A stretch of 64,000 nt of DNA from Eledone cirrhosa (taxonomy: Eukaryota): the NCBI GenBank assembly GCA_964016885.1, contig OZ024742.1, forward strand, positions 153,760,001-153,824,000, read 5' to 3'. Position 1 is the first letter of the stretch; the number at the start of each line of letters is the position of its first letter. Shown here piece by piece: positions 1-64,000 of this stretch. Position numbers and translations under genes: made by a program. The notes under the pieces are model-generated. The model was not told where the DNA came from, did not search any database, and saw nothing but the letters and a program-made list of their open reading frames with translations.

Positions 1-381
1 AGTTCAATTCCAATGTCGGCACTGTAGTGACCTCTGATAAACTTGCCATATACAAAAGGGAATGGCGCCATTTGACAAATTGAAGTTTTGTAAATTACAA
101 AACCTCGAACATAGATGGAGTTATGGTTAAAGATATTGAGATATATTAGCAACAATGTATTTCATTGATGTAACTTCAACCAACATCAAAATGTAACTGT
201 ATGTAACCAAATAAAGCACTCGTGGATCTCACATTCACTCCCTTTGTATCGCTTTCTCTTTCTTTCTCCTCTCTCACATTCTCTCTCACACTACACACAC
301 ACACACACACACAACACGCACGCACACACACACACGCACACATACACACACACGTATATATATATATATATATATATATAC

Positions 382-412
<31 letters not shown>

Positions 413-439
413 TAATTGAGAGAGTTAATTGAGTCTACC

Positions 440-481
<42 letters not shown>

Positions 482-484
482 TAA

Positions 485-575
485 TATAATTGTTTCTACG
501 TTTGGCATAAGGCCAGCAAACAACCCGTGCATTACTGGTACTTTATTTTATCGACCCCGTAAGGATGAACGGCAA
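485..575 (-). mobile_element. tRNA-derived SINE, 3' fragment
   Basis: Matches the 3' half of the window's SINE consensus (CATCCTTACGGGGTCGATAAAATAAAGTACCAG...GTAGAAACAATTAT). Flanked by TACTAATATAAT at 479-490 and 578-589 (TSD-like). Confidence 0.8.
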
Positions 576-1482
576 TGTACTAATATAATAAAAGTGCGTT
601 TGAATCGCAAACTATAATGTTCTCAACACTATCACTTACTTACGAGTAATTTTCATCAAAAGAGAAAAGTTTGCACTTATGAAATTATCTATTATATTGT
701 CGACTAATCACAATTCATCGTCTAAACTCATAATACACTGGTAGTCAGTACAGTCATTAATTTCTGCATATAACCAAAGAGTCAGTACACCCGATCGCTA
801 TACGACTGACTTATGTAATAGAGTATTTAATAGTATGGAGAGTAATGCAGTATTTTGAAAATGTATGATAATATATAACAAATCAAATCTTAGTAAACTT
901 CTACATTTTATGTTTTATTTGTCGAGGAGGAATGCAAATGATTCGAAATGTATTTAAGTAGAAACCTATACACGCGGCAATGGTAAATATCTGGAGTTCA
1001 GCAGCATTTTGAATGTGAATTGGTATTGAGCAGTGACAATTTATTTCTTTTGAAAACAGGATAGAAATACTATATGAAATATGGCTCAAAGTAGAACGAT
1101 TTAAAGTATATAGTATGAACGGTTGTTCTCATTAGTCATCTGTGAAATCTAGCTAAATACATACCAGAAATAAATTATTCAGTGTAAAGATCTACTTGAA
1201 AAACTATAGCTAATGAGGGTAAAAATAACATTATTTTGAGGACTAAAAAGCCACATTCATTATGTAACTTTGTCCATGTTTTAATTAGGCGATGTAAGAA
1301 GGCTATAACTTGTATCCCTGACTTGAACGAATAATTGGAATAACAGTAGTCTTTGAATAGCATTAAAATTATCATTGTAAAAAAATGGTACTACTTAGAA
1401 TTTCAATGATCAGAGACAAAATAATTTAACGGTGGTATGAATATAGAAAAAATGAAAAGGCCATTTATTGAGAGAACGATTA

Positions 1483-1675
1483 TAATAATTGTTTCTACTT
1501 TAGGCACAAGGCCAGCAATTATCCAGTGCATTACTGGTACTTTATTTTATCGACCCCGTAAGGATGAAAGGCAAAGTCAACCTCGGCGGGATTTGAACTC
1601 AGATCGTAAAGGGACGTAACTATGCTGGAAAGCATGGCGTCCGACCCTCTACCGATACTGCCAATCCACCGCCCT
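1483..1675 (-). mobile_element. tRNA-derived SINE, full length (short subfamily)
   Basis: A box TGGCAGTATCGG and B box GAGTTCAAATCC. Central block GCCTTTCATCCTTACGGGGTCGATAAA resembles the Meta/MESC-type SINE core. Direct repeat AGAGAACGATTATAATAAT on both sides. Confidence 0.9.
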
Positions 1676-1806
1676 AGAGAACGATTATAATAATGAATTC
1701 CTAATACACATATTCCGACTCAGAATTTGAACTCATAAATTAGCGATAATATTAACACACCGGTTTTGAGAATGAAGGAACATTTGTCATTAGTTTACAC
1801 ACAACA

Positions 1807-2230
1807 GGGCGGTGGATTGGCAGAGTCGGTAGATGGTTCGACGCTATGCTTTGCAGCATAGAGTTACGAACCTTGAAGGTATGAGTTCAAATCCCACCGA
1901 GGTTAACTTCACCTTTCATATTTACGCGGTCGATAACATAAAGTACTTGTCACGCATTGGGGTCGAATTAATTGACTTTCTCCTCCCCTAACATTGATGG
2001 CCTTGTGCCTATATAAGAAACCATTATTTTACACACAGGGTGGTGGATTGGCAGTATCGGTAGAGGGTCGGACGCAATGCTTTCCAGCATAGTTACGTCC
2101 CTTTACGATCTGAGTTCAAATCCCGCCGAGGTTGACTTTGCCTCTCATCCTTACGGGGTCGATAAAATAAAGTACCAGTAATGCACTGGGTATTTGCTGG
2201 CCTTCTGCCTAAATTAGAAACAATTATTTT
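1807..2230 (+). mobile_element. Two SINEs in tandem (long variant 1807-2030, short variant 2038-2230)
   Basis: Both copies have A/B boxes and the core. TTTACACACA occurs before, between and after them. The first copy has an extra GGGGTCGAATTAATTGACTTTCTCCTCCCC segment. Confidence 0.9.
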
Positions 2231-2745
2231 ACACACAACACACACATACACATATATATATATATATATACATATAACACTTACACACAGACATACACAG
2301 ACATACACACACCTCTTTCTGTCTCTCTCTCTATATATATATATATAAAAGCTTTAACTCTAACATAGCGTTGTATATGAAATACGTAATGCATATCTGG
2401 CGACAGTGCCTATATATAAACATGTAGAAAGCCTTCAGCTATGGATTTGAAGTCTCATAGCGTAGCGCCATCTAGTTTGTTCCTACAGAAGCTAAGTACG
2501 GGCAACTATTGATGATTACGTCATCATTTCTCACTTTTGCTCGTTATCAAACTAGTGATCCCGACAGTTAGAGCCTAATATAAGCTAACAAAAAAGATTT
2601 CAAGGTTATTTATATTGACTGATCAGCCAAATTTGCATAAAGATTAACGGCCGGGTCTATCGGGGAATACGATATAGGCATTAACTCTAAAATAGCTTTA
2701 TATATGGAATACGTCAAGTTGTATGTCTGGCGACATACGGTATGT

Positions 2746-3060
2746 TTATAAATAAACATTTAAAAATACTTCAGCTATGGATTTGAAAACTGAAGGCTTT
2801 CTAAATTTTACATCTTTATTTTTGTTGATGCAGTTATCTATGCCTTTCTTGTAGGGGCATATGTGAGGGTTGAGGTGTCCTTTCACACGGTTATACAGTG
2901 TTTTTATCACGATGCCGATGTAAAATTTGGCACATTTGGCCCATTGTATATTGTGAAACACTAATGTCCGAAGGCACTTGTCTGTGTTGCGGATGGGGTG
3001 GTTCACTAGCAAGCATTGGATTTTGTCGTCTTCAAGCCATTTCCCAACAAAGGATAGTCC
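2746..3060 (-). pseudogene. Decayed PLE GIY-YIG endonuclease remnant
   Basis: Translation contains CAKFYIG...TLYNRVKGH, resembling the C..YIG.T...L..R..EH motif. Confidence 0.45.
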
Positions 3061-3378
3061 GCAACGAATTTTTGGACTGAGTTAAATGTATATTTACTCC
3101 CCCATCCCAACGGTTAACATGAGTTGAAGTATGATAACTTCAAGAAACAGCTATGGGATGGCGTCATATGTTTTTACTGGATTAGAATCCTGACGTCAAC
3201 AGGTAGAAGATGCCGAAAGTCCATTGTCCTGTAACACCTTTAAGACGAAACGCCACGAAATCTTTTGATGTGGTATACATAAATAGCTAGAATAAACGTA
3301 TAGAGTACTTCTATGTCTGTTGATTTGTTCGAAATACGAAATACCCCCAGATATAACGGTTTATATTTATACATGCAA

Positions 3379-3430
<52 letters not shown>

Positions 3431-3437
<7 letters not shown>

Positions 3438-3856
3438 TGGAATTTCAAATTTGCCGGTCATTCGATGCGGGAGGGAGCTACTTAACAGACACGATTTTTA
3501 ACTGTGGTAAGAAATGTTTTTCTTATATCAAAGTTTAATGGGCTTCCACTGATGATTTATAAACGCCCACCTAAATATATTCTTACATGAATGTATATTA
3601 GGCTTCTACATAAACTGGAAATATTCTCCGAATTTGTAGAAAACTTATAATGAAACAATTGTTTAGAAAGAGAGATATATTTTAACTTTAATTATATCTC
3701 ATAAAATAATACAACTGGCTTTTCCACATAATACATATTTTTAGAACCCCAAACACTTAAATTGGGTTTATATTAAAATATAACCTAATGTTTGTTGAGT
3801 GAGATGGTTACCAGTCAGAGATTAGCTTTAAACTATCTCTGTTATTGTATTAATAA
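3431..3856 (+). mobile_element. HHR-bearing repeat (family also at 31480-32652)
   Basis: High similarity to 31778-32185 and 32240-32652. Type I HHR at 3544-3670: CTTCCA-CTGATGA-long stem II-GAAACAATTGTT-TAGAAAG. Bounded by (TA)n. Confidence 0.8.
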
Positions 3857-4006
3857 TTTATATATATATATATATAATGGAATATATGGAGAGTAGAAAT
3901 GGCTGTGGAGTTGCCCCACCATTCGTATCTGTTTACCTGTCTCTCTTCCTCCACCTAATTTTGTTATCCCAAGAACTTAATTTAGTTATTGTATCGCCCT
4001 AGCTGG

Positions 4007-4073
4007 AGGTATATGGTCGGTAATACAAAGAAATACCTATGATGGCTAGTAGACCACTGATGATGGATAGTCC
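4007..4073 (+). ncRNA. Candidate non-circularly permuted hammerhead ribozyme (copy A)
   Basis: AGGTAT-A-TGGTC...GAA-ATACCT...GACCA-CTGATGA. Stem III is 4007-12/4033-38 (6 bp) and stem I is 4014-18/4052-56 (5 bp). All core nucleotides are present. Confidence 0.6.
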
Positions 4074-4563
4074 TGGCTTCTATTTCTAATTCTTTATTAT
4101 ATATATCATATTTGCAACAACACAGATCGCCATTTTTCATTCATATATGCTTTCCCCTTCGCTGTGACCTGTCTTTTTTCTCTTCCCTTGCAGCTATCCT
4201 CTTTCTCTCTCTCTCTCTTTCTCTCCTTCTCCCTCTTAATTTCACTCACCCCCTCTGCTAGTCAGCCTCTCACAGCTAGCCTCTTCCTCATATTTTCACT
4301 CACTCACTCCCTGCTACTCATCCTCTCTCTCACTTCCTTCGTCATCCCACACCCTACGAAATTCTTTCCTCGCTCACATTCGGACGACCAAGATGTGTCC
4401 TTTGCCTTCTCGTCAATATTCACAAGTTTTTATGTTCAAAATGAATCATTGACTTAATTTTATCATATGTGGCCGACCATTCGTGTATTTACCTGTCTCT
4501 CTTTCTGCACCCAACTCTTTTTATCCCAATAACCTAATTTAGTCATTGTATTGCCCTAGCCGG

Positions 4564-4630
4564 AGTTATATGGTATGTAATGAGAAGAAATACCTATGAT
4601 GGCTAGTATACCACTGATGATGGAGAGTCC
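4564..4630 (+). ncRNA. Candidate permuted hammerhead (copy B)
   Basis: Stem I TGGTAT/ATACCA is compensatory relative to TGGTC/GACCA in copy A. Stem III has one mismatch. GAA and CTGATGA are intact. Confidence 0.55.
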
Positions 4631-5023
4631 TGGCTTCTATTTCTAATTCTTTATTAGATATATCGTATTTGCAACACACAGCTCGACATTTTTCATTTAT
4701 ATATATATATATATCGGTGTCCTGTATGTGTGTACACTTATATGTGTGTGTGAGTAAGAATGTTGGTAACATAACATTATATAAATCTGTCCTATTCCTT
4801 AGCAACACAGAACATTTCTTTACAATTTGATGATGAATATCATCAGAGCATTAGAAGCGAGATTATAGAGTATCCCCCTCCCCGCCAAAGAAAACGTATT
4901 TTTGAATGCCATCTACATACATTGTTAGTGATAAACAATCCGTAGTAAATAACATTCTTAAATAACTTATAATGCATTGAAGTAGCTATTAATTCCATTC
5001 AATGGGTTATGCATAACCATATG

Positions 5024-5123
<100 letters not shown>

Positions 5124-5779
5124 GTGTGTGTACGTGTGTGTGTGTGTGTATACCTATTTAGACACGCACACACGCACCCATATACACGCATCCCCAAAAC
5201 ACGCACCTACCACACACTCACCCTCCACACATATTATATATATATAAAACCAAAGAAGCGAAAATTAAACATTAGCTTCGTTGATTCCTTCAAGATCCGT
5301 TAATTGAGCGTTATAAATAAAATAAATCTTCGCTTAAAGGAGTGAAATCAAATAGCCCCCTCCACAAACAATTAGTTAACCTAAGTTGGGGTTCAGGTAT
5401 TATAAACTTTGTAGATATAAATAGGTTATATCAATTATAAATTGCATATCTATAAAATACTTAAAGCCTGTTCAGAGTATCTTTCCTTTTAAATTCTAAC
5501 AACATATCCGTAGTATCGGAACTGTAATCTCTCTATTCGGAGAAATAGCAGCTCTACCAAGAATTACTCTATGATATCGGAGCTACACACACTATTTCGT
5601 AATATTATTCTAGGGAATATGTAGAGGAATCCGATTTGGGCTGATTGTAATCTTGATCGCAATCGTTCGGCTATTATGCCTGATTAGGCATGTGTAGGCT
5701 GGAACATGGAATTGAAGAACGTGTTTAGCTTTTACACCTACCTCGCTCCTGATGACCTTTTATAAAAGCTGGCGCATTA

Positions 5780-6170
5780 TATTTGGGGGGATACTTCTCG
5801 CATTTAATTTTCCTGTACTCCATCACTCGTGAAAACCGTCCCGTGAGTCAATATATTGCAGTGTAGTTGGACACAAACGCATAGTGCTCACATCTTACGA
5901 GGACGAGTCGGTTGGTCTTCGCAGGATTGATGGTTATTCATGCTGTTCAGAAGTTTTCAGAACTCGTCAGAAACCTATCCAATGCTTGACTGATATCATC
6001 TTTCACCGATTTACATAGTACCATGCCGTCTACAAATTCCTGCCGACAGATTCTACGAAAGCCGCCTGCACATGTCAAACTTGGTCATGAGGATTGTGAA
6101 AAGGAAATGTTAAAATACGCCAACATCCACAAAAGATATTTTCGGCAAGCACATTTTATCCGAACACAAA
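5780..6170 (-). pseudogene. Old non-LTR reverse transcriptase remnant
   Basis: Degenerate EFVDGMVLC (FADD-like) and INPAKT motifs with many stops. Confidence 0.3.
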
Positions 6171-6177
6171 TATTATG

Positions 6178-6541
6178 GTAGTATCGGTAGAGAGTCGGAC
6201 GCCATGCTTTCCAGCATAGTTACGTCCCTTGGCTATCTGAGTTCAAATCCCGCCGAGGTTCACTTTGCCTTTCATCCTTACGGGGTCGATAAAATAAAGT
6301 ACAAGTAACGCACTGGGTAATTGCTGGCCTTGTGCCATAAGTAGAAACAATTATTATTGGATTGGCAGTATTGGTAGATGATCGGACGCCATGCTTTCCA
6401 GCATAGTTACCTCCTTTAACGATCGGAATTCAAATCGCGCCAAGGTTGCCTTTGCCTTTCATCCTTACGGGGTCGATAAAATAAAGTACCAGTAATGTAC
6501 TGGGTAATTGCTGGCCTTGTGCCAAATGTAGAAACAATTAT
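6178..6541 (+). mobile_element. Two tandem SINE copies
   Basis: 6178-6356 and 6357-6541 both match the SINE consensus. Confidence 0.88.
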
Positions 6542-6917
6542 AGGAAAATTTGTTAGGTGAATGAACTATGAATATTTCCTTCTAGTTTGAAAACCCTCAT
6601 GTTGCTCTAAGCTTTTCTTCCAAATGAGACAAGATTCTTCTTTGAATAGGCCGATTCTTCTATTTCAATGATAATATAATATACTTCTTTCATTCTGCGA
6701 TTAATGTTGCAGTCCTTGGTGTTTTCTCTTAATTTAAGGACGTCTCTGTTGAACTTTGTTGATATTATTTAACATCCAACAGTATACCCTTCTATGTAAT
6801 TCTTATATCTAACTTTAGGTCAGTCATGTTGTCTTAGATGTTGACATCAGCGTTGCACTGCAACTTATACACATACTAAATGTCAGGTCTCATTCTCTAA
6901 CCTCCACCGCCTCTCTC

Positions 6918-7310
<393 letters not shown>

Positions 7311-7373
7311 ATATATATATATTATACAGGGTCGGGATAATATATATATATATATATTATACAGGGTCGGGAT

Positions 7374-7402
<29 letters not shown>

Positions 7403-7404
<2 letters not shown>

Positions 7405-8725
7405 GAGGTGAGTTTTATTGTAGTACAATAAAGCAATGCAGATCTCGGATAAGAAGCACTCTACAGTTTGTAGGACTGGAGTATACATAATATATAAGAA
7501 CAGAAGATGGTTAAAGGAGTTCCATGTATTTTATTATGCGCATTTCAAAAACAAACATCATCATGCAATAATATTTGTGTTTTCATCAGATAAAACAGGA
7601 GGACATGATATGAAGGCTAAAAAACACTTGTGGATAGTGCAGTTTTAAATCAACATATGAGAAGTAGTTTTAGATTGATGTGTAATATTGGGGAAAATAT
7701 TTTACTTAGAGGGGGGGGGGGAGGAGGAGATGAATATAATGAGGAAGGATGAGATAGGAGGAGAGATTGGTGATAGAGAGAGAGAGATAGTTTTTATAAC
7801 TGAGAAAGATATATTGTTTTACACAGAGGGGTTGAAAACCGTTGGAAGATAATGTATGAATTAAAAGAATTTGAAAATTCACGAAGAAGGTGAGGGAGTT
7901 AATATGTATTGAGAATAATGAGTTTGATGATAGAGAGAAGAAAATAATGAATACCGGATGAATGTTCTAACGTCAAAAAAGTTTTGTATGTTTACAAGTA
8001 TTATGGAAATTTGAAAATTAACGAAATTTGAAAATTAACGAAGAGAAATAAGTGTAAAGTTAAGGATTTGAGAAAAATAATGTGAAGTTAAGGTTTGTAT
8101 ATTGAAAGAATTGATAATATGTGCGAAGAAAGTTAATATGTATTGAGAATGAGTTAGATGATAAGGAGAAAAAAATAATGAATTAAGGATGAATAATCTG
8201 GCGTCAAAACAAATGTATATTTACGAAGGATTTTACAAGGTGAAAATAGAGTAAGGGTAATGAGTAAACAAGTATTATAGAGTGTATAATACCCTTTGAA
8301 ATAAGGTAGGAAGATGGGTATATTTTAAAAGAGGTGTATATTTTAAAAGATGTGCCTTTGAGAAAAAGATTCTAAATTGATAAAGAATTGAATATTAGCT
8401 GTATACTTTGCGAAATGTTTTATGGAATTTATTCAAGCAGTTAGAAAACAAATCAGTTCGTCTATTTATTATAGAATCTAGATTAGAGATAACGGTAAAA
8501 TTTTCATTTAGGCAGAGATTGCAGATTTTAGATATAGAACTGTTCAAGTATGAAGACGCAGAAGAAACCTTCTTCCAAAGGATGGTATATTTAATGTTTT
8601 TGTCTTCCAAGGACCATATGAGTTCTGAGAGAGCCGTGTTGGTTCTTTTAAGTTTGTATTTAAAAGATGAATGATGATTATAGAGACGAGCTTTAAAAGA
8701 GGTGGAAGTGGAGCCAAAATAGATA
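7403..8725 (-). mobile_element. 5'-truncated Naiad-type PLE (family 2): GIY-YIG C-terminus plus 3' region
   Basis: 8725->8395 reads YFGSTSTSFKARLYNHHSSF...TALSELIWSL...ILWK...CNLCLNE...IINRRTDLFSNC. 7403-7655 is shared with 48278-48527. Confidence 0.8.
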
Positions 8726-8804
8726 TATATTATATATAGCCATATATTATATATATATATTATACAGGGTCAGGATAATATAACCATATTCTACTACCTC
8801 ACGT

Positions 8805-8970
8805 TAGAGGGTCGGATGCCATGCTTTCCAGCATAGTTACGTCCCTTTACGATCTGAGTTCAAATCCCACCGAGGTTGGCTTTGCCTTTCATCTTTACGG
8901 GGTCGATAAAATAAAGTACCAGTAATGTATTGCGTAATTGCTGGCCTTGTGCCTAACGTAGAAACAATTG
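8805..8970 (+). mobile_element. SINE, 5'-truncated
   Basis: Matches the SINE consensus from AGAGGGTCGG to GTAGAAACAATT. Confidence 0.85.
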
Positions 8971-9934
8971 TTTATTACTAAAGCTGTGCTACGTATTTCA
9001 ATAGCGATAACGGGTACCGGTTACACTACATCATCATACACCATATTATGTAATAAGCTTAAGTGTCCTAGGCAATCAATTCTAAAGATAATGGAACGGA
9101 CAGGTTTCCTGTTTTCCTCATCGATATCCATCCCCCTGTCAACTTTAGTTCCACTCCATGCGAGCATATAGAGTCCCAGAGAAAGCTTATCTCACGTACT
9201 AACCCCTCCTTCCTTCACAATTGGTGAGTTATTACGGTCACAGAGTTATATTTAGTCTAGCTCCGCGTCCAGCACAGGCCAGCAGTAATGATTCAGAATT
9301 CCAGTGGTAACGTGCACGACCACTAATGACCTGGCAGGACAACGTCTTATCACGTTGAAATATTGTTTAATTCACCAATCAATATAAGTGGATAGATAAT
9401 TTCATTCTTGGGGTAACAATCAGAATTACACATTGAAAATTTAAAAACATAAAACGTGTGAAATAACCATTAAAAAAATGTAAATGGAAACATGTATGAG
9501 TTAGTGTTAGAAATTAGGATTCGTCATTGAACATTAAATGTTTGGAATTAACAATTAACATTTGAAATTTACGATTAAAAACAAAAAAAACTTGTGTCCT
9601 ATTATAGGAAGTACACGGCGTATATAATGTACGAGAGGTAGGTAGTGGAACTTATTAATCGGGTTACTAATAAACTGAAGTAGGAAAATACAGAGAAATA
9701 ATAACGAAATAATGAAGAAAAACTTAAATCATGAAAGGCAATAATTAATTAGCTGATATCAGTCAATCAATTAGATAAAAATGTATACATGAACAAAAAA
9801 TTAACAATGAAGAAAAGACAGTAAACAAGTGAAAGGAGCTGAAATATAAAATAAAAAATCAAATAAGGGTGATAAGTGTTGATGAACTATAATGTACTCA
9901 GTTTATTAATAAAATATGTTAAAACTACAACACC

Positions 9935-11200
9935 GAACATCGCATACTTGAACGTCTTCACCTGTTTCAGAGGAACTCCATTCCTATGTAGAGTTCATTG
10001 CGCAGGCTCCTTGAAAGGACGAGTGTCTCAGCTTTCGCAGCACTGATTTTTATTCCAGCCATGCAGCACTTGGCATTAAACCTATCAAGTGCAATCGGAA
10101 ATCACCTTCTGTTGAGATGAGTAATACCATATCGTCTGCAAATTCCGGCCGACTGATTTTACATCTGCCACTCGTGGAACATCGTCCATCCCTGCGCATG
10201 CTCATGAAAATAATGGGTTCTTATATAGGCACAAGGCCAGACATTTGGGGGGAGGGGAAAGTCGATTAAAGCGACTTCAGTAGGTTAATGGTGCTTTATT
10301 TTATCGGCCAGGTAAGTATTTGAACTCAAACCGTAAAATACCATAACTCTATACTGCAAAGCATGGTGTTCAATTATCTACCGATACTGCCAATCCAGCG
10401 CCCTTTGGTCATGAAAATAATGAACAGGAGAGGTGCTAGCACGCACTCTTGGTGGAGTCCGACTCTCATATTGAATGGTTTAGATTTCGCACCATTTATC
10501 ATAATACAATTACTCGGGAATTGGTACAGAGCCATTGGAGCAACAAGAAGCTGACCATCAACACAATACATCTGCAGAACTGTCCACAGCATGTCCCGAG
10601 GAAAGCATTGATCTGTTTTTTCGTGACAATTCTCCCACGATTTCTCGAAGACATTCCGTAATGTGTATGTTTGGTGAGCTGTACTGAGTGAAGAGCGAAA
10701 ACCACACTATTCATCAGATAACTTGGACACGGCAATCTCTCTGCTTCTCTTTGCCAGACGCTTAGCATAAACTTTACCGGAGAGGCTAAACAGGGAGATC
10801 CTGCTAATATTGGAACAACTTGTCTTGTCACACTTTTAAAAAAATGGGATTATCACTGTCGATTGCCATTGCTTAGGTGCCTTTCTAGAGATCCAGGCCC
10901 GTCCGCACAAATGTTTCAGCCAGAAAATACCATCTGTATTTAGGGTATTTAACAATTTGGGCCGGATTTCATTATCCCAAGCAGCCTACACCACAATTGA
11001 GCTCTTTAACTGCTCTTGCGACCACAGCTTCCGAGAGATTAGTCATCGTTCTGGGGTGACGTCGTGTCCATCAGAAAATGATGTTTTGATGGGGTTTAGG
11101 AATGAGGAAAGCATTCTCTCCCGCGCGCGGGGATGCACCTTTCTCAAGAGAGGAGAACCCCAGACGCGTTCCTCATAGCAGGTATGGAGGAAATGACGAA
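9935..11200 (-). mobile_element. Decayed RTE-clade LINE RT fragment interrupted by a SINE
   Basis: INGAKSKPFNMRVGLHQECVLAPLLFIIFM (GLRQGCVLSPLLF-like), then EFADDMVLL beyond the SINE. Frameshifted. Confidence 0.8.
10216..10404 (-). mobile_element. SINE (long variant) nested in the RTE RT
   Basis: 14-bp TSD TCATGAAAATAATG at 10202-10215 and 10409-10422. Confidence 0.85.
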
Positions 11201-11393
11201 TGCTTAAATATAATTGCATAATTTTTCTCTAATCGTTGTGTTGCATAAATAACTCTGAATCGTCAGCATGTTTACCGTACGATAATATCTCCTATCCGCT
11301 GAGCGCTTTTTGATGTACATGTTGAAAAGCCTCCGCTATCTACACCCTCGTGAAATATATAAACATATATACATATATACATATATATATATA

Positions 11394-11438
<45 letters not shown>

Positions 11439-12022
11439 ACACACACACACACATACACACACATACACACACATATATATATATATACATATGCAAACAT
11501 ATATATCTTTATCTATAATCATATATATATGTGCCTGTGTGTGTGCGTGTGTATGTGTGTATGTGTCCGTCCGTATGTCACTCTTTGCGCAAGCATACAC
11601 AATCATGAAGAAATAAAGACGCAAAGACGCATATATATAGAGAAGCTCTTCGGAAGCGAGAGAAGGAATGCATTTTACCGCAGTTTTCCCTATGTCTCTC
11701 GAATATTTGCAGTAATCTCAAGGTTCTATTACATAACAGAAAATATATTCTAGAGTATATGTGAAACCATTTTTATAAGAGCCGTTTTATGCGACGATAT
11801 TCTTTAACATGAAAGATTATACCACAAAGTATCCATTTCCGAATCAAATATTGATTCAATCCTCTGCTGTCAGATGAATGCATGGAAATACAATATTTGG
11901 TTATTTGCCAAATTTATTTACAGTTGATTTTTTGCCAATTCATAGATTGAAATATTAATTCTCTTCCTGTACTGTACTTCTATTTATCTATTTTCATGCT
12001 CTCTGAGGAGATCAATAATATT

Positions 12023-12121
<99 letters not shown>

Positions 12122-12909
12122 ACTCTCTCTCTCTCTCTCGCTCTATCTCTATCGCTCTGTGACACAGAAGTGTACATACATACACAAAGTCATCTATCTT
12201 ATCTACCTGTGACTCTATATATGTACATATATATATATATATATAAATATATATATATAAATATATATATATGTGTGTGTGAGAGAGTGTGGGTATTTGT
12301 TTGTTTAATGCATACATCTGAATGTGTACGCATGTTTCGTTATTAATTTCCACAAATGTTGAAATAATGAATAAAGTTTCCCCATGTCGTTTGGGAAATA
12401 ATATACACGAGTATGAAACTCAAAGAGATTGGGAGAAAACGAGGATCTTATTGAGATAATGTAATATGATTGTAAGTCGATGTAGTTAGATTACTATTGA
12501 AAAAGAAATATATTGCTCAGCATAAACATATGTATATATAATTGCATCTATATTCCCATCACTCACGCGCAAACGCGCGTGTGTGTGTGTGTGCGTGTGC
12601 GTGTGTGTCAATGTGTCTATAATCATATTATAAATATTTCGTGTGTGTGTACGCGTATGTATCTCTAATTTAATATGCACGTATATTTGCATTGTTTTAA
12701 TAAAGATTTGCAGCCGGATGTCAAACATGACGACAATATTTACCGTACAATTTAATTCTTGTTTGTAAATGTATACATATTGATCACCTAGTTATTTAAA
12801 TGTAATCACATATATAAGTGCATATATATATTCCTTACGAGAATACTCCTGTTTGGAACGAGTGCAAAGACAATCTTATCAAAGTGCGTGATAAAAGAAA
12901 TAGTGTGGT

Positions 12910-12942
<33 letters not shown>

Positions 12943-12943
12943 G

Positions 12944-12989
<46 letters not shown>

Positions 12990-13019
12990 CATATATCTAT
13001 ATGTATATACATACATATG

Positions 13020-13072
<53 letters not shown>

Positions 13073-13096
13073 CATGTGTGTATATATATATGTATG

Positions 13097-13176
<80 letters not shown>

Positions 13177-13494
13177 GGTAAATATTGATGCAATTCAATT
13201 CAAGCACTCAACGTACTTTTTTCACATAGGAGTGACGGAGTAAATATCGAATAAGGAGAAGCGAAGTAGTTTCAGATGTTCAAGTCCTTTAATAATAATG
13301 CTGTGATATATATTTCAATGACGACACTGGCCACACTGTTCTGTGTGCGAGTGTCGTATATATATATACATGTGTGTGTTAGATAGGTGTGTAACAACAG
13401 ATTGAGGCTGTAGGTGGTTCAAATCACTATGCTGTCATTAGATCCGTTTCGCTGGCGTTGCATTCCACTATTACGAAAACATTCTAACAATCAA

Positions 13495-13678
13495 ATAATT
13501 GTTACTACTTTTGGTAGAAGGCCAGCAATTATCTCAGTGTATTACTGGTACTTTATTTTATCGACCCCGTAAGGAAGAAAGGCGAAGTCAACCTCGGCGG
13601 GATTTGAACTCATACCGTAAAGGGCCGTAACTCTGTGCTGCAAAGCATGGCGCCCGACCCTCTTCCGATACTGCCAAA
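13495..13678 (-). mobile_element. SINE
   Basis: Reverse complement of the SINE consensus. Confidence 0.85.
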
Positions 13679-13755
13679 TAATGTTTGTACATATGCTACA
13701 ACACAAACATCTATACTTTTAAATCTATCCATCTATTTATCTATCTATCTCACTC

Positions 13756-13911
<156 letters not shown>

Positions 13912-14087
13912 TATATATATATATATATATATACTGTCTATATATCTATCTATCTATCTCTCTCTATATATAAATGTATATGAACACACATAAATTTATT
14001 ATGGCATCTTCCAAAACCTGTAACTTCAGGGCCGATATCTTCAATTTCTCTTTAAACACATTATGAAACAATATTATATTTTATACA

Positions 14088-14372
14088 GGGTCGGACACCA
14101 TGCTTTCCAGCATAGTTACGTCCCTTTACGATCTGTGTTCAAATCCCGCCGCGGTTGACCTCGCCTTTCATCCTTACGGGGTCGATAAAATAAAGTACCA
14201 GCAATGCACTGGGTTATTGCTGGCCCTGTGCCTAAAGCAGAAACAATTATATGTTATACAAACTAAAACTATAACTCCTACAAAGAATTTTCACATATAT
14301 ATTTATAATTCAAATTCATTATATGTTCACACTGGGTAATTGCTGGCCTTGTGCCTAACGTAGAAACAATTA
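14088..14372 (+). mobile_element. SINE (14088-14250) plus a 3' tail fragment (14329-14372)
   Basis: Matches the SINE consensus. Confidence 0.85.
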
Positions 14373-15327
14373 TATGTACATGTATCAGCTCACAAGCTTT
14401 ATAGACGTTTATCCCTACCCGAACTTACACAGTATATAAGACTTTTGCTACCCCTCTAACTCTATAAAACAAGATATACTCTTATATTAGACTACTTTCG
14501 ACATATGTCCCAGTTTATATCTATGACCCTGTTTGTGTGTGTACCTGTAGTTCGTGTATCGATGCATGTGCCTTTTTTGCATATGTATGTGTGAATAAAT
14601 GAATATGTGACTATATATTTCCTACTGTAGATTTCATTTTAGAATAAATTAATTTTTAAAAAATTACTGTACGAGACACACCAGTAATTTGTAACTTAGC
14701 TAAACTAAAAAACACGAGGCAGCCATTCGCTAGTGTTTGGTAAAGGTTCTACAAAAACGTACCTCACTTACTCAAAAAATGTTTTTATCATATGCTGGGA
14801 GCTGCTTGCAGCTGTAGTTCTTAAATGAACCAATAAATCAAATTTTGTGTCAGAATTAACAGACAGGTAAATATTGTGCTTGTGATGAATTTGTCAAGTT
14901 TGGTGAGTATTTCAAGCTAAAATTGGGTGTTTAGCAGATGAGCGCTACGCCTAGCGTATATTTTAACCTACTCATAAATCAAAGATAATCTTATTTCTAA
15001 TTTAAGAATTATTTGTGTTTGATTTACATTTAGTGTTATATCTTTTTTTTCTGAATAATTCGTCAAAGTTAGTGAGGCGTTCAAGATGAAATAAGATCAA
15101 TTTTCACTGGAATAAATATTACTTGGGATTAGGCAGTCGTAACTATTTTCTTTTTGTTATTTCCTTCATATAAGACATAATTGTACGTGCAGGAATATAT
15201 GCGTATGTATATTTGCGCCCATATTTTTTCTATTGTAATCCCTTATATTGGTGAAGGGACGTAATAAGGCTTTCTTTCTCTTTCGCGTGGAAACAATTAC
15301 TCAAAATAGCTAACTTAAGATTTATTA

Positions 15328-15510
15328 GTAGAGAAAGACCACGGAAATCATGTGTGGAGGTGGTAAAAGCTGACCTCAGATCTTTGAAGCTCAAAGAGGA
15401 AATGAAGAAGGAACGTGGCGAATGGAGAGATGCTGTGCTGAAAGGACCCGTCCCACCCTTGCAAGCATGGAAGCGGACGTAAAATGATATGATTATGATG
15501 ATGATGATGA
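15328..15510 (+). mobile_element. RTE LINE 3' end with (GAT)n tail
   Basis: RERPRKSCVEVVKADL...EM...RGEWRDAV (RGRPRKTW...DR..WR-like), then GCATGGAAGCGGACGTAAAATGATATGATTATGATGATG. Confidence 0.75.
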
Positions 15511-15517
15511 TATATAT

Positions 15518-15611
<94 letters not shown>

Positions 15612-15843
15612 GATGTCACAGGTAGGGATTATGGGGATGTATTAACTTTAATATAGATATTCAGTTCATGATTGGTGTGTTTTTACGAACATATCTTGAC
15701 GATTTTGGAAATTGTATTTATGGTTGGCTTTGGTTTCGCTGTGTATTATATACGTGCAGCGCATTCGATGATTGCTTTGCGTTTGTTTTGTTTGCATGTG
15801 TTTGCGTTCGAATTTGTGTGTTTGACGGTCCTACATACAGACA

Positions 15844-15906
<63 letters not shown>

Positions 15907-15912
<6 letters not shown>

Positions 15913-15934
15913 CAGTGTTAATACGGGTTAATAC

Positions 15935-16021
<87 letters not shown>

Positions 16022-16041
16022 CAGTGTTAATACGGGTTAAT

Positions 16042-16081
<40 letters not shown>

Positions 16082-16101
16082 CAGTGTTAATACGGGTTAA
16101 T

Positions 16102-16145
<44 letters not shown>

Positions 16146-16791
16146 CAGTGTTAATACGGCTTAATACGGGATGTTTGTTTACAAACACACCGAGCATTAA
16201 AATAAATGTTCGGTAAATCCATACTTACATATATATATATATTCATGTATGTATATATATATACATACTACTGTACGTCTGTATACATATATGTATGTAC
16301 GTGTACATACTTATATTTAAGTAACAGCCGTTCTAAGAGTGGGAAATGAAATTCTCGCTTCATTTTTTCCGTTTATCGTTTTCGGTGAACCCGGCCGATT
16401 AACACACTCGATATGCAAATTGGGCTACTCAGCCTTTAATATGCATAAGGTATGTATATATGTTCAACAATCTGGCAAGAAGGTATACGTTGCTGACGAT
16501 AGCTAATAAGCTTGAAACTAGTACAGCGTTCCTTTGTCAGTGTTGAACAAACGAGCAACGATGGTTGTTAGACACTACGAGTTAATACGAGATGTTTGTT
16601 TACAAACACACCGAGCATTATAATAAATGTTCGGTGAATCCATACGTAGATATATATATATGTGCATGTATGTATATATATATAGATACTACTGTACGTC
16701 TGTATACATATATGTATGTACGTGTACATACTTATATTTAAGTAACAGTCGTATTAAGATTGGGAAATGAAATTTCGTTTCATTTTTTCCG

Positions 16792-16795
<4 letters not shown>
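15907..16795 (+). mobile_element. HHR-bearing ~420-bp partial tandem, preceded by (TA)n-separated mini-units
   Basis: 16160-16375 recurs at about 16581-16795. TTTGTCAGTGTTAATACGG(G/C)TTAATACGG occurs four times in 15907-16170. Confidence 0.75.
16487..16529 (+). ncRNA. Minimal type I hammerhead ribozyme
   Basis: ACGTTG-CTGACGA-T.AGCT-AATA-AGCT.T-GAAACTAGTA-CAGCGT. Palindromic stem III ACTAGT. Predicted GUA cut after 16523. Confidence 0.8.
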
Positions 16796-16836
<41 letters not shown>

Positions 16837-16868
16837 TAAGTTAAAATTTAATTTCGTTTCGTTATTTG

Positions 16869-16942
<74 letters not shown>

Positions 16943-16961
16943 CACACGCACACGCACACGC

Positions 16962-17003
<42 letters not shown>

Positions 17004-17259
17004 GCGCACACACACATATATATATATATATATACATACATACATTTATATATATATAGATATATAAATCACGATGAAATCAGTTTGGAGCTGGCTATAT
17101 TATTACTCAACAGCGTACTCGATACTTGGGATAGTAGAGTATTTATTTGCTATAATTGAGTCAGGACCATCGTCTTGACGATGTCTTACCCTTGAATTAT
17201 TGTATACACACATATACACCAACACACATACCCCCCCCCCCTTCACACACACATACACA

Positions 17260-17301
<42 letters not shown>

Positions 17302-17739
17302 TGCAGGCATAATATGAACTGAAGTACAAACACGTACATGCCCATATCTATATGTGTGCCTGTATACTTGAAGATGGTTTTAAAAAAGGCAGAGATATAC
17401 TTAAAAGAGCTAGGCACCTTATGTGAATAATATTTGAATTTTTTTCTTTGTAGACTCCGATACTCATTAATGTATTCAGAGAAAATATAAATATAATCAA
17501 TGTAATAGCTTTATAATGTTTTTCAGAATCATTTTTGTTTTTCATCAATGATTAAATTTGTTCTTCCGATATTATTAAGAATGGTGTAGATTTGTTTGTT
17601 AGATTAATAATATTAATCCATGTTATGTGCTTCCGCTTGAATTCAATATATGTACACACAGATATACACACCGGAACGTACACATAAAATCCTTCACATG
17701 TAGACACACGGTATATATATATAACTTTCTATCGATATC

Positions 17740-17799
17740 TATCTATCTATACTTACGCACATACACATACACAAAAAACACACACATACACACACACTG

Positions 17800-17859
<60 letters not shown>

Positions 17860-18060
17860 ATATATACATGCATACATACATACAAACTTACATATAAATA
17901 TATATAAGTATGTATGCATGTATGTATGTATTTATGGACATATATATATATATGTGTGTGTGTGTGTAAGTATAGATAGATATCGATAGAAATATATATG
18001 TATATATATATATATCCATATATACATGCATACATACATACAAATTTACATATAAATATA

Positions 18061-18116
<56 letters not shown>

Positions 18117-18147
18117 TATGTATGCATGTATCTATGTATTTATGGAC

Positions 18148-18180
<33 letters not shown>

Positions 18181-18260
18181 CGTGTGTGTGTGTGTGTGTG
18201 TAAGTATAGATAGATATCGATATAAAGATATATATATATATATATATATATAGCGTGTCT
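17740..18260. repeat. Compound microsatellite macro-repeat
   Basis: Blocks such as CCATATATACATGCATACATACATACAAA and TATTTATGGACAT...GTAAGTATAGATAGATATCGATA are repeated between (TA)n/(TG)n tracts. Confidence 0.7.
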
Positions 18261-18365
18261 GTATATGTGAAAGATTGTGTGTGTCCTTTCGTGTGACTAT
18301 ATCTTTGTGAGCATAAATATATATATCCATATACACTTACATACACACACACACACGCGCACGCG

Positions 18366-18460
<95 letters not shown>

Positions 18461-20874
18461 GTTATTTACGTATATATTCAATAAGTTTGGAAAAACAGGC
18501 AATGTTTGAGTAGATAAACCTATTTAATTTACACATTCTACCACATGTTTCATCATCGAAATATACAACCTTCTATATTTGAAATAGAGATTTGAATTGA
18601 ATAGGATGGAAGCCATTCCGGTAATCCATATAATATCAGTGTTGCAAATAAGTAAAATATTACAACATTCGATGTGTAAATTCATCTACAAAAGTGTGAG
18701 TCTGTTTCTTCGAAACATATACCTATATAACAGGTCCTATCACAGAGGAACCACATTCCCGCTTTCACCGCCTCCGTCTCTCCTGCTCTCCCAATCTCTC
18801 ATTATTATGAGAAAATTGGAGCCCAAGCCCTGGCCGCCTCGCAGCCCTGGCAGACATAATAAAAAAGGTGTTCCGGTAATTGTTGTGACAAAGATGACTG
18901 ATTTCAAAGATTGGTTTTTGTAATGTATACTGAGTTGCTGCAACATACTATATTCCTGTGAACTGCCAGAATTTCGAGAAGGTACTAAATTGTTAGTAAT
19001 TGATGATGAACTGGACCCTTGTTCATTTGTAATGAGCCACTCTTTACAGGACAATTCTGTTGACAAAAGATCTGTCTAAATATGAGGAATTAATAAGGAT
19101 GATGATGCTGATGAGATAATGACAATGATAAAATCTAACTGAAGCACAATGGCAATAAATAGAGAACATTACATGTATAAATCCGCTTCGCCTTAGGTTT
19201 TCAATTAAATACTGGTTTACTTTGTTTCTATCTTTATACCTTTTTCAGATGAAGAACACACCATAATATAAAAAAGGAAACATTTTGAGACTGCGATACA
19301 AATACACACAGACATTCAGTCAGGCAAGAGTGAACATTATAATGATGCGTGTCTCCTTAATTTCATCTAGGAAAGAAAGAATATATTATTAATTACACAC
19401 TGGCATATTAGATATTCAATTTAATTATTGGTTCTAACTGCCTGTGTAATCCTTTAGAAGCACATGTAATTATCATGTGAGTAAATGTGTTTAGGATGAG
19501 GGAAAAATATAATGTAAATGGTAGGGAAAAAGAAGGCGTCATAGATTTATATCATCCAATACTTCTTGTGTATCACTTCATTCATTTGTATCAAATCTTC
19601 AACTTCCGATTTTAATGCAAAAAAGCTTTAATATATACGATGTTTCATTGGAAAGATTGACATATTTTATTTATGATTTTTTCCATAAGGATTCTTTTAT
19701 GATGATTTGCCTTGTAGATACTTTTTAATTACATTCTTGTTTCATTGAAGTCATATTTGGCAAAGATATGATATCGCAGCTTTAATTATAATTTTAAATA
19801 GTTTCATTAAACTATATTTTTATTATTTATTCATTTAATTTGGTTTCATATATTTTTGGATTCCATAATATGATTCGCTCTAAAGTTAATTTTCTTTGGA
19901 TTTTCTCCTTATTGAAGGATTCCATCTTTCCTGCTATATCTATAACTCACTCACCCCATCTGCCTATCGATGTCTCTCATTAAATTTATATAACGTTTTG
20001 ACTATTTTCTTGCTATCTTTTTCCTTCTCTTTTTACATTTTATATTTTGCTTGAATTTAACGTGTCTTTTCTGAAAGAATATTAGTGAAGATCAATATAA
20101 ATTTAATACGTTGTTTTTCAATTTATATCTCGTTTAAATGAAGGATATTCAGAAATTGGAAAAAAAATTACATCATTCCAGTACAATGTTATCTCGCATT
20201 TTAGCATTTTTCATAATTTGTATTCTCTCATTATATAATATTTCAAGGAACCATCGCAAATGCTAAAAATCAATACGATATTTTCAACACATATCTTTCG
20301 AGGCTATACATGTTGCTATTCATGGAGTTCTATCTTGAAATTAATCATTCTAAATATTCAAGTATATAGGTACTTGAAGTAGGTTTTTTACAAAGGTTCG
20401 GTATTTAACAACATCGATTTTAAATTTAAATATTTGAAGAATTATTCAACTACTCACAATCAAATGAATTGTACGTGTAATTAGATATATTAGATATCTC
20501 ACACTATTCCCATTCCTAAAAATCCATTTTAATTGCCACAAAGAAGAACGGCACAAATGCAACGCCTTATCATGGGTGACGGGAACAATCCCATATCTTT
20601 AAAAAAAAACCCCTGCATGAATAAACTAACTTAGCCAGAAGATACGTATGTTCGTCACCCCATAATAATATGTTACATACCGCAAGTATGGAACAATAGA
20701 GTACTGGATCGACATCTACGACAGTGCTCCCATTTTTAGTGATGATACCCTGGTATGATTCCAGAAACCCGGCTTCTAAATGATCATTTTGGAGTCGCCC
20801 AACAAAAAACTACAGCCTCGGGTATGCATATTTGTTCTCACATCAATCTCACTTATCTAGAATATACGGATTAC

Positions 20875-21157
20875 CTTCTGTAGAACGGATTTATCTCAAG
20901 CATCCTCAATTCAGTCAATATCGATTCATTGAACCCACCCCAGGATATTCCACGCAATGTGCGGTCACTGTGAAGTTTTACAATATCTGCCGTTAACTGC
21001 CGATGCATGACAGATATTCAGCTCTCTGAAATGTCTAGCCAGCTCTTATGTTGGGGGTCTTCAAATTGAAGCTGTTCAACACGATTTATAAATAGCCTTG
21101 ATGTCGCCGTTCTCCATGGGACTCCATGGGTAATGGAAACAGCTCCTTTCGTACAAC
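20875..21157 (-). other. Candidate host exon or pseudo-exon
   Basis: TTTCAG|G acceptor and AAG|GTAAT donor. One frame is open except for a single TGA at 21018-21020. No protein family recognised. Confidence 0.2.
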
Positions 21158-21530
21158 CTGAAATGTTAAACATAAAAAAGCATGATATATGTTGAAATAA
21201 ATATTAGTGTATGAAGAATTGAAATGCCTATTTTGAAGCAATAGAGATGTGAATAGTGTAGACTTCTGAAAATAAAATGAGATATTCAAAGTAATAATTC
21301 AGAAAACTGCAACTGTCTCTGCATAATGAATTGGAGATATTGGGGTTCATTTGGGTCATATTTCTGGCAATATTTCATTCCAGAATGGCGTCATACTTTC
21401 CTATCAGACACCGCGTGGTAGGTGAAATAAAATTCATTTTCACCTCTGGGAATATGAAGATATTGTGAGTCAGAGGCTTCAACTGCTTTACCATGATACA
21501 CATCCAACAACACACACATACCCCCCCCCC

Positions 21531-21581
<51 letters not shown>

Positions 21582-21635
21582 TAGATAGATAGATAGATAA
21601 ATATACACGGGTGTGTATGATTGAGTATAGAAGAT

Positions 21636-22029
21636 TATATTAATAAGAGGAATTCCAACTTTGTCTGATTTACTCGTTTTATTTACAATCATTTAATATT
21701 TATAATGGTATTATAATGAAATAGTATGATAGAATATTAAATTCTAAGTGTTAATTGAACAAGTACTTTCATGGTTTCGCAATCTTCAGGTTCATAATAT
21801 GTGGTGACAGTCAAGTTTGCAATTTTCAACTGACAGTTGAAAATTGCAAACTTGACTGTCACCACATATGTCACTGCAACCTGAAGAATGCGAAAGCATG
21901 AAAGTACTTGTTCAATTAACACTTAGAATTTAATATTCTATCAAACTATTTCATTATAGTACCATTCTAAATTTTAAAGGATTGTAAATAAAACGAGTAA
22001 ATCAGACAAAGTTGGAATTCCTCTTATTA

Positions 22030-22035
<6 letters not shown>
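21636..22035. repeat. ~400-bp palindrome with an HHR in each arm
   Basis: Centre at 21833. + arm 21876-21914: AAC-CTGAAGA-ATGC-GAAA-GCAT-GAAAGTACTT-GTT. - arm 21756-21794 has stem I TGAAC/GTTCA. Confidence 0.88.
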
Positions 22036-22096
<61 letters not shown>

Positions 22097-22496
22097 TGTG
22101 TGTATTATACATATATATATATATACATTATGAGTCATAAGTAGACGTGCAGTCCACCATCTCTATTTCCATATTATAATATTTACTAAAATTCCGGTCA
22201 TATAATATGAAATTATATATACATCAAACAAACGCAGTTACAAAACATAAATAAAATAAGTGTTAATCGAAAAGGTGATTACAATCCGCAATGCATTGTG
22301 AAACTTGCAATGAAAACAAATGCACTGACTGCCTGGTTACATATGACTCACCTCATACCACCTTATATATACATGCATACACCCAACACACACATATATA
22401 TATATGATTTAAATTATTCATTATCTTATCAGACAGTCTAAGATACGACCACTGAATGACAAGTTTGTTACGAATTAAAACATAATTTATTTAGTA

Positions 22497-24370
22497 CTAG
22501 CTGTATGACCCGGCGTTGCCCGGGTTACTGCTGTTTTTATTCAGATTAGGAAACAATAAATATGAAGAATTTTTTTTCTCATATTCACTTTACATAAAAT
22601 ATGTCAAAGTTGTAATGATTATAGAATTGTGACCAACCGAGCTCGGCGGGCTGTTTGATGTTCTGCGGCACGGGAGGCGGCGGTGGATACAGCGTTCTGG
22701 GACCTTCGGATGGCTGTCTGTATCTCGGTCTGGGATGCTCTGGCAGCTGCGGTGGAATCGGAGTTCTTGGACCTTCGGATGGCTGTCTGTATCTCGGTCT
22801 GGGATGCTCTGGCAGCTGCCTTGGAGGCGGAGACCTTGGACCTTCGGATGACTGTCTCGTGGTCTGTTTCTGCGGCACAGTAGACGGCGGTTGAAGCAGC
22901 GTTCTTTGACCGTCTGGTGGCTGTTTGCTGTTTAGTTTCGAAGGCCCTTGCAGCAGCAGTAGTTGCAGCATTCCTAGCCCTACGAACAGCTCTTTGGCTG
23001 TCACTCTCTGGCACGATTCGAAGCGGTAACCGTAGAGAGGCGCTGGGTGGGGCTGTGGTAGGGGTATGTAAGTTTGAAAGCGAAGTAACAGGGGTTTGTG
23101 GCCAAAAATGCAGTCCGGCATCCGTAGACTGCTCATTCAATCGCCTCGTTTTTGAAACAACAGACGATGTTTTCCTAAGGCTAAGGGTACTCTTTCTTTT
23201 CAGTGGCATGGTTGCAATAGTACAGTAAACAGTAAAGGGGAAGCAGGTTTAGAGCAAAGGCAAAAAAGCGAAGGTGATAAGCAGTATTTTGGGGAAGGTA
23301 AAACAAAGTGACAAGTTGTTACAATTTTAAGCAAGAAAAATGTAAACAAAAAACGTACTGGGAATGGCAAAGTCCGAAAGCGAGGTCACAAAATGTAATG
23401 CAGTGAGAGTGAAGCACACGTCTACACAGTAGCCTAACCAAGTAGCAAGTGTAGCGTTTGAAAACCAAAGCTTTGCAGGCCACTCAAATCAACGATAAGA
23501 GTCTGCAGAATTTTTTGATAGCAGTCTTGCCAAAACAGAATAAAAGCTGCTACCTCCAGCCGTTCAGGAAATTTTTTTTTTTATTCAAGGCGAAAATTTG
23601 TCCACTTCTCGCCCGAAAGAAAGCAAAAACTAACTCAACTGGTGCCAGGTGGTCAGAACTGGCAGGAACTGGTTTGTGTCACGTGAAGCTGTAACTATAG
23701 CAACAGTGGTTCCCTCGGTCTCAACGACCAAAGTAAGTGGAGAGGGGAAGGTAATGTTACTGTAGCACCAACAACGTCTCTCTCTATATTCCTCGCTCAA
23801 TAAAGAAGGGGGAGGGGGAAGGAAATGTTACTATAGCAACAGTGGTTCGCTCAATGACCAAAGTGGAGAGGGGAATGTAATATTTCTGTGACACCCAAAA
23901 CTTCTCTCTCTATCTTCCTCTCTCTCTCTCTAAAGAAGGGGCAAGGGGAAGGTAATGTTACTATAAGACCTGTTATTTCTGTCTCTCTATATACGAAGTG
24001 GAGATTCGACCTCGAGCTTCATTCTCGACCGAATTTCGAAATGATTGGAGCACGTCAACAAAATTTAGATTCTTTTCTACCCTTATTAGCAAAAAACTGG
24101 GTCAAAAAACTCAAAAGGAAAAATGTTTCACGCGTGCATAAAATGCAACCTCATCTCCCGATTTCACCCAAAATAGACTAAAAGGGGGATTGCGGGCCCC
24201 TGGGGGGGACCTATCAAAAAACAAACTAGCCTAAGCAATGTAAAGGGTCATGAGGAGTGATGTATGCAAATTTGAGCAAGATCGGGCGAGCGGTGTAGAC
24301 GCCAAACTCAAATAATATAGCATCCACACACACACAGACAAACACACATCCTTTTTTTTATATATATAGA
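22497..24370 (-). mobile_element. Non-autonomous Helitron
   Basis: On the - strand: A|TCTATATATATAAAA 5' end, subterminal hairpin CCCGGGCAACGCCGGG (22509-22524), CTAG|T 3' end, inserted in AT with no TSD. Confidence 0.88.
22619..23209 (-). CDS. N-terminal basic/helical repeat region of a Helitron Rep-helicase (truncated, 196 aa)
   Basis: MPLKRKSTLS...RRLNE start and 21-aa (63-nt) repeats (ASQTEIQTAIRRSKNSDSTAAAR). No HUH or helicase motifs. Confidence 0.6.
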   Translation of the reverse strand: MPLKRKSTLSLRKTSSVVSKTRRLNEQSTDAGLHFWPQTPVTSLSNLHTPTTAPPSASLRLPLRIVPESDSQRAVRRARNAATTAAARAFETKQQTATRRSKNAASTAVYCAAETDHETVIRRSKVSASKAAARASQTEIQTAIRRSKNSDSTAAARASQTEIQTAIRRSQNAVSTAASRAAEHQTARRARLVTIL

Positions 24371-25289
24371 TACACACATGAATGTTAAAGAAATGGAAAC
24401 TATAATTTGTATTCTTAATTTGGTGTTTTAGGCAACTCCGAGTAACTATTCTATCTATAGCATAAATTTCGATTTTCAGTGCTATTTGGTTTTGAAACAG
24501 AATTAAATTAGTACGCATCTATTTTCTGATGTGTTTAAACTTTCGGTATTATAATTTAAAATATATATTTTACAATAAGATACAGATTCCTAATATAAGC
24601 ATAAAGTAACATGTAAAAGCAAATGATTAGAGTCAATTCGATCAACTGGAGTACAAAACATGTACTTATCTCTTCGAAGCCAGGAAAATTGCGTAAAGGT
24701 GGAACATATATTCATATTGTATAATATTAAGTACAGTTATTACAATGTAGCTGTTTGTTCGACATGCAATTCACAATACTATGGTATCAGGGTAATGTAG
24801 TCATATGTAATACGTGCTCTATTGGGCAAGCTCACCTCTGGCTGTCTGTCTCTCTCTCTCTCGCTCTGTCTCTCTCTATCTCTCTCTCTCTCTTACTCTC
24901 TTTCTCGCCCTCTCTCTGACTGTCTCTTCCCCCCTCTCTCACTCTCTATCTTTATATATATCACACTCTCGATTTTATATATATATATATATACACACAC
25001 ACACATACATACATTTGAGCGTGTATATTTACTGTATGTGCAAAACGAAAATATTATTGTATGCCAAACTTTCTCATATCAAATTAAACGTTTTGAATGC
25101 AGTCCTTGATAACATTGGGGAAATCCAGACAGGTTTACCATTTATTATACTAGGAACAAAAAAAGTTTGATAGCTAAACATTATAAAAGAGACGTATGCC
25201 TGTGTGTGTGTCTACCTGTATATTTCTATGTCTGTATGTTTTTATGTATATGTGTATGTAAATAGGCATGTATGATTGCATGTATGTGA

Positions 25290-25786
25290 GTATAAATGGC
25301 ATCTCTCTCCCCCTTACCTCTCCTTCTCCCTCTTAATTCCATTCACGCCCTCTGCTAGTGACCCTCTCTCGGCTAGCTTCTTCCTCACACTTTCACTCAC
25401 TCACTCTCCGCTACTCACCTTCCCTCTCACTTCCTCCATCGTCCCACACCGTGCGTAATTCTTTCCTCGCTTACTTTCGCATGGTTGGGACGTGTCTCTC
25501 GTCTTCTCATCAATATTCACAAGTTCTTATGTTCAAACGAATCAATGACTTGATTTTCTCATTTTTTCCTCTCTTTACTTTGCCTCACCATTAATGTTTG
25601 TTTAACTGTCTCTCTTTCTCCACCCAATTCTTTATAGCCCAAAAACTAATTTTAGTTATTGTTTGCGCTAGCCTGAGGTATCTGGTCTTTAATGCAAATA
25701 ATATCTATGATGGATAGTCCTATTTCTAATTCTTCATTTTAATTTGTATATCCCAATGCAACAACAAAGCGCGCAATTTTTCATTC

Positions 25787-25790
<4 letters not shown>
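25290..25790 (+). repeat. CT-rich family monomer with a deleted ribozyme core
   Basis: AGGTAT-C-TGGTC is present, but the segment between the two TGATGG repeats (containing GACCA-CTGATGA) is missing. Confidence 0.75.
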
Positions 25791-25848
<58 letters not shown>

Positions 25849-25982
25849 TATTTACGTATCGAGAGAGAGAAAAAAGGGGGAGGATAGGTGATACATATAG
25901 TTATTTGCCAAGTAGCGTATGCCAGAGGTGCTCGATACTGGTGCCGGCAGTATTAAATATTCGAAGTGTTAATATATATAAG

Positions 25983-26043
<61 letters not shown>

Positions 26044-26049
26044 TATATG

Positions 26050-26343
26050 TAAATATGATAATAATGGAGCTGCGGCGTTGCATATGGGTTACTTATGAAA
26101 AGGTCTGTCCTTCATCAGTGATCTTCCAACCATCATAGGCATTTCATCGCTTTAAAGACTATATACCTCCGGTTGGTGCGAGCAACGGCTAAAAAAAGTC
26201 GCTGGGAGACGTAAATAATTATTTACGTGTCCCAACGACTTTTTTCAGACGTTGCTCGAACCAACCGGAGGTATATGGTCTTTAAAGCGATGAAATGCCT
26301 GTGATGGTTGGAAGATCACTGATGAAGGACAAACTTTTTCATA
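26050..26343. repeat. Palindrome of permuted-HHR subfamily 2
   Basis: Centre at 26218|26219, arms about 125 bp, flanked by (TA)n. Confidence 0.85.
26269..26330 (+). ncRNA. Candidate permuted hammerhead (copy D; mirror copy on - strand at about 26107-26168)
   Basis: AGGTAT-A-TGGTCTTT-aaagcgat-GAA-ATGCCT-gtgatggttg-GAAGATCA-CTGATGA-A. Stem III is 6 bp; stem I is 8 bp including G-U pairs. Confidence 0.6.
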
Positions 26344-26385
26344 TATATATATATATATGTATATGAATATATATGAATATATGTA

Positions 26386-26439
<54 letters not shown>

Positions 26440-26457
26440 TATATATATATAGATACA

Positions 26458-26577
<120 letters not shown>

Positions 26578-26978
26578 AGTATGTTTGTATGTTTCGAGAT
26601 ATAAAATCGAAAATTCGTGATATATATATAGACTTGATATACGTGTTGTTACTTTCAATTCCATTAATGGCAGTGATTCAAATAAGACACAAAAACACTC
26701 CAAAAACATGAACTCTATATTTTTAGATAAATTAAACAGCATCACTTGGAGGAGAAAACACTAACACCTTTAAAACAGAAACAAAAAAAATGTTGATCTA
26801 AGTGACTAAGACAGATAGACATGAATGAAAACTAATTTTCTTTTGATTTTGATACACTTAGATATTTTACATATAAAGTCTCAAATTTCACACACCAATA
26901 TTGAGATATCTCTGTATAAATCTCAATAGTACATTGCACATACAGTAACACAGACACTCATATGGGTATATATATATA

Positions 26979-27158
26979 TAACGAAGGAAATGTGGTAAGG
27001 AATCAGGTGGACCATAACGCACCAAAGTACTCAATACTTAGGGTAGTAGAGTGGGTAATAGGAACGAGTAGGACCCCAACGGCTGAGCTCAAGCCGTTTC
27101 GACGTCCAGAATTAGCCGTCGAAACGGCTTGAGCTCAGCCGTCGGGGTCCTACTCGTT

Positions 27159-27161
<3 letters not shown>
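26979..27161. mobile_element. ~185-bp fold-back element containing an HHR 3' half (second copy at 57969-58165)
   Basis: GTC-GAAACGGCT-TGAGCTC-AGCCGTC-GGGGTCC is mirrored about 27105. Flanked by (TA)n. Confidence 0.8.
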
Positions 27162-27197
<36 letters not shown>

Positions 27198-27562
27198 TTA
27201 TGTGTGTATGTGTGTGTATATGTGTATATGTGCGACTGTGCGTGTGTGTGTGGAATTGAAATTATTTAAAAGCATATTTCCTCAATACGAGATAGGAATC
27301 TCTTGCTCTAAATTCCCTTATATCATCAAATTGGAATCGTTAGGAATTAAACTTTATGAAAAGAATTGTACCACTTATATATATATATTTTATATCCCAT
27401 TTGTAATTTTCCTTTGTCGAAATGCATCCTGAATATTTAGAAATGCTAACATTTCCCACGATCAATTGAGTTTAAACGTAAACATTTTAATATTCTCACA
27501 TATCAATGAATTTTGATTTAATCATCTGGTTTAAACAAATTACTTTGTAAATGATATATATA

Positions 27563-27627
<65 letters not shown>

Positions 27628-28184
27628 GTATATGTAAATTTACATATATATTGCTGAATATACATGTATATTTTTAATATCTGTTCCAATTTCTTACGTG
27701 TTCCCATCGTAACTGCCGATGTAGACTTGTACACAGAATTGCTAAAAGTTATGTACGTGTTCTATATCTTCTGAAATAAAAACGTGAATCAATTGCTCTC
27801 ACAACGTCATCCACCGATATACACATACATACATTTATACACATAACATACTATTTTCATTATCTTGCATTTTCATTGGTCTGCGAAAAACATATGAATC
27901 TTTTAAAGATCGTCGTGCCTCTATGTTTGTGAAGTATATCTTGAATACATTTCTTATAAATCTGGACTATTTACATAAATATTAAAAAGATACTTCTTGA
28001 AAATATCGTTTCCATTTGTAGCGCACACATTGTTATATCTGTAATATCACTTATACAACTGTACATCACTTAGTTACCTCTACAACCATCTCCATATGAC
28101 TGTTATTCTCCATGTTTCTCCACATTTACACTCCATTTTGTTTTATATATATTCACATGGTTGCCCTTTTTTAAAGAAACTCAC

Positions 28185-28247
28185 ACAAGGTATTAAATAC
28201 TACGTCTCCATATTCTTTGAATTTCTGGAAATCCCTAATGAGAAATG
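28185..28247 (-). other. Candidate 63-nt symmetric host exon (FLIRDFQKFKEYGDVVFNTL)
   Basis: TTTATATTCAG acceptor, GTGAGT donor, open frame, phase 1-1. No recognised homology. Confidence 0.2.
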
Positions 28248-29520
28248 CTGAATATAAAGTTCATCAAAAATTTGATGATTTCCAAATATCAGAGTCTCTG
28301 CAGCTCTACTACATCTTCCTTTTCTGCTATAGAATGCGTATAATGGATTATCCGGTAAGATCATTTATTATAAACATTCCTAGTTAATTTGATTGCTTGG
28401 TGATTGTAATCGAGCATGATCTGCCTCCCAACTGGCTGTCATGAAACTTTAAAACGCGGGTATACTAATTGGACCTCGAATGTCTTCTCATTAAGCAACA
28501 AATGAAACAAAAATTCATGGTTTTACTTTATCATTCATTAATATACACGTATAAGTATGTATGTGGTTAATAACAAGGGACGTGAAGGATTTTGAAACTT
28601 TTACGTATTCAGCTTGGCAGATATGTAATTTTCAGGTCAATATATTTGAAAACACAGGAAAGGGTAAAGACGTATTTGCAATTATTTGGATTCAATAGTT
28701 TGCAGAAATTAAGACACTGCCAGGTACCGTACAGAAATGCAATTATCAGGAAATTTATAGACACTAAGAGTAGAATGAAGTGACTTGTGGATAATAGTGA
28801 CATATGGTAGCTTTGCAACACAATCAACGTACGATAAATGATGTTAAGTTAACGACTGAAATTTCTGGGAAACCCAAGCTCAAGACATTTGATCTCGCTA
28901 TAAAACCGATAATAGCCTCTGCTACACACCACTACACATATGCTTTATTAGTTTCAATGATTGAAGTTTCGGAAAAATATCTAGCGTTAACAATTAGCTA
29001 CAACTAAATGAAGATGAAATATTCACACAGCCATTTAAAATATCAGCTCGGAGAATACGAAAATAAATTTTCGATATTTGATAGATTATAATAATATTAG
29101 TATCAAACAATATTTCGTTTATTATATATACGAGCAGAAAAACCACCCCACGTGTGGTTTTCTGCTGGCATGTGTAGAGTGTATACGCAAGTATATATAC
29201 ATGTAGATATGATACATCAAATACAATCGTAATTGACAATATACACAGAAATTGAACGAAGTCTATGTTACACTGTCTTCTGTAATCTGTAAAATGATAC
29301 ATTAAAAGAAAAGACGATATTATATATAAACTGCATTAGGAGAAAATTAGCGACGGAAATATATGCGATTATAAGTGTTACAATATAACGGCCGCTAACC
29401 GGAAGTGTTGACATTTGAAAATGTTAAAGAAGTACATTTTAAAGGTCTTTAAATAAGCTATAAAATATATTTAATCAACAGCCACGAAATTTAGCACATA
29501 CATTATGTAATATTCATTCA

Positions 29521-29705
29521 TTGGATTGGCAGTATCGGTAGAGGGTCGGACGCCATGCTTTCCAGCATAGTTACGTCCCTTTACGATCTGAGTTCAAATC
29601 CCGCCGAGGTTGACTTTGCCTCTCATCCTTACGGGGTCGATAAAATAAAGTACCAGTAGTGCACTGAGTATTTGCTGTCTTGTGCCTAAAGTAGAAACAA
29701 TTATT
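29521..29705 (+). mobile_element. SINE
   Basis: Near-consensus copy. Confidence 0.9.
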
Positions 29706-29922
29706 TATTCAAAGTAATCCAACTTATTTTACAAACGGGGAAATAAATATATTCTGGACGCAATCCCGCACTCCTTTCTTTATTATAGTTAAGTTTGAAT
29801 CAATCAAAATGAAATGAGAGGTTGAAATATCTATATTGTTCTTAATGATTATCACTAATAATGTAAATTATTTTCATATATATATAGCATTTTCTAACAA
29901 AACCACATGGTCAGCGGTCTAT

Positions 29923-29976
29923 GAAGAAGAAGAAGAAGAAGAAGAAGAAGAAGAAGAAGAAGAAGAAGAAGAAGAA

Positions 29977-30007
<31 letters not shown>

Positions 30008-30052
30008 AAGAAGAAGAAGAAGAAGAAGAAGAAGAAGAAGAAGAAGAAGAAG

Positions 30053-30081
<29 letters not shown>
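29923..30081 (+). repeat. (GAA)n microsatellite
   Basis: About 53 units with one interruption. Confidence 0.95.
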
Positions 30082-30083
<2 letters not shown>

Positions 30084-30329
30084 TGTTCATGTAAATCCCT
30101 TACCGTAATAACGGATCAGATGTATAATAACGACAATAACAAAATACATAATGGTAAATAGTTTGATAAATCATAGCTGTTGTACGCCAGTTTTCTGCGC
30201 AGCTTATTGTTCATCTTTGTCAAAATAGAATTGCTTGGTAAACAAAAATTGAGTTTAAATGTCAGGCCATCAGAAGGAAATTAAGTATATAAAAGGTGAA
30301 TCATTGTATGCTATGAAAAAACGTCCATT

Positions 30330-30424
30330 GTACACACAATTTCTCTCGAGAACTGTAAATGCATACACTAACACACATACATATACATATAATTGTGTAT
30401 ACATACACACACGCGCGGGCACAG

Positions 30425-30497
<73 letters not shown>

Positions 30498-30748
30498 TGT
30501 ATATATAGAGACATATATATGCATGTGTGTATGTATATATATAAAATACGCCCCACACACACACACACAAGTTCTCTCGAGAACTGTAAATACATACACC
30601 AACGCACATACATATATATATAATGTTGTATACATACACACACGCGCGGGCACAGACACACACATATATATATATATGTACATGTATATATAGAGACATA
30701 TATATGCATGTGTGTGTGTATATACATAATATACGCCCCACACACACT

Positions 30749-30800
<52 letters not shown>
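30330..30800. repeat. Local duplication of a ~230-bp microsatellite-rich unit
   Basis: TTCTCTCGAGAACTGTAAAT...CGCGGGCACAGAC...ATACGCCCCAC occurs twice. Confidence 0.8.
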
Positions 30801-30954
30801 TACATATACATACAGATATCCCACCATAATAACGGATCAGATGTACTATTAATAAGAACAATAACAAAATATGAGTATTTTCGCTGTTTCGAACATATTC
30901 TTACTTGACATTACAATCTCTAAGTTTATCTAATTTGAATGGGAAAACGCGGGT

Positions 30955-31026
30955 GATGTGTTGGTGTAAATGGTAGCACAGTGGTCTGGATAACCAAAGA
31001 TGTGGGTTCGACTCCCATGTACGTCA
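30955..31026 (+). tRNA. tRNA-like pseudogene or orphan SINE head
   Basis: Cloverleaf with GATGTGT/GTACGTC acceptor (wobble-rich), GTGT/GCAC D stem, TGGT-CTGGATA-ACCA anticodon arm and GTGGG-TTCGACT-CCCAT T arm. A GGA anticodon with a short variable arm is atypical. Confidence 0.5.
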
Positions 31027-31160
31027 ATACTCATCTTTTTCCATTTATCCGAGGGTTATTAACCCCACTATCAGGCTAAATAATTTCTTTGATTTCTTTA
31101 GTCAAAATACGGCAATAGCTTATATATATAGAGAGATATGTAATAAACATAACTATATTT

Positions 31161-31214
31161 CATTTACCAGTGGTTTCTTGAAAGCAAACAAATTTGCTTT
31201 CAGTCATCAGAATG
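31161..31214 (-). ncRNA. Type I hammerhead ribozyme in a dispersed repeat (31155-31325; copy at 36475-36642 on +)
   Basis: CATT-CTGATGA-C.TGAAAGCAAA-TTTG-TTTGCTTTCA.A-GAAACCACTGGTA-AATG. The + copy (36585-36638) has the core mutated to CTTATGA. Confidence 0.8.
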
Positions 31215-31405
31215 GAAAGAAACCTGGTGTTTTTATTGAATGTCGTTTCGAAAAACAAACATATAAGGAATATGAAAGTGAGGCTGGAGGAAGAATAAGA
31301 AAAGGAGAAAAGAAAAATAAATATATAAATATAAACACACACACACACAAGCACACACACATATACATATATATATATATACCTACACATACACACAAAA
31401 CACAA

Positions 31406-31444
<39 letters not shown>

Positions 31445-31479
31445 CACACATATATATACACATACATATATATATAATA

Positions 31480-32652
31480 TTTCCAGATACCTTTTAAACG
31501 TAAATTTCCGTATTTATTACTGTTATGAGATATTGTTTGTTATTTAGGTATCGCTTCTCTGTTTTTAGCCTCGGAAAATATCTATATGCGTGTGTAGTTA
31601 ATACATGCATACATTTATTTTTTTGGAATTAATTGAGTTCTTAACACGCACGATTGATAATGTTTTTGAAAAAAATAATTAACCCACGTGTATATTATTT
31701 TACTTTCTTGTGACTCGCGATTGCCTCCCTTTTCCGCTTTCGTGACGCTATGATGTTTCCTCAGTCTAAAGACTGATGGAATTTCAAATTTGGCGGTCAT
31801 TTGATGCGTGAGAGGACGACTTAGCGGACATGAAGAATAACTGCGGTAAGACATTTTTTCTTATATCAAAGTTTAATGGGCATCCACTGATTTATAAGTG
31901 CCCACCTACATATGTTCTTACAGAGAAATATATGTTAGGCTTCTACATAAACCGGAAACATTCTCCCAACTTGTAGAAAACTTATAATGAAACAATTGTT
32001 TGGAAAGAGAGATATATTTTAATTTTAATTATATCTCATATAAAATAATACAACTGGCTTTCCACAAAATACACATAGTTAGCACCCCAAACACAAAATT
32101 AGGATTATACTAACGTATATCCTAATGTTTGTTGAGTGAGATGGTTACCAGTCAGAGTTTAGCTTAAAGCTTTCTCTGTTATTGTATTAAATATTTTACT
32201 CTTGATTTGGCCAGAGATCCAGATATCTTTTAAACGTAACTTTCAAATTTGGCGGTCATTTGATGCGTTAGGGGACGACTTCGCGGACACGAATAATAAC
32301 TGCGGTAAGAAATGTTTTCTTATATCAAAGTTTAATCTGCATCCACTGATGATTTATAAGTACCCACCTACATATGTTCTTACAGAGAAATATATGTTAG
32401 GCTTCTACATAAACCGGAAACATTCTCCCAACTTGTAGAAATCTTATAATGAAACAATTGTTTGGAAAGAGAGATATATTTTAATTTTAATTATATCTCA
32501 TATAAAATAATACAACTGGCTTTCCACAAAATACATTTAGTTAGCGCCCCAAACACAAAATTAGGATTATACTAACGTATATCCTAATGTTTGTTGAGTG
32601 AGATGGTTACCAGTCAGAGTTTAGCTTAAAGCTTTCTCTGTTATTGTATTAA
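31480..32652 (+). mobile_element. Tandem dimer of an HHR-bearing repeat (retrozyme/pLTR-like)
   Basis: Unit about 740 bp; the second unit has an internal deletion. Intact HHR at 32342-32466 (TCCA/TGGA stem I, GAAACAATTGTT). The first unit lacks TGA in the core. Confidence 0.8.
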
Positions 32653-32748
32653 TTATATATATATATATATATATGCTTTTGTGAGTATGTATTTTTGTGC
32701 GAGAATATGCACGTTTATGTATATGTGCTTGTGTATGTATGTATATTT

Positions 32749-32796
<48 letters not shown>

Positions 32797-33011
32797 GTTA
32801 AAAATGTACATCCATATATGTATACTGAAATACTAGTATGCATATGAATACACACACGTATACATGTGTAGATGTACCAAGTCTTTCACTGGTTACTTTA
32901 CTGTGAGTATCCAGCTATTCTGTATGTAAACACACAGACAAACCGGTTTTTAGAGTCATACTGGTTTTTGAGGAAACACCTTTCCTCTATTCTGCAGAAA
33001 GCCAGACAAGG

Positions 33012-33056
33012 AATATTGAACTAGTTTCGTTGTTGTTACAACTCATCAGCAATATT
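33012..33056 (-). ncRNA. Minimal type I hammerhead (also 33478-33522 mutated, 33943-33987 intact)
   Basis: AATATTG-CTGATGA-GTTGT-AACA-ACAAC-GAAACTAGTT-CAATATT. Confidence 0.9.
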
Positions 33057-34364
33057 TACCTATCTACCGGCCATTCTGGAGAATCGTAAAAGCACATATC
33101 GTTATATGCTTTTTCTATGAAAATTTGTAGTGGGCAGACTAATTTGCATAGAGTGTGAGTACGTACCGGTTCAACGGAGACGATAAAAACAAAAAACGAA
33201 ACGAAATTAAATTTCGTTTCGTTTGTAACTCACTTTTGTATGACTGACGCTTAAACAATTAAGTTAAAAATGTACATCCATATATGTATACTGAAATACT
33301 AGTATGCATATGAATACACACACGTATACATATGTAGATGTACCAAGTCTTTCACTGGTTACTTTACTGTGAGTATCCGGCTATTCTGTATGTAAACACA
33401 CAGACAAACCGGTTTTTAGAGTCATACTGGTTTTTGAGGAAACACCTTTCCTCTATTCTCCAGAAAGCCAGACAAGGAATATTAAACTGGTTTCGTTGTT
33501 GTTACAACTCATCAGCAATATTTACCTATCTACCGGCCTTTCTGGAGAATCGTAAAAGCACATATCGTTATATGCTTTTTCTATGAAAATTAGTAGTGGG
33601 CAGACTAATTTGCATAGAGTGTGAGTACGTACCGGTTCAACGGAGACGATAAAAACAAATAACGAAACGAAATTAAATTTCGTTTCGTTTGTAACTCATT
33701 TTGTATGACTGACGCTTAAACAATTAAGTTTAAAATGTACATCCATATATGTATACTGAAATACTAGTATGCATATGAATACACACACGTATACATATGT
33801 AGATGTACCAAGTCTTTCACTGGTTACTTTACTGTGAGTATCCAGCTATTCTGTATGTAAACACACAGACACACCGGTTTTTAGAGTCATACTGGTTTTT
33901 GAGGAAAGACCTTTCCTCTATTCTGCAGAAAGCCAGACAAGGAATATTGAACTAGTTTCGTTGTTGTTACAACTCATCAGCAATATTTACCTATCTACCG
34001 GCCTTTCTGGAGAATCGTAAAAGCACATATCGTTATATGCTTTTTGTATGAAAATTAGTAGTGGGCAGACTAATTTGCATAGAGTGTGAGTACGTACCGG
34101 TTCAACGGAGACGATAAAAACAAATAACGAAACGAAATTAAATTTCGTTTCGTTTGTAACTCAGTTTTGTATGACTGACGCTTAAACAATTAAGTTAAAA
34201 ATGCACATCCATATATGTATACTGAAATACTAGTATGCATATGAATACACACCGGTACGTACTCACACTCTATGCACAATAATCTGCCCACTACTAATTT
34301 TCATACAAAAAGCATATAACGATATGTGCTTTTACGATTCTCCAGAAAGGCCGGTAGATAGGTA

Positions 34365-34409
34365 AATATTGCTGATGAGTTGTAACAACAACGAAACTAG
34401 TTCAATATT
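34365..34409 (+). ncRNA. Minimal type I hammerhead (inverted unit)
   Basis: 7-bp stem I, 5-bp stem II, palindromic stem III AACTAGTT. Predicted GUU cut after 34402. Confidence 0.9.
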
Positions 34410-34811
34410 CCTTGTCTGGCTTTCTGGAGAATAGAGGAAAGGTGTTTCCTCAAAAACCAGTATGACTCTAAAAACCGGTTTGTCTGTGTGTTTACATACA
34501 GAATAGCTGGATACTCACAGTAAAGTAACCAGTGAAAGACTTGGTACATCTACATATGTATACGTGTGTGTATTCATATGCATACTAGTTTTTCAGTATA
34601 CATATATGGATGTACATTTTTAACTTAATTGTTTAAGCGTCAGTCATACAAAAGTGAGTTACAAACGAAACGAAATTTAATTTCGTTTCGTTATTTGTTT
34701 TTATATATATATATATATATATATATCGTTTCTGAATTTGTTTAGCAAGATTCTTTATCTGAAATCGTGTGTTGAAACCGATATTGTTATACTTTGGCCC
34801 TCCCAAAGTAT

Positions 34812-34899
<88 letters not shown>

Positions 34900-34949
34900 T
34901 TGTATGTGTATATATATGCATATATATATATATATTTACCTAAACTGCG

Positions 34950-35612
<663 letters not shown>

Positions 35613-35802
35613 TACTATCTGACACCCATATATATATATATATATATTTATTTTATTTTGTACATCTGCTTACTACGTATGTTTGTTTATTTATTTTTAT
35701 GTCTGCCTTTCCCCTCTTTCACATCGCTGTCTACCTAATAATTTTTATTCCCTTATTTTTAATTTTATATTTGACTTTATTACATGTTTTTTTATTGAAT
35801 TT

Positions 35803-35855
<53 letters not shown>

Positions 35856-36073
35856 GTATGTATGTGTGTATATGTATGTATCTGGATGTGTGTATATATA
35901 TGTATCGCCTTGACCACCTTGACCGGCCAGTCTGTCGGGCGCCAAACATCGCCTCTGGTCACAGCACGTCGTGCTGTTTTGGTCATAATAATATAACGCC
36001 TTTCCACTGGCTGGGCGGGCAGGCCGATATATATATATATATATATGTAATCATGTGTATATATATGTGTATA

Positions 36074-36142
<69 letters not shown>

Positions 36143-36207
36143 TTATATATTTATATATTTATATATTTATATATGTGTTTGTGTATTTGTGTGTATGTGT
36201 AGGTATG

Positions 36208-36239
<32 letters not shown>

Positions 36240-36241
36240 CA

Positions 36242-36425
36242 CTCAGTGCTCCTTTGGGAGCCCCTACATGGACACACTAGAAGAGGAAGACCAAGGTTAA
36301 CATATGTTGATGCCCTAAGGACAGACACTGGTTTGTTGGAGATGCAGGATATGGCAGCGATAATGAGGGACAGAGAGCGCTGGAGAGAACTCGTCCATGG
36401 ATCTTGGGAATTTTACCCGCCTTAG
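36242..36425 (+). mobile_element. RTE/RTE-X LINE C-terminal fragment
   Basis: [30 protein letters not shown]...MRDRERWR. Confidence 0.8.
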
Positions 36426-36457
<32 letters not shown>

Positions 36458-37008
36458 ATATGTGTGTGTGCTTATCTATTTATTTTTCTTTTCTTCTTTC
36501 TTATTCTTCCTCCAGCCTCACTTTCATATTCTTTATATTTTTGTTTTTCAAATCCACATTCAATAAAAACACCATGATTTTTTCCATTCTTATGACTGAA
36601 AGCAAATTTATTTGCTTTCAAGAAACCACTGGTAAATGAAATAATTATCTCATGTTGTTTATTATATAACTAATAAGCTCTGTAACCTACATAGAGCACA
36701 CTTTTTTCCTGGACCCTTACGACGGAATTACTTCATTCACACACACACATATATATATATTTATATATATGACATGTTATATATATATATATATATATAT
36801 ATTTGTTTATATGTGTGTGTGTGTTCAAGAAATGACTTCTACACGACTCGACTTGTTTTAATTGTAAGCTATGCAGATGTCAATTCTATAATAAAATATA
36901 TATGCCTTTACTCTATTAATTTTATTTTAACTGTGGTCACTAGCCGATATACATCAGAAATTCACGTATAATACACACACACACATTCACACCCACACAT
37001 ACTAACAC

Positions 37009-37090
<82 letters not shown>

Positions 37091-37216
37091 ATAAGAACAT
37101 TTATATTTATATATGTTTGATATAACTATAAATATGTAGGGTACTACTAAGTACTAGCCGGTTACCGGTATGACAAAAGGCTCAATGCAAATGTTCAAAT
37201 GTTTTACAGAGGTGAG

Positions 37217-37781
37217 ATACAAAGCGTTAAAACGATCAAATTTTAGTTTAGAATATTTATTTGCTGACAATTGTTTCTTCCAGGGGGAAGTCTGATATCC
37301 TCGGAGCATAAGGAATGTCGAAACATGTAACTAAAATCCTAATCATTTAGAACATTTAGGGGACATAATTGTTATTAGTGTCAAAACCATCATGTGGAGA
37401 GTCAGGAGTTAAAAAGATGTTCTGCTTGAAAGAACACAATTACAGGCACCACTGGTTGGAAGTGTATAATAGGTATAAGTAAAAATCACAAGGAAAAAAT
37501 CACAAGCTTGTGCTTTTTACTTATACCTATTATACACTTCCAACCAGTGCTGCGGTAATTGTGTTCTTTCAAGCAGAACATGTTTTTAACTCCTGACTCT
37601 CCACATGATGCCATTGACACTAATAACAATTATGGACCCTAAATGTTCTAAATGACCGGGATTTTAGTTACATGTTTCGACACTCCCTATGCTCCGATGA
37701 ATCCAGACTTCCCTCTGGAATAAAAAATTGTCAGCAAATAAATGTTCTAAACTAAAATTTGATCGTTTTAACTCTTTGTAT
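37217..37781. repeat. 565-bp palindrome with a CCGA-variant HHR in each arm
   Basis: Centre at 37506|37507. - arm 37262-37308: TGCT-CCGAGGA-stem II-GAAACAATTGTC-AGCA. + arm 37690-37736 has a decayed GAAAC. Confidence 0.85.
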
Positions 37782-38092
37782 ATGTATATATGTGTATATA
37801 TATGATGGCTGCCACTTCGTTATCTAGTATGGCCATTACGCGATATAACATAATAAATAATTATCAATTAATGCCATCGTGCAATGCCTGTGCGTGAACA
37901 TTTTTTTTAAGTGAGGGAAGACTGTGCACCGAGCCAATCCCACTCTCTGAGCGAAAGTAGCTATAATCCGAAAAGAAGAAAAGATCAACATCATCGGCAA
38001 CTACTGAGCCGCAGGTTTTATATCGGAGTTATCCCAGTTTCCTCAGTTGCCTTCTCCAAGAAGAATGCCCTGTATATGTGTGTATGTGTATG

Positions 38093-38142
38093 TATATGCG
38101 CGGAGACATAGAAATAGTCGAGCTGGATACCCGATCGCATAG

Positions 38143-38186
<44 letters not shown>

Positions 38187-38235
38187 CCTCGCAAACGGGT
38201 ATCCATCCCGACTATTTCTATTTCTCCGTGCATAT
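38093..38235. mobile_element. MITE-like inverted repeat around a (TA)n core
   Basis: CGGAGACATAGAAATAGTCGAGCTGGATACCCG ... CGGGTATCCATCCCGACTATTTCTATTTCTCCG. Confidence 0.55.
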
Positions 38236-38252
38236 ATATATACGTGTGTGTT

Positions 38253-38347
<95 letters not shown>

Positions 38348-39173
38348 TCACACACAAAATATAAACTTATTTATTTAGGCATAACTTCCGCACTGTCTTT
38401 CTACTTCCATCGTTTGTATAATCACCCTGAAACCAACAGCTAATTAAAACAACCATTTTACAAGTCCAAGACCACTTTGTGGAATATATCAGACTTTTTC
38501 AAAATACACAGTCATGAAAATCTCTCTCATGTCAAAGAAGTTAAACGAACATACAGATGCAGAAACTCCATAAATAATAAACTTAAAGTTATCAAATCTA
38601 ATTATGAATTACTAATAAGCAATACTGTAAAGTGGTTTGAATAAATAATATTTCAACACTGGATATGACGTTATCCAGAATGTAAATAAATATTATTCCA
38701 AAGTCAGGATGTACGGATAGTGGGAATATCTTGATATCCACTAGTTTCCATATGACACATACTTTCTAGATTGACTGTGGTCCCTGCTTCAGCTGGCAGG
38801 CTAAAATTAATAAGGTACAGGACGATTCAATACAAGAATGAGCACCGTTCCGCATTTCTGACAACCACCGAAATGTCATGGTGAATAAACTGCGAAACAA
38901 CTAGAATTGTACCCAATGTCTGACTGTACAATTTACGCGAATTTGATTTGGTAAGTTACATAAGTTTAGTGCAACCACTGAATATACTGCTACTAATAAT
39001 ATATTGATATCCTGGCAGTTACTAACAACGATTTTGCTTATTACGTTTAAAGAAACACATGACAATAAAAATAATTCTGAAATTGTCATACGATTAAAGA
39101 CTCAAAACTAGGTCGCTACGACAGGAATACCTGAAGTTATGTAAAGAATTGCTATTCATGTAAACAATAGTAA

Positions 39174-39749
<576 letters not shown>

Positions 39750-39880
39750 CTTGACTCTGTATTCCGTTTATCTTTCACCGAAAGTGATTTTTGAATGCAT
39801 CTCTTCTTTCCATGATATCCGGATTACATTGAGTTCTTCATACGGATTGGACACTACCGTAAACTCTTGGTAGATTTATC

Positions 39881-39954
<74 letters not shown>

Positions 39955-41500
39955 GAAAATAAAACAAAGAAGCCTTCAATACATCAAAAGTCTTTATTAG
40001 CAAACAATGTTTCGTCCTATTAAGGACTCATCAGGGCAATTAAATCTAAAAGAAGCACTATCGGCCAATACAAGCCGAAAACTCAGAAGAATATGGAGTG
40101 TACATACACTGAAGTATTGGAAGATTATGGGTAAAAATATATAATACAAATCACTAAGGAGGTGGATAACATCTTGAACCATATTACAAATATAGTCCAA
40201 AGCCAAAAAACTAGAGTTAAACAAAGGTGGTTATATAGATGGTTTATAGATGGTTTATTTGGATTCTTCATTGGATAACTCCCCCCCCCTCCCCCCATGC
40301 ACGCATAAACTTATTGCTAACCCCTTCAAATATATTATGATTATATTTAATCCCCTTTTTTATGCTCCTTTGATACAGTATATTGATTACGATTTTATGT
40401 TCCTTTGTATCCCACATACATTTCTTTTTTTCTGTCCACATTAGCCTACCATAATTCTGCTTAAAATCAGTTTATTAGATAACGTTATTTAAATGATAGT
40501 AGAATATTTATAGTTGATATCTTAATGTTTAGGGATTTTGATTACTTAAACCATAGCTAATATTGTATTGCCTTATTAAGTATTTTAAATATTTTCAATA
40601 TTAATTTATCAAATAGGGTTTTCTAGTCATTTATCCGGGTTGTTTCCTAAGTTTTTACTTAACTGCATGTGAGACCTAAGTAAATACTTTTGTTTTTGTT
40701 TTTTGATTTCCGGTCGATTTTATTTATTTATTTATTAATACTACTGTGCATAGTATTTTCTGTCTGGCCCTTATTCACTCATTCACATATGTGTATGTTT
40801 ACCAACCTTGTAATTATAAGTTATTATATACTATACTATGTTCATTATTTTATATTGAAGTTGTTATTCAACTCTTTGTAAATGTACTATTGATCTTTAT
40901 TACTTACCGATGATTTTATGTACCATTACTTTTAATCATTTCATTACTTCATGTTATACTGTATATTATATATACGTATTATTTTGATTTTTATTCCTAT
41001 TATGCTTATTTATATTTAAACTCTTAATAAGGTTTAATTGGTGCTGTTAATGATGGAAATGTGTATTGATGTATATGTATATGTGCGCACGTGTGTGTAT
41101 ATATATACATATGTATATTGTGCCTTTTAATTTTAATTTTAATTTTTAATATTGTTACAAGTATATTATATTATATTATATTATATTGTATTACATATAG
41201 TACTATAATTCCCGCTCTATATAACCACCTTTGTTTAGCTCTAGTTTTTTTTGCTTTGGACTATATGTGTAATATGCTTCAAGATGTTATCCACCTCCTT
41301 AGTGATTTTTATTATATATGTTTACCCATAATCTTCCAATACTTTAGTGTATGTACACTCCATATTCTTCTGAGTTTTCGGCTTGTATTGGCCGATAGTG
41401 CTTCTTGTAGTTTTAATTACCCTGATGAGTCCTTAATAGGACGAAACATTGTTGGCTAATAAAGACTTTTGATGTATTGAAAGCTTCTTTGTTTTATTTT
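39955..41500. mobile_element. PLE-type 3' fragment with an inverted terminal copy (arms 39955-40236 and 41218-41500)
   Basis: HHR CC-CTGATGA-GTCCT-TAAT-AGGAC-GAAACATTGTT-GG at 41416-41460 (+), with a mirror at 39996-40040 (-). Confidence 0.82.
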
Positions 41501-41603
41501 CTTAATTCTTCGGCTCTGTTTAATTACATTGAGCTATACCTTTTACTGTCATTTCTATAATACGAAGAGGGTGTTTAACTCCAACACGCTCCAATATTTT
41601 AAT

Positions 41604-41679
<76 letters not shown>

Positions 41680-41681
<2 letters not shown>

Positions 41682-42552
41682 GTCTTCTTGTCAATATTCA
41701 CAAGTTCTTATGTTCAAATGAATCATTGACTTGATTTTCTCATTTTTTCCTCTCTTTACGTTGCCTCACCATTCATGCTTGTTTAGTTGTCTCTCTTTCT
41801 CCACCCAATTCCTTTTATCCCAATAAATTATTTATGTTATTGTTCGCGCTAGCCTGGGGCATCTGGTCTTTCATCCGAAGAAATACGTATGATGGCTAGT
41901 AGAGCACTGATGATGGATAGTCCTATTTCTAATTCTTCATTCTAAATTGTATATCACTTATGCAACAACACAGCTCGCCATTTTCCATTCCTATATGCTT
42001 TTCCCTTAGTTGTGACCTGTCCTTTTCTCTTCCCTTACTGTTATCCTCTTTCTCTCTCCCCCTTCTCTCTCCTTCTCCCTCTTACTTTCATTCAACCCCT
42101 CTGTGAGACACCCTCTCTCGGCTAGCCTCTTCCTCACTCTTTCACTCACTCACCCTCTGCTACTCACCTTCCCTCTCACTTCCTCCATCGTCCCACACTG
42201 TTCGTAATTCTTTCCTCGCTTACTTTCCCATGGTTGGGATGTGTCTCTCGTGTTCTCGTCAATATTCGCAAGTTCTTATGTTCAAATGAATCATTGATTT
42301 GATTTTCTCATTTTCTCCTCACTTTACGTTGCCTCACCATTCGTGTTTGTTTACCTGTATCTCTTTCTCCACCCAATTCTTTTTATCCCAATAACTTATT
42401 TTAGTTATTGTTCGCGCAAGCCCGAGTTATCTGGTTTTAATGAAAATACGTATGATGGCTAGTAGATCACTGATGATGGATAGTCCTATTTCTAATTCTT
42501 CATTTTAATTTGTATATCACATATGCTACAACACAGCACGCCATTTTTCATT
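41680..42552 (+). repeat. CT-rich family, about 1.5 tandem units (period about 568) with decayed permuted motifs
   Basis: Motifs at about 41857-41913 and 42425-42476 retain AT-C-TGGT, ATAC and CACTGATGA. Confidence 0.8.
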
Positions 42553-42585
42553 TATATATATATGTATGTATATATATTTATATGT

Positions 42586-42702
<117 letters not shown>

Positions 42703-42736
42703 TTACAGTAATCAAAGTACAGTTTAAGTCATTTAT

Positions 42737-42785
42737 TTGCTTACAATTGTTTCCTCCAAACCGAGGTTTGGATTCTTCGGAGCAA
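42737..42785 (-). ncRNA. pLTR hammerhead, U4C core variant (copy at 47044-47092 has G8 mutated)
   Basis: TTGCT-CCGAAGA-A.TCCAAAC-CTCG-GTTTGGA.G-GAAACAATTGTA-AGCAA. Confidence 0.78.
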
Positions 42786-44317
42786 CTATTTACTGATCTA
42801 TAACATACTTGACCTCCTTTTCAACCCAAGAGACACATAAAACATATGCGCATATTGATCAACAGTGGGGTGACATTCATCAAATGATATAGCATGGCAA
42901 TTTACATATAAAGGTTACAGGATAAAAATAAAATAAAAACAAGTGTGAAAATAAAGATAAACATGAAGCGTTGGCAGTCTATGAAGATAAAGCAAGAGGA
43001 AAGCTTAGAGTAGTCAGTGTATGAAACAATCTCCCGTGTAGCATGCACGCGTGTCTTATTTATACATGATTAGAGTGCGTCAGAATGATATTTGCAGGGT
43101 CAGGCAGTTGAAGCAGGCAATCGATCTTATTATGTAGGCTGAATTATTAAGTCATTTATTCTCATACATCTGTATGATATACAGTCTCGGATGCGGGGAA
43201 ACACCAAAATATCAAAAACTTTCAACATACTATAAACCTTATTGTATCGTAGGCAAGGCCGTATCACTGTCCTTGCTCACACCACCACTCACATAATCCA
43301 TGAGACGCAATATATATAGGGAACAGGCGTCTATCGTATAATTCGCGGTGGTTCAGCATATAGTCAAGCTATAAACCGTATGCAGTCGGTTCTTAATTAA
43401 TATATCATGCTGTCCAGATTCCGGAAGTGCCTGAATGACTAAGGGGAATTAATGCGTAAGGGGAGGTAACTAGCTAGTTATCTTAGTTACATTACTATCC
43501 TAAACTACATTAATGGTGATTCAAATACGTGCCTATCATGTGAAGTTATAACTAATATCTAGAGTATGTTACCCATTTATAGGTTAGAGAGTTGTCCATT
43601 AAGAAGTACAAGGGTGTATATATTAGGATGATTACCATCCGTTAATTAAGGGGTGTCATATCTGAACGTTCTATAAGAGGAGTCAGACTCTCAAGTCACT
43701 GCTCCATGCAAATGTAATATAACAGTAGGACCTGGTATGGTCCCACTATTATATATTCCACCCGGTAGGCTCCGGGTCATTGCATGTCTGCATCTCCAGT
43801 AAATCTTCGGTATGGTCCGGAGATCCAATCTCTCATATAAATGCACTAGTCTGGCCAACAAGCAATAGACAACCCCCGTCTCAAATATAAATCAATTATG
43901 TATCACATCTACAAGCTAGAGTGAAGTCTATGAATAGGTACTAAAGGAGTTCACATCAAGATGATTACGTGCATAATTCATTGAACTGACCGCTTACATT
44001 ATATATTCACATAACAATACGATTATCTATCTAATCATCAATCTATCTCTTGGTGGTAATCCATGCACAGGACTATGCTATCGCAACCAGTACCGTGTCC
44101 CCAATTTATACTAATCTTATATTTGTGCAATGCAGAATAAGTAGTCCACGGTCGAGATATCAGTATTAGAGGTACAAGGGGGTATTCCCAGGGTAGGTGG
44201 TACTAAAATGCTGTCAGTATTATCTTTAGAGTATAGAGATGGGTGTGGATGTGAGGTGTAAGGTGTGCTACTGATGTTAATTGCTAGGGGTGGTGCCGGT
44301 TCCTGTCTGACATTATT

Positions 44318-46790
44318 ATATATAGGGTTTAAAGTTTTGGAACGAGTGTCGGAAGCGGTGTTGGCAATTTGCGAACACTTCTGATTTTTTTTATTAAGGA
44401 GATTATGTTTAGAGAAGATGATAGTATGGGTCTCTAGTAGACAGAGGTTACAAAATTTATCAGGTGGTTTGTACGATGTTGCACTACCTACCACTTCCCA
44501 TTTAAGGGTATATATTTTATTTTTAGTTTTTAGATAGTGTATGTAGCTAGATAGTGATGTGGAGTTGGCTAGACTGTGTTTTTTGAAAGAGTGGAGGTGC
44601 GAATTGTATCTAGTTTTGAAGCAGTTAGAAGTGGAGCCTATGTAGATTTCAAAAGAGCTGTTAGTTGTGACTGTACATGAGTATATGATATCCTTGGTTA
44701 AGCATTTTTTATCTAAAGGGCAGGTTCTACTTGATCTACAGTTACAATTACTCTGGGTGCTAGTCTGCCGGTTACTATGCTGTGTAGAAGTTTGGATGTT
44801 AGCTATAGGGTTATGGTTATGCGGGTTGTGGTACGCAGCGTTAATGTTTACACTAGTGCTATTACTATTATTTCCATTGATATTACGGTTATTTGTTATA
44901 ATGTTACTTTGACTGTTATTTTGAATGTTATTTTGAAGGTTTATCGACCGTTGTGATTTAGTTTGTTGGAAGTAAGAATTAATTTTTCTTTTATTTGTAC
45001 TAGCTATGTGGTATGCTAAGTTAGGCGTAGTAGAGTATGAGATCTTAATAGTGTTTTTGTTTAAAAGGCCGTGGTACCTGTGTCCGGATGGGAAGTGTTT
45101 ATCTAGTAGTGAGAAGAAAGCCCTAGGAAGGTTGGTAGAGACGTTTAAATTGAAAGGAGGGTTGAAAAATGTATTATTTCTTCTTCTATTTCTGTTTTTT
45201 ATGTCTGGCGATTTGTTTCCTTTAATGTTCCTATGGTCATTTCTGTGGTGCGGGTTACTCTTGTTGTTACAATCCCTATTAGTGTGTGTGCAGTTGCTAT
45301 TCCTATTATTAAATTTTCCCATGGACATGTTTTGTGAAATGATGTTGTAGCTATGTGTTTTTGTAGGTAGGAACTCTATCCCTGTATTATGGCCTGATCT
45401 AGCTAATGCCTGATTATAATACTGCGAGTTATTGTTAAATGTGTTTATGTCATAGGATAGATTAGAGATTCTATTAGATACTCCCTTAGAGATAGAGTTC
45501 AATATAGAATTAGGGTGGTTAGACTTGGTATCTACGTAGATGAGTTTTTCATTAGGTTTGTGGAAAGGTGCATAAATCATTGAGTCTAAGTAGAGTGTGG
45601 CATCTAGGAAGTTGACGTTTTTGGTGTTTTTCTCCATGGTAATACTAAGGTTAAAGTTTTTGAATGTTTAGTGCAAAAGTTTTCTAGTCCTTTCTATATT
45701 GAATTTTTTATAGTCTATAAGTAGAAGTGCATCGTCGCGATACAAACCACCGCTGAGGTACGGAAGTTCCCTGTGGATTAGGTTAAGTAAGTATAGGCCA
45801 ACCAAATCAGTGACCTGCGCCGAGTCACTAGACCCCATAGTAATGTCGAAGTTGTTTTGCGTATCCTTGCGGGTTCATAATTAGTCCTCAAAGGTGATTA
45901 TTGTTTTACGGGCCGCAAGTATGACATCACTCTGGGGTCTAGTCAAGTCACTATTGTCTATGGCCATTATAAGTGCCTTATTTAGTAGGATAGGGGAAAT
46001 AGAGGTGCAGTAAGAGTTGATATCAAATTGAATAAATTTGTTATCCTTGTTATCTATGATATTTTTGAACCATTCAATCACTTCACCCGTATTTCCCCAA
46101 ATCTTGTGTTTAATCTGTGGGATGATTTTGTCTAGGATTTTTTTTACTGATAATGCCAATGTCAGACCTGGAAAGGCAGATTAGTCTAATCGAGGGGTTG
46201 CTAATGAAGTCTACCTTATGGTCCTTCAGAGAGAATCTAGGGAGGTTTGGGGTGTAAGGTTGTGTATGTCTCTGAAGCCCTAGTTTGGATACTATATTAT
46301 AGCCTTCCATATTAATATCTTCTAAGTTTTTCATAGTGGTTTTCTCGTAGCTTTTATGTAGTTCATTATATATAAACTTTCTATACGTATTATAATCTAG
46401 GCTGTATATCTTATTAGTTTTGTCGGCATGTACAAAAATGTTACTACTAGTTTTGAAGTCATTAATAGAGGTGCTAAGTTTGTTTAAGAAGGTGTTGTTT
46501 TTATTATGGTGTTTTTTGTATTTAATGTTTTTAACTAGTTTAATTAAGTCGTTTTCGAAGAGGTTTAGTAGTGTGTTATGAGGGGGGCTTCTAAATGTTT
46601 TAAAGCCGAAGGAGTCAAATTTGTTGGTGTTATTATCCTTGCCAGATTTGTTTCTATCATAATGGAATGTCCTCCATCTCACTCTATTGATAAAGGAGTT
46701 TACACTGTTGAACAACAACTTTTCATATGTATTTTTGGTCGGTAAAGGTATGTTCTTGGTTGACATAGGGAGTTGGTCTTTGATTAGCAT
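44318..46790 (-). pseudogene. PLE RT-GIY-YIG polyprotein, frameshifted and with stops
   Basis: ADKTN, LKDHK, PSIRLI, FIQFDI, FDITMGSSDSAQVTDLVGL, GLYRDDAL, VNFLDATL, SNHP, FNPPF, CNC...CPLDKKCL...IIY...YIGST...FKTRYNSH...CNLCLLE...LLNKK. YRDD and this cysteine pattern fit the Naiad clade. Confidence 0.9.
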
Positions 46791-47977
46791 GCTGGTAATT
46801 TATGGTATATCAGCTCAACAAAATGGAGCAGTTATTAGTATTAAGGGTACTATTTATGGTTATGTATGCAATAAAACCTTTAATGGTAATATATTATATA
46901 TACAAACCCTAAATAGTGAGAGATAGTCATTAATTACTATCCTATTACCAGTAAGATAAATAGCTCAATGTAATAACATCGGTTGTTTTACAGAGCAGTT
47001 ATATAGAGATTACAGTAATCAAAGTACAGTTTAAGTCATTTATTTGCTTACAATTGTTTCCTCCAAACCGAGGTTTGGATTGTTCGGAGCAACTATTTAC
47101 TGATCTATAACATACTTGACCTCCTTTTCAACCCAAGAGACACATAACACATATGCGCATATTGATCAACAGTGGGGTGACATTCATCAAATGATATAGC
47201 ATGGCAATATACATATAAAGGTTACAGGATAAAAATAAAATAAAAACAAGAGTGAAAATAAAGATAACCATGAAGCGTTGGCAGTCTATGAAGATAAAGC
47301 AAGAGGAAAGCTTAGAGTAGTCAGTGTATGAAACAATCTCCCGTGTAGCATGCACGCGTGTCTTATTTATACATGATTAGAGTGCGTCAGAATGATATTT
47401 GCAGGGTCAGGCAGTTGAAGCAGGCAATCGATCTTATTATGTAGGCTGAATTATTAAGTCATTTATTCTCATACATCTGTATGATATACAGTCTCGGATG
47501 CGGGGAAACACCAAAATATCAAACACTTTCAACATACTATAAACCTTATTGTATCGTAGGCAAGGCCCTATCACTGTCCTTGTTCACACCACCACTCACA
47601 TAATCCATGAGACGCAATATATATAGGGAACACGCGTCTATCGTATAATTCGCGGTGGTTCAGCATATAGTCAAGCTATAAACCGTATCCAGTCGGTTCT
47701 TAATTAATATATCATGCTGTCCAGATTCCGGAAGTGCCTGAATGACTAAGGGGAATTAATGCGTAAGGGAAGGTAACTAGCTTTTTATCTTAGTTACATT
47801 ACTATCCTAAACTACATTAATGGTGATTCAAATACGTGCCTATAATGTGAAGTTATAACTAATATCTAGAGTATGTTACCCATTTATAGGTTAGAGAGTT
47901 GTCCATTAAGAAGTACAAGGGTGTATATATTAGGATGATTACCATCCGTTATATATATATATATATATATATATATA

Positions 47978-48672
47978 CTTCAGTAATTAGGAGTATTCCA
48001 AAGCTTGGTAGAACAAGTTGTGAGGAAAGTTCTCAACATACGTTAAGGTGACTCGACAGTTTGGTAGGGATTCAGTAGTGGAAACACAAACAAACGAGGA
48101 GTGTAATCAAAAAAGAGAAATAGGACGAAGGTAAACAGTTACAAAAGAATTTAATCCACGTAATAACAATTGTTTCATCAGAATTTCAGTCCATTATTGC
48201 TACACTATGTAATAATAGGCAATCAAGAAAGATACTGTAACATCCGAATTTTCAAAATACAAAGTTGGAATGACCTTAGGAGGTGAGTTTTATTGTAGTA
48301 CAATAAAGCAATGCAGATATCGGATAAGAAGCACTCTACAGTTTGTAGGACTGGAGTATACATAATATATAAGATCAAAATATGGTTAAAAGAGTTCCAT
48401 GTATTTTATTATGCGCATTTCAAAAACAAATATCATCATGCAATAACATTTGTGTTTTCATCAGATAAAATAGGAAGACATGATATGAAGGTTAAAAAAC
48501 ACTTGTGGATAGTGCATTTTTAAATCAACTGCACTATCCACAAGTGTTTTTTAACCTTCATATCATGTCTTCCTATTTTATCTGATGATAACACAAATGT
48601 TATTGCATGATGATATTTGTTTTTGAAATGCGCATAATAAAATACATGGAACTCTTTTAACCATCTTTTGAT

Positions 48673-48681
<9 letters not shown>
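47978..48681 (-). mobile_element. 3' end of Naiad family 2 with an inverted segment
   Basis: 48364-48518 is mirrored at 48529-48681. Shares sequence with 7403-7655. Decayed HHR at about 48160-48260 (GAAACAATTGTT-ATTAC). Confidence 0.75.
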
Positions 48682-48739
<58 letters not shown>

Positions 48740-48740
<1 letters not shown>

Positions 48741-49100
48741 TATTAAGGGGAAATTTAATTGCGTCCACAGGGGGTATGTCGAAGGAGCAGTCGATGCTGT
48801 TGGGGAACAGAGTATCAATCGTATCAATATGTGACCCACTTGGCACCGTGCTTTCGTCGCCGAGATTGAGGCCGCTTCCGATCGGGAGAGAGAGCGGCGC
48901 GTTTGGCCCGGTCGTTCTCCGACAGGTTTGCGATCGTCCACTTCTGGTGCCCTGGGCTCTAGGGCTACCTACCTATTCACCACCATAGGCACTGACGTGG
49001 CCAGCTGTAGGTGTGAACCCTGTGAGATGGAATGGTTCTTCAACAGCACCTCTCTTATCATCCTCTGAGGAAACACCATCTCCATACTGTCCGCAGGGAT
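48740..49100 (+). mobile_element. 3' fragment of a CRE-like element
   Basis: 48941-49040 is homologous to 53311-53410 (CACCACCATAGGC.CTGA...GGCCAGC...AGGTGTGAACCC). Confidence 0.65.
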
Positions 49101-49299
49101 TGTGGTGCGGCAAGCATGTAGGACACAATTTGCTCACCATACAGATAGATGGGGAGTGGCAGAGAGATGGAGGCGATAACAGTGGGAGTTCGGGTCTGCC
49201 GTGTTCGGACACATTGCAGCTATCATGTGGACATGTGATACGTTACTAGGAAGCAAAGAATTGGTGTTGAAGATGTAGACTCGCGTCTGTGAGTGGTTA

Positions 49300-50400
49300 A
49301 ATATTATCTTGATCCCTTCTTTTATGCTACCACACATTCTGTCGTAGTGGTGTGTCATCGAATATACTTGGATTGTCTTCGGTCATATCACAGCTGGGTG
49401 TCTTCGTATAATTTAGCGGCTATTATCCGCGCCATTAATTCACGGTCTAATACAAGATTCCTGGAATCAGAATGTGCTGCTATGATGGAATGGAAACATG
49501 TCCACAAATAATACATGCTATTAACCATTGATAGGAACCTCACAAATATAACCAAAATATACGCGAAGACCGAGAGAAAGAAACAAAATAAAAGGAAGGG
49601 GGGAAAAACTGACTATCAATTCACTGCCAAATAATTATTTTTAATCGGATTAGAAACAGAGAATAAAACAAATAAAAAAAAAAAACCAACACGTTGCTCC
49701 CACACGGATATACACATATATATATGTGTGTATTTGACATACAAACACACATACGTACGTGGGCATACATGTATGTGTATATATGTATGTGGTATGCTAA
49801 TATTATGCCATTCTTTGGAGCCAGCATACTCATTTACAGGCGTTTTCATCCCATTGAATGAGCACCGTACAGAGCTGTTATACTAGTCGCGAATTATTAA
49901 AAATTATAGTTCGCCATAAGTAACCCAACACGTGAAGTCCATAAAGGTGTTGATCCTGACATCGGAAGGAAATTTGCCTGCATCAGATACCAACCCTCTT
50001 GAGTTAATGCATTTCTATCTTAAACATTTACCACGCTGCTTCATCACTTCTAACACATTCCTAAATTCACCAGACCCTATTGATGATTTTACGCTTGGAT
50101 TATCTGATTACCCGATAGTCAAACATTCGCCCCAAACATTTGAGGCATTAAACTCACGGTTTAATCCATGATGCTGGGAAGCAGTATGTGCTGTTATGAT
50201 GGAATACATCCTAGAATGGAAATATAACCTCAAATAATAACTGCTAAGAACCTCCCAAATCTAACGCACCGAAACATACGAGAAGAGGGAGAAAAATAAA
50301 TAAAAACAAATGGAAACATGAAACAAAACCAAACCAAACCGACCACCAATTCACTGCCAAATAATTTGAATCGGATTAGACAGAGTGAAAGAAAAGGCAA
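49300..50400 (+). repeat. Two diverged copies of an old repeat, one with a decayed HHR
   Basis: 49370-49665 resembles 50090-50390. 49473-49506 reads TGTG-CTG...GAAACATGTC-CACA. Confidence 0.5.
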
Positions 50401-50619
50401 AAAAAATATAGAGAATATATTTATTCGCCGTTGTGCTGCCAAATGATGCCGAAAGCCAGTGACCCGCATTCGGGTCAAGAAGGTGACAGCAACAGGATAA
50501 TGTTCGGTAAAAGAAGGCACTCGATTTTATTTATTTATTTTTTTTTCTTCATTCATCCATTCACTCATTCATTTGCTAACATTCTACCTTCTCTTATGTC
50601 CACCTCCATGCACCCCTTC

Positions 50620-53540
50620 TTTTCTCTCTTGTCCTCTGACGCCTCTATACCTGATGTAGGTGAGCTATGAGGCCCTCTTACCAGCACTTTCCCTTCCACC
50701 CACAACGCCAACCACTCAACTCTGATGCCGCTCAGATGAGACAGCGAGCTTGCCTGATGCCCAAGCGTCGCTGGTCAACATTGCTCGGCTCAGGCGGGTC
50801 CGGAAGATCCCACTCAGGATCCCGAAAGCGGCCCGGGTGCCGGTAGTCGATGCCATCGCTTCCTCGATTGAGAGCACCCTGGACTCCAATCGAGCCAGCG
50901 ACTGGAAGCGACTCTTTTATTTCGCCGCACTCGCCCTGGGCCTCCCCAGCTCCTTCGCTGATCGGGGCGGGCTGTCGACAACAGCCTTCGTCGAGGCCAA
51001 ACGCTCATTGGGCGAACGCCCATTCCAAGCGTGCCTATGGACGCCGCCCACCCCACCCTCGGATACCCTCAATCATCCACCCCTGAGGCCAGCGCCAAGT
51101 GATTGCGTGAACGCGTAAATTCTAAACTAATCATGGGTGATGTCTCGGCTGCATTCAGAGTGGTTGCCTCAGAGGACACTGTCCTCCAACCCACCGAGGA
51201 GTTCCTGGCTGCCCTGCGACTCAAACATCCTGAGCCACCCACTGATCTCAGACCCATACCCGACCCGACCCCAACTTACTCCTTGTGGCTTCCGACACAG
51301 ACATCATGTCTGCCATCAAGTCCTTCCCAGCTAGTAGCAGCGGAGGTGATGATGGTCTCCGACCAGGCCACCTCAAATAATTGCTATACCCCTCTCCGCT
51401 GAGGCCGGGCGCCGCCTTACGAGTGCAATTGTGGAGCTCACCAATAGGCTCATCCATGGCACCCTGGAACCTCACGTCCGAGGCCTCTTTTTTCGGCTAG
51501 CCTCACCGCTCTCAGGAAGAAAGAGGGTGGCATACGCCCCATCGCTATGGGCAATGTCTTCCGGAGGCTGGCTGCCAAGGTGGTCTGCAGGTCCATAACA
51601 CCCGAACTGGGTGAGGAGTTCAGTTCGGTGCAACTGGGTGTCGGCGTGTCCGGTGGCTGTGAGGGGGCCGCACATGCAACAAGGCAGTTCTTCAAAAGCT
51701 GCCCACCGGAACCAGCATCCAGGGACTACAGGCACCTCATTGTCAATCTTGACATGAGGAATGCCTTCAACTGCTTGCGCCGGGACCATCTGCTCGATTC
51801 CTGCCTCAGCCGAGCCCCCTCTGCCTACCCGCTGGCCTATCTGTCGTATGGATCCCCGACCATGCTCTTTCCTGCTGAAACGGTCATATCTTCGGCTACT
51901 GGCGTTCAACAGGGCGACCCTTTGGGACCCCTCCTGTTTGCCCTTTGTATAGACAATTTCGCCCGGAGTATCACGGCCTCTCTCAACGTTTGGTATCTGG
52001 ATCATGCTACGTTAGGCGGGCCCGTACAGCCTGTCTACCATGACCTACAATCGGTGGTTCCTTCCATGGCGGGAATCCGCCTCCAGGTCAACTCGGCCAA
52101 GTAGGAGGTGGTGAATGTCAGCCAAGAGTCTGACAGATTTGCAGCCTCCGTCTCAGATGTGCAGTCCATTCTCCACCAGGTACAGGTCACCCCCAAAGAG
52201 GATATCCTCATCCTCGGGTCACCAGTCCACATATTGGCCATCCTCTCCACCATCAGGTCCAGGCTTCAACAACTCCAGACTCTCACGAGTTGACTGGGCT
52301 TGATCGACGGTCACTCAGCTCTCTTCTTGTTGGGGAATTGCTTCGCCATGCCGAAGCTCCTCTATATCCTTCGCAGCGCGATACTTGCATCCTCTATATC
52401 CTTCGCGGACATCAATACTTGTATCCGAGCAGCAGCCGAGGAGATATGCAACGTCAAGTTTGACGACATTGGATGGCAACATACCACTTTACCTGTCAGA
52501 TATAGCGGCCTTGGCCTCCGGTCCGCGAACTTTTTCCGGCGTATCGTTCGTCAGTAACCTCGTGCAGCGTCCTCGTCAGCAGGGTTCTTCAAAACACAAT
52601 AGGACCCTCTGTGTTCAGAGAACGTGAGGCCGCCTGTGAAACGTGGGACCGGCTGGGACTTATCCCAGTAGACGTCCCTCCTCCTTCTCCCCCTGTTGAA
52701 GTCAAGTCCCCCCAAACCACTTGGGATGCCAACCAGTGCAGCTTGATCTCAGACGGACTCATGTGCCAGCTCGACCAGCATTGCCTTGCCTGCTTTCGTG
52801 CAGCCTCCAAACACCACAGTGGTGCCTGGCTCCATGCTCTTTGCTCCTTCTCCACTGGCACGCAGCTAGACAACAATAGCCTTTGGATCGGCGTTTCCTT
52901 GAAGTTCGGCCTCTGGATCTGCAAGCCACAACTATCTCGTGCGGATCCACCGTGGACTCTTTCGGCCTCCACCCGCTTTCCTGTCGCCACAGTGCCGGCC
53001 GCCATCCACGCCATGCTGCCCTCAACGAGGTCATGATGCATTGCTTGGACGCTGCGGGCTTGCCTTCCCAGCTCGAGCCGATGAGGCGGGACCGAGGGGA
53101 TGGCAAAAGGCCAGACGGCATGACCATCTTCCCGTTTCGCGGTCGCAAACCCTCCGTCTGGGATGCTACTAGCACCGACCCTTTCTGCAGCCGCAACCTG
53201 GTGCAGTCTGCGACTAACCAAAGTTTGCTGAGCGTCATGCTGGGGAGGCCAAGCTCCTTAAATACCGGTCGCCCTCCGACGGGTTTGCGGTTTTACCCCT
53301 AGCAGTGGAGACTTCTGGTGTCCTCGGCCCTACGGCTACCTCCCTACTCACCACCATAGGCGCTGAGCTGGCCAGCCGCAGGTGTGAACCCCGCGAGTTG
53401 GAGTGGTTTTCCAGTGCGTCTCCCTTGCCGTCCTCCGTGGGTGGCCTTCTCCATCCTGTCTGCCGGGTCTGTGTGGGGGCACCATCGCGTAACATTCCAT
53501 ATTTAAGTATCCAGATTAATGGTTTTTTTCCCTAGAGACA
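50620..53540 (+). mobile_element. CRE-clade non-LTR retrotransposon (RT + restriction-like endonuclease), decayed
   Basis: KKEGGIRPIAMGNVFRRLAAK, QLGVGVSGGCE, LDMRNAFN, GVQQGDPLGPLLF, WYLD(H), SGLGL, SGAWL, CG...HPLSC...RH, RPDG, WDAT. Multiple frameshifts. Confidence 0.88.
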
Positions 53541-53824
53541 GAGTATAATAGTGATTGACAGGGTCACTACTTAACGACAAAAAATGAAAACCGTTAGCAA
53601 ATATTGTATTTTTTACTTTTGTCATCTTGGTCAAGTTGCGGTATGTATACATGCGTTCAACCCGTCTGCCCTACATCCACTGACACATTGTTTGAAATAA
53701 GCAATAAGGAGATAAGGCCATACAAGAATACATGGGTGAAGGAATGTAAAGGGGAAAAGGAATGAAATAAAAAATAAAAACCAATCGTGTCTAAAATAAA
53801 AAAGATATAAAATGTTACACACCT

Positions 53825-53882
53825 AATAATTGTTTCAACTTTTGGTACAAGGCCAACAATTACCGTAATGCATTACTGGTAC
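53825..53882 (-). mobile_element. SINE 3' tail fragment
   Basis: AATAATTGTTTC...ACAAGGCC...TGCATTACTGGTAC. Confidence 0.6.
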
Positions 53883-53938
53883 GTAGTAGGTACGTAGAAG
53901 GATATGACCCTATATATATATATATATATATATATAGA

Positions 53939-53981
<43 letters not shown>

Positions 53982-54079
53982 ATGTGTGTGTGTGTATGTA
54001 TACATGTATATGTGTGTGTATACACGCACACACATATATACACACATATTTATATATACACATAGACACCTATAGATAT

Positions 54080-55030
54080 CTTTCTTTATTTGCCAGCGTA
54101 CAAAAATGGGACATTACAAGACGTGACGGCGGGGGTTTACATAAAAATCATATAGCTTCAACATTAATAAATAACAATAAACTATATATAATAAAATAAC
54201 AATTGAAATCCCCAGTAGGGGGGAACGTTACTGCAGGGTTATTTTACACCCCATGGATAGAACAACTCTCAACACAAGGAACACGTTTTGTGGGTGTTCC
54301 TGTCTCCCCTCTGTTTATCCTCCTCAACCTATAGGTTTATATACAGAGAAGGCCCATTCACGCCGGCCATTTTCGCCACATTCACCCACCTTTCAGCGAA
54401 TTTACTGCGGTGTAGCACCTCTCTCTCCACTCTCACCTTCCTCCTGAAGTGTTACCTAAAGAAGGGGATAAGTTGTTTTCCGGAGAGAAAGTTGTTTGCT
54501 CTCAGTCCTTTTAACCTCGTCCACCATATAACCTCTTTTGCCATAGCCACAAGAGCGAGGAAAACCGCCTCTCCTTCGTTCCTAAATGAAGGCGGTGGGT
54601 TGATCCTCACGATGGAGTCGGCTGATAACTGGATGCGTCCCACACGTGACAGCAGCCTTTCGACATAATTCCACAGGTCGGTCACCCCTGGGCACTGCAA
54701 AAGTGCGTGCAGAACGGTTTCGATGTCCTGCTCGCATCTTGGACTGTTACTTTTGGCAGGATCTCTGCCAGGGCGTCCGTGCCTGTAGATTTTGTCTCGA
54801 ACTGGTAGTACTCCTCGGTAGCACTGCCAGGCCAGAGACATCTGGAAGTTATCCATAGGCCCTGGACGGAAAGTCCTCCCGAAGAGACTGGTCAGTTCGT
54901 CCTCCTCGATGCCTAGAGTTTCCCCGAGAAAGTCGTCGCAGTTATCCTCCACTAATCCCCTATAGGATGTCGAAGTGGAGTCTCCATTGATTGCCGTTTC
55001 CGCTTGGTAGAGGGCTGTGAGCGCCTGATT
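54080..55030 (-). mobile_element. L1/Tx1-clade LINE 3' fragment (zf-RVT region + 3' UTR)
   Basis: SLAWQCYRGVLPV...PRCEQDIETVLHALLQCP...LW...AKEVIWWTR. AATAAA lies near the 3' end at about 54085-54090. Confidence 0.8.
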
Positions 55031-55249
55031 GCCTCACACACACACATGCATATCTGCATATACAGTTACGCACACACCCATGTCTAAAATCATACAGACT
55101 TACTATTGTATTATATTTTATTTAAAATAAAATATAAATTGTATTATATTATATTTAAACAAATATAAATTGTATTATATTATTTAAAAATATATATATA
55201 TTGTATTATACTTTATTACTATACTGTATATTATATTATATTTAACAAA

Positions 55250-56750
55250 AATATATAATGTAGATGAATCAGTTGGAGATGCGACAGGAGTAGTGAATGT
55301 TAGGATTTTTCAAATAGCATCCGGCGGTTAATATATTGTCCGTAGAGCTGACATGGCCGACCACAGAGTAAAGTATATTCCGAAATGAAGGATGTATGAA
55401 CAAGTTGGATATGTGCCCAAACGTTTTGATTATATATGTGTGTGTTTTCTTACGCGTGCGTTTTACGTCGTGTAAGATGTTATGTATTGATCAGTAGTAC
55501 ATACATGGGAGAGTCTGGATGCATGAGTGCGTTCAAATAAATGTTAATTTGTGCATGCAGAGTGGGCCCAAACGTCGGTTCGAGTGTTCAGTGACCCCCG
55601 TGTTGCCCTAGTGCGCTGTTGGAGCCTGCCTCCCATTGTACGTATGAACCAAGCACTCGCTATCCGGGAAAATTCAGCACAAACCAAGTGCGATTCCGGA
55701 CTTGAGGTTAATCAAATTATGTTTGAATTTTACTATTTCCATGGCTTCCACTACACAGAGTTTTCTACGGGCAATGCCCACGGAATACGCAGGAGCTTTG
55801 TACTATACCCCAATGTAGCTTGATGTCCTTGCAGCTGTCTTTTAACGTGCAGATTAAATCCGCCAGTCCAGTGGAGTGCCTCTTGGTCCGGTCCTTGAAG
55901 GTGATCGTGTGATTATATATCCTCGACTTAAATATCATGGCTGTTGCGCTGTTATGCATCGTATTCTGTGTTACAACCACCCATTTATACACGATGTTTG
56001 TTACCATGCAATTGCCCTGGAGCAGCCTTTTGTTTTATCACGGCAGATACAAGACGGGGTGTCAGGGTGCCTACTCCGATTTCGTGGTCCAGAATTCGTG
56101 GTGTCATGTGTTACATCCCCTCCATAACAGCCCGTTACCGCGTTGGGGCCTACGGTCGACGTTGCTCTCCGTTGGGTGTCAATGTCAAGGCTCACAGTGG
56201 GTCTCGGTATAGTGGTGTATGAGGTGCACTAAGTGCCAGGGTCAGGAGGGCTTCTCCCAACCACACTTGACAAATCTCCCGTCTATTGCCGGCGACACTC
56301 GAAATCTTGCATTTTCATGGAATTGGTGCTAGCAATATAATCACCAAGTTGGGCGCAGTTGAAAATGAGAATATCACAGTGTGTCGGTTGAACAGTTTGT
56401 GTTATTTATGGGTAGTTGGGTAACACTCATCCAGAGCCTTGAAAAATATCCCGGGTACGTTGGTCCGTACGTGCTTAGAGTAAGACACATTGAAGCACGT
56501 TATATTCCTCGATCTAATCATAGCATGTCCTCTATGCATTGGGGGTATATGTACGTTGTACGGTATTCGTCGTGGTTGTTTACACTTCTATGTCGGATAT
56601 CGCTAGGTTCATCAGTCCCGTACGAGTTGTCGTGGTTATTGTTTATAGTAGAGCGTGGAGAATTTAACTCATGATATTTATTCCTATTCCTATTTACTGT
56701 ACTACTATAGTTGCTGGTGCGCCGTTCATCTGTTCCTACATTGTTGTCTG
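55250..56750 (-). mobile_element. Decayed Naiad-type PLE (family 3)
   Basis: KLFNRHTVIFSFSTAPNL..YIASTN (compare NTIKISYSTTPNLAYHIASTN in family 1) and GNCMVTNIVYK...FKSRIYNH...STGLADLI..LK...LHWGIV...KLCVVE. Confidence 0.75.
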
Positions 56751-56763
56751 CTAACACACACAC

Positions 56764-56881
<118 letters not shown>

Positions 56882-56989
56882 GCGTGTGCGTGTGCGTGTG
56901 TGTGTGTGTGTGTGTAAAAGGAGAGATATAGAGGGACATGTGGAAAAAGGATGAGAGAGAGAGGGAGAGAGAGATAGAGAGAGAGAGAT

Positions 56990-57071
<82 letters not shown>

Positions 57072-57529
57072 TGTTTAAGAAATCAGCAAAGTGTAGATTT
57101 TAAAATTGCACACTCTCGGACACTGCTGCGTTATTTATTATTTTTTGTTAACAATAAATTATTATTTTTTGTTAACGATACATTTTATATAGAGATAGAT
57201 TACCAAAACACCTTGCTTTCCTGAAGATTTTATAGCGCTCCCATCATTGAGGTATGACCGCTTTACATTTTTATGCTGTTATTGACAACATTTTACAACA
57301 AACAAATAGTTATTCTAAATATAATCTAATTGGAATTATTTGCTTAATATTAAAGCGGGCCCAGTGTAGCATGGCTTTTTCTTTAAAATATTTATTGGTC
57401 GCATGAATAAAAACAGAAACATAATATAGTGCTAGTCAACATATAGAGAGAGATATTCTATCCTACCTTCAACAGATTTGAAAATGATAATGATGATAAT
57501 ACCACTACAACTTCAAAAACAACATCAAC

Positions 57530-57562
<33 letters not shown>

Positions 57563-57571
57563 CAGTATTAT

Positions 57572-57636
<65 letters not shown>
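57530..57636 (+). repeat. (TAG)n microsatellite adjoining a SINE tail
   Basis: Direct reading. Confidence 0.9.
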
Positions 57637-57644
57637 TTGGTGAT

Positions 57645-57860
57645 AATATTGGTTTCTGCTTTAGGTACAAGGCCAGCAATTTAATGAGAGGGGGAATGTT
57701 GATTAAATCGACCGCAACGTTACTGGTACTTTATGTTATCAACACCGTAATGTTGAATGACAAAGATAACGTTATTGGGATTTGAACTCAGAGCTTAAAG
57801 GGCCACAGCACTATGGTGCGAAGTACGGTGCTCGACGCTTTACCGATAATGCGAATCTAA
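57645..57860 (-). mobile_element. Diverged SINE (long variant)
   Basis: Core, B box and tail are recognisable. Confidence 0.75.
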
Positions 57861-57968
57861 TTATAATAATACTAATTATCATGCATTAATGTATATATAT
57901 AAGGGTGAAAGCAGTGATTATTTGCTTAAAATTTAATCTGTTATTTTAATAAATATGTATATATATAT

Positions 57969-58163
57969 ATAGGAACGAGTAGGACCCCGACGGCTGAGCT
58001 CAAGCCGTTTCGACGGCTAATTCTGGACTCAGAATTACCCGTCGAAACGGCTTGAGCTCAGCCGTCGGGGTCCTACTTGTTCCTATTATCCACTCTACTA
58101 ATCTAAGTATTGAGTACTTTGGTGCGTGATGGTCCATCTGGTTCCTAACCACATTTCCTTCGT

Positions 58164-58165
<2 letters not shown>
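57969..58165. mobile_element. Second copy of the fold-back HHR-half element, opposite orientation
   Basis: Centre GACGGCTAATTCTG-GACT-CAGAATTACCCGTC directly precedes GAAAC. Same ends as 26979-27161. Confidence 0.82.
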
Positions 58166-58195
<30 letters not shown>

Positions 58196-58300
58196 TTTAC
58201 ACATACACCAATTAAACAAAGTCAGAGGTATATATGTGTTTTGGCAACTGTTCACGTTGTGGCTCAATGAAGAATTAATAAATTAAACAATCAGAGCAAA

Positions 58301-58831
58301 ATACTAGAGTAAAACATGTCCAGAGAATTATTTGATAATATATATACATCATCTCTTCTCCCAATCAGCATAATTAACCACAAAAAGAATCGATTAGACC
58401 AGGCTATAAGAATAACAAGCATCTATGTAGAAATAGTAAATAAATACACCATTTGGGCGTCTTCCCGCACAACCGCTATAGAATATCTACCCAACATTTT
58501 AACAGCACGTGGAAATTAATTAAATATACAGTCAACCATACATAATTATGTAAACATTAATGTTAGAAATGCTTATATACATACCAGGATTAAATCACTA
58601 AATCCTGATTTAATTAATTTCCACGTGCTGTTGAAATGTTGGGTAGATATTCTATAGCGGTTGTGCGCGAAGACGCCGCAATGGTGTATTTATTTATATT
58701 TCTTCATAGATGCCTTTTATTCTTATAGCCTGGTCTAATTGATTTTTTTGTGTGGTTAATTATGCTAACTGGGAATAGAGATGATGTATATATATTATCA
58801 AATCATTCTCTGGACATGTTTTACTCTAGTA
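58301..58831. repeat. Inverted repeat with ~225-bp arms
   Basis: 58301-58525 mirrors 58607-58831. No clear HHR. Confidence 0.8.
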
Positions 58832-58928
58832 TATATACATATAGTAAGAAAAATAAATTTGAAGACTAAAACCAAAGAGGGCTCAATAAGGATAAATATA
58901 TATCAAATATATTAGAACCGTAGAGCAA

Positions 58929-59031
58929 ATATTAATTAGAATAACATATTAAAGTTTAAGCAAAGAATCACCGTTAAGGGTGAAAGCAGAGATTCTTTGC
59001 TTAAACTTTAATCTGTTATTTTAATAAATAT
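58929..59031. repeat. Short palindrome with ACC-GTTAAG-GGT-GAAA at its centre
   Basis: 40-bp arms. The right half recurs at about 57900-57955. Confidence 0.65.
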
Positions 59032-59043
59032 ATATATATATAA

Positions 59044-60109
59044 ATGCGCGGAGCAAGCAATTATCAAACAATCTTTAAATAAATTAAAAAATGATTTAAA
59101 TATTCACCTGTTCTATTGTTGTTACCGACGGTTTCACTAATCAAAAGTTTGGAAATCCAGAGAGTTTTCAATGGAAAGAAGTAGATCTTCAGACAGCTAT
59201 TTCCATACCATAAGGGTGCACATCTCATACTAAGTCAATATTTCGCTTACTGCCCGACGCATGCAGTCATGCCGTTGAATTGACGCACACGAAAAATTAG
59301 GCCACAAGTAAAAAGCGGTTATTATAAACTTGCTGATCATGCCGCTAAAAATAGCAGCGCGATACAACGTTTTGTTCTCTACATAAGGAGAAAAATTATA
59401 AAAGGGTATGGATATTCCAACAGTCACTAGGTACCTACAGAAATATGCATGGTGTTTATAATAGTTGTGGTTCGATGCTACTAATTTGAGATACCAGAAC
59501 TATAAAAATGAGCGGAGCAAGCAATTATCAAACAATCTTTTAAATAAATTAAAAAACGATTTAAATATTCACATGTTCTATTGTTGTTACCGATGGTTTC
59601 ACTAATCAAAAGATTGGAAATCCAGAGAATTTCCAATGGGAAGGATTAGATCAATTTTCTCCTTATGTAGAGAACAAAACGTTGTATCGCGCTGCTATTT
59701 TTAGCAGCATGAACAGCAAGTTTATAATAACCCGATTTTACTTGTGGACTAATTTGGCGTGTGCGTCACTTCAACGGCTTGACCGCATGCGTCGGGCAGT
59801 AAGCGAAATATTGACTTACTATGAGATTTGCACCCTTATGGTATGGAAATAGCTGTTTGAAGATCTAATTCTTTCCATTGGAAATTCTCTGGATTTCCAA
59901 TCTTTTGATTAGTGAAACAATCGGTAACAGCAATAGAACAGGTGAATATTTAAATCGTTTTTTTAATTTATTTAAAAAATTGTTTGATAATTGCTTGCTC
60001 CAGTCATTTTTATAGTTCTGGTATCTCAAATTAGTACCATCGAACCACAACTATTATAAACACCATTCATATTTATGTAGGTACCTAGTGCCTTTTGGAA
60101 TATCCATAC

Positions 60110-60112
<3 letters not shown>
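59044..60112. mobile_element. HHR-bearing ~460-bp unit: partial tandem plus inverted unit
   Basis: 59048-59190 recurs at about 59510-59652, and 59653-60112 is inverted. HHR GCTGT-CTGAAGA-T.CTA...TAG.T-GAAACC(G/A)TCGGTA-ACA(A/G)C at about 59118-59197 (-), and at about 59852-59931 (+, core TTGAAGA). Confidence 0.82.
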
Positions 60113-60191
<79 letters not shown>

Positions 60192-61354
60192 AAGGGGCAA
60201 AGGCTTCAAGAATATCATATTTCCCCATTCCCATGTCGTTTCAATTTGGATTGCCTCGGGAACGTAACCTTATTATGTAAGAAACTGTCTGATGACAGTA
60301 CGGCACTGGGTACGCGGAATTCGCGTGGCCACTGTCGCCATCAAAATATGTATCACAGACTTATTAATAATGGACTTTAACATCTGAAACTACTTTGCAT
60401 TTTCTTATAATCTCTCTCTCTCTTTCTCCCCCTCCCCCTCTCTGTCTCTTTCTCTATTTGTGTCTCCTCCTCTCTCTCTATATATATAATATAAACAGAA
60501 ATACAATTCTATGTGTGCAATTTTGTGATCTGTCAATCATCTGATATATTATGTGCTTGTATTTGTGTATGTATTGTGTTTTTCTAGGAAGCTATTACAT
60601 TTGCAGAATAAATGCCATACTATTAATAGAAAGTAATGAAATCATCTGGATGAAACTAAGTATACTTGCTTCAACCTGAAATAGTTCCTTAATAAATAAG
60701 AGGGATAGAATGTTAAATTTCAAAATAATCATGACATGAAAACGCTAAGTAAAATGTTAACACGGCGGAAATCAAGAGTAGGGACAATATTTTCTGCCAT
60801 AAAATCAAAAGTATTCTCTAAGAAACTTTATAGTATTTTTCTAACAGTTCACGTTCTATCAAGCATAACATGTCAATGTTAAAGATACACCTAGTTACTG
60901 CTCTTGTCTCAGAAATATCTCTCCTAATATTACTGTAGAAATATTTAAGCATTCTGGAACATCTAGAAAGTTGCACTCATTACCAAGAGCCGCAAAGTCT
61001 GAAATAACAACCTTGCACGTTAAGGCAGATATATTCTCATGCCAAAAGAAAACAACATGAAAACTTTAATTATATTTTGGCACTTACTGCAAATGCAATG
61101 AAAATATAGAGTAAAATTTAAAAGCATGACCGCGAACAATCTTAAACTTATTTAGAGGACGGCATTCCGGGCATTCTCATAAATATTTAACTTATTCACA
61201 TATCGGAAACTTCTAACTCTGTATTCTGCATGGACTTATCTCTAAAACGTTGTCGACCTTAAAGCATCATATTTACAGATTTTTCTATTTCAGATTTCAT
61301 TTGACGTATTCAGTTTCTTTCGCTTTTTAATCTCAGCTGAGTATATATATATAT

Positions 61355-61539
61355 AATTTATTCCAGGCTGAATCGGAGGTAACCACAGTAAAATAGGTAC
61401 TCAATACATAGCAGAGTATAACAGTTTTAATATAGATGAGATTCTACAGGACTAGAACTGTTTCATTCTTGAGAAATCATCACAAATCCTGATGATTTCT
61501 CAAAAACGAAACAGTTCTAGTCCTATAGAATCTCATCTC
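61355..61539. repeat. Fold-back fragment centred just 5' of an HHR-like core
   Basis: 61434-61480 mirrors 61491-61539. + arm reads CTGATGA-TTTCTCAAAAAC-GAAACAGTTCTAGTC. Confidence 0.7.
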
Positions 61540-61899
61540 TCTCTGTCTATATATATATATATAGCATGTATTTCATTTTCTTATAGCATTTTAAAAGGTC
61601 CGTCGAGCCGCCAATTATTGAGTCGGGTAGGATCGATACAGATCGAAACTTGAGCTGATCAGTGGCGAGACGCCTGTCACCTACCAATAAATGCAATGTA
61701 GGAGTAATCAATCGTCCTTGGTATCCTTTCAATATATTACACTCTGTATAGCTCTACACCTCAGCACAGAGGTGAACCTAAACATCGAGTGCTCTCCCGG
61801 GTGAACCTGCAGTAACTCCAAGTTACACCTCCTGCATATACATAATATATATATATATATTAGAATGTGAGGTTTTTTTTTACAAAATGAAAAATAACC

Positions 61900-64000
61900 G
61901 AGGTGTCCTACACGAGTGAAAGTATAAAGAAATAAAGATGAAATCGAAAATACAACTGGAGTCTTATTTTAAAAAATATATATATATTTATTTGGTTCCT
62001 TTACCGATTTCGCAGTTCTTCTGCTTTTCAAAAGTAGAGTTCAGATGGAGGGTCTGTGGTTTTTCTCACATCTAGTTGGTCTCTGAATGTTACTTGTTTT
62101 ATATGGACAATGTGGCTCGAAATGCCAGGTTTTTCGAGAAGTAATTTGATTGGTTGGTCAATAATTATAATAAATTTCACGCCAGTTCGCGTTATAAAGT
62201 TCTTCAAACACGGGGGGGGGGGGGTCACAGGTTGTTTTTTTCATATTTGAATTTCTTTTTACTTAAAATAAAGGGGGGCTCACGAAGTTTTTTTCTAATA
62301 AACGTAATTTGATTGGTTAAAAATGAAATTATGGCTGTCATGTGAACAAGTTTTCATTAAATTTTCGCGCCGTTATTTGGAAATCTATTCTGTATCCTTT
62401 TTAGAGAATTTTATGACAAGCAAAAGATAATGGTCAAGAGAAATTGGATGGGAGAATTGTTCTGGTTCAGTGAATATGGTTAGTTCGCTGGGGTGTCAGA
62501 ATTCAGATTTTCTATTGAAGTAAAGAAAGTAAAGATGTGTATGTTTATTTGTGTGCTTGTGTGTGTGTGTGTGTGTGTATATATGTATGTAGGAAAGTGA
62601 TTCTATTAGTAGAAATGGGGGAGGGAGTTGTGTGGGTATGGGTGTTATGTGTGTGGGAGTATGGTTAGCATGTTAAGATGTAGATAATATATATATATTG
62701 TGTGTGTGTGTAGGAAAATGATTCCTTAATAGGAATATTTTTGAATGAACATATTTTCCTTACTTATACGTATTTGTTCTGTTGTATTGTCAGTGCAAAT
62801 GTATGTTAAGGTTTATTTAGTTCGGGTTTTTATTTTCTAAAGTAGAAGGTGTTATGTGCGTGTGTGTATGTCATATTATGGTGTTGACATAATGTATATT
62901 AAACCATATTTAATGCTGGTCTATATTTTTGAATAAACATATTTCCCTTATTTATTCGTATTTGTTCTGTTGTATTGTTAGCGCAAAGGTAAAGTGGGAA
63001 GACTTGAAATGTGGGTGTCTTATTACTTGCGCATATGTCTAGATGTGCGCTTAGAGGTATCTCTCTCGTGGTTGGATCTCGTAATTGTTGGCGATGAACT
63101 GTCATTCTGTTTCGGAGTGTGAGTTTAGTTTGTCCTATATAATCTTCATTGCATCCTTTACATTTAATGGCATAAAGCAGAATTTTTGATGAGCAAGTGA
63201 AGTGATTTTTTACAGTAAAATGTTGTCCTGATTTAAATGTATACGTGTTGCCTTCAATGAGGTGAGTGCAGGTTCCACAATTAGAGCGACCACATTTTTT
63301 TGACAGTTGGTTGTGGGTTTGTGGTAGGTAATTTGGCATTGGTGAGTAATGTTTTTAGTGATTTCGATTGTCTTTTGCTTTTGATTTTTTTGTGTGTTTC
63401 AAGGGCTTTTTTCATTCTTGGATTTTGGTTTAGTAGTGGGGTGTTCTTGTGAATAGTGTTGTAAGCTTCCGCATTTCTTGGGTTGTGTGTCGAGATATAT
63501 GATAGAATATTGGACGTACCTTGAATTTGTTTCTGTTTTCGTAATTCATCAATGCCTATTGCTTTAGCCCTTTCTATTCCATTATTTATTAGTAATGGTG
63601 GGTACTCTCTTTCGAGTAGAATTTCCTTTAGTTGTTGAAGTCTTTTATTTCGCGTTTTGGAGACAATTGTGCAAATTATTCTTGCTAGGTTAAAAGGAAT
63701 GTTCGTCTTCGTGTGCTTTGGTTGGTTGGAGGTGAATAGCAGGTATTGTTTGGAATCTGTTGGTTTGTAGTGTATGTCAGTTTCAATATTTGTGTCTTTT
63801 CTTAAATTAAGATGTCCAGAAATGGGAGTTGATCGTGGCTGTATTCCATTGTGAATTGGATGTGGTTATTGATGACGTTTATTAAGTTTTTGAAATCCTT
63901 CATTTGATCGAGTGTGTGGGACCAAAGAATGAGACAATCATGCAAGTAGCGTTTCCAATTCTCAGATAAATATTTGTGGAAGTTCAATCCGTATTTTGAT
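61900..64000 (-). mobile_element. Neptune-type PLE, decayed, running off the window end
   Basis: WKRYLHDCLILW...IQFTME...LPFLDILI (RT), KPTD, and CGRSNCGTC...FTCSSKILLYAIKCKGCNEDYIGQT...LRNRMTVH (GIY-YIG, 62899-63339). Decayed HHR at 61997-62036 (GCAG-AAGAA-CTGC-GAAATCGGTA). Confidence 0.88.

What the first reader, a model, noticed from the sequence alone, without database searches (positions are those of the whole stretch)
4007..4630. Repeat family with a hammerhead whose three strands are in reversed, pseudoknotted order
Established: hammerhead types I-III are circular permutations of the strand order [I'-CUGANGA-II] -> [II'-GAAA-III] -> [III'-UH-I]. Seen: here the order is reversed, [III'-UH-I] -> [GAA-III] -> [I'-CUGAUGA], so stems III and I form a pseudoknot. 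Copy A reads AGGTAT-A-TGGTC / GAA-ATACCT / GACCA-CTGATGA (4007-4063). Stem I covaries across copies: TGGTC/GACCA (A), TGGTAT/ATACCA (B, 4564), TGGTCTTT/GAAGATCA (D, 26269), GATTT/AAATC (E, 35340). The 10.1:11.1 pair also covaries (T-A, T-A, A-T, G-T), and the cleavage position is always A or C, never G. There is one motif per ~560-bp unit. Inference: a retrozyme/PLE-derived family using a non-circularly permuted HHR. Such permutations have been reported as rare natural RNAs, but I know of none in an animal tandem mobile repeat, and standard type I-III descriptors would miss it. Weakness: stem II looks like a single base pair followed by a GGA..TCC hairpin.
Basis: partly seen in the sequence, partly recalled or inferred. 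Interest (0 to 1): 0.93.

Follow-up and report, generated by a model that had tools for sequence, protein, structure and literature searches.

The report
Scrambled hammerhead ribozyme of Naiad retroelements
A common jumping repeat in this animal genome ends in a predicted self-cutting RNA whose parts are wired in an order not described before, and the same fold appears at the ends of a widespread group of animal retrotransposons that were reported to lack such a ribozyme.

Summary
In detail: the hammerhead blocks run S-G-C, the non-circular order described in 2023 from environmental RNA. Stem II is not a one-pair stub: its partner strand lies upstream, so stem II opens into a four-way junction, and a stem I/II interaction helix is present. 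On 19 subfamily representatives, 21 of 35 pairs show double-sided changes (shuffles 11; 0/500). The motif sits about 110-140 nt from the fixed 3' end of 530-650-bp non-coding units in (TA)n, in many divergent families of a 3-Gb, probably octopod, genome. Read by eye, the same fold is at the 3' end of at least 10 published Naiad (Penelope-like) consensus sequences from ctenophore, cnidarians, acanthocephalan, ostracod and octopus; all 8 nematode Naiads carry the related C-S-G form. Naiads were published as lacking hammerheads. Best reading: a Naiad-mobilised retrozyme carrying the clade's overlooked, permuted ribozyme. Cleavage, expression and circles are not shown; no autonomous Naiad was found in this genome. 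Copy A is decayed, and the construct first proposed omits needed strands.

The parts
3912..4697 (+). One insertion of subfamily A: 5'-truncated partial tandem (unit 557 bp, two ribozyme copies), non-coding, 3' end abutting (TA)n
   Evidence: (BLAST extent; 5' edge approximate)
3965..3969 (+). Helix b, 5' strand; pairs with 4065-4069 and clamps the two ends of the ribozyme
   Evidence: 3 of 5 pairs with double-sided changes, 88.9% of cells paired; recovered by folding
3970..3991 (+). Hairpin c (7 bp; one mismatch in this copy), stacked on helix b; apparently absent in family J
   Evidence: 5 of 7 pairs with double-sided changes; for family J (by eye)
3994..3997 (+). Helix d, 5' strand: the displaced stem II strand; pairs with 4025-4028 (2 of 4 pairs broken in this decayed copy)
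   Evidence: 2 of 4 pairs with double-sided changes, 90.8% paired; unrelated sequence with G10.1-C11.1 in family G
3999..4004 (+). Stem I/II interaction helix, 5' strand; pairs with 4044-4049
   Evidence: 5 of 6 pairs with double-sided changes, 96.5% paired
4007..4018 (+). Block S: stem III 5' strand (U16.1 = 4012), predicted cleavage 3' of A4013, stem I 5' strand 4014-4018
4025..4038 (+). Block G: helix d 3' strand 4025-4028, position 11.1 = 4029, G12-A15.1 = 4030-4033, stem III 3' strand to 4038
4044..4069 (+). Interaction-helix 3' strand 4044-4049, stem I 3' strand 4052-4056, C3-A9 core 4057-4063, position 10.1 = 4064, helix b 3' strand 4065-4069
4522..4626 (+). Copy B of the ribozyme (predicted cleavage 3' of A4570); one mismatch in stem III, one in helix d, a double-sided change in stem I
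25302..25792 (+). A/F-type copy with an internal deletion that removes the C block
26101..26340 (.). Subfamily D: inverted pair of 5'-truncated copies (cores at 26118 minus, 26319 plus) inside (TA)n
34940..35460 (+). Subfamily E insertion (core at 35388) between (TA)n tracts
41684..42555 (+). Subfamily F partial tandem (cores at 41907 and 42470; unit 563 bp) between (TA)n tracts

Best explanation
The repeat is a non-autonomous retroelement (retrozyme) derived from the 3' end of Naiad Penelope-like retrotransposons. Its RNA folds into a hammerhead with the blocks in the reversed circle (S-G-C), opened at a new place: between A9 and the stem II 5' strand. That strand (helix d) lies upstream of block S, and helix b clamps the ends, so stem II is a three- or four-way junction; an interaction helix holds stems I and II together as in validated SGC ribozymes. 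Shown here: sequence, covariation, insertion anatomy, and (by eye) the same fold at Naiad 3' ends. Inferred: the RNA cuts itself 3' of position 17; tandem transcripts are cut to unit length and at least partly circularised or left as multimers; a Naiad RT/GIY-YIG protein nicks (TA)n and starts reverse transcription about 110-140 nt downstream of the cut, giving a fixed 3' end, variable 5' ends, partial tandems and inverted pieces.
For: Covariation: 92.2% of cells paired against 82.2% in shuffles, 21 of 35 pairs with double-sided changes against 11.2 (0/500); slid partners 30-46%; family G independently 85.0% against 82.3%, 8 of 37 against 4.4 (5/500). Nested helices b, c, interaction and III appear in plain folding of 5 of 6 sequences; the sixth is decayed copy A. 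Core nearly invariant. Helix sizes match active SGC-1. 78 of 88 E and 33 of 48 A insertions end at one 3' position running into (TA)n; 5' ends vary; 29 of 88 and 17 of 48 exceed one unit, as described for Naiads. Same six-helix fold in sense orientation downstream of the RT ORF in Naiad_Obim and Naiad_Ovul, sharing the hairpin-c loop and linkers with this repeat, and in Naiad_Plae, Naiad-2_Movir, three Acropora Naiads, Naiad_Bfor, one Clytia and one Darwinula Naiad. 5' ends are commoner just downstream of the predicted cut than just upstream: 16 vs 4 (E) and 9 vs 2 (A) in 40-nt windows.
Against: No cleavage, expression or circle data. No autonomous Naiad was seen next to the motif in any fetched locus, and Craig et al. 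call cephalopod Naiads long inactive, yet subfamily E copies are 96-97% alike. 70 of 88 E insertions run clearly through the predicted cut and there is no sharp pile-up at +1; 5' ends cluster at AT-rich spots (+8 to +10, +40, +62). The 5'-end excess has p 0.006-0.23 over the four window sizes tried. Stem III shows a double-sided change in only 1 of 6 pairs within the A-F clade and helix d in 2 of 4. Subfamilies A-F lack the canonical G10.1-C11.1 pair and 37 of 217 copies have no standard pair there. The structure was derived from these sequences, the 19 representatives were hand-picked from 46 clusters, and the shuffle control ignores relatedness. The Naiad comparison was made by eye. In a Poseidon PLE the hammerhead cut only with protein and was dispensable for insertion in vitro (PMC11167929).
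Confidence: 0.78

Rival explanations
1. Same ribozyme, but the working unit is a dimer or spans two tandem units: the C block of unit n works with the S and G blocks of unit n+1 (a C-S-G arrangement whose helix-b loop is the 450-nt unit body), or two units swap strands as a double hammerhead.
For: The interaction helix is tied to the far end of stem III by only 2-3 and 5 nt while stems II and III point apart; Eckert et al. flag the same geometric puzzle. Amphibian retrozyme hammerheads work better as dimers (PMC7229834). Nematode Naiads use C-S-G. All pairings counted could form between units.
Against: Monomeric SGC RNAs with equally short linkers cleave. Local hairpins fold first. Several Naiad consensus records hold a single copy at the 3' end.
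Confidence: 0.2
2. The fold is real and hammerhead-derived but is kept mainly as a protein-binding or reverse-transcription start signal; self-cleavage is weak, protein-dependent or lost.
For: Most insertions read through the site. Poseidon precedent. Non-canonical 10.1:11.1 pairs. Three oyster Naiads have no hammerhead core at their 3' ends.
Against: All catalytic residues and a non-G cleavage base are kept across families whose helices have been wholly rewritten and across several animal phyla.
Confidence: 0.12
3. The ribozyme came from a Naiad, but present copies are mobilised by another PLE clade in this genome.
For: No Naiad ORF found; remnants of other PLE-like ORFs and a canonical type I hammerhead family lie in the window; cephalopod Naiads reported inactive; Hydra-1_Obim also inserts in (TA)n.
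Against: The distance from predicted cut to 3' end, about 110-140 nt here, matches the roughly 120 nt in Naiad_Obim/Ovul; (TA)n targeting and inverted 5' pieces are Naiad traits. The genome was not searched with a Naiad protein.
Confidence: 0.15
4. Chance motifs in a palindromic DNA repeat; no RNA structure is selected.
For: Folding z-scores are weak for 5 of 6 sequences (+1.6 to -1.7); a loose descriptor finds alternative short helices.
Against: Controls; the pseudoknotted helices covary; G-U wobbles fit one strand; same fold in distant Naiads.
Confidence: 0.02

Closest known systems
Type-SGC hammerhead ribozymes (HRIMA-1 and SGC variant; Eckert, Friedrich, Weinberg, Weinberg 2023, PMC10085705)
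   Same: [quoted passage not shown]
   Different: There the stem II partner follows CUGAUGA directly; here it lies upstream of block S and stem II is a three- or four-way junction closed by helix b. The paper assumes block C cannot be interrupted. Its 583 SGC examples come from metatranscriptomes, none from a known organism's genome; its descriptor would not match this motif.
Type-CSG hammerheads (same paper; two metagenomic sequences)
   Same: Circular permutation of the same reversed circle; read by eye, the form at the 3' end of all 8 nematode Naiad consensus records.
   Different: Opened between G and C rather than inside C; no helices b and c.
Naiad Penelope-like elements (Craig, Yushenova, Rodriguez, Arkhipova 2021, PMC8557442)
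   Same: (TA)n targets, partial tandems, inverted 5'-truncated pieces; same 3' RNA fold; linker-level likeness to the 3' ends of Naiad_Obim and Naiad_Ovul.
   Different: This repeat has no ORF. The paper reports that Naiads lack canonical hammerheads and lists only unexplained 'HHR_core' (10 places in its table file, one of them not a Naiad) and 'HHR_half_core' (8) cases.
Metazoan non-LTR retrozymes (Cervera and de la Pena 2020, PMC7229834; Li, Clavereau, Pollet 2026 preprint 10.64898/2026.07.22.740005)
   Same: Short non-coding tandem units with one hammerhead each, low GC, PLE-related.
   Different: Those carry type I hammerheads in 150-450-bp units and were shown to give circular RNA; here the hammerhead is non-circularly permuted, units are 530-650 bp, arrays are mostly under two units, and no RNA was examined.

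Membership tests
Hammerhead ribozyme | Core C3-U4-G5-A6-N7-G8-A9, G12-A13-A14, A15.1-U16.1, H17 | tested here: met
   each core base in 211-216 of 217 copies; H17 never G
Hammerhead ribozyme | Stems I, II and III flanking the core, with covariation | tested here: met
   (stem I 4 of 6, helix d 2 of 4, 10.1:11.1 yes, stem III 1 of 6 pairs with double-sided changes); stem III is rewritten between families
Hammerhead ribozyme | Site-specific self-cleavage 3' of H17 | not testable with these tools
   only indirect: modest excess of genomic 5' ends just downstream of the site
Hammerhead types I-III | Circular order C-G-S without pseudoknot in the core | tested here: not met
   order is S-G-C; no Rfam match
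Type-SGC hammerhead | Block order S-G-C | tested here: met
Type-SGC hammerhead | [quoted passage not shown] | tested here: met
   5 of 6 pairs with double-sided changes
Type-SGC hammerhead | Uninterrupted block C: stem II strand directly after CUGAnGA | tested here: not met
   at most one pair follows A9; the rest of stem II pairs with an upstream strand; descriptor
Non-LTR retrozyme | Non-coding tandem units, one hammerhead per unit | tested here: met
Non-LTR retrozyme | Type I hammerhead | tested here: not met
   S-G-C order
Non-LTR retrozyme | Expressed as linear and circular unit-length RNA | not testable with these tools
   no raw RNA reads were available to lay (see Tried and rejected)
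Naiad PLE (autonomous) | ORF with N-terminal GIY-YIG, CxC motif and C-terminal RT | tested here: not met
   no such ORF in units or flanks fetched
Naiad-derived non-autonomous element | (TA)n targets, fixed 3' end, 5' truncation, partial tandems, inverted pieces | tested here: met
Naiad-derived non-autonomous element | 3' end homologous to a Naiad | tested here: inconclusive
   same fold, shared loop and linkers with Naiad_Obim/Ovul by eye; no alignment score computed and no partner found in this genome

The most novel reading that the evidence does not exclude
Naiad retrotransposons and their non-autonomous derivatives, across several animal phyla, carry active non-circularly permuted hammerheads: a previously undescribed S-G-C form with stem II split into a multi-way junction in ctenophore, cnidarian, acanthocephalan, ostracod and octopod elements, and the C-S-G form in nematodes. 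Reversed-order hammerheads would then be ancient, high-copy parts of animal genomes rather than rarities of environmental RNA, and the claim that Naiads lack hammerheads would fall.
Probability: 0.72. Interest if true: 0.92.

Novelty: new variant of a known kind. Interest (0 to 1): 0.88.

Why it matters
It extends non-circular RNA permutation from a few hundred environmental sequences to thousands of genomic copies in animals, adds an opening of the hammerhead that the discoverers of these permutations assumed not to occur, and offers a direct answer to a stated puzzle in PLE biology (Naiads without hammerheads, with unexplained half cores). If hammerheads are near-universal in PLEs after all, the idea that they merely parasitise these elements weakens. 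Two permutations of the reversed circle in sister lineages of one retroelement clade give a natural series for asking how RNA permutations arise from tandem duplication. All main claims can be tested with short in vitro transcripts.

Tried and rejected
Rfam scan: no hammerhead family matches. GGA..TCC hairpin as stem II: rejected, limited to A/F and outcompeted by covarying helix b. Canonical type I-III reading across unit junctions: needs three units and unpairing of the local stem III hairpin; not favoured. Search for an autonomous partner: ORF and motif scans of fetched loci found no Naiad RT; 880 bases upstream of the most Naiad_Obim-like match (L318) hold no ORF; Pfam hits on 2 of 7 PLE-like fragments did not type a clade; the genome was not searched with a Naiad protein because none was among the sequences held. 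Public runs: no RNA holder listed; the three listed runs are contigs of at most one sample and show only that the repeat is present at high depth, with no start or end information. Pattern was not discriminating: 406 matches against 875 for the reversed control; it served only to spot further families, and only 1 of 16 hand-picked short loci from it passed the strict descriptor, as did 3 of 30 and 10 of 30, many being truncated, decayed or chance matches. A loose automatic parser chose other short helices for b or d in several sequences and failed on 5 of 19, so it is not used as evidence. Folding energy alone is weak except for family G (z -4.8). No covariance model was built. Earlier scan findings: none by sequence or by the first word search. 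Literature searches for a prior description listed none; the library omits most subscription papers, and bioRxiv supplements were not read.

Full report
Observation. The stated pairings are in the sequence. The window holds seven copies with a C block, plus one deleted copy. The window lies in a 3.0-Gb genome; DNA searches with copies A, D and E raised 1907, 288 and 732 candidates, of which the best 40 each were scored. Exact 3'-end tags gave 237 (E) and 328 (A) matches with none for reversed controls. An octopod host is my inference from genome size, microsatellite content and likeness to octopus Naiad ends; no call names it.

Aligning 105 distinct copies with 45 more bases upstream showed four further helices. 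From 5' to 3': helix b strand, hairpin c, helix d strand, interaction strand, block S, linker, helix d partner, GAAA and stem III partner, interaction partner, stem I partner, CUGAUGA, one base, helix b partner. Thus the strand before GAAA pairs with an upstream strand, and the strand after CUGAUGA pairs with a strand further upstream. I clustered 217 A-F copies into 46 clusters, chose 18 representatives by hand plus window copy A (whose stretch lacked helix b), aligned them and counted the named structure: 92.2% of 657 cells paired (shuffles 82.2 +/- 0.7), 21 of 35 pairs with double-sided changes (11.2 +/- 1.9), 0 of 500 shuffles as high; partners slid by 1-3 columns gave 30-46%. Ten of 34 family-G copies gave 85.0% against 82.3% and 8 of 37 against 4.4, 5 of 500. 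These controls do not correct for relatedness and the structure was drawn from the same sequences. The stronger argument is between families: G, K, J, P and M-like families rewrite the helix sequences and keep the core. G has the canonical G10.1-C11.1 pair inside helix d and folds with z -4.8. By eye, family J lacks hairpin c, so the junction can be three-way. Copy A is decayed: one mismatch in hairpin c and two in helix d, and it does not fold into the shared structure.

Relation to known permutations. I read parts 1-6 of 8 of Eckert et al. 2023 (all of the main text) and supplement parts 1 and 8 plus a term search. They name six block orders, validate SGC and CSG in vitro (SGC 0.007-0.19 per minute), find SGC only in metatranscriptomes and no example in a known organism except one GCS candidate, and assume that CUGAnGA and its adjacent paired strands are never separated. 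The present motif has SGC order, comparable stem lengths and the same interaction helix, but its circle is opened inside block C. Their SGC descriptor demands a stem II partner right after CUGAUGA(U)G and C before GAAA, which explains why a RefSeq search would pass it by (inference). 'Octopus' does not occur in their supplement.

Insertion anatomy. I took loci from 3'-anchored searches, 90 for E (covering 30 plus 60 regions from the first 100 of 237 matches) and 50 for A (from the first 100 of 328), and mapped them on consensus units: 88 and 48 distinct insertions. 78 of 88 and 33 of 48 end at one position running into (TA)n, about 110-140 nt after the predicted cut; the unit junction itself contains an ATAT-like stretch. 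5' ends are scattered and several are joined to inverted pieces. 29 of 88 and 17 of 48 exceed one unit; 2 and 0 exceed two. 5' ends in the 40 nt after the site outnumber those in the 40 nt before it 16 to 4 (E, p 0.006, equal TA/AT counts) and 9 to 2 (A, p 0.03); other window sizes give the same direction with p up to 0.23. Against a simple cleaved-monomer template, 70 of 88 E insertions clearly cross the site and only one starts at +2. This fits a mixture of cut ends with circles or uncut multimers but does not prove cleavage.

Link to Naiads. From Craig et al. 2021 I read passages, supplement parts 1, 12, 20 and 24, and motif searches; these covered CTGATGA places 1-52 of 62, all 23 CTGACGA, the first 10 of 25 CTGAGGA and of 43 CTGAAGA, and the first 9 of each GAAAC term, so the tally is a lower bound and was made by eye, not by a tool. 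The paper says Naiads insert in (TA)n, form partial tandems and inverted pieces, and lack canonical hammerheads, with some unexplained half cores. Of 54 Naiad records, 10 show the split-stem-II S-G-C fold in the 3' region in sense orientation: Bfor (stem I only about 2 bp), one Clytia record, Amil, Aacu (two mismatches), Anas, Movir-2, Plae, one Darwinula record, Obim and Ovul. In Plae, helices b (5 bp), c (8 bp) and d (6 bp) meet with no unpaired base. Obim and Ovul share the hairpin-c loop, the linker after stem III and the bases after the core with subfamilies of this repeat, and end about 120 nt after the predicted cut. All 8 nematode records show C-S-G with an interaction helix (Ppac, Parc and Asuum assigned by file order). 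Negative or unresolved: three oyster records (CGi by file order, Sglo, Olur) have no core at the 3' end; Omin and Dcar are incomplete and show none; Esco and several arthropod records have a core that I could not parse; the rest were not examined.

Mechanism. Shown: fold, covariation, anatomy. From established knowledge: hammerhead chemistry, and internal initiation of reverse transcription by a PLE protein at AT-rich cuts (PMC11167929, passages). Inferred: self-cleavage, unit-length or circular RNA as in type I retrozymes (PMC7229834, passages), and mobilisation by a Naiad protein. Odds: fold selected as RNA about 0.95; cleaves at the predicted site about 0.8; Naiad origin about 0.85; all together 0.78. 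The rivals are not exclusive of each other: dimer action, a mostly non-catalytic role, or another PLE as present driver.

Novelty. Eight searches listed no description of permuted hammerheads in Naiads or in animal repeats. The 2026 retrozyme preprint (part 1 of 5 and passages) uses type I descriptors only; PMC13725137 and PMC13159263 (passages) only cite the earlier work. Other papers were seen as search listings only. An earlier scan note on a CSG hammerhead in another genome is unrelated in sequence as far as the sequence look-up shows. Verdict: a new variant of a known kind, with clade-wide reach; interest 0.88.

Noticed in passing
window 41400-41470 (+) and 39990-40060 (-): Two copies of a canonical type I hammerhead with a minimal stem III, each near a (TA)n tract; typical of another PLE family, and below Rfam's threshold.
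   Followed up: partly
window 44120-46799 (-), 62902-63865 (-), 8398-8769 (-): Remnants of PLE-like ORFs; the 62902 fragment has a GIY-YIG hit. Clades not determined.
   Followed up: partly
Craig 2021 supplement, Naiad_CGi / Sglo / Olur 3' ends: Oyster Naiads share a different, strongly conserved, apparently structured 3' element of about 100 nt without a hammerhead core; it may be another ribozyme or an RT recognition element.
   Followed up: no
Craig 2021 supplement, nematode Naiads: All 8 carry type-CSG hammerheads, a form published from only two sequences.
   Followed up: partly
L311-L313, L126:4075-4195, L147/L158/L159, L325, L318: Further sequence-unrelated families with the same block order; P has a competing local hairpin after the core, J seems to lack hairpin c, L318 is the closest to the Naiad_Obim end.
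   Followed up: partly
L314, L315 (+): A family that matched the reversed-order pattern by chance but carries a canonical C-G core (CUGAUGA, short hairpin, GAAA) just downstream.
   Followed up: no
window 31782-34252: Tandem arrays of 462-466-bp units containing CTGATGA on both strands, with related sequence at 3440-3560; not parsed as hammerheads.
   Followed up: no
window 6176-6541: Two 187-bp head-to-tail copies of a SINE-like repeat; a tRNA-like match lies at 30955-31026.
   Followed up: no
window 4571-4576 and 4608-4613: Copy B carries a double-sided change in stem I not seen in the other A copies aligned; small subfamily or templated repair.
   Followed up: no
window 39518-39543, 21789-21881; L122, L129, L130: Long perfect inverted repeats centred near CTGAAGA/CTGATGA-containing sequence, probably foldback insertions.
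   Followed up: no

Follow-up and report, generated by a model that had tools for sequence, protein, structure and literature searches.

The palindromic insertion at positions 26050-26343 of the window, the whole stretch of 64,000 nucleotides of Eledone cirrhosa DNA that was analysed, carries on each of its arms an RNA motif that is real, selected and hammerhead-like, and that represents a new permutation of the hammerhead ribozyme. Self-cleavage by this motif is likely but unproven. The palindrome probably represents a fold-back insertion of a non-coding tandem passenger element of the Penelope type, likely derived from the 3' end of a Naiad retrotransposon, each unit of which has a predicted four-block hammerhead that would cut after A26275.

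The palindromic insertion and its repeat family

The insertion, its flanks and the related copies in the window are listed here by position.

25988-26049, no strand: (TA)n tract flanking the insertion on the left
26050-26343, no strand: whole insertion, with its 5'-to-5' joint at 26218/26219
26050-26218, minus: left arm, with leader, ribozyme motif and 3' tail; stops in (TA)n ~60 nt past CUGAUGA
26050-26093, minus: 3' extension ('tail'), on one arm only, with TGCAAC
26111-26181, minus: predicted ribozyme of the minus arm; 21/22 pairs, stem I having one A-C mismatch; cut predicted after 26162
26219-26343, plus: right arm, with leader and ribozyme motif; stops in (TA)n ~17 nt past CUGAUGA
26256-26326, plus: predicted ribozyme of the plus arm; 21/22 pairs, A-G mismatch in stem II
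26344-26578, no strand: (TA)n-rich tract flanking the insertion on the right
3983-4634, plus: two tandem copies of the 3983-type subfamily (motifs 3983-4077 and 4540-4634), 557 bp apart
25653-25743, plus: 3983-type subfamily copy with an internal deletion
35315-35408, plus: copy of a third subfamily
41834-42490, plus: two tandem 3983-type copies (motifs 41834-41927 and 42402-42490), 563 bp apart

The insertion consists of two 5'-truncated copies of a repeat, placed head-to-head and joined 5' to 5' with zero spacer. The palindromic arms (26094-26218 and 26219-26343) are 125 nt each and 93% complementary, both begin at the identical letter of the repeat unit, and both outer ends of the insertion run into (TA)n. 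The left arm is ~44 nt longer at its 3' end, reaching ~26050, and the resulting tail fits the one-sided extension described for Penelope-like insertions. The conserved blocks that an earlier note had named, GGAGGTATATGGTC, GAAATGCCT, TGATGG and CACTGATGA, are present on the plus arm (26267-26325) and mirrored on the minus arm, where the motif has one change, TATAGTC. A downstream ATGCAAC, also listed there as retained, is present in the left-arm tail and missing from the right arm, which stops at 26343; most relatives of the insertion have TTGCAAC or GTGCAAC at this place. Between the arms, 8 scored sites differ. Three variants of the right arm and one polymorphism recur elsewhere in family A; the four variants of the left arm are absent from all 71 family-A copies, a pattern consistent with two templates or with later mutation. 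RNA spanning both arms is predicted to fold into a hairpin at -204.8 kcal/mol (z -29), and the palindrome copy itself is probably silent as a ribozyme, as this long hairpin would bury the motif.

The repeat is abundant in the genome assembly of 3.0 Gb that was searched. A DNA search with the right arm returned 41 matches from the best 40 of 306 candidates, at 92-100% identity. Two disjoint exact patterns matched 6,176 and 6,362 times, with 0 and 1 matches for their reversed controls, and together give at least 12,538 copies of the motif in at least 11 subfamilies; what had been called a second subfamily is one among these. Contigs from 2 of the 4 listed sequencing runs bear on presence of the repeat only. 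The repeat is a tandem, non-coding unit of 445-644 bp (33 consecutive motif pairs, some in overlapping loci), the family-A units are mutually 83-97% identical, and no PLE protein motif was found within the repeat units.

Insertion anatomy was read from 197 pattern-derived instances, mostly the first places listed and on contig C1. An intact unit lies upstream of the motif in 33 of them, and in the other 164 the 5' junction falls inside the motif's own unit. A (TA)n tract follows the last unit within 20 nt in 132 of 163 cases and precedes 85 of the 164 5' junctions. The insertions end 10-90 nt beyond the ribozyme core, mostly in (TA)n, with variable 5' truncation and with the formation of tandem and inverted arrays, which is the anatomy of PLE-type insertions in (TA)n. 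Of the 164 5' junctions, 17 lie within 16-17 nt above GAAA and 19 in the 68 nt beyond, a weak excess (Poisson p 3e-5 against those 68 nt and 4e-3 against the overall rate). The cut is predicted 16 nt above GAAA, and most of the pile-up is 1-7 nt above it (14/17, plus one at -1). This is a weak hint of cut templates, and because most of the junctions lie away from the cut, stalling on structure is an equally likely cause.

The head-to-head arrangement in (TA)n is, as the earlier note held, common to the window's repeats with type I-order hammerheads at 32786-34704, a tandem of ~465-bp units, and at 39950-41600; these have spacers. The window holds several further elements. A near-perfect 217-bp palindrome at 39312-39749 has CTGAAGA on both arms beside its centre, and a fold-back junction inside hammerhead-like sequence is seen at ~61430-61520 and, in locus L065, near 1487-1579. 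On the minus strand, 42700-47600 holds a near full-length Penelope-like element that has reverse transcriptase (RT) and C-terminal endonuclease regions and is interrupted by stops and frameshifts; each of its ends has a direct repeat, inside which lies a type I-like hammerhead whose core is altered. A second PLE fragment, with a GIY-YIG domain, lies at 62899-63865 on the same strand. Pfam recognised the GIY-YIG domain only, in one of three PLE fragments. Rfam found no ribozyme in the window, and its one match, elsewhere, was tRNA-like (30955-31026, 47.1 bits, possibly the head of a SINE).

The predicted fold, its covariation and its conservation

The parse of the plus-arm motif, on which the comparisons depend, is as follows.

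26256-26259, plus: stem II 5' strand at the motif's 5' end; TCGA (TCGC in most family-A copies); partner 26287-26290
26261-26266, plus: interaction helix, upstream strand CCAACC; partner 26306-26311
26267-26269, plus: predicted kink-turn, unbulged strand; 3n, 2n, 1n = G, G, A
26270-26275, plus: stem III 5' strand; U16.1 = 26274, H17 = A26275; predicted cut after 26275
26276-26281, plus: stem I 5' strand; partner 26313-26318
26287-26299, plus: block G, with stem II 3' strand GCGA, T26291 (partner A26326), GAAA at 26292-26295 and stem III 3' strand at 26296-26299
26300-26305, plus: predicted kink-turn, bulged strand; 3-nt bulge, then G, A, U
26306-26311, plus: interaction helix, downstream strand GGTTGG
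26313-26318, plus: stem I 3' strand
26319-26326, plus: CUGAUGA, then the paired letter A26326, after which the chain leaves the ribozyme

Along the RNA the four blocks run in the order stem II 5' strand and interaction strand; stem III, UH site and stem I; stem II 3' strand, GAAA and stem III; and interaction strand, stem I, CUGAnGA and one letter. The elements of a hammerhead are thus in place, with a CUGAnGA/GAAA core, a UH site, stems I and III by the core and stem II by GAAA. The earlier description had the blocks of the motif, and the cut that it predicted after A26275 agrees with the one predicted by the present parse; it contained neither an upstream strand for stem II nor an interaction helix or kink-turn, and its start on the plus arm, 26269, lies inside a motif that actually starts at 26256. 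Its statement that the plus arm is the best-paired copy stands on 18 pairs (18/18) and, once stem II is counted, becomes a tie with the minus arm (21/22).

Covariation was assessed on 40 natural copies, hand-chosen from 96 and 30 distinct candidate stretches, with the subfamilies covered and truncated, chimeric and chance matches excluded. An 18-pair model of these copies is 95% paired with double changes at 16 pairs. With the upstream TCGC/GCGA helix added, the resulting 22-pair model has 95.0% of 880 cells paired and double changes at 19/22 pairs, and all five pairings covary across subfamilies; 0/500 shuffles equalled it and slid registers reached 30-41%, figures to be read with the kinship of the copies in mind, which the shuffle control ignores and which makes the cell counts overstate independent events. 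Stem I is 96% paired with double changes at 6/6 pairs, stem III 95% with 4/5, and the 6-bp interaction helix 94.6% with 5/6. RNAalifold recovers two nested helices, stem III and the interaction helix, unaided. The A15.1-U16.1 pair is invariant (40/40 copies), the pair at 11.1 is broken in 4/40 rows, and a family-A variant with an A-A mismatch beside GAAA multiplied nonetheless (L010, L018, L027, L050). A downstream partner for the GGUUGG strand was dropped by eye, as it breaks in another subfamily.

Outside the alignment, 179 of 252 unfiltered genomic instances form at least 20 of the 22 pairs, the low tail including 5'-truncated copies. The core pattern was also found at 54 viral and 119 metagenome loci (the metagenome represented by 9/64 parts), from which 45 and 117 instances were scored; because none of these 162 matches forms more than 14/22 pairs, they serve as a chance control.

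Stem II is where the parse departs from a simpler one. In the initial reading it was a single pair, 26291-26326, and this was dropped when the upstream strand tested as 95% paired. On that simpler reading the motif might be a plain type-SGC hammerhead of three blocks, comparable to the minimal hammerheads of Penelope elements, with a single base pair for stem II, activity perhaps confined to the dimer, and the TCGC/GCGA pairing as an accessory helix. The 26291-26326 pair does covary (UA 14, UG 12, AU 8 and CG 2 of 40), and minimal type I variants are described in PLEs in the text of PMC7229834; against this, the upstream helix directly abuts GAAA and shows double changes at 3/4 of its pairs, and the Naiad tails discussed below have, by eye, a helix of 4-6 bp that supplies the G-C pair next to GAAA. 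The three-block explanation is accordingly quite improbable, and the four-block parse is used in what follows.

Conservation of the core was examined across 256 instances, of which 154 passed a filter for intactness. Position U16.1 is U in 154/154 of these and H17 is A in 129, C in 23, U in 2 and G in 0, both sites lying outside the search patterns. An invariant U16.1 with an H17 that is never G is the pattern expected at a hammerhead cleavage site. The constancy of the RUGAU strand, GAAA and CUGAnGA is not independent, because these were built into the genome search patterns. When five units of other subfamilies are set against a family-A unit, 60/65 core letters and 147/205 stem letters are kept, in line with the selection across subfamilies proposed earlier, and the unit bodies show 43-61% identity to family A, with a shuffled control at 52%. 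Uniform divergence of motif and flanks, which the earlier note had set as the case against selection, is therefore not what the repeat displays: the core is kept and the body is at shuffle level.

It might be argued that the shared words are neutral leftovers of descent and the pairings chance products of an AT-rich repeat. The copies are indeed all related, and single-sequence folding energies are ordinary, single copies folding no better than shuffles (z -1.97, -1.10, +1.47 and +0.10). This explanation is already contradicted by the kinds of change that have occurred: over 11 families and 152 copies, on the 18-pair set and with families of fewer than 4 intact copies dropped, the pair is kept by 10/10 distinct between-family changes and by 15/53 private changes (Fisher p 2.6e-5). 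Together with the 22-pair covariation, the gap between the genomic instances and the chance matches, and the conservation of core and stems, this makes the neutral explanation very improbable indeed.

The Rfam hammerhead model gave no match at gathering score in the window, nor any at E <=10 on 26200-26360; at gathering score Rfam overlooked the window's type I-like copies too, and weak C/D snoRNA and miRNA matches, far below threshold, were set aside. A model built on the 40 copies recovers 8 window copies and one weak match (E 0.23), and a scan for CUGAnGA only sufficed to pick up the CUGAnGA and GAAA core words in the window copies.

Permutation and predicted kink-turn in comparison with known hammerheads

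Eckert et al. 2023 (PMC10085705) assumed in their text that the blocks S, G and C are uninterruptible, hence six orders, and all six permutations described there keep CUGAnGA joined to stem II. The type-SGC hammerhead is reported in that text from metatranscriptomes only, with rates of 0.007-0.19 per minute, and such RNAs are not described there from genomes of known organisms, one bacterial GCS candidate excepted. The Eledone repeat motif has the block order S-G-C. It shares with type-SGC (HRIMA-1 and variants, as presented in PMC10085705) the order site - GAAA - CUGAnGA, the crossing stems I and III, a helix connecting stems I and II at their far sides, a short stretch between stem I and stem II, and one extra letter after CUGAnGA. 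It differs in that the stem II 5' strand, which in type-SGC follows within 1-2 nt after CUGAnGA, stands at the motif's 5' end, so that the chain is open right after CUGAnGA. An Eckert-type downstream stem II was rejected, its two registers being 30% and 40% paired.

The relationship becomes clearer in shortSGC-1, the 3' end of which, as rebuilt by eye from the published oligonucleotides, consists of one U, the stem II strand, one letter and a 6-nt interaction strand. In the repeat motif this piece stands at the 5' end, and the connectivity of the helices matches by eye, with a 6-bp interaction helix and a 1-nt link to the stem II strand. Because the 3' piece of shortSGC-1 is found at the motif's 5' end, the motif is read as the type-SGC fold re-opened after CUGAnGA-N within block C, with the former ends joined. 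By prediction it works like a type-SGC hammerhead, yet it falls outside the membership of that type. A tested precedent for a chain break right after CUGAnGA-N was not met in the literature, and such a break could slow or stop catalysis. A crystal structure of a pseudoknotted hammerhead reportedly dates from 2024. Neither this topology nor any permuted hammerhead in a Naiad was met in the literature search, which covered the text of Eckert et al. and, mostly by keyword, their supplement, where a variant could have been missed; the term 'type-SGC' was met in one paper only, and a viral ribozyme paper of 2026 touches in its text on other permutations in passing only (PMC13725137).

The repeat also has parallels with the non-LTR retrozymes of animals. 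As the texts describe these (Cervera and de la Pena 2020, PMC7229834; Li et al. 2026, preprint 10.64898/2026.07.22.740005), they are non-coding tandem units with one ribozyme each, present in thousands of copies and linked to Penelope-like elements, and the Eledone repeat has such units, its ribozyme being a predicted one. The animal non-LTR retrozymes of PMC7229834 have type I hammerheads in units of ~150-450 bp, whereas the units here are 445-644 bp and carry a non-circular permutation, the motif order not being C-G-S. Monomeric linear and circular RNA in tissues is a further mark of the retrozymes.

Between stem III and the interaction helix lie, in most subfamilies, a bulge of 3 nt and then G-A, A-G and U-U or U-G, the signature of a standard kink-turn. 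The unbulged strand, which lies outside the search patterns, is UGA or GGA in 140/154 filtered copies, and an old divergent subfamily also has the signature. The -1b:-1n pair is C:G in the 11 large families, and 3n is G in family A, which the rules of Huang et al. 2021 (PMC8191799), as given in the text, class as folding in metal ions. The likeness to a standard kink-turn, as described in PMC8191799, is in the 3-nt bulge followed by tandem G-A and A-G; the difference is that the predicted one here lies inside a predicted hammerhead. A literature search on both terms met no report of a kink-turn within a hammerhead, and the text of PMC10085705 singles out this very junction as one for which the fit to the crystal structure is not obvious.

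The signature is not universal. The coral, jellyfish and crustacean Naiad tails and one repeat subfamily are without a kink-turn, and in that GAAACATC subfamily Watson-Crick pairs stand in place of the kink-turn G-A pairs and the core is kept, which makes it a natural control for the role of the kink-turn. The GAAACATC subfamily (L181, L167, L168, L190, L200) has 545 pattern matches including relatives, and a sub-variant of it has a 6-nt insertion in the unbulged strand; two copies of another subfamily have U or A at 2n.

These observations bear on whether the structure, although real, has lost catalysis and is kept because the reverse transcriptase uses it as a signal for recognition or packaging, or because its kink-turn is bound by a 15.5K/L7Ae-family protein that protects the RNA. 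The prevalence of the kink-turn signature would suit such a role, as would the failure of the 5' junctions to pile up exactly at the cut and the joining of CUGAnGA to stem II in all six permutations described by PMC10085705. A purely structural element, on the other hand, sits poorly with an invariant U16.1 and an H17 that is never G, with core letters better conserved than the stems, and with a subfamily that lost the kink-turn pairs and kept the core. Loss of catalysis is unlikely on this balance, and a cutting ribozyme is the preferred reading.

Naiads and the spread of the repeat

Craig et al. 2021 (PMC8557442) report Naiads to be without canonical hammerheads, and mark some of them, Naiad_Ovul included, as 'core' or 'half-core'. 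In their account both Penelope-like elements and Naiads form tandems, have inverted 5' copies and a tail on one side, and prefer (TA)n. The Eledone repeat resembles Naiads as presented in that text, since it prefers (TA)n, is truncated at the 5' end, forms partial tandems and has an inverted 5' copy and a one-sided tail. It differs in that it has no open reading frame and that no linked Naiad body was found in the genome.

The last ~400 letters of 48 of the 54 consensus sequences of PMC8557442 were parsed by eye. Nine of the 48 tails (Obim, Ovul, EuTe, Amil, Aacu, Anas, Plae, Naiad-2_Movir and the record before Naiad-4_Chem) have the four-block order with all helices, in hosts that comprise octopus, corals, jellyfish, an acanthocephalan and a clam shrimp; three Acropora tails are near-identical, as are two of Octopus, leaving about six independent cases. 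For the Esco tail the order is probable by the same means. Stem II in the nine tails is 4-6 bp, with an upstream strand that supplies the G-C pair beside GAAA (for example GACACC/GGTGTC, GGCTCC/GGAGCC and GGCCCC/GGGGCC). In Naiad_Obim and Naiad_Ovul the motif, the kink-turn signature and a similar leader are seen ~1 kb after the RT stop. In five nematode tails (Naiad-1_Nbra, the record before Hcon, Hcon, Hpol and Asuum) the by-eye parse gives type CSG, with stems I-III complete and one additional helix; the text of PMC10085705 had just two CSG sequences, both metagenomic. The other 33 tails gave no such parse by eye within the letters covered, and motifs could lie further upstream. Among the tails of PMC8557442, those of bivalves and hemichordates have a conserved GCGGGTG or ACGGGTG motif soon after the stop, without hammerhead words, and those of spiders and ostracods have CCCCTGA(C/A)GA with GAAA far upstream in several, and probably represent more permuted hammerheads. 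Permuted orders in Naiad tails would explain the reported absence of canonical hammerheads, and the motif, its cutting being predicted, is likely the missing ribozyme of the Naiads that show it. The suggestion in the earlier note that the motif holds the place of a normal hammerhead in PLE-type elements is supported by the PLE anatomy of the insertions and by the same architecture, seen by eye, at Naiad 3' ends.

Candidates for the autonomous RT-encoding elements with the motif, which the earlier note had proposed to seek, are by eye the published octopus Naiad consensus sequences; the genome searches met only decayed Naiads, none of them linked to the motif. Back-translated RT patterns gave 1 and 28 matches and a protein search 115, numbers that are lower bounds, as the searches score best candidates only and a rare intact Naiad could be missed. 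No intact Naiad was seen among these hits: the long matches among the 115 have stops, and in the 28 further pattern hits no open frame around the RT motif is longer than 233 aa. By eye, the decayed fragments are similar to the octopus Naiads already published. In 21 Naiad-remnant regions the motif is missing from the remnant's own 3' end, the two strong model hits both being on the opposite strand, and 14 aligned remnant tails retain merely a vague GAAA...GATGA trace. The single motif-bearing locus near a Naiad remnant was rejected as a linked element, being a separate insertion, and the PLE frames near the motif in L042, L057 and L202 were rejected as autonomous partners on the same ground. 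In the old subfamily G, no RT hit lies within 1.5 kb at 30 loci.

One alternative, which concerns the mobiliser only, is that the ribozyme reading is correct and that the recent spread was driven in trans by C-terminal-endonuclease PLEs with type I hammerheads, not by Naiads. The family-A units are closely similar to one another, yet every Naiad trace found is heavily decayed, and PLEs of the window have long open frames and the same (TA)n and head-to-head habit. Set against this are the match, by eye, of motif and leader to the 3' ends of octopus Naiad consensus sequences in PMC8557442, the type I-like hammerheads at the other PLE 3' ends inspected, and the chance that a rare intact Naiad escaped searches of this kind. 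Such an exchange of drivers is rather unlikely, though it deserves more weight than any other alternative considered here. For the origin of the repeat, a Naiad is the best guess, with a C-terminal-endonuclease PLE as rival driver of the young subfamilies.

One plausible course of events can be outlined for a Naiad-derived passenger. Transcripts of tandem units would be cut once per unit, as retrozyme work suggests (texts of PMC7229834 and 10.64898/2026.07.22.740005). The 5' product would retain three strands complementary to the 3' product (4 + 6 + 5 bp), a pairing that would clamp the ends, and with ~15 bp holding the ends of the monomer together, closure into a circle would be favoured. A Penelope-type reverse transcriptase, most likely that of a Naiad, may then prime at a nicked (TA)n tract and copy across the re-formed ribozyme; because insertions end past an intact ribozyme, the template must be uncut or re-closed there. 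At 26050-26343 the truncation point would be where a second copy was attached in reverse orientation, and RNA transcribed through both arms would fold into the long hairpin.

Taken to its full extent, the reading is a tentative one, in which we place somewhat less confidence than in its rejection. It holds that this would be natural hammerhead topology number seven, opened inside the CUGAnGA-stem II junction and active in animals; that it would be present in many Naiads and in passenger repeats, the nematode Naiads being CSG; that the cephalopod kink-turn may let a host protein of the L7Ae family fold or switch the ribozyme; and that the clamped ends would circularise monomers that serve as templates for the reverse transcriptase. 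If true, a covarying form at >12,000 copies in an animal genome would break the assumption of uninterruptible blocks and widen the known fold space, and it would make clear why searches by descriptor overlook RNAs of this kind. A kink-turn at the junction flagged by Eckert et al. would be a concrete structural answer and a possible protein handle on the ribozyme. In the context of Penelope-like elements, the motif offers a direct test of the question of Craig et al. why Naiads thrive without canonical hammerheads, and suggests that self-cleavage is general to Penelope-like elements.
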